Of a stretch of 23,598 nucleotides of DNA, positions 1 to 23,598 are shown in pieces. Location of the stretch: NCBI GenBank assembly GCA_027604505.1, contig JADIIX010000095.1, forward strand, positions 62,001-85,598, written 5' to 3'. The notes beneath the pieces are model-generated. The model did not search any database and was not told where the DNA came from. It saw only the letters and a list, made by a program, of their open reading frames with translations. How positions within the stretch are numbered: position 1 is the stretch's first letter; each line of letters opens with the position of its first letter. The position numbers and the translations under genes are program-made. The stretch is from Gonapodya sp. JEL0774 (Eukaryota).

Positions 1-1
1 A

Positions 2-76
2 CTGCGGGGCGGCAAAGAGATCAAGGACGAGGATATGGAAGATGTAACAGGGCGCATTCAGGCGCTCATGAATTAG
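2..76 (+). CDS. 3' end of an upstream gene (partial, product unknown): ...LRGGKEIKDEDMEDVTGRIQALMN*
   Basis: Open frame from the window edge to TAG at 74-76 with protein-like composition, followed by more AT/GT-rich UTR-like sequence. Too short to identify. Confidence 0.45.
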   Translation: MRGGKEIKDEDMEDVTGRIQALMN

Positions 77-581
77 TACGGTGATCAGTCGAGGTTGAAT
101 TTAGTGTCTCATGTTTATCCCTGGGTGATGAATGAGCCAGTTGGGTGGGAAATTAATGATGTGCGATTAGGATGAAAGGTACATGAGATTGATAGGGTTT
201 TGGTGCCATCCATGCCATGCACCAGTGAATCGAGAATATTACGTTGGTGTGGAAGTGGAGGGTTAAAAGGGAGCACCGCCCCAGACACTCGCACCCTGGA
301 AATTGGGGGGCGGCGGTAATGTGGCGCGGTCATGGCCTTTTGTGAATTCGCTTGTGGCCAGCCCAACTAAGGCCAAACCCTCCGTCTCCCCTCGCCTTCC
401 CGAAACATTCAATCCATTCAAATCTGGACAATTCTTCGACTTCACACATCTTCAATCGGCAAGTGAGATACGATTAATTCTGTGCATCATTCAATCGTTG
501 AAAGTTCACGGAGAAACCGCTTATTTGAAAAAGGTTTCCCCGCTCAACCTCTTTACAATCCAACACCGATAGACCTTCGTC

Positions 582-3500
582 ATGGCTGATGACGCTATCA
601 GAAACCTCGGTGAGGCTCCTGCTCTTCCTCTTCTTAATTACCTTGGAAAGCTCTTACCCTTCCATGAACGATTTCTGTCGTAGAATCTCAAAAGAGATGG
701 CTCAACATGGCCATGGACGACGCTCGGGACTTCAGTGGTATCGAACAGAAAATTCAAAAGTTCAGGGCTACTCTCGACTCATCAATGAGCGTTCTTGCTG
801 GTCATCCCTATGTTGCGTCCGCGCGACAGTATCTGGTTGAACAGGAGGTAATCTCGCTGATTGCGTTTTGCTGATTTCAGATTACGGAAACCGAAACCTC
901 TTCTGCCTCTTTTACTCAAGAATTTATTCATTTTCAAGCAAGCAACCGAGCAAGCAGAAAGGGAAATATCCAAAGCCAAGAATTTGCTCCGGTACGCGGA
1001 GATGTCGATGCCTCAAGTGAGTGAGCAGAGATACTGGTATTGCTTTCGATTGTTAAGCATTACGTTTTTTGCCTAAGCAAATGGATCGTGCCAAGCAACA
1101 AGTACAAGAAGCTATTGCGGTCGCCACTGGGCTCTTGTCCAACCCTCAATACTCTGGCCTTCCTGTGGTGCACGCATTCGCGCCGGCCTTCCTCGCTGGG
1201 CCAGCCAAGGAAATGGACATCAAAGTTAACTCGGCGGCCATCCTTCAAGAGGCTGAAGACAAGATTCGAGTCGCTAAAAACAACTTACGATATGTGCAAG
1301 GACAGCTGGACAGCTCCGTGAGTAGTCCTGGGTCCTCTAAAATCGTGTTCCGTTATTATTCATTCGTGGCTCTATTAGAACGCAGAGGGGGCACAGAGAT
1401 ATCTGAAGGCCGCTCTCGATGCAGCGCAACCCCTTCGTGCTGACCCCAAGTTTCTCATCGTACCGGAAGTTGTCGCTTTCTTGAACGATTTGGCAGTCTC
1501 AGAATCCGAGCTGGGTGCCAAAATCAAACATGTTGGGCTCATTTCAGAGTATCAATCCGCTGTGTACCCTGCGCGGAACCTTGAGCGCCAAATGGGTAAG
1601 TGAACACCATGGAGCCCTCGCGACAATCTCCTGAACTTCTAAACCTGATTCGTTATCAACCGCTTGCAAGAAAATCTCAAAACAATGGACGACGTCACGT
1701 ACATGGGCAAAGATCGTGCCCTAAGCACACTCTCTCAGCTCAAAAAGACCATCGACGATTTCACAGCTCGTTTTGGATCTCTGGACGTCGCTGCACCCAC
1801 CATTCTTTCCATGCGTTCGGCTGCCGAGAAAGCAGAACAGCTACTGGGTGTTGGCCAACGAGCTCCTGAACCACAGGTCGTCGTACGCGCTCCTCCTCCC
1901 CAAGCCAAGCCAGAGCCGCAAATCGTTGTCCCAGCGAGTAGTCAGTCGCGCACGCAGGAGCCGCAGGCGACGCGTGCACCCACTGGACCTCCCATTCAGC
2001 AGCGTAAGTTGTGTGCTTATTGTTTTAAGTTGATGCGACTCTGACTGGGACGGTGCTACATACATTGGTACTTTCTAGTGCCACCTGCGCCGGCGGCCGC
2101 TCCATCGGCGGACATTACCCCTCCTCCAATGGGTCTTTCTGTAGAGAAAGCACAGTCTCTCGTTGAGGCTTCCCGCTCTGAGATTCGATGGGCAAAGTAT
2201 TATGCGAACGAGAACGACTCTAACCGACTGGTGGAGAGGCTCGGCAAGGCGAAAACGATTCTGGCGCCTCTTCTTGCCGAGTCCGCGTCTCCATCTGACT
2301 GGGAGAGAGATAGAACCATTGTCGAGTTTGTGACTACTTTCCGCCAGGACAGCGTGGAACTTGAGGCTAAAGCGGCCGAACTCACTTTCGCGTCCGAGTT
2401 CGACGACGATTCTCGAAAAATTGGCAGACTCATTTCTAATTTACAAAATTACACAGATGCCTACCATTTGGATCGGAGCGGATCCGGCACCGCACTCAAA
2501 TACGTGGATGATCTCTTGAAGTACGTCGAGAACATCAAGAAAAAGTTTGGTACTCAGAGATTGCAAGTTCAGGAGGAATTAAAACGTGCGACGGATGCTA
2601 TCGAGGAAGGCTACAGAAAAGTTGAGGCGTATGAAAAGAACATTTCCGACACCCGTGAGTGTTCCCTCCGAAATAGTTGCTGTGGAATGAACACCGTCTC
2701 AATTAACGAGTAATTCCTATTAGAACGCAACAAACGAACCCGCTTGCTTCCCAAGTTTGAGGAATATTATTCATCTTTGGATGCTCCAGTTCGTGACGCT
2801 CTGTCTTCCCATCAATGTACGGTCTCGGTTGGGCATGGGAAAGCTGTAGCACAGCCATACGTGCTTTGTAACAGCTCTGGATGTCACGACTTTGTTCTTT
2901 GCGGTGCTTGTTACGAAAAGTGCCACCGGGATGGCACCTTCAAGTCCCACCCGGCAGAGTTTGTCTTCCGTGTGGAGTTCGGTGACGCTGCTTGCGATTG
3001 CGGACAAAGCTCAAGGGTGAGTTACGTTACGGACTCCTCATCTCTACTCCATTTCAAGTTTGTTCACACTGACTATGTTTTGCAGTGCCACGCGCAAAGC
3101 AACGTTTCACCCAAATCTTGGCCCGCACCGCCCCCGGGAACAGACGCAGACGTTTCTGACATTCCTGCATCCCAGGACCGAAACATTGTAGTTGCCGTTC
3201 AACCTGCGGTCGACAAACCGGCTGAGCTCTACGATGTTTCGAGCGTCAGGATGCCGTACGGCACACGTATGGTCCTCATCGGACTAAACCACATCGCCAA
3301 CGAATTTAACAAGGCAGGTTCTTGCCCACTGCACTGCCATGTTGACGTACATCTGACACGGAACGCCAACCATGTATTTCATTAGAGTTTCAACGAGGGC
3401 CACACTTTAATCTTGACGACTTCTCAGGCGACGGGGTCCGTCTCGTACTATTCAGTGAACTCTGCGATTTCTAGTTGCATTTCAAAGTTGGAGCACGAAG

Positions 3501-5018
3501 CATCCTTGTTCAGAAACGTCAATGAAGGTAAATTTGATTTCTCAATTTCCTTCTGCAGGAACCTCGCTGAAAAGATTGTTCGTTGCAGTGCTTGAAGAAT
3601 ATCCAAACCCCATCTTAGCCGGCATCGCGAAAGATTTGCAGACGCGCCTCAAATCTCTTGCGATCAACAAGAAGGTCCGCTGGCCTAAGATCGTAGCCGA
3701 TATGGAGAATAACGAGAAAGTGAAGGAGACACTCACCCAGATGAATCGCTACATCGACAATGCGAATGCGGAGACAAACTTGGGCAGGAAGAGAGATGCC
3801 TACAAGGAATTGATTCAGTATGGCCAAATTCGCGTCGACAACGGTGACGATGTGGATTCAGTCACAACTCTATTGGCGGAAGGCCGGAAGCTGTTCCGAG
3901 AAACGACCGAGGCGTACATTCACGAACTTTCCGGAGCCATGTTTTCCCCCGATTGGAATTACATGAATAATTTGGCTGCCGAGATCGAGACCCTCGGTCA
4001 AGATCAAGAACACGCCTCGAGATTGCGGGAATGGATCACCAAAGCCAAAGTGGACAGAGAGCAGAAAGAGGCTGACAAGAAGGAAGAGGATGCGAAGAGA
4101 ATGGCCGAGTACGCAGAGATCAAGAAGAAAGAGGCCGAGGAGCTGCAAAAGAAGCTCAAGGCTATCTACCTTGATCCGTACACTGGTGGGAGGGTGACTG
4201 TAGCCGGAGAGACATGGGAGTACTACTCCAACGGTAAGTGATCTGCGCAAAGGTGCTAGTTTCTAGCTTGTTATCAGTTTTTGGACTGAAAATACTGTTC
4301 ATGCCCTGCACACGTTTTCAGGAACATTAAAGGGACCCCGTTGTGAAATTCGCTTCACTGGCTCCGAGATCCTCCCTGTCTCTGGTCTCCCCAATAGCGG
4401 CTTCTGGAATGGAGAGCGGTTTTCATACTATTGCAACTGGAAGACGATTGTTACTCACAGCTGGAACGATTCCAACAGAACTTTCTCACCAACATTCACC
4501 GAGGCGCTGCTGCCAGTGACGTGGAGATGGGACGGAGAGGAGCTGATTCCTACAGACGAGATACACCGGAAGATGATCGCAAATGTGAAAGGATCTGTTC
4601 CCTTGCCGGTCGTTTTGTTCGCCAGCATGTTTGGTTGGCTCCAAGGTGAGGTCCACTTCGGATGGTCATCCGTCACAGAGGTTCAAAATTCAATGACCTC
4701 TTTTGATCACGCCACACGCCAGACATCCTCCCCCGCATTAACGGCGAACGACTCTGTCGCTCAACACTCTGGGACAATGACGCCGCCCGCCACCGTCACG
4801 GCAAAATATGCCGCAACTGCCGTGCCCACGGTACATCACACACATGTCCGATCTGCGTTGCCAAGATCTACTTCCCGCGCGTTCCAGCAAAGACGTGTGG
4901 TAGTGGATCGTGTCCGGATAGGTGTGTGAGGTGCCAAGGTTTGAGTGATTTGGTGCCGGCGTACTTGTGCGATGACTGCGGGAGGAACTTCGGAAAGAAC
5001 TGTGTGTATTGGAGATGA
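582..5018 (+). CDS. About 1187-aa multidomain protein: helical repeats, Pro-rich linker, UBR-box-like Zn finger, charged helix, Trp/Gly beta-rich segment, C-terminal PHF5A/Rds3-like Zn knot
   Basis: Hand-spliced 13 exons with consistent phases and no internal stop: 582-609, 684-847, 939-1016, 1078-1317, 1379-1595, 1671-2003, 2079-2654, 2724-3016, 3086-3313, 3386-3527, 3589-4233, 4322-4645, 4723-5018 (sum 3564 nt). Donors are gtgag/gtaag/gtaat/gtaaa type, plus one probable GC donor at 3314. Starts MADDAIRNLESQKRW and ends NCVYWR*. Confidence 0.85.
2816..3088 (+). other. UBR-box-like zinc finger domain within the 582-5018 gene
   Basis: CTVSVGHGKAVAQPYVLCNSSGCHDFVLCGACYEKCH...H...AACDCGQSSR|C matches the UBR-box pattern C..Q-x-x-Y-x-C..C..C-x2-C-x3-CH..H..CDCG..C seen in UBR4/UBR7/FBXO11-type boxes. 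Confidence 0.75.
4755..5015 (+). other. PHF5A/Rds3-like 12-Cys zinc-knot domain (last exon of the 582-5018 gene)
   Basis: LCRSTLWDNDAARHRHGKICRNCRAHGTSHTCPICVAKIYFPRVPAKTCGSGSCPDRCVRCQGLSDLVPAYLCDDCGRNFGKNCVYWR has 1+2+2+2+2+2+1 Cys, with G(R/K)xC, RCVxC and AYxC motifs as in PHF5A. Confidence 0.7.
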
Positions 5019-6147
5019 TTCAAGCGATCTAGAATGAAGCACCGATGACTCTGGCAGAATATCGGAGAAGCTTTGCATTTTTCAGGGAACAAACGAGCAA
5101 ATTTGAAGAAGCAGGGACTGGGTGTCGTGTGTAGCAAGCTTTTGAAGAATAATATAAGACATATCTAAGATCTTCAAAGTCGGTGTTTCTTGGATGGTTG
5201 AAAGAGTGCAAATGAAGGAAGGTTAGTCCTGAGGACCAGTGCGAACGAACGGGGGAGGGGGGGAAGGTTCCACGGAGAGGAACCAAAAATAATTCAAGGA
5301 AACAATGTCCTTACATATAATCAATTATGAACGGGAATATTACATGTGATATGTGTGCTACGGTGTAAAGAAATTGCCAGGGCATCCGGGATTACCTCGC
5401 AGGGAATCTCTGTTTTTCCGCGAAGACGCGCTTCATATGTGAAGTTTGAGAGGAGGAAAGTGTACACGTGACAGCAATCGGAATATGCAAAATATTGAAG
5501 GAAGTAGCGATTGATGGTGCGCGGAACTCACGACGGGAAGGAAGAGAAATCAAGTCGGCGAAGTTTTTTTTTTCAGGGTCAAAGAGGAATTTCGGAACCC
5601 TCACCGACGAGAGAACAGTTTCTCTCTTTGTCAAATCCAGTGTGGTTGCTTTGAAAAATGAAATTTAATTCTACTCGTAGAAAGAAGTGATTCCGCGAAA
5701 CTTGAGTTTGTGGCGTTTGCTATACGTAAGGAGTTGGTTGGACGAGAAAACAAGAGCACACCGAACGCTCGGAGAGGTCCGAGATCGTGTTTCATAACAT
5801 AGAAATAGTCCGACGATTTTAATAAAAATCTTGCAGTGTACCGGTGTCTAAAAAGTACTTTGAACACAAGTATCCAGTGAGAATGAGGCCTACCAGCCAT
5901 TCTTGACCCCATTGAAACAGCACCAGCGTCTCAGCTGGACTTATCTGTCTTGGTGGTCGTCTCGAAGAGCGCTGTGGCGTCGGTGCATTTTGCTTGAGGC
6001 GGTGTGTGTTGGTGGGAGAGTTTGAGTGAGGATCCAATTAAACCCCCGTCACCACATCACGTGGCGTTTGAACTCGGGAAACTCCGGAACCATTTGATGC
6101 AGTTGCACGTCGAAAATCCACTCAACAGCAGTTTCGGGCGCCCGCCG

Positions 6148-8540
6148 ATGGCTTTCGAAGGCGATGGAATGCGCGTAGCAGGGACTTTTGGACTGATGGG
6201 TGGGGAGAGCCTCAACGATCCGGCTCGCTCGACGGGTTCGGGCTCATTGCAGCGTCGGCGAGCAGCGCCCGCGCCGCTCATAACAAGTGGACACGTTACT
6301 GGGCAGAGCGCGGAATTTTTCCGCGGGAACCAGAACTCGGGGGAGGAGTCTGCGGCCCGAGGCGAGAGGAGCAGGGGTGAGAGTATGGTCGACAGAGGGC
6401 ACGGTGGACGCGAGCCGAACAATGGGAACGCAGGAAATGTTGGAAACGGGAGCGATCCGTACAGCTTGAGCGCGAACTCGAGTACGCTCCACTCGCAGCG
6501 ATACACGGGAGACGCTTTGAGAAATCAACACCAGCAAACCCCAAACTATCAAGGAATGGCTGCGCTGTCGGAGAACGGAAGTCCTCTCCCATATGCTGCT
6601 CATTCCGCGGAGCCCATCAATCAGCACTCCCCGTCAGCCTCTTCGCTGGCTTCCCTGCCAACACCTCTCACAGCACCAGCGATTTCTCCCCATGGTTTGC
6701 CCTTCTCATATGGAACTAGCACAGATCCGCAACCCATTCAACAACGCGCCCACTCTGGCTACCCATCATCTTCATCATCTTCGGTCAGTGTTATTCAAGG
6801 CCAAGGACCACCTTTGCTCTGTCTTACCTTTGAAAACCACCCTCAACTTGACACCCCCGTGTCTGCGAATCCACAGCGAATGAGCGATCTACAGCCCCAC
6901 CACCCCATGGAAGACATTACGACCTCTCAGGATCTTCTTAGATTGCAGATGCTTCAAAACGCTCACTATGGACAAGGGCCAAAGGTACCGGGTGTTGGAC
7001 TCGGAGCTGCTGATATGTGGAACAATGGCACTGGTATTCCTGGAGCTCACATCAACCAGTTTGGGAGAACGGAAGGTGTTGGTGCTACGAAAATCTCAAA
7101 TGACATGAATGACCCACCAACCCCTCAGTGGGGTCCAACTTCGTTCCCTGGAAGGAACGGAACCTCGACGGGGCCGACCACCTCAAGCCCCCATCGCACT
7201 GCTGGGCAGGGCGAAGCCACTACCACTGCAACTGGCTCAGGTACTCCCAACCCTCCCCCTAACAACCTCGGCGGAGGAGCCACCTTCACTCAATCGTATA
7301 GTGGAACTCCATTTCCTTCCGGGGGTTTCAACCCAGCCGCTGCAATTACGAATTCACAGCAAGCTCCAACCACACACTCCCCCTCCCGACCTCACCCTTC
7401 TGACTGGGACCCAACTCCCCCCGTTAAACGTCAGCGCTCAACTCCTACATACACTTCCTACTCTCAAATGCCTTCTTCGCACCACCGTCCGTCTTACGCT
7501 CCCTCGCCAGCCCCTGTTACTGCGCTTGCAGCTAGGCTGGAGCCCTATGTGGGCGTTTGGGCGTTTGATGTGAGTCGGTCCGACAGGGTAGAGGATGTTA
7601 TGGTCGCGATGGGGTTTCCTTGGATGAGACGGTCGATTTTGGCGAGAATGAGGGTGAAGATATGGAATGGAGATGTGAGTGAACGGTGGGGGTTGTGGAC
7701 GACGTTTTTGGGGCTTCCCATATTGACCGGAAACCCTTGGGCACCGCGGTCACATCAGCTTGATGGCACTGCTACAATTCTGGTTCAGACTCTTATTGGT
7801 ACGTACTTACATGTGGGACTGGGGGAATGGTTTCGTGGCCACGTTGGCTTGAGGAAGGAAGAGGAACGGTTGTCCACAGCCCAGTTCACCTCTGGATGAT
7901 CGCCAAATGAATCAGCGTGGCCACCTTGGCATGAAGAAGGAAGTAGAGCCGATTAGCACGGGTTGCCCACAGACCTACGTCACCACTGGATGATCGCCAA
8001 ATGAATCGGACGGGGGACCGTGGAAGGTCACGTCAGTGGCGAAATTGCCCCGACTCATCACCTTTCAGACCAGGCCCGATCAAATTCTCGAACACCGAGA
8101 GCATCCAAAGGACCTTACTGTCGCGGTGCTCTTAGTGCATCTATGTCTGTCCGTCCTGCGTTAGTCCTCTGGCACATTTTGTCGTGGTGCTGATCATGAT
8201 ATCCCTCTGTCACCATCCAATTCTCCCAGACACACATCCTCTCGACACTACCACCCATATCCTCGACGGCATACCTCGCCTTAACCCTCGCCTCCCCTCA
8301 CTCACCTCGCGATCATTTCTCGATCCTGCCACGAACTGTGTCATGGTTGAGTCCAGAAACACCGCGACGGGGCGCCAGTATGAGTGTCGGGCAGAGTGGG
8401 CCTTGTCCAGACTGGTACAGGGAACGGGTCAGGGAATAGGACAGCAAGGAGTGGCGATGGAACGAAGGATAACTGTAAGCGGTGGGGCAGGAGACGGTGG
8501 CCTGCGACAATATAGGGTTGGATATGCAAAGATTGGTTAA
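6148..8540 (+). CDS. About 625-aa protein: long Ser/Pro/Gly/Gln-rich disordered region plus C-terminal FABP/lipocalin (calycin)-like domain
   Basis: ATG in ccgccgATGG context at 6148 (an in-frame ATG at 6097 is an alternative). Exons 6148-7674, 7759-7798 and 8230-8540 join in frame (WNGD|LDGTATILVQTLI D THPLDTTTHILDG...YAKIG*). YVGVWAFDVSRSDRVEDVMVAMGFPWMRR resembles the FABP N-terminal G-x-W...S(D/E)xxxDxMxAxG signature. Confidence 0.75.
7834..8009. repeat. Diverged tandem duplication (about 82 and 94 bp units) inside intron 2 of the FABP-like gene
   Basis: cgtggccacgttggcttgaggaaggaag...tcacctctggatgatcgccaaatgaatc (7834-7915) versus cgtggccaccttggcatgaagaaggaag...tcaccactggatgatcgccaaatgaatc (7916-8009). 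Confidence 0.8.
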
Positions 8541-9496
8541 GCGGTTACGGTTGGAGACGAGTGAGTCTTACAACAGACAAGGACAATAGAGTGACTTCGC
8601 ATGGACATGGAGTGGACGAGAAACGGGGACGAGTGTGGCAGTTTTCGACATTCATGATTGAAGTGGTGTAGGTGCTTGTGGCCACTGCACTTGGCGATAT
8701 GACGACAACAGCTATTTCACTGACCGGCGCACAATACACTGTCACGGACACCCAAATCACAAACCACGGACGGACTCTTTTTCTACGTACTTCGTCTGCT
8801 CTGCTCTGCATCATTACCCCGCACTGTCATGGGAATCGGCAGAACAAACGGTTCCGTCTATATATCCACACACTTGTGTATGTCTTTATTTCGAGATTGG
8901 AGAACAAGAAGCGTGTTTTGCGAGGTGTTCTTGTATCATTCTGTAGGAAGTTCAAAAAATTACAATAAGCAAATAGAGAGTTATTCATTTTTCACGTGTC
9001 CGGCAGATATGTACTTTCTTCGCGTGTCCCGTACATATCTTGTTCATGGAACCCTTGTTTCCGGATCGCTTGTGTCTCGGCGCTGGAAACATATTTAGAG
9101 CTCTTCTGTCCCAGTAACAATATAATTATTGATATTGCGCTACCCACGGGGAGAGACGCAATGCCAGAATCAGACTTGAGAAGGTGTATTCATATTAACT
9201 AGAAGAGAATTTCCGATTCCGAACACAACAAGCTCAACTTCCGGGAATCTTCTTCTTCATCCACGATCGTTTTGTCTCACACATACGCGTCTGCCGGATA
9301 GAGCAGTCTGGACAGCGCGGGGTTCCCAGAGACTGTGGCTAAGCCACACTCCCACAGCAAACAAGCTATACAAATTAGTTGGAAGAGACTAAAGACATCA
9401 CATCCCTCATGATGCATTTCTAAAGGCCGACGCAACAAAAAGTCCTCGTTTTGCTTTCTTCCTCCTTCCTCGTTCACAACCATGCCTTGCTAAACC

Positions 9497-10347
9497 CTAC
9501 TCGTCAGCAAGAGGGGGAGGTGGTGGAGCCGGATCCTCGGAGATAATCGACGGGATACACTTCCCGGAGCTCGGGTATTTGTAGTCACACATGTACGGCT
9601 TGACGCAGTAACTGCCGAACCGATCACAACACTCGGCGTTTGGGACGTCAATGATGCGGGGATTGGGTTCTCCGTTGGACTGCCAGTTGCACTGAGATGG
9701 AGAAGCTGCACGATCAATGTCCTAGACTATCTTGTCAGGTGTAACTTACGCAGGTCTTTGTTCCATTGTATTGATCCATGCAGTCACGACCACAAGGGGA
9801 TTTGCATTTGACTGTGCCACGAGTTAAAGGTGACACGCCAAACAACACCCCAAGCAGATGAACATATCAAAAAGGGTAATCCCATTTAGTTTCCTTCACT
9901 GATTTCCACAGCGGCTTCGCCGGCCTACCTGGCACACATGCGTTTGTTACTGGGTCGCATTTCGCAAAGTCAGGCGCAGTCCACGGACAGCACTTGTCAC
10001 CACAACATACTTCGCCAACGGCCCAAAATACCGAGTTATGGCATCTGAGGGACATTGTGGCGTTGCACTGAAGGAAGGTGATAATGGGGTGCGGTGAGGA
10101 AGCGGAGGTAGTGGAAACCGGAAAAGTGTTGTTCGGGCTATGGAAACACACAACTTACACAAGGACCCCACGGATCATCGTAGCAACTTGTCCCACAACA
10201 GTTGTCCCGCGGTCTTACTCTGCGGGAACCGATTGGATTCGTGATCGAGGTCGGCATCGCCGAAGACGGAGAGGGGAGCACCCCGAGGACAAGGGCGAGA
10301 ACCCAGACGAGAAGGACAGACGCAGCTGATGAGCGCGGTAAGTGCAT
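9497..10347 (-). CDS. Secreted cysteine-rich prepro-protein A (194 aa, 22 Cys in two granulin-like modules)
   Basis: Exons 10347-10159, 10067-9929, 9811-9750 and 9691-9497, all GT-AG and in frame: MHLPRSSAASVLLVWVLALVLGVLPSPSSA-MPTSITNPIGSRRVRPR-DNCCGTSCYDDPWGPC|CNATMSLRCHNSVFWAVGEVCCGDKCCPWTAPDFAKCDPVTNACVP V KCKSPCGRDCMDQYNGTKTC|CNWQSNGEPNPRIIDVPNAECCDRFGSYCVKPYMCDYKYPSSGKCIPSIISEDPAPPPPPLADE*. Exon 2-4 lengths (139/62/195 nt) are identical in paralog B. Confidence 0.88.
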
Positions 10348-10411
10348 GAGCAGGTATGGAGCCCACGGCAAGGTGAATGGAAAATGTGTGAAGTGATAAG
10401 TTCTTGGGCGA

Positions 10412-10424
10412 CACCGCCACGGAC
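10412..10424. promoter_or_regulatory. Candidate shared cis-element CACCGCCACGGAC upstream of Cys-rich gene A
   Basis: An identical 13-mer occurs at 12394-12406 upstream of paralog B, in otherwise diverged flanks. Confidence 0.35.
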
Positions 10425-11033
10425 GCAGCTCCCGCTCAAGGGTCTGTGGGGAGCAAACTCAAAGCAGGCAGAATTGCTAGAGCCACAGACACCTATGATA
10501 CCGAAAATATGTACAGTGAGAGACTATGACTGGTGTGCGTTAGTTAGTCAAAGAACGGGGGAGGGGGTTGCGCGCTTCACCAAAATTCAGCATTCAAATT
10601 CATTTCTAGAAGAAAATACTGGAGTTTTGCATGAAACTCTGCTTCTAAGTACTATTTTTGCTCTGCAATGTTGTACTTTTGCCGATACGAGGGGGTTTGG
10701 GAAAAAAACCTGTGGGGATTCCCACGGCCGCATCATGTTGTGCTTTTCCAATAAGAAAACAGGATCCACAGAGAACACGTGCTTTTTGAGAAGTGCGTAG
10801 GGCAACTCCATTTGCACCCGTAATGTGCGACGTGTAGAGAAAAGTGGGACACAGTGACAATCGTGACCGGGGGCGGGGAAGACTCTTAGCGCTTCGTTGC
10901 ACAGGCAAAGAAGCGCCAAGTTTTCAGTGTTCAGAGAGTTAAGCACTGACTGATGAAGCACGCTCTACTTAATTATTAATGACCACAGGAACTGTTTACA
11001 GGACACAACAAGAGACCCTGACAAAACTGCGAG

Positions 11034-11084
11034 ATACAGATTAAAACATCATACCACATACAGATTAAAACATCATACCACATA
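11034..11084. repeat. Perfect 24-bp tandem duplication (atacagattaaaacatcataccac x2) downstream of gene B
   Basis: Units at 11034-11057 and 11058-11081, plus 3 further matching bases. Confidence 0.9.
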
Positions 11085-11171
11085 ATGCAAGCTTCCGAAG
11101 GCGAAAGCAGTAAAAACACCCATGGTCACATGTTCCCTCTTTCGTCGTTCACAACGATGCCGTGCGAAACC

Positions 11172-12291
11172 CTACTCGTCAGCAAGAGGGGGAGGTGGTG
11201 GAGCCGGATCCTCGGAGATAGTCGACGGGATACACTTCCCGGAGATCGGGGATTTGTAGTCGCACATGTACGGCTTGACGCAGTAACTGCCGAACCGATC
11301 ACAACACTCGGCGTTTGGGACGTCAATGACGCGGGGATTGGGTTCTCCGTTGTACTGCCAGTTGCACTGAGAAGGAGAAGCTGCACGATCAATGTCCGAG
11401 TCTATCTTGTCGGTTATAACTCACGCAGGTCTTTGTTCCGTTGTATTGATCCATGCAAGTGGAACCGCAAGGATTTGCGCATGTGACTGTGCCATACGAC
11501 AAAAACATATCGCGACCAGAATGGATCCGCCCCGACCACGAGCCAGGCAAAGGAACAGAGAAAGTGTAAGGCCAAAAAATTAGAACCAGAAGGTGGTGAG
11601 AATTACAAGACTGACTTGATGAGTCGCAGGACTGAAACCACAGTTGTGCCCGCGCAGCCCCCGAGCCAACCCACTGTTCACACATGTCAACGTGTTCCAA
11701 TCACACCTGGCATAGTTTGGCGCCACCCAAGGGCAGCATTTATCCCCGCAGCATCTTGCGCCACCGAGGCCGATCGACGAGGAGTGGCATATGAGGCTCA
11801 AGGAGGCGTTGCACTTGGGGAAGGGGGGAGGGAGACCGGTGAGGTGGTGGGTAGTATTAGTTAGATGTAAGATCAGATGGGAGGCCGAGATTGGCAATTG
11901 AGGGTCGTGGGAGCAAGTGGTGTGTGCGGCCTCCACGGTGCCTTTTACACATACCCCACCCCCCTCCCGCGGGCTAACTCACACAAGCATGAAAGCCCCC
12001 GTCCCCGCACACATTCCCACACGGGTCTGAGCACTGCCGGGGCGCGACGTGGGGTCCACGTCCACCGAGTGGTTCGCGGAGGTCGAGCCGGAGGTGGTGG
12101 GGCAGTGGGGCACCAGAGCCGGAACCGAAGAGGTCAGCGGCACCGTCGGTAATGTCATCCGTGTCTGTGGTCGTGATCTTGGGCGTTGGAGTGGCGCCTA
12201 CGCGCGGGGTGGCGAGGAGGGCGAGTGCGAGAGCTAGAAGGACGAGCAGGGGTAGGGGGAGGGGAGTGGGGCGAAGGCGGGCACGGTGCAT
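11172..12291 (-). CDS. Secreted cysteine-rich prepro-protein B (234 aa, 22 Cys), tandem paralog of gene A
   Basis: Exons 12291-11983, 11813-11675, 11486-11425 and 11366-11172: MHRARLRPTPLPLPLLVLLALALALLATPRVGA-(acidic pro-region)-HVAPR-QCSDPCGNVCGDGGFHAC|CNASLSLICHSSSIGLGGARCCGDKCCPWVAPNYARCDWNTLTCVN I TCANPCGSTCMDQYNGTKTC|CNWQYNGEPNPRVIDVPNAECCDRFGSYCVKPYMCDYKSPISGKCIPSTISEDPAPPPPPLADE*. Intron positions and phases (0,1,0) match gene A. Confidence 0.88.
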
Positions 12292-12393
12292 GCTGTGGAT
12301 TCAAATTTCAAGCCTGAATTGTGCGGTATGTGTAGGACTGGAAATCGGTCGGTGTGAGTGTCGTGTGCTTGGTGGTGCCTGAGTCGAGTGGTG

Positions 12394-12406
12394 CACCGCC
12401 ACGGAC
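12394..12406. promoter_or_regulatory. Candidate shared cis-element CACCGCCACGGAC upstream of Cys-rich gene B
   Basis: Identical to 10412-10424 and about 100 bp upstream of the ATG at 12291. Confidence 0.35.
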
Positions 12407-13119
12407 CCAGCAGATCCGGCTCCCGGTTGTGGTGTGCACAGCCCTGATGTCAAGGCATATAAGAAAAATGTTTTCCCGCAAAAGTGTTGAGTCCCGGGTG
12501 GGTTATGTACATCCGAGGTTTGGCCTGGGTTTCGGTGCCGGGGTTCTCCACGGACAAGGGTGGACGCGATGCGGCCCGTTACACCATGCTAAGCTCTCTA
12601 CATTCCCTGAATCTAGACTCAAGGGAGTTTTGCGATTGGTTAGATTCACCATGCGGAGCGAGATCACTATGTGAAAATGAGATGGTACGAACACAATAGC
12701 TTCTAGTCGGGGTCTTATGCACTAGATCCCACTATCATGGAAGCATTTCCATGCACGCAAAGAAGCAATTCAAGTACGTGAAAAGGCTATTGGCTTTTGC
12801 ACACATTGCAGTTAGGAGTTCAGGGAAGAACATGTGCTGAAAACGCCAGGTCCAACTTACTTCCATCCGGCGTGACCACGGAATGCCTGCATCTTTTGGA
12901 AGATGCTTTTGTGGCAGGTTACGTTCCCCTCATCTCCCATTCTCAATCGAATACAGTTGAAAACACACAGATATAAAGCTGAGCACGTCATAGGTGGATA
13001 GTAGAACTACTACTGTTAGTTCCTGCAACGTTTCTACACTGTTGGTTACTCAAAAGAAGTGCAGGGAACCAGGAAACCGCGAAACCTTTTGGCTCACTGC
13101 ATGGGTGAGCGTGCAGCGG

Positions 13120-13790
13120 ATCAGTCAAATACAACCGCACGGCTCTTGTGAACGGGCACTTGATTGTGCCAATCGACACTTTGATTTATCATGGCATTAA
13201 ACTCGTCCGAATCAAACCCGTCCCAATCACCCCCACAAACCCCGGGGCTTCGCCAATCCATCTCTCCGAATAGGCTTTGTATGATTCGCTTTGGTGAGGG
13301 AGGTTAAACTCCCCACTCCTCAAGCCTTTGCCTGGTAAATTTCAGCGTTCCGAGAATGTTTGCCCGTGGGATTGAATTATATAATTTGGCACCTGTGTGG
13401 GAGATGTGGGGTGACGGAGACCAAGGTTCCACCAAACAGCTGTGGACGGCACTCAGGAACTAAGCTCCACTCACGAATGCTTGGGAACAAACCGTTGAAT
13501 AGCGGTGATTCTTCTCATCATGAATAAGATTGAGATCTGTGACCACATCGAATCCCTCCGGAGAGATGATTGCGATCATCACTTGATCCGCTCCTCGCCG
13601 GAGCTGATGCCCAGCCCAGTAGTAGAGCGCCCACGTTCCATCCTGGGACGTGCTATTGAACGCGGTGTTTTGGTTGTCCTGGTGTCCGAAAACGCCGAGT
13701 TGACGTCCATGTTGTTCCCAGGGGCGTCGTGTATCGGCAAGGGTATGACTCTGGCTGCTGCGTTCATCACGGGCTCAAACGTTTGAGGCG
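13120..13790 (-). pseudogene. Probable decayed gene with ADP-ribosyltransferase-like (R-S-E clade, fungal DUF7587-like) motifs
   Basis: The stop-to-stop frame 13774-13460 reads RDERSSQSH...GHQDNQNTAFNSTSQDGTWALYYWAGHQLRRGADQVMIAIISP...SQAFVSGA*. After an acceptor-like ctcccacacag, the sequence reads LYNSIPRANILGTLKFTRQRLEEWGV*PPSPKRIIQSLFGEMDW..., with protein-like sequence continuing past in-frame stops. I could not join the splice phases cleanly. Confidence 0.45.
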
Positions 13791-15331
13791 ATTTTCACAA
13801 GTGAGCAGTGACAGGGACCCAAGAGTTTGGCAGTGATGTAAAACTAGCGAGGTCGCAGTGAGGGAACAGGGAGACACCATCATATCATGTGGCGAACAGC
13901 TGTTCCGAAAGCGTGCAGGTGATGCAATTGTCACGGAAGACGGGACAGCACGTACATACTCGTATCAGACTTTGTCAGAGATCGGTCAGAAGCGTCAGTT
14001 TGGTCCCGTCACTCCTTGTTGTGTGTCACCGAGCACAAAACCTTGAGTATTTCTATCTTCCCAGCGTGTTCTCCTGTAGCTTTAAGCTTTACATAACGTA
14101 TGATTGGTGTATTATCACCAATGGATTTGTAAGGGGTACTGAGAGGGGGCGCGCAAGCTTTTGACATTATGTCCCTTGTCCGTTCTCTCCTTCACCACCC
14201 AAAACAGTCGCCACCATGATATCAATCTAGTTCCTTCCAATGACAAGAGACAAATTTTGGTTGGCGCGTGTTTGGAGCTGCGAGCTCGACACTTCCTCAA
14301 AGGCACAAATTACAAACGCAACGCCAACGTGAGCTCCCACGGTCGCAAGGTAGGACAAAGAGTTTAGTTTTGCGATGATGCACCGATTTGGATGGCATTT
14401 TTGCGTTTTACGTTGGGGCCGTCGCGTATCCCTCGACCGCAGAGACCCCACATAAAGATGCATGATGAGGAGACATCACCGCAACGCTTCAATGGAATGA
14501 ACGGAGTGCACGACAAGCATCGAGTGATAGACAGTGATATTAATGAAGCCTACATAATGATACACGTGCCAATCCACTGGGTACGACGAATCACTTCTCC
14601 CTCCCTCCTCCTCCATTTGCAATCTAAAGGTGATGGCACTGCTAAGCAACGACGAGAGAGAAACGAAGCAAACTAAGCATGTCAAGACGAGAGGGGCTCC
14701 ATCCGCAGCCGGATAGTGAGCTGCAACGCGAGTCGTGAAACCACCGGCTCTCAGACCACGCCACAGGAAGGCTGGGCCCATGTGCTCCATAAGCAAACGC
14801 AGCAACTTACTCATCCTTTCCATTGCGACTCACTCGACGAGTTGTTCATCCACGCCCGCCGTCCCCACGGTGGCTCGACTTATCCCACAGGACACATCGC
14901 TCTCGGTCGCGGAAAGCGCCTCGTGGAGACCTGTACAATGCACGACGTGTGCCTGTGTCACGATGTGTGTCTGTGTTTGCGAGCACGGGTTGGCAGACTC
15001 GGAAGGGGTCGATGCGAGTTTAGATGTGGAAATTGAAACTCAAACCTACCTGCACAGTTCTCTAGTCCAAAGCATTGCTGTGGTCGTAGGCAACCGCAAA
15101 GGCACTACTGCGCATCTTCCAAAACTTTACACTGAAAATTGCATATTTGAGATCAAAGAAAAAGGTATGAAATACATACAACGTTACATCAGAGGTGTTT
15201 TGTAACCGTGCCCAGGACGGTCTTCACATGTATGTTTTGTGCATGACCAGAACAGACATTATGGAATGGGAATCGGTAATGATTGACAATGGTGATTTCA
15301 GCTTATAGGTTTCGAAAGGTATCACTCCAGT

Positions 15332-18300
15332 TCAGTTGTCGTCCAGATCCATATCTCCGACAACCCGACCCGTAGCAAGGGCCGCCAATACCGGAGCTAC
15401 ATATTTGCCGGGTATTCGAATGCCTATACGGAGAGAAACAACCCCCATGAACCCACACGTCAGCGCAGACACACAAAAAAAAACCCGAGGAAAGGAGCCG
15501 CAACGCGGACGGGCAGGGCATCGCGCGCCACTCACCAATTATCCGCCGGTCGTTCTCTGTGATAGTTGCGCGGACGATCTTGATGCGGTCATTGCACCCC
15601 GACGCGACGAGAGCATCTTCGACTCTGGTCCAGACTATGAAACACGAACAACAAAGTGATATCGATAGTTGGTGTGGGACTCCCAGCCTGTAAATGACAG
15701 ATATGACTGTGCCAGATTGAGAACACGTACCTGGAACGACAGCTCCAGCGAGAATATGGTACTCGCGGATTCGCTTCCCGATAAAACATTCTCCCCCAGT
15801 TCTGACCGTCTTACAGAACCCATCCCGGGAAATCATGGCGTGCACACACCGGGTGGCACTCCCTTCGAATTGACGATTCCTAGCAGCATAAAAACGCAAA
15901 CGAAAAACATTTGTGTGTTGATAGGTGAATGTGTTTGAGCGAGCGGAGCCGGAATGAAAAGGTGCGCAAGGACACCCCGCCTCACCAAAGCTTCTCTGCC
16001 TTGGCCATCAGTTTCTCCCCAGTGACTCGTGTGTGAGTGCGCGTGAGATCATTCCAGAACGCGATGCTCAAGACCTCTCCGAGATGGGGTCTATATTAAA
16101 GATGTCAAAGAAGGGGAGTGAGAATTACGTCCAATAAACCATTCCGTTGCCAGCCCCTTTCCAAAGGTTTGTGAGTGAGCCTCACTTGTAAACTCGCGCA
16201 TGAACCCCTGATCTGCCCGCATCTTTAGCCAGAATACAAGATTCTCCGTTCGATGAAATGTAGAACCCGTTCTTCGGATGATCATTTTGGCAGTCGTTGA
16301 ATATTTCAAGGGCGTGTTCAAAACGGAGACCTTTTTACAGGTGATAACCATTGTGCTCTTCAAATCTTGTGGAATCGCACACGAGATGGACAAACCTCTG
16401 TCTACTCGGAGTGAAAAGTGATGCGTCCTTATCTTTGAGAACGCGTCTTCAAAGACCGTTGCAGGGTCATTTGCAAGCTCTACCGTGCAGTGCATGCCAC
16501 CAATGTCCTCTTTTCGACACAAAAGAGAGTGGGTTGAGAGCTCATTTGGAAAATGAAACACACTGTTCACCGCTCTTACCTATTCCGGCGTCCAGTTGGC
16601 CATTCCTGCGAGCTTCGTCGAGCACAATCTGATATGAAGAAATCAATATTGTGATGAGCACGAACAAAGGTAGAGTCTCAGGAAGAGGGATTCTCACCTT
16701 CAGGTGACGTAAAAAGTAATCGAAGATTTTGTTTTGTAGAGTAACTGGATGGATTCCAAGCAATCTTGTATACAACCGACCATTGACACCAATACGATAA
16801 GTGAAGGGAAATCCACGCCGCCTTGCTTACCGATTCAGAAACTTCTTGACCTTTGCCTCGTCGGTGCCGTTGTCTGCCAGATCCATAGCCTCGAAAGCGG
16901 ATCTCACTTGACTGAAGAAACCACTGGGGTCAACTCCCTCGGGCAAGAAATCTGGCGGAACCACATTTTGGGATCGACCATCGACGCTGGCATGTAACTG
17001 ATGCGAGATTGGGGGTGATTGTCGATTGATCAGACTTACTGGAGATTTGATATTATTCTTGAATGAGCGAGTGTATTACTCACGGCTTCCAAAGCCGACT
17101 TGCCCCATTTCGTCTCAAAATTAAAATCTGACAGGGAAATTCCATCTGCAGCTCGCCGATCCCCCTTGGTTAGCGCACCTAGAGATTCCAGTCGCTTTGC
17201 TACCTACACCCAAGGAAAGCAGGATGGTGAATTACTCGGAAAGATTCCGCCACTGGGCAACGCAATTATTATTGATCCACTTACAGCACTTGCAAATCTC
17301 ATTTCCCCTCCGATGTCCGATATGACCAAAACGTACTCCGGAGCGGAGCTTTGATTTGAGCGGTGTGTTCTCCCGAGCTGTTGGATTGCCTTGTCGGCAC
17401 TCCATGCAAGCTCAATAGTAATGTGAACTCGGCGGCGTTGATTATTTACACGGCGATCCGCTTCAACATTATAACACTGTCAGTGTACGTGCAAGAAATT
17501 GAGGGCAAGCAAATCTACCTTGTAGCGAGATTCCGGCGCTCGCAGCGTCACTGATGATTGCAACATGCTTTCGACCAGATTGGAAGGCATCCCGTTCTAG
17601 AAGATTGACATCCTTCTTTGCAATACCACCAGTATTTCTCGCCTCGTACGTGAACCTGGAAGGGTCGTATGGATCTACAACAGCTCGCATGGAACGGCCA
17701 GTGAGCTATTGAAAAGTTGCTAAAAGTGAAAGTCGATAAGTGATGATAACTCGCGGCAGACTTGCCTCGGCAACCTCTGAAGGTCCCCCAAGGGAAGTGA
17801 TGAGAGAATCAAGCGGATTGTTGGGAAGTGCCAGGAGGTCAATTTTCTGTTGATTGAGATCCGTCAAATGAGCCACCAGTCGTGTATGACATCAATCGGT
17901 TTGCAGCGAAGAACTTACTGATTTCAGGCCCAGGGCAATTGCTGGAACTGTTTCCTTGGAGAATGAAACAAACCCGAGTAGCTGACTGGACATTGCGCTG
18001 AAGTTGAGTTCGTCGGGTGCGCTTCCAATCGTTAAACCGAACTGAGCGCTAATACTCGAGGTCGATAGACATTCTTCATTAGTAGTGATTGCGGACAACC
18101 ACGGCGCCTGTGGCAAAAGGTGTCTGTTGTAGTCGTCCGTAGTGCCCGTACTTCACAGCAAGAATGAGTAGAGGGAACAATTAGAGATGACCTTCGATAT
18201 TCCAATATTCTCAGTACTTACGGTAATGTTGAAATCCCTCTGGAAGACAGATTATTTACACTCTTGGCTTCATCGAAGGGAGAAGAATTGTACTTTGAAG

Positions 18301-21300
18301 GCACCAATTTTTGCACCGATACGACGTTGGGATTCCCAACATTGACTTCACACATAGCATTCTCGAATCTGGTCGGGGCTTTGGAAACTGGTGCATCTTT
18401 ACCCCCTTTCGGTGGATTTTCACCTTCATCTGTATCCGAGCCAATGATCGTGGAACGTTTGGCCCTCTTCGGCATCTGTCGTGACACACCGTTGCGAACC
18501 CCTCTTCCAAAAAAGCTCTCTTCGGAGAATTCGTCATCGTCGCTGTCCATCATTACCGGCTGATCATTATCGCTCCTCTTCAATCGTCGGTGGCTTTCGA
18601 CATTCATCTGAAAGTCTGACTCTGTGTCCGAATTTTCAGCATTTTTGTAGTTGGCCGCCGCACGACGACTGCGTCCAGTTCTAGGATCGTACTTAAGCTG
18701 TGGAGGTGAAGCAAGCGTACATTGACAAGTGGAGATAAGCGATTGTCCGTTGCGATAAAAAATGCGACGAAGTAATCACCTTTGCGGGCGCAATACGACG
18801 GTCTCCAACACGCATTTTGCGCTTCCTCAGTCTGACATTTCCATGTTCGTCTTCCGACGCAATCTCCATTTCACAATCATCACTTGCAACGTCTTTAGAG
18901 TCGTCACTCTCATCCTCGAGTTCTGATTCGGAAGCAAGAGTATTGGACTTGCGTGCCCGGACAGACCGCACGTTCCCTACTTTGATCCCAAAGCATTTGA
19001 GTGCAAAGTAGTCCACTAAGCCTTTTGCAACCTCGCGTGGAGCAGACACCTAAGGACAGTGGTGATTACATGGAGCAGGTATCGGACTGGGACTTCCCGA
19101 ATACCCACTAGGTCATCCAAATCGTCACCATCGTCTTCAAGACGTTCCGCGGTGCGGGCTTCCCCAGTCCCTTGAAGACCAATAACCACAGACTTGAGGC
19201 ATGGCCGTGAAAATGATCAGTTAATAATCGCTTTGGGTATTATACGAGGCAAATACTGAAACACCTTGCCCTCTCGAAGAGCGCATTTCGCGAGCTCGAT
19301 AGTTTTTGGCACCTTCGCGGAGATGCAGAGGTATTTAAAAAATCGTTGCTTAAGCGACATGACCACACGGTGTGAATAACTATGATAATTAGGACGAGCA
19401 CCACAAGAGATCCACTCACGAAACATCCCCAATAATATCTCCACAGAGCTGCCCTCTTCTTGCCATCCAAAGGCTCCGTTGCATTTGTCACCCAGGATCC
19501 CAAGATAATTTTGATATCTCCCCATAGCTTCGCTGCATCATCATAAGAAATTGTTGTTTGATCAAGCTCAAATTTGGCGATTTCAAAAGATGCTTCAGAG
19601 TACGAGAGAGTACGAGAGAGGTACATTCCCATAGCTTTCATATCGCATGCAACACACTCCATTGCACCAGCCCCTCGTTGGCTAACCGCACTTAAGAACG
19701 ATCCGAAATTCGGAAACGGCGCTTTTGTGGAAAAGAATTAGAAAATGAGGCACATCAAGAAGCGACACATCGAAGATTACACACTATTCTCCCCCCAAAG
19801 ACCGAGCCTGACCATGTACGCCATGTTTCGGGGCTCCGAAGCTCCAGTAGCACTAACGTATAGCACACGGGCATTGGGTAGCTTCTCCTGAAATGGGATG
19901 TAAGAATGGGAGGTAAGACTTGATGCACGAGAATTGTGCTTTCATTACACCCGCACTGAAGAGCGGAGACACAAACCTGTATTTCGAGGATAGCCTTACC
20001 CGTTTGGGTTCCTTTCTGTTCTGAGACCCCCATATCGCCTTTCTTTTTGCCGGGTGGAACGAGGTTCTTTCCCTTATGCGACTCATCAAATATAAGAAGA
20101 CCTTCAAATGCTTCACCGCCTGGACGGATTTTGAGTCACTTAAAATGGGCATGCTCGATTCTCCAGGGCCAACTCACCACAATACTCAACAATTTGTCCA
20201 ATTCTTGTGTCGGTAACGCGACGAACCTTCTGAGCGTGCCCGATGAGAGTGGCGTAAGTCGAGAAAAGAACACCTCGCCCAAAGGGTAAACTGCCAAAAG
20301 GTTGCTGGGGGATGTTTGGAGAGGCGATTTGCAATCGGAGCTCGCACTTCCATCTCACTGAAAAGACACGACTCACGCCGGTCAAGCTGTAAAGCTTCAC
20401 GTCCCCTGCCCCGACATCTTTCAAGTCACGATGGGCGTCCTCCACCAGGTCAGCTGATATAGAGAACCAAACAGCTCGATCTCGACGGCTCGGGGGAGAA
20501 GCCCAAAGTGTCGACGAAGGAGATGCAGCAGCGTGCAATTGATTCTCGAGTACGCTGTGATTCAGGTTGAAAGTAATGACAAGTTGAAGATTCGACTTGC
20601 AATCGTATCGACAACTGTACACACATGCCAGCTATGGACCGTCCTTTACCCACACCCGCACCCTTAGCAAAGCATGAGTTGAGGTTACCAGACGGGATCA
20701 TCAAGATCATGAGAAAACTGGGCAGGAACATGACGTGGTCACGGTACTCACGTCTCCAATAAAGAAGCCCGCGCGTTCTCTCCCATTGGGAAGCATCATG
20801 TTATGTCGCTGAGAAGCGTAGACAAGATTCTCGAGTTGGATCTAGCGAAAAGTATGCGATGTGTTCTTATTGAACGCACTAGCCTTCATATTCTTCTTAA
20901 CTCAAATCACCTTGCTCATTGCTCCTTCTTCTATAATTTTTTTCCCTCTTGGATCCGTCAGTAATTTGGGTTCATAGGTGATTGGAGGCAAGGAACAGGC
21001 AGCGAGAGAGGCGGCTTCGGGAGAACGACATCCATTTCAACTTTTACCAGTGGCCAACATTGAAAAACTCCACAAAGCACCCACCTTCTACCAACGGATC
21101 TGGATGATCTTTTCCGTATGGCAACGTACTCTCGTAAGTTGCGAACCTTGCCTTCCTCGCTTCCTCGTCCTCGTCTTCGTTCACCCGATCGGCACTGTCC
21201 TCATCGAGAATGTCCGATGCAGAGGTTGTGGCGGGCACTGGATTTGCAACAGGTAATCCAGTAGTTTGCGGAGCAGTCGTGTCAGGAGGATTCGGCATAC

Positions 21301-22636
21301 GTCGATGGTTTGCGTACTTGCGGGGCAGGTTGGTGTTGCCCCAAAGTGTTTTCACATTGCCTAAATTTGAGGTCGGGCGAGGCACGGGGTGCGCTGAAGT
21401 AGTAGTCGCGGGAAGTGTCGGAGGAGCAGGTGTTGTGGAGAACGCCTGGCGATCGGAGGGCGCAGATGGAGGAGGCAGAGATGTGCTTGCCAATGCGCTT
21501 GCGCGGACAAAACTGGACCCCTGCAAGGGTATAGGCGAAACTCCTTTCGTCGTACGCGCATTTGGTGTCGAAGATTGAGATGGTTCGGGACGAAGATTTG
21601 GAGCGACTGTTTGGGGCAGTCCGGAGGATAAAGAGACTTTGTGGGCCAACGATTTGCTTGAGGGTTTGTTTTGCTGAGGGTTGATATTAGTGACAGTGTC
21701 ATCCTCTACCACAATGATTGGTAGATCTGCGGTGGGGCCGGCGGGGATTTTGCTGGAAGACGAATCACTTCCCGAGAGCGAGCTCGTCAATGGCACTTCT
21801 GAAATACGATCAGAGTGTGCCGGTGATTTGTTCTGTGGAGTGGAGTTCGGAGGGTTGCAGCTCTCTGTTGAGAGTATACTGGTGGTCGGTGATTCTTCGA
21901 CAACTCTACTGTCTGTTCCGTTGGTGGGTTTGGTTGAGGTTTGGCCTGCAGGGTTGTCTATCGAAAGCGTGTTGGTAGAGGCCAGATTTCCCATGTTACT
22001 CGTCTCCACCACTGGTCGAGTCGAAGTGGTGTTATTCCTGGCAGCATCTGTGGTTTCTGCAGGAGGCGGGTCGACACGCACAGATTTCTGGACTACCGGC
22101 GGGGAGATCGACGCAGGAACTCTGTCACTCGTGAAGGAGCTTTTCAACAGATTTTCAGGAATCTCCGCGGTTTCGGCTGCGATTCCTCGTTTCGCCGTCT
22201 GTGTCGGCCTCCTGTTGACTATCTGCTCGTGCGGCGTCAACGGGCGCCTTCTATCCCCAATGAGCGAAGAGTTGGGCGGTGATGAGCGCGGAGTTTTGGA
22301 GAAGTACGAGAAAAGAGTGCCGTCCCGAAGCTTGGACGAGTCACCAGAGAAAGGTGAAGAGCTCGACACAGTTTTGTAGTTGCCTCGACCAGAAACATCT
22401 CTCGAACGGTCATCGATACGCTGTACAATATCAATTTCATCGTCGTCGTCGTCCATTGTGAGGTCAATGGGTTCTCCCCGGTACGGTTGACGTTCGCCCG
22501 GAGCAGTTCCGGACGAGGACGGCGCATTCTGCCGACCAGGGACAGACGGTTTCGGTGGTTCGACTCGGCGTGGTTGAGGTTTCTTCAAGAGCGGGGTACG
22601 GGATCCAGGACGTGATCCGTGCTGGCGGCTGCTCAT
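15332..22636 (-). CDS. SBNO: Strawberry notch (SBNO1/2, Sno, plant FGT1-like) SF2 helicase-like nuclear protein with a long disordered N-terminus
   Basis: Spliced motifs in the expected order: [39 protein letters not shown] (Walker A, exon 20662-20625), [46 protein letters not shown] (Walker B, about 20076-20087), [181 protein letters not shown], ending GIRIPGKYV...DLDDN* (stop at 15332). The start at ATG 22636 (MSSRQH) is inferred. Confidence 0.95.
17706..17765 (-). other. Non-canonical GC-AG intron (60 nt) in SBNO
   Basis: GAG|gcaagt...ttttcaatag|CTC ACT GGC CGT restores the conserved EVAE-LTGR motif. Confidence 0.8.
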
Positions 22637-22667
22637 GAATGGTGGAGTGTCGAGGATGGATCGGTAC

Positions 22668-22738
22668 CTGACAATCAGACGGTTGATTCGACTCGTCTTG
22701 AGTCCCTGGTGACGGCGAGGTGACAGCTGAGAACTCAC
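22668..22738 (-). other. Probable 5'-UTR intron of SBNO
   Basis: Minus strand gtgagt...ctgattgtcag, 71 nt long, ending about 30 nt upstream of the ATG at 22636. Confidence 0.4.
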
Positions 22739-23598
22739 AGTAAGCCTGATGCTTGTTCGGAGATCTTGTATCCGCACACGAGGTGGCCGCCTTCACTTGG
22801 TCTTGTTTCGGAGATTCACGCGGAAGTGGGTACGAAAGAAGGTTCGAATCAGTAGGAGCAGAGGAAATCTTCAATCGCTTGAGCGCAATCTGCAATTCAG
22901 ATATACGGCAGGTTGGGCGAACTCAGAGTGAAAGTGAAAAGCCAACTATTGGATTTGGGCGTTTGCGAAGACAGACGCGGAATGGACCACCAGCTCTGAA
23001 CAGACGCACAATGTACAGTGCATACAAGAAAAAGTGTTGGCCCGCAAAACATACAGGCCCACAGATGAAGTCATGATCAAAGATTTTGCTCCTTAGCGGT
23101 CACATTCCTTGGCTGTGTAATTATGTATGTCCACCGTCGAGGTCTCCACAGCGACTCGCACCCGGTCTTTCTCACCGTCACTACAAGTAAAGCGGCCTCA
23201 ACATGTGAACACGCCGGCCAAGGGGTGGGATGAGTGTTTGCTCCTGCCTCGGTGGATGAACCAACGGGCGGCCGGGGAGCTGGCAATGGGGAGTGGGGCA
23301 GTGGGGAATTCCCGTATCGACGACGTCCCAATCAGTCACAATCGACAGGGACATGTGTTTGTGTATGTGTGTGGATTTTGACATTGTGTAAAAAACTTTT
23401 GGTGTTGTGTTGTTTATGTATTTATTGGGGATTGGGCACGGGCACACCACCAAGGAAGACCACAACGACCCGATCAAACGGTTCCAAATGTCGTGAACAA
23501 AAATCACACATACCCGGCAAGTACCCGGCAAGCACAACCACTGTTCCACCGTCCACAGTTCACCGTCCTCCGTCCACCATCCCCCGGCCCCCCCCCCC

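What the first reader, a model, noticed from the sequence alone, without database searches (positions are those of the whole stretch)
582..5018. Unrecognised architecture: helical repeats + UBR-box + charged helix + beta-rich segment + PHF5-like knot
Seen: one continuous 13-exon frame with consistent phases links a UBR-box-like finger (2816-3088) to a PHF5-like finger. Established: UBR boxes occur in UBR1/2/3 (RING), UBR4, UBR5 (HECT), FBXO11 (F-box) and UBR7 (PHD). I see no RING, HECT, F-box or PHD here. Inference: this could be a new class of UBR-box protein, for example an adaptor coupling N-degron or peptide recognition to a PHF5-like interaction surface. The UBR-box plus second Zn finger layout loosely parallels UBR7.
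Basis: partly seen in the sequence, partly recalled or inferred. Interest (0 to 1): 0.75.

Follow-up and report, generated by a model that had tools for sequence, protein, structure and literature searches.

The report
Divergent UBR-box scaffold protein gene
This chytrid-fungus gene encodes a large uncharacterised protein with a diverged copy of the zinc finger that ubiquitin ligases use to read protein ends, but no recognisable ligase domain; it likely acts as a recognition scaffold, which is untested.

Summary
Window 582-5018 (+) is one 13-exon gene of Gonapodya sp. JEL0774. The deposited model (HDU93_009948, 1147 aa) reads both Cys-rich regions in other frames and so lacks them. Three junctions need small corrections, giving about 1193 aa.

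The middle finger is a diverged UBR box of the UBR4/FBXO11 type. A four-sequence family profile hits only UBR boxes in the PDB (8 of 8, best 2.3e-5). The amoebozoan relative alone hits UBR4 at 8e-8, and the chytrid fingers link to it by hhalign (95.5%, E 1.6e-8). All 11 zinc ligands are present. However, the chytrid fingers alone match no UBR box and no Pfam zf-UBR, and two aromatic pocket residues are Ala.

The "PHF5-like" label is not supported. The tail is a family-specific 12-Cys module that follows a confidently predicted beta-meander.

No RING, HECT, F-box or PHD domain reached its Pfam cut-off; only weak PHD and RING-type matches to the tail. The same domain order occurs in three other chytrids and in one complete amoebozoan transcript. 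I found no description in print. Function is inferred only.

The parts
582..5018 (+). Whole coding region, 13 exons. Best-supported exons: 582-609, 684-847, 921-1016 (reader: 939), 1078-1317, 1379-1595, 1671-2003, 2079-2654, 2724-3016, 3086-3313 (reader: -3346), 3386-3527, 3589-4233 (reader: 3559-), 4322-4645, 4723-5018.
   Evidence: Relatives cover the whole length.
582..1861 (+). N-terminal block of about 78-aa repeat units, inferred to be helical. Each has an L-R-[YW] helix start followed by a conserved 'A..YL..A....PL..DP.F...PEV..FL'-like stretch. Two clear copies lie here, at aa 81 and 160, plus one degenerate copy that I read by eye.
   Evidence: Four-residue pattern scan plus inspection of the flanks in the window model and in P0003, P0013 and P0014. 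P0003, P0004 and P0005 align over aa 2-580. No Pfam or PDB match. Helical state not modelled.
1862..2122 (+). Pro/Gln/Ala-rich linker, spanning intron 6.
   Evidence: Translation; coordinates.
2123..2803 (+). Second repeat block (one further clear repeat unit, at aa 389) leading into the finger.
   Evidence: Collinear BLASTP match of aa 376-644 to P0012 108-373 (E 6.5e-7).
2816..3091 (+). Diverged UBR box, UBR4/FBXO11 type. Ten ligands lie in exon 8 (2816-3016) and the last Cys (followed by a His) lies at the start of exon 9 (3086-3091); intron 8 (3017-3085) lies inside. Pattern: C-x16-C-x4-C-x5-C-x2-C-x3-C-H-x7-H-x14-C-D-C-G-x4-C-H.
   Evidence: Ligand roles from PMC10687169.
3092..3184 (+). 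Pro-rich linker after the finger.
3185..3998 (+). Conserved middle domain of unknown family. It contains the two uncertain junctions: intron 9 at 3314/3347-3385 and intron 10 at 3528-3558/3588.
   Evidence: Matches P0002, P0007 and P0012. No Pfam family reached its cut-off.
3999..4169 (+). Charged helix: 57 aa, 54% D/E/K/R.
   Evidence: The equivalent stretch of P0009 is one long helix in the model (H15-65). Whether it is a single helix or a coiled coil was not tested.
4170..4645 (+). Beta-meander domain, starting at the conserved 'PYTGG' motif. It spans the end of exon 11 and exon 12, with intron 11 (4234-4321) inside, and ends in a hydrophobic helix (4594-4645).
   Evidence: Alignments. AlphaFold2 model of the relative P0009 has about 12 strands plus a helix, block-mean pLDDT 74-91. 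Fold searches found no clear relative.
4723..5015 (+). C-terminal 12-Cys module, predicted to bind zinc. Cys codons start at 4755, 4809, 4818, 4845, 4854, 4896, 4911, 4923, 4932, 4968, 4977 and 5001.
   Evidence: Eleven Cys are invariant in 5 aligned tails. G. prolifera keeps 9 of the 12. The fold is unresolved.

Best explanation
Window 582-5018 is one 13-exon gene for a roughly 1190-1210 aa protein of a small conserved eukaryotic family. The protein carries a diverged UBR4-type UBR box and is likely a non-catalytic recognition scaffold that would couple binding of a peptide end or short motif to partners docked on its conserved C-terminal module.

Shown:
- the gene structure, apart from three junction details;
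- the family, found in four chytrid species, one amoebozoan transcript and several environmental proteins;
- the domain order: repeat blocks, UBR box, middle domain, charged helix, beta-meander, 12-Cys tail;
- homology of the finger to UBR boxes through the amoebozoan member;
- all 11 zinc-ligand positions of UBR4, plus the Asp of the C-D-C-G motif that in UBR4 holds the substrate's N-terminal amine.

Inferred:
- the finger binds three zinc ions and a peptide;
- its specificity differs from UBR4, because the two aromatic contact residues (UBR4 F1671 and F1713) are Ala here;
- the repeats and the charged helix act as spacers;
- the beta-meander and 12-Cys tail, the most widely conserved part of the family, is the partner-binding or effector end.
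For: Single gene.
- The window splices to one open frame.
- R. rosea P0003 joins the N-terminal repeats to the finger. G. prolifera P0002 joins the finger to the tail.
- The Clastostelium Trinity ORF P0012 (marked complete, 1019 aa) holds everything in one transcript.
- Three collinear BLASTP matches link the window model to P0012: E 2e-5, 6.5e-7 and 5.8e-26.
- The two-gene models in three chytrid genomes break at different points.

Frames.

UBR box.
- The family profile A2 against the PDB gave 8 matches at E<=10, and all 8 are UBR boxes (UBR4 8j9r_A at 2.3e-5; FBXO11 7yrb_A at 7.8e-4).
- P0012 alone matches UBR4 at 8.1e-8. The top 10 of its 14 matches are UBR boxes.
- The P0012 finger piece matches Pfam zf-UBR at 6.8e-6.
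- hhalign of the chytrid-only profile against the whole of P0012 picks its finger (288-379) with probability 95.5% and E 1.6e-8.
- Ligand and pocket mapping comes from the printed UBR4 alignment and PMC10687169 (passages).

No ligase domain: no RING, HECT, F-box or PHD reached its cut-off. Only the UBR-box part of UBR4 matches.

C-terminal module: it is shared by 9 of the 14 non-self hits (P0002, P0006, P0008, P0009, P0010, P0012-P0015).
Against: - The window's own finger gives no zf-UBR match in Pfam at E<=10.
- The chytrid-only profile finds no UBR box in the PDB (0 of 4 matches, best TniQ at 0.46). G. prolifera P0002 alone finds none either (0 of 4). The UBR assignment for this gene therefore rests on a transitive link through one amoebozoan sequence.
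- Even P0012 is below Pfam's gathering score (19.9 vs 25.2 bits).
- The AlphaFold2 model of the finger was unusable (mean pLDDT 40.9), so the fold is unverified.
- The pocket looks degenerate. F1671 and F1713 equivalents are Ala/Ala here. The amine-binding Asp is Ser in G. prolifera. FBXO11's UBR box does not bind N-degrons (PMC5606531, abstract in the listing).
- A codon-usage score trained on 940 codons of agreed exons favoured the deposited frames: -0.34 vs -0.22 per codon in the finger, and -0.44 vs -0.04 in the tail. The training exons are probably poor in Cys and His codons (my inference, not counted), which would bias this score.
- There is no RNA evidence and no functional data of any kind.
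Confidence: 0.5

Rival explanations
1. The protein is a self-contained atypical ubiquitin ligase. The C-terminal 12-Cys module would be an unrecognised RING-like, cross-braced E2-docking domain. This would parallel UBR4, whose catalytic 'hemiRING' module long went unrecognised.
For: The tail gives weak, sub-threshold matches to cross-braced zinc fingers: C1_1 in 4 of 5 members (best 6.2e-5), FYVE_2 in 4 of 5 (0.0075), PHD in 3 of 5, and FANCL_C, zf-RING_6 and zf-RING_2 in 1 member each. XIAP RING chains appear at E about 1. UBR4's E3 module is an atypical hemiRING plus a UZI subdomain (PMC10873205, abstract in the listing). UBR boxes usually sit in ligases.
Against: No RING-type family reaches its cut-off. 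The tail profile does not match the full-length UBR4 chains in the PDB at E<=10. The middle Cys quartet is incomplete in G. prolifera (9 of 12 Cys) and partly missing in Zopfochytrium. The fold is unresolved.
Confidence: 0.2
2. The finger is a UBR-derived structural zinc module that no longer reads peptide ends. The protein would be a structural or cytoskeletal scaffold with no link to ubiquitin.
For: The aromatic pocket residues are lost in all three chytrid sequences, and the amine-binding Asp is lost in G. prolifera. FBXO11's UBR box does not bind N-degrons (PMC5606531, abstract). Most of the protein is repeats and a charged helix. P0010 and P0015 show no counterpart of the UBR box by eye yet keep the C-terminal module.
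Against: The amoebozoan member keeps Phe, Tyr and Asp at the three pocket positions. All 11 ligands are conserved in the window. The Asp is kept in 3 of the 4 sequences.
Confidence: 0.2
3. One reading: a UBR box coupled to a true PHF5-type knotted zinc domain that offers a PHF5-like interaction surface.
For: Pfam PHF5 is the top, though weak, match of the window's tail (E 0.012, 16.2 bits, tail 24-87 to profile 18-77 of 104). From recall, not from a call: PHF5A also has one Cys, five CxxC pairs and a final Cys at similar spacing.
Against: The score is below the cut-off (26.7 bits). Only 1 of 5 family tails matches PHF5, while C1_1 and FYVE_2 match 4 of 5. No PHF5A or Rds3 chain is among the 28 PDB matches at E<=10 or the 31 matches of the wider profile. 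PHF5 is a small stand-alone spliceosome subunit, not a C-terminal domain.
Confidence: 0.05
4. The locus is two or more separate genes and the long frame is a modelling artefact.
For: Three chytrid genomes annotate the locus as two adjacent genes. No RNA run was available.
Against: The break points differ in each species. Each break is bridged by a single model in another species (P0003, P0002) or by the complete Clastostelium transcript. The window has no in-frame stop across any proposed junction.
Confidence: 0.05

Closest known systems
UBR box of UBR4 / p600 (solved: 8j9r, 8j9q; full length 9hxw, 9nwd, 9qws)
   Same: It is the best sequence match of the family profile (2.3e-5) and of P0012 (8.1e-8). 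Both have 16 residues between the first two Cys and the same opening motif after the first Cys. The ligand set is the same: 2 Cys + 2 His, plus 7 Cys, with a final Cys rather than His ('subfamily 2', PMC10687169). The Asp of C-D-C-G is kept.
   Different: The second Cys pair is C-x4-C, not C-x2-C. The His pair is H-x7-H, not H-x2-H. F1671, F1713 and K1708 are Ala, Ala and Glu here. Nothing outside the box matches UBR4. The protein is about 1200 aa, not 5183 aa, and no hemiRING was detected.
UBR box of FBXO11 / UBR6 (7yrb, 5vmd)
   Same: It is the second family matched (7.8e-4 and 0.34). It is a UBR box reported not to bind N-degrons (PMC5606531, abstract), which may be the better functional analogy for a degenerate pocket.
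   Different: FBXO11 has an F-box and joins an SCF ligase. No F-box was found here.
UBR7 (UBR box plus PHD finger)
   Same: The layout is a UBR box plus a second Cys-rich zinc module. Three of 5 family tails give weak PHD matches (best E 0.06).
   Different: The PHD matches are far below the cut-off. The tail has 12 Cys and no conserved His. About 450 aa of middle domain, charged helix and beta-meander separate the two modules.
PHF5A / Rds3 (SF3b subunit, knotted three-zinc protein)
   Same: There is a weak Pfam match (E 0.012). The count and spacing of CxxC pairs are similar (recalled).
   Different: The match is below the cut-off, is not shared by relatives, and has no PDB counterpart. The context also differs: a domain of a large protein rather than a 110-aa spliceosome subunit.
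Other UBR-box proteins without a recognised ligase domain
   Same: A UBR4-like box sits in a non-ligase setting. That paper states that in most UBR-box proteins the box is the only domain recognised.
   Different: I did not find this particular domain order (repeats, box, beta-meander, 12-Cys tail) in the passages I read. I did not open that paper's supplementary architecture figure.

Membership tests
UBR box (Pfam zf-UBR, PF02207) | Score at or above Pfam's gathering cut-off (25.2 bits) | tested here: not met
   The window's exon 8, and exons 8-9 read through, give no zf-UBR match at E<=1 or E<=10. Only 1 of 4 family fingers matches (P0012 piece, E 6.8e-6). The whole P0012 scores 19.9 bits.
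UBR box (Pfam zf-UBR, PF02207) | Significant sequence similarity to solved UBR boxes | tested here: met
   Met for the family and by transitive link. Profile A2: 8 of 8 PDB matches are UBR boxes, best 2.3e-5. P0012 alone: 8.1e-8. Chytrid profile to the P0012 finger: probability 95.5%, E 1.6e-8. Not met directly: the chytrid-only profile gave 0 of 4 and P0002 alone 0 of 4.
UBR box (Pfam zf-UBR, PF02207) | Eleven zinc ligands in UBR order: one 2Cys+2His site and seven Cys for the binuclear site (subfamily 2) | tested here: met
   Window residues align to UBR4 C1662, C1679, C1682, C1691, C1694, C1698, H1699, H1702, C1714, C1716 and C1724. Two loop-length differences occur. Roles come from PMC10687169.
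UBR box (Pfam zf-UBR, PF02207) | Three-zinc UBR fold | tested here: inconclusive
   The AlphaFold2 model from 4 sequences had mean pLDDT 40.9, with the finger residues 30-97 below 50. No fold search was run on it.
UBR box as N-recognin (UBR1/2/4 type) | Asp of C-D-C-G that binds the substrate's N-terminal amine (UBR4 D1715) | tested here: met
   Asp in the window, R. rosea and Clastostelium; Ser in G. prolifera. Role.
UBR box as N-recognin (UBR1/2/4 type) | Side-chain contacts (UBR4 F1671 and F1713) | tested here: not met
   Ala and Ala in the window; Gly/Val and Pro/Glu in the other chytrids; Phe and Tyr in Clastostelium. Positions read.
UBR box as N-recognin (UBR1/2/4 type) | Binding of N-degron peptides | not testable with these tools
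   This needs recombinant protein and peptide binding assays.
PHF5 (PF03660) | Score at or above the gathering cut-off (26.7 bits), shared by relatives | tested here: not met
   16.2 bits, E 0.012, in the window only; 1 of 5 tails.
PHF5 (PF03660) | Similarity to solved PHF5A/Rds3, and the knotted three-zinc fold | tested here: inconclusive
   No PHF5A or Rds3 chain among the 28 or 31 PDB matches at E<=10. The tail in the P0009 model has block-mean pLDDT 27-41, so the fold is not assessable.
Known UBR-protein classes (RING, HECT, F-box, PHD partners) | A recognised ligase or reader domain beside the UBR box | tested here: not met
   The Pfam scans of 9 window exon translations (E<=1), 12 relatives (E<=0.1) and 5 tails (E<=10) gave no such family at or above its cut-off.

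The most novel reading that the evidence does not exclude
This is an ancient family shared by zoosporic fungi and Amoebozoa. A UBR4-type peptide-end reader is wired, through a rigid repeat and charged-helix arm, to a previously unseen beta-meander plus tri-zinc module. That module would be a new kind of E2- or ubiquitin-handling domain, making the family an undescribed branch of the N-degron system that sequence annotation has missed because gene callers mis-frame both zinc modules.
Probability: 0.12. Interest if true: 0.75.

Novelty: new variant of a known kind. Interest (0 to 1): 0.45.

Why it matters
UBR boxes define the readers of the Arg/N-degron pathway. Their non-ligase settings are barely studied. 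This family gives a compact, conserved and apparently undescribed setting for a UBR4-type box, together with a C-terminal module that has no detectable relatives among solved structures.

The result also shows a practical problem. The deposited model of this gene and the split models in three other chytrid genomes hide both zinc modules or separate them. Proteome-level domain censuses will therefore miss the family.

If the C-terminal module proves catalytic or E2-binding, it would add a new ligase type. If not, the family is a natural case of a UBR box used as a pure recognition or structural module.

Tried and rejected
- RNA evidence: no RNA holder was listed for 582-5018. No whole genome is held for this window.
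- Word-based protein searches found only the gene's own deposited model. The alignment-based search for longer proteins found only P0012 and P0001.
- Metagenome DNA scan. Alignment A1 had no stretch conserved enough to search with. Alignment A4 gave 127 pattern matches and 1 confirmed locus, L001. L001 is a bacterial contig where the match lies antisense to an ABC-transporter ORF, so it is a false positive.
- Structure, finger: mean pLDDT 40.9, unusable.
- Structure, P0009 module: the tail had block-mean pLDDT 27-41, unusable.
- Fold search of the beta domain: Foldseek against the PDB gave no match at E<=0.001 (best 0.019, a designed protein). VIA-align wide gave a best Z of 7.0 (rmsd 3.2-3.4 A, 104-122 residues aligned) to membrane beta-barrels. 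That is within the range the tool calls a common arrangement.
- ESM Atlas: no usable hit for P0012; best score 0.84 for the tail, with no family.
- N-terminal profile against the PDB: best E 0.032, a myosin coiled coil.
- A weak Pfam 'UBR4-like domain' match in P0014 (PF24079, 20.7 bits against a 27 cut-off) was not seen in any of 4 chytrid N-terminal sequences. No UBR4 chain matched the N-terminal profile. I dropped this lead.
- The extra CxxC finger of P0010, P0012 and P0015 looked ZZ-like to me. Pfam gave no ZZ match at E<=0.1. The best PDB match of P0010 there was KCMF1 at E 0.71. Not supported.
- The codon-usage frame test favoured the deposited frames. I judged it biased against Cys- and His-rich frames.
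- No paralogue in the window.
- Earlier notes of this scan: none near this place and none by sequence.
- Print searches. 'UBR box' + 'Chytridiomycota' returned 0 papers. 'UBR-box' + 'lack' + 'E3 ligase domain' + 'protists' (at least 3 of 4 terms) returned 5 papers, none relevant by title or abstract.

Full report
**What is there**

The window comes from Gonapodya sp. JEL0774, a monoblepharid chytrid. The exon 8-9 read-through query is 99% identical, over the part that aligns, to NCBI 'hypothetical protein HDU93_009948' (P0001, 1147 aa).

The deposited model uses the same locus but differs in four places:
- a slightly earlier acceptor for exon 3;
- an extra intron (2816-2876) and a shifted frame through the first Cys/His region;
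- another frame for exon 10;
- no intron 12, so it reads on to 4929.

The deposited model therefore contains neither zinc module.

**Which frames are right**

No RNA run was listed, so I relied on relatives. An exhaustive HMMER search with P0001 found 14 other proteins at E<=0.001. They include:
- G. prolifera KXS22433.1 and KXS22434.1;
- Rhizophlyctis rosea KAJ3031966.1 and KAJ3031967.1;
- Zopfochytrium polystomum KAI9330239.1 and KAI9330240.1;
- a complete Trinity ORF of the amoebozoan Clastostelium recurvatum (P0012, 1019 aa);
- environmental proteins.

The deposited read-through frame matches nothing (best E 5.9). Exons 12 and 13 abut seamlessly in the alignment with relatives.

A codon-usage score trained on agreed exons went the other way, mildly favouring the deposited frames. 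I discount it, because I expect the training exons to be poor in Cys and His codons (not counted).

- Exon 3 starts at 921.
- Intron 9 may be a 72-nt GC-AG intron (3314-3385) rather than a 39-nt one.
- Intron 10 may be 61 nt (3528-3588) rather than 31 nt.

On the last two points G. prolifera and R. rosea disagree. The best composite model is 1193 aa.

**One gene or several**

Three chytrid genomes annotate the locus as two adjacent genes, but the break lies at a different place in each. R. rosea P0003 runs from the N-terminus through the finger. G. prolifera P0002 runs from before the finger to the C-terminus. The Clastostelium transcript carries the whole order. Three collinear BLASTP matches tie the window model to that transcript (E 2e-5, 6.5e-7 and 5.8e-26). 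A single gene is by far the best reading.

**The first finger**

Pfam finds no zf-UBR in the window's finger, only a weak B-box match (E 0.007-0.021). That weak match is what one would expect from the known UBR/B-box/ZZ kinship (PMC4506424, passages).

A profile of the four family fingers matches eight PDB sequences at E<=10. All eight are UBR boxes: six UBR4 sequences (best 2.3e-5) and two FBXO11 (7.8e-4 and 0.34).

As a control, I rebuilt the profile from the three chytrid fingers alone. It finds no UBR box (0 of 4 matches). G. prolifera P0002 alone finds none either (0 of 4). The signal therefore comes through the Clastostelium sequence. That sequence alone matches UBR4 at 8.1e-8, with UBR boxes as its top 10 of 14 matches. 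Its finger piece matches Pfam zf-UBR at E 6.8e-6, although the whole protein stays under the gathering score (19.9 vs 25.2 bits).

The link back to the chytrids is good. hhalign of the chytrid profile against the entire 1019-aa P0012 selects its finger with probability 95.5% and E 1.6e-8.

I then placed the window on the printed UBR4 alignment, whose numbering agrees with the residues named in PMC10687169. All 11 ligand positions are filled, including the final Cys, which is the first codon of exon 9. The Asp of C-D-C-G, which holds the substrate's amine in UBR4, is kept. The two aromatic contacts, F1671 and F1713, are Ala here. They are Phe and Tyr in Clastostelium. G. prolifera has Ser in place of the Asp.

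The AlphaFold2 model of the finger was unusable (mean pLDDT 40.9), so the fold itself is unverified.

**The C-terminal end**

Nine of the 14 relatives share a module made of a conserved 'PYTGG' start, a beta-rich stretch, a hydrophobic helix and a Cys-rich tail.

In the model of the relative P0009, the beta part forms about 12 antiparallel strands plus a helix at block-mean pLDDT 74-91. The tail sits at 27-41. Foldseek found nothing at E<=0.001. VIA-align's best matches, at Z 7.0, are halves of membrane beta-barrels, which means only a generic meander.

The window's tail has 12 Cys, and 11 are invariant among five aligned tails. G. prolifera keeps only 9.

The PHF5 idea rests on one sub-threshold Pfam match (16.2 bits against 26.7). 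That match is seen in 1 of 5 tails, whereas C1_1 and FYVE_2 match 4 of 5. No PHF5A or Rds3 chain appears among the PDB matches. The tail is best described as a family-specific, probably three-zinc module of unresolved fold.

**The rest of the protein**

The N-terminal half holds about 78-aa repeat units that recur many times in P0013 and P0014. No Pfam family reached its cut-off there, and there is no PDB relative. A weak 'UBR4-like domain' match in P0014 was not reproduced. The charged helix is 57 aa and 54% charged. No RING, HECT, F-box or PHD reached its cut-off anywhere. Only the box of UBR4 matches.

**How it most likely works**

Everything in this section is inferred. The finger would bind three zinc ions and a peptide end or short motif, with a specificity unlike UBR4's. 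The repeats and the charged helix would act as spacers. The conserved C-terminal module would dock partners. That makes the protein a recognition scaffold rather than a recognised ligase.

The main rivals are:
- the tail is an unrecognised RING-like E2-docking domain;
- the finger is a structural remnant, as in FBXO11, whose box does not bind N-degrons (PMC5606531, abstract only).

**Novelty**

UBR boxes outside UBR1-7 are already known to be widespread, often as the only recognised domain (PMC4506424). Earlier notes of this scan describe UBR4-like boxes in Naegleria kinases (not checked here). So this is a new variant of a known kind, not a new class of finger.

My two literature searches found no description of this domain order. 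I did not open the supplementary architecture figure of PMC4506424, which could list it.

Noticed in passing
window 2816-3100, 3314-3558 and 4646-4929: The deposited model HDU93_009948 mis-frames both zinc modules and part of the middle domain. The G. prolifera, R. rosea and Zopfochytrium orthologues are each split into two adjacent gene models at different points.
   Followed up: yes
window 3314-3385 and 3528-3588: Two unusual intron candidates. One is either a 39-nt GT-AG or a 72-nt GC-AG intron. The other is either a 31-nt or a 61-nt intron. The other ten introns of the gene are 61-91 nt. RNA data are needed to decide.
   Followed up: partly
window 15303-22792, minus strand: A Strawberry-notch-like helicase gene. 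Pfam AAA_34 matches at 19240-19737 (E 1.2e-16) and 20140-20631 (2.9e-16). A weak SBNO alpha/beta match lies at 15303-16007 (1.4e-4, below the cut-off).
   Followed up: no
window 5998-7899, plus strand: A 633-aa open frame rich in Ser, Pro, Gly and Thr just downstream of the gene, with no Pfam match at E<=0.001. Either a low-complexity protein or non-coding.
   Followed up: no
P0010 (aa 14-72), P0012 (aa 400-445) and P0015 (aa 20-65): These relatives carry an extra CxxC-rich finger that looked ZZ-like to me. In P0010 and P0015 I saw no counterpart of the UBR box. Pfam ZZ was not matched, and the best PDB match was KCMF1 at E 0.71.
   Followed up: partly
P0013 (aa 49-120): One environmental relative has an N-terminal LCCL domain (Pfam E 2.6e-11) ahead of many repeat units and the C-terminal module.
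   Followed up: no
L001 4001-4099: The only locus from the metagenome scan is a bacterial contig. The match is antisense to an ABC-transporter ATPase ORF, so it is a false positive.
   Followed up: yes

Follow-up and report, generated by a model that had tools for sequence, protein, structure and literature searches.

A tandem pair of four-exon paralogues predicted to encode secreted 22-cysteine proteins with two modules in Gonapodya sp. JEL0774

For the chytrid-like water fungus Gonapodya sp. JEL0774, a pair of genes (A and B) on contig JADIIX010000095.1 was analysed within a window of 23,598 nt, the whole stretch of DNA under study. The two genes are probably tandem four-exon paralogues encoding predicted-secreted 22-Cys proteins, in which two disulfide-locked modules would form stable extracellular binders, possibly antimicrobial or toxin-like. 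Gene A lies on the minus strand at 9497-10347 (585 nt coding, 194 aa) and gene B on the minus strand at 11172-12291 (705 nt coding, 234 aa), with splice junctions predicted by comparing the two paralogues. All six introns are of the GT..AG type and share the phases 0,1,0, their lengths being 91, 117 and 58 nt in A and 169, 188 and 58 nt in B. Further paralogues were not found by tblastn within the 23,598-nt window.

In gene A, exon 1 (10159..10347, minus) starts at the first ATG of its stop-to-stop frame and encodes a hydrophobic leader, a short spacer with the motif RRVR and the first four Cys of module 1 (CC,C,C), while exon 2 (9929..10067, minus) encodes the last eight Cys of that module together with the sequon NAT and the motif CCGDKCCPW. 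Exon 3 (9750..9811, minus) carries Cys 1-4 of module 2 (C-x3-C-x3-C-x9-C) and the sequon NGT, and exon 4 (9497..9691, minus) carries the last six Cys of module 2, including PNAECC, followed by the tail PAPPPPPLADE and the stop codon TAG. The layout of gene B is the same: exon 1 (11983..12291, minus) with the start codon, the leader, a spacer of about 50 residues rich in Thr, Asp and Gly, and Cys 1-4 of module 1 (C-x3-C-x3-C-x7-C); exon 2 (11675..11813, minus) with the last eight Cys of module 1, NAS and CCGDKCCPW; exon 3 (11425..11486, minus) with Cys 1-4 of module 2 and NGT; and exon 4 (11172..11366, minus) with the last six Cys, PNAECC, the same tail and TAG. The initial annotation had described a tandem pair hidden by introns, with 22 Cys in each product, CCGDKCCP in module 1, PNAECC in module 2 and a PAPPPPPLADE tail, and all of these features are borne out by the exon and intron models. 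Its division into a 12-Cys and a 10-Cys module was likewise confirmed by the Cys positions in both proteins; the grouping it gave for module 1 (C,C,C,CC,C,CC,CC,C,C) applies to B, and module 1 of A reads CC,C,CC,C,CC,CC,C,C. Gene A is shortened by three residues at the first Cys and still retains 12 Cys in module 1. Module 2 has its Cys arranged as C,C,C,CC,CC,C,C,C.

New relative to that annotation, the 12-Cys and 10-Cys modules are, judged from sequence, internal repeats of each other. Each module is interrupted by a phase-0 intron inside a CC pair, dividing the Cys 4|8 in module 1 and 4|6 in module 2, and the distance from the split CC to the next CC is 19 residues in both; the common repeat unit starts C-x3-C-x3-C-x7/9-C|C-x19-CC. 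When local alignment scores were compared with 2000 shuffles, module 1 against module 2 of B scored 76 (shuffle mean 32.3, sd 6.3, z 6.9, 0/2000 shuffles reaching it), and module 1 of B against module 2 of A gave z 6.4 (0/2000). The values for module 1 of A were z 2.9 against module 2 of B (22/2000) and z 2.3 against module 2 of A (60/2000).

Both proteins are predicted to be secreted, the leader being judged by hydropathy. With an 11-residue Kyte-Doolittle window, one N-terminal core was found per protein (maxima 3.34 and 3.29), the scan gave essentially no other hydrophobic windows in A or B, and no membrane or GPI anchor signal was seen in either. The N-glycosylation sequons are conserved (NAT in A and NAS in B in exon 2, NGT in exon 3), and the proteins are acidic, with a pI of 4.8. 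A leader followed by a pro-region had been proposed for both genes; the N-terminal hydrophobic leader is present in both, and no evidence of a common processing site was seen: RRVR occurs shortly upstream of the first Cys in A, and B has no dibasic site. The proteins would enter the ER through the leader and may be N-glycosylated at the NAT/NAS and NGT sequons. The even numbers of Cys would pair within each module, giving six and five disulfides, and the products would be released as acidic proteins of about 16 kDa (pI about 4.8) that lack a membrane or GPI anchor.

Any statement on what A and B target, or on their biological role, is a guess. "Binding" or "antimicrobial" is a prior taken from small secreted Cys-rich proteins generally, because no observation points to a particular target. 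The earlier suggestion of a new toxin/effector-like disulfide scaffold fits the evidence as far as a new scaffold is concerned, and "toxin/effector-like" remains a guess. With the same genes and the same secretion, the role might instead be binding of polysaccharide or cell wall, as a novel carbohydrate-binding or surface-coating module, which we regard as rather unlikely. In its favour, the segments between the Cys of module 2 contain many aromatic and amide residues of the exposed type (W, Y, N, Q, G), the acidic pI of 4.8 is unlike that of many cationic antimicrobial peptides, and fungal small secreted Cys-rich proteins span activities from toxic to surface-active (PMC8596622). However, Pfam recognised neither a CBM, a hydrophobin or a CFEM domain nor any other family on any exon at E<=10, the single row obtained (TGF_beta_GS, E 0.69) being taken as chance; moreover, an anchor signal is missing.

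In exon 2, 26 of 46 residues are identical between A and B, including all eight Cys, and dN/dS is 0.24 at a dS of 1.72, which is saturated at silent sites. The flanking introns 1 and 2 cannot be aligned meaningfully (37% and 42% identity, with about half of the alignment columns gapped), and together with the dN/dS of exon 2 this indicates that A and B are, at the level of sequence comparison, real coding paralogues. The 3' parts of the genes are far more similar. A tract in gene A (9461..9819, minus) aligns with its partner in gene B (11136..11494, minus) at 91.7% over 362 columns, spanning exon 3, intron 3, exon 4 and 36 nt beyond the stop codon. Within it, the part running from 9782 to 9461 has just 19 mismatched positions over 322 nt, about 94% identity with the intron included, and this core begins in the middle of exon 3 and ends just beyond the stop. 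Exon 4 is identical at 189 of 195 positions and intron 3 at 51 of 58, and exons 3 and 4 together give a dS of 0.12 with a dN/dS of 0.65 on few changes. We interpret this near-identical segment of some 320 nt as a gene-conversion tract; because conversion would account for the likeness of the 3' halves, little can be concluded about selection from the conserved tail and module 2.

It is improbable that the frames are unexpressed, either as decaying pseudogene copies or as a chance pair of open frames, with the four-exon models being artefacts. Such a reading would agree with the fact that public annotation of the genome apparently contains neither gene, that searches with queries of 46-64 aa brought up no relative anywhere, and that the intron 2 donor of A (GTAGGC, compared with GTGGGT in B) is of a less common type. 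On the other hand, the frames are intact over three introns with the same phases, and start codon, leader and all 22 Cys are kept in both genes. They have stayed intact although exon 2 is saturated at silent sites, and the introns have diverged past alignment whereas the exons have not. In addition, a Pfam search of plus-strand and intergenic frames gave nothing, and the plus-strand frames that cover the region show none of these gene features.

As coding genes, A and B are apparently uncalled in the published annotation. Each exon of the strawberry-notch gene next to them is 97-100% identical to an annotated Gonapodya sp. protein, yet the protein library that includes this annotated protein has no entry containing exon 4 (0 matches) or exon 2, indicating that the gene callers missed A and B. 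A phmmer search of exon 4 against 1,835,955,588 representative proteins gave 0 matches at E<=0.001, and word-based searches of longer proteins with exons 4 and 2 gave no match; the queries had 46-64 aa, and at this length absence of matches is weak evidence of absence. In metagenome contigs, none of 55 pattern matches was confirmed for exon 4, and 2 of 300 were confirmed for exon 2. The two confirmed matches were rejected as relatives: one (L001) is an unrelated Lys/Glu-rich protein and the other (L002) is antisense to a transposase-like frame, each with a chance CCGDKCC word. The ESM Atlas contained no usable match to exon 4, and scores for exon 2 were 0.83 or lower. A and B are thus likely to be orphans that form a small lineage-specific family.

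A match to a known fungal family such as hydrophobin, CFEM or CBM18 had been named as a finding that would speak against the initial annotation, and none appeared when this was checked exon by exon: hydrophobin, CFEM, CBM1, CBM18 and cerato-platanin had no Pfam match to single exons at E<=10. In PDB sequence-profile searches exon 2 gave no row, and the four rows for exon 4 (proepiregulin, trypsin inhibitor, alginate lyase and cellulase, E 0.5-1.1) were taken as chance.

The granulin reading of the initial annotation was not supported. Canonical granulin has the grouping C,C,CC,CC,CC,CC,C,C with fixed short loops, and this Cys motif was found neither in module 1 of A nor in module 1 of B nor in module 2, both modules differing from it in grouping and in loop lengths. 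Pfam Granulin (PF00396) gave no row at E<=10 when hmmscan was run on seven single-exon translations, among which exon 2 carries eight of the 12 Cys and with them the half that was supposed to be granulin-like, and PDB sequence-profile searches with exons 2 and 4 listed no granulin chain at E<=10. In PMC4527844, a granulin module is described as an N-type exon with the first six Cys, carrying two double Cys, and a C-type exon with the last six; the introns of A and B, placed inside a CC pair, divide the Cys 4|8 and 4|6 and not 6|6. In the same source, Palfree et al. reported that fungi had no Grn-related genes that could be found. No literature linking granulin with Gonapodya was found, and a search for granulin and chytrid returned nothing relevant.

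The AlphaFold2 models of single exons, built from two-sequence alignments and of middling confidence (mean pLDDT 65.9 and 69.0), consist of short beta-hairpins. With Foldseek, the exon 2 model gave one row (E 5.5) and the exon 4 model seven insignificant rows, none of which reached Z>=2 on a second alignment with VIA (0/7). A wide VIA search of 48,161 chains returned two for exon 2 (MutM and Fusarium Avr1/SIX4, Z 2.1-2.2, not meaningful) and none at Z>=2 for exon 4.

Highly diverged true granulin/epithelin modules, as a fungal remnant of a mini-progranulin cut into bioactive modules, are very improbable here. They would explain the 12 Cys of module 1, the granulin-like local motifs (CCGDKCCP with two single Cys after it, as well as PNAECC), the beta-hairpins of the single-exon models with CC on the strands, and the presence, among the seven Foldseek rows of exon 4, of zebrafish granulin AaE (E 5.4, 30 columns, rmsd 2.6, 37% identity) and of conotoxin MiXXVIIA (E 6.3), which has a mini-granulin fold according to PMC11035057. 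These rows are, however, far from significance, the wide fold searches list no granulin, and sequence profiles, Cys pattern and exon structure all argue against it. By the tests run, in which single exons were scanned and folded, A and B are not granulins. Only on that very improbable reading would they be hairpin-stack modules derived from granulin, the first in fungi. A monoblepharid would then have kept an ancient unikont granulin module thought lost in other fungi, and would have remodelled it by shifting the intron and moving a single Cys out of a doublet. At present, the view that fungi lack granulins is unchanged by A and B.

If the pair of secreted two-module proteins is real, an early-diverging fungus has a lineage-restricted family of disulfide-rich proteins that annotation has overlooked, and the history of this family would be readable: one ancestral two-exon Cys module was duplicated within a gene, the gene was duplicated in tandem, and the 3' half was then homogenised by conversion. 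It would also mean that short multi-intron genes for secreted Cys-rich proteins escape annotation in such genomes, and secretome counts of zoosporic fungi are for this reason probably too low. A possible new disulfide scaffold for structural work would be gained as well.

Compared with known systems, A and B resemble the small secreted Cys-rich proteins of fungi (hydrophobins, CFEM proteins, cerato-platanins, hyphosphere and effector-like proteins) in having a predicted N-terminal leader, fewer than 300 aa and a high share of Cys, in being tandem duplicated and lineage-restricted, and in a tendency to escape annotation. Both proteins fall within the size and Cys content of this class (194 aa and 234 aa, with 22 Cys each, a share of 9-11% from 22/234 in B and 22/194 in A). 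They differ from these families in matching no named one and in their internally duplicated arrangement of two modules with 22 Cys, which would be unusual there; the host, moreover, is presumably a saprotrophic zoosporic fungus and not a pathogen. With granulin/epithelin (PF00396; progranulin) they share predicted secretion, a 12-Cys module some 55-60 residues long with several CC doublets, motifs resembling CCxDxxxCCP and PNAxCC, and predicted beta-hairpins, whereas HMM and PDB sequence matches are missing, Cys grouping and loop lengths are different, exons split 6|6 in granulin are replaced by an intron inside a CC pair (4|8, 4|6), and fold matches are insignificant. Short disulfide-stapled beta-hairpins would also be shared with mini-granulin and inhibitor-cystine-knot peptides such as conotoxin MiXXVIIA and spider toxin Ssp1a, which came out on top, with weak and insignificant scores, when the exon 4 model was searched with Foldseek (E 2.9-6.3, 0/7 at Z 2). 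Those are single venom peptides of 30-35 residues with 6-8 Cys, whereas A and B would comprise two larger modules, with 12 and 10 Cys, in a glycoprotein-sized product.

The gene pair is an unannotated set of orphan genes for small, predicted secreted cysteine-rich proteins, real and neatly structured but of an ordinary kind. The initial annotation had proposed two intron-split genes for 22-Cys proteins at 9497-12291, and this was borne out. On the minus-strand reading of 9480-12330, gene A (minus strand) consists of exons at 10159-10347, 9929-10067, 9750-9811 and 9497-9691 (585 nt, 194 aa), and gene B (minus strand) of exons at 11983-12291, 11675-11813, 11425-11486 and 11172-11366 (705 nt, 234 aa). 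All six introns (91, 117 and 58 nt in gene A; 169, 188 and 58 nt in gene B) have GT..AG borders, the phases 0, 1, 0 are common to both genes, each gene starts at the earliest ATG of its stop-to-stop frame, and each product contains 22 Cys. The motifs reported earlier were found in both genes: exon 2 carries CCGDKCCP within CCGDKCCPW, and exon 4 carries PNAECC together with the PAPPPPPLADE tail. The Cys grouping reported with them (C,C,C,CC,C,CC,CC,C,C) holds for protein B and fails for protein A, where a first loop shortened by three residues makes module 1 (the 12-Cys unit of the exon 1 end and exon 2) open CC,C, not C,C,C, with the total still 12 Cys.

The resemblance of genes A and B exceeds chance, and sequence comparison identifies them as old paralogues with coding sequence under selection. 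The exon 2 translations are identical at 26 of 46 residues, including all eight Cys, at 64% DNA identity (dN 0.41, dS 1.72, dN/dS 0.24). The flanking introns 1 and 2 are effectively unalignable between the genes, since about half of their columns are gapped at 37% and 42% identity. Silent sites are saturated, yet the frame, splice phases, leader and all Cys are kept, which argues for selection on the coding sequence. GC3 in exons (0.59 and 0.68) is higher than the GC content of introns (0.48 and 0.54), and no Pfam match was obtained in plus-strand frames across the gene-pair region.

The 12-Cys module and the 10-Cys module 2 (exons 3 and 4) are copies of one unit, a relationship newly found here. 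Local alignment scores between modules were judged against 2000 composition-preserving shuffles. Module 1 of B scored 76 against module 2 of B (shuffle mean 32.3, sd 6.3; z 6.9) and 71 against module 2 of A (z 6.4), scores reached by none of the 2000 shuffles, and module 1 of A scored 55 against module 2 of B (z 2.9; 22/2000) and 48 against module 2 of A (z 2.3; 60/2000). Both modules open with C-x3-C-x3-C-x7/9-CC-N, the first CC and the next CC are 19 residues apart in both, and in both a phase-0 intron falls exactly within the first CC, between its two residues.

The only stretch shared at the DNA level (blastn) is 9461-9819 versus 11136-11494, with 91.7% identity over 362 columns, comprising exon 3 (51/62), intron 3 (51/58) and exon 4 (189/195) and stopping 36 nt beyond the stop codon. 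The first half of exon 3 (9783-9808) holds 13 of its 14 ungapped mismatches, and from 9782 to 9461 there are only 19 mismatches in 322 nt. Intron and 3' flank match as well as the exons, beside a 5' half whose silent sites are saturated, a pattern typical of gene conversion or partial re-duplication in the recent past. The close agreement in module 2 and the proline tail is therefore little evidence of constraint, and dN/dS of the exons in this tract is 0.65, a value resting on few changes. A two-exon module likely underwent intragenic duplication first, with tandem duplication of the gene next and homogenisation of its 3' half last. The pair offers an instructive evolutionary anatomy, with internal duplication, an intron within a CC pair and a conversion tract. 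About 90 nt downstream of the gene B stop codon, two copies of a 24-nt unit (ATACAGATTAAAACATCATACCAC) lie in direct tandem (11034-11081), without counterpart at gene A.

The public protein set lacks genes A and B with these exons in frame, so that the genes are indeed hidden, as the initial annotation had supposed. A segment of the adjacent gene on the minus strand matched one protein, P0003 (NCBI name strawberry notch 1), from Gonapodya sp. JEL0774, a member of the Monoblepharidomycetes. In tblastn on the window, residues 1-517 of P0003 were 100% identical to 22636-21086, and its remaining exons were 97-100% identical down to 15335, lower only where alignments cross introns, indicating that the window comes from this fungus or a near-identical one, whose annotated proteins are within the searched libraries. 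Exon 4 had no matches at E ≤ 0.001 (phmmer, 1,835,955,588 representatives), and word-based searches placed neither exon 4 nor exon 2 in longer proteins; with the neighbour's protein present, A and B are thus absent from annotation. No annotated relative elsewhere was detectable with these short queries. Metagenome matches were rejected as chance occurrences of the word CCGDKCC, in an unrelated Lys/Glu-rich protein (contig L001, 4-78) and antisense to a transposase-like frame (contig L002, 897-989); pattern-based matches of short Cys-rich words require such checking.

Elsewhere in the window, the span 15335-22636 (minus strand) holds the multi-exon gene of a strawberry-notch-like helicase (Pfam AAA_34, SBNO; P0003, 1749 aa), of which the long low-complexity frame at 21044-22792 is the first exon, not a separate gene. 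A 633-codon plus-strand frame at 5998-7899, rich in Ser/Pro/Gly/Thr/Gln and unmatched in Pfam at E ≤ 0.001, probably forms one exon of a gene for a low-complexity protein. Four chained plus-strand frames of 220-260 codons at 2045-4929, with CxxC-rich stretches at 2852-3001 and 4785-4934 and a single weak row for a B-box-like zinc finger (ANCHR-like_BBOX, E 0.021), are likely one multi-exon zinc-finger gene.

Secretion of A and B is inferred from leader, sequons and lack of an anchor. A single hydrophobic core follows a basic start at the N-terminus of each protein (11-residue Kyte-Doolittle maxima 3.34 and 3.29), the C-termini have no hydrophobic segment that could serve as a membrane or GPI anchor, and sequons are conserved at the exon 2 start (NAT/NAS) and within exon 3 (NGT). 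A pro-region had also been proposed: both proteins have a spacer between leader and first Cys, but it is short in A with RRVR near the first Cys and about 50 residues in B without a dibasic site, so that no shared cleavage is evident. The products would enter the ER, be N-glycosylated, fold as two disulfide-locked modules, whose even Cys counts (12, 10) would permit 6 and 5 intramodule bonds, and be released as stable acidic proteins (about 16 kDa and pI about 4.8, counted from the first Cys). Fungal small secreted cysteine-rich proteins range in properties from toxicity to surface activity, according to the available part of PMC8596622. By analogy, the role is probably extracellular binding, which could mean binding of polysaccharide or cell wall, or competition or defence against other microbes; the aromatic- and amide-rich module 2 loops and the acidic pI lean only slightly towards the former.

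On present evidence the pair is not granulin, and true granulin descent of the modules is very improbable. The local motif echo behind the granulin-like reading is real. AlphaFold2 models of exon 2 and exon 4, run singly with two-sequence alignments, had mean pLDDT of 65.9 and 69.0 and short beta-hairpins. Foldseek returned no match of note for exon 2 and seven rows for exon 4 (E 2.9-9.6). Four of these come from ribosome entries, and the others are mini-proteins rich in disulfides, namely the spider toxin Ssp1a, the conotoxin MiXXVIIA and zebrafish granulin AaE, the last at E 5.4 over 30 columns with an rmsd of 2.6. The available text of PMC11035057 assigns MiXXVIIA a mini-granulin fold and cautions that AlphaFold may give wrong disulfide connectivity for such peptides. 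On re-alignment none of the seven rows reached Z 2, and in a wide fold search of 48,161 chains exon 4 matched none and exon 2 two (Z 2.1-2.2), neither granulin. The suggested Pfam Granulin check, run on seven single-exon translations, gave no row at E ≤ 10, nor did single-exon PDB profile searches give a granulin chain at E ≤ 10. In the available part of Palfree et al. 2015 (PMC4527844), no Grn-related genes were found in any fungus, and the granulin module is defined by a conserved 12-Cys pattern. Profile, Cys grouping and exon split all depart from granulin: the Cys are grouped differently in the A/B modules, and loop lengths differ from the canonical spacing as generally known. As that part of the same source describes, the granulin N-type exon carries the first six Cys and stops four residues past the second double Cys, and the C-type exon carries the last six, whereas in the A/B modules the intron lies within a CC pair and divides the Cys 4|8 and 4|6.
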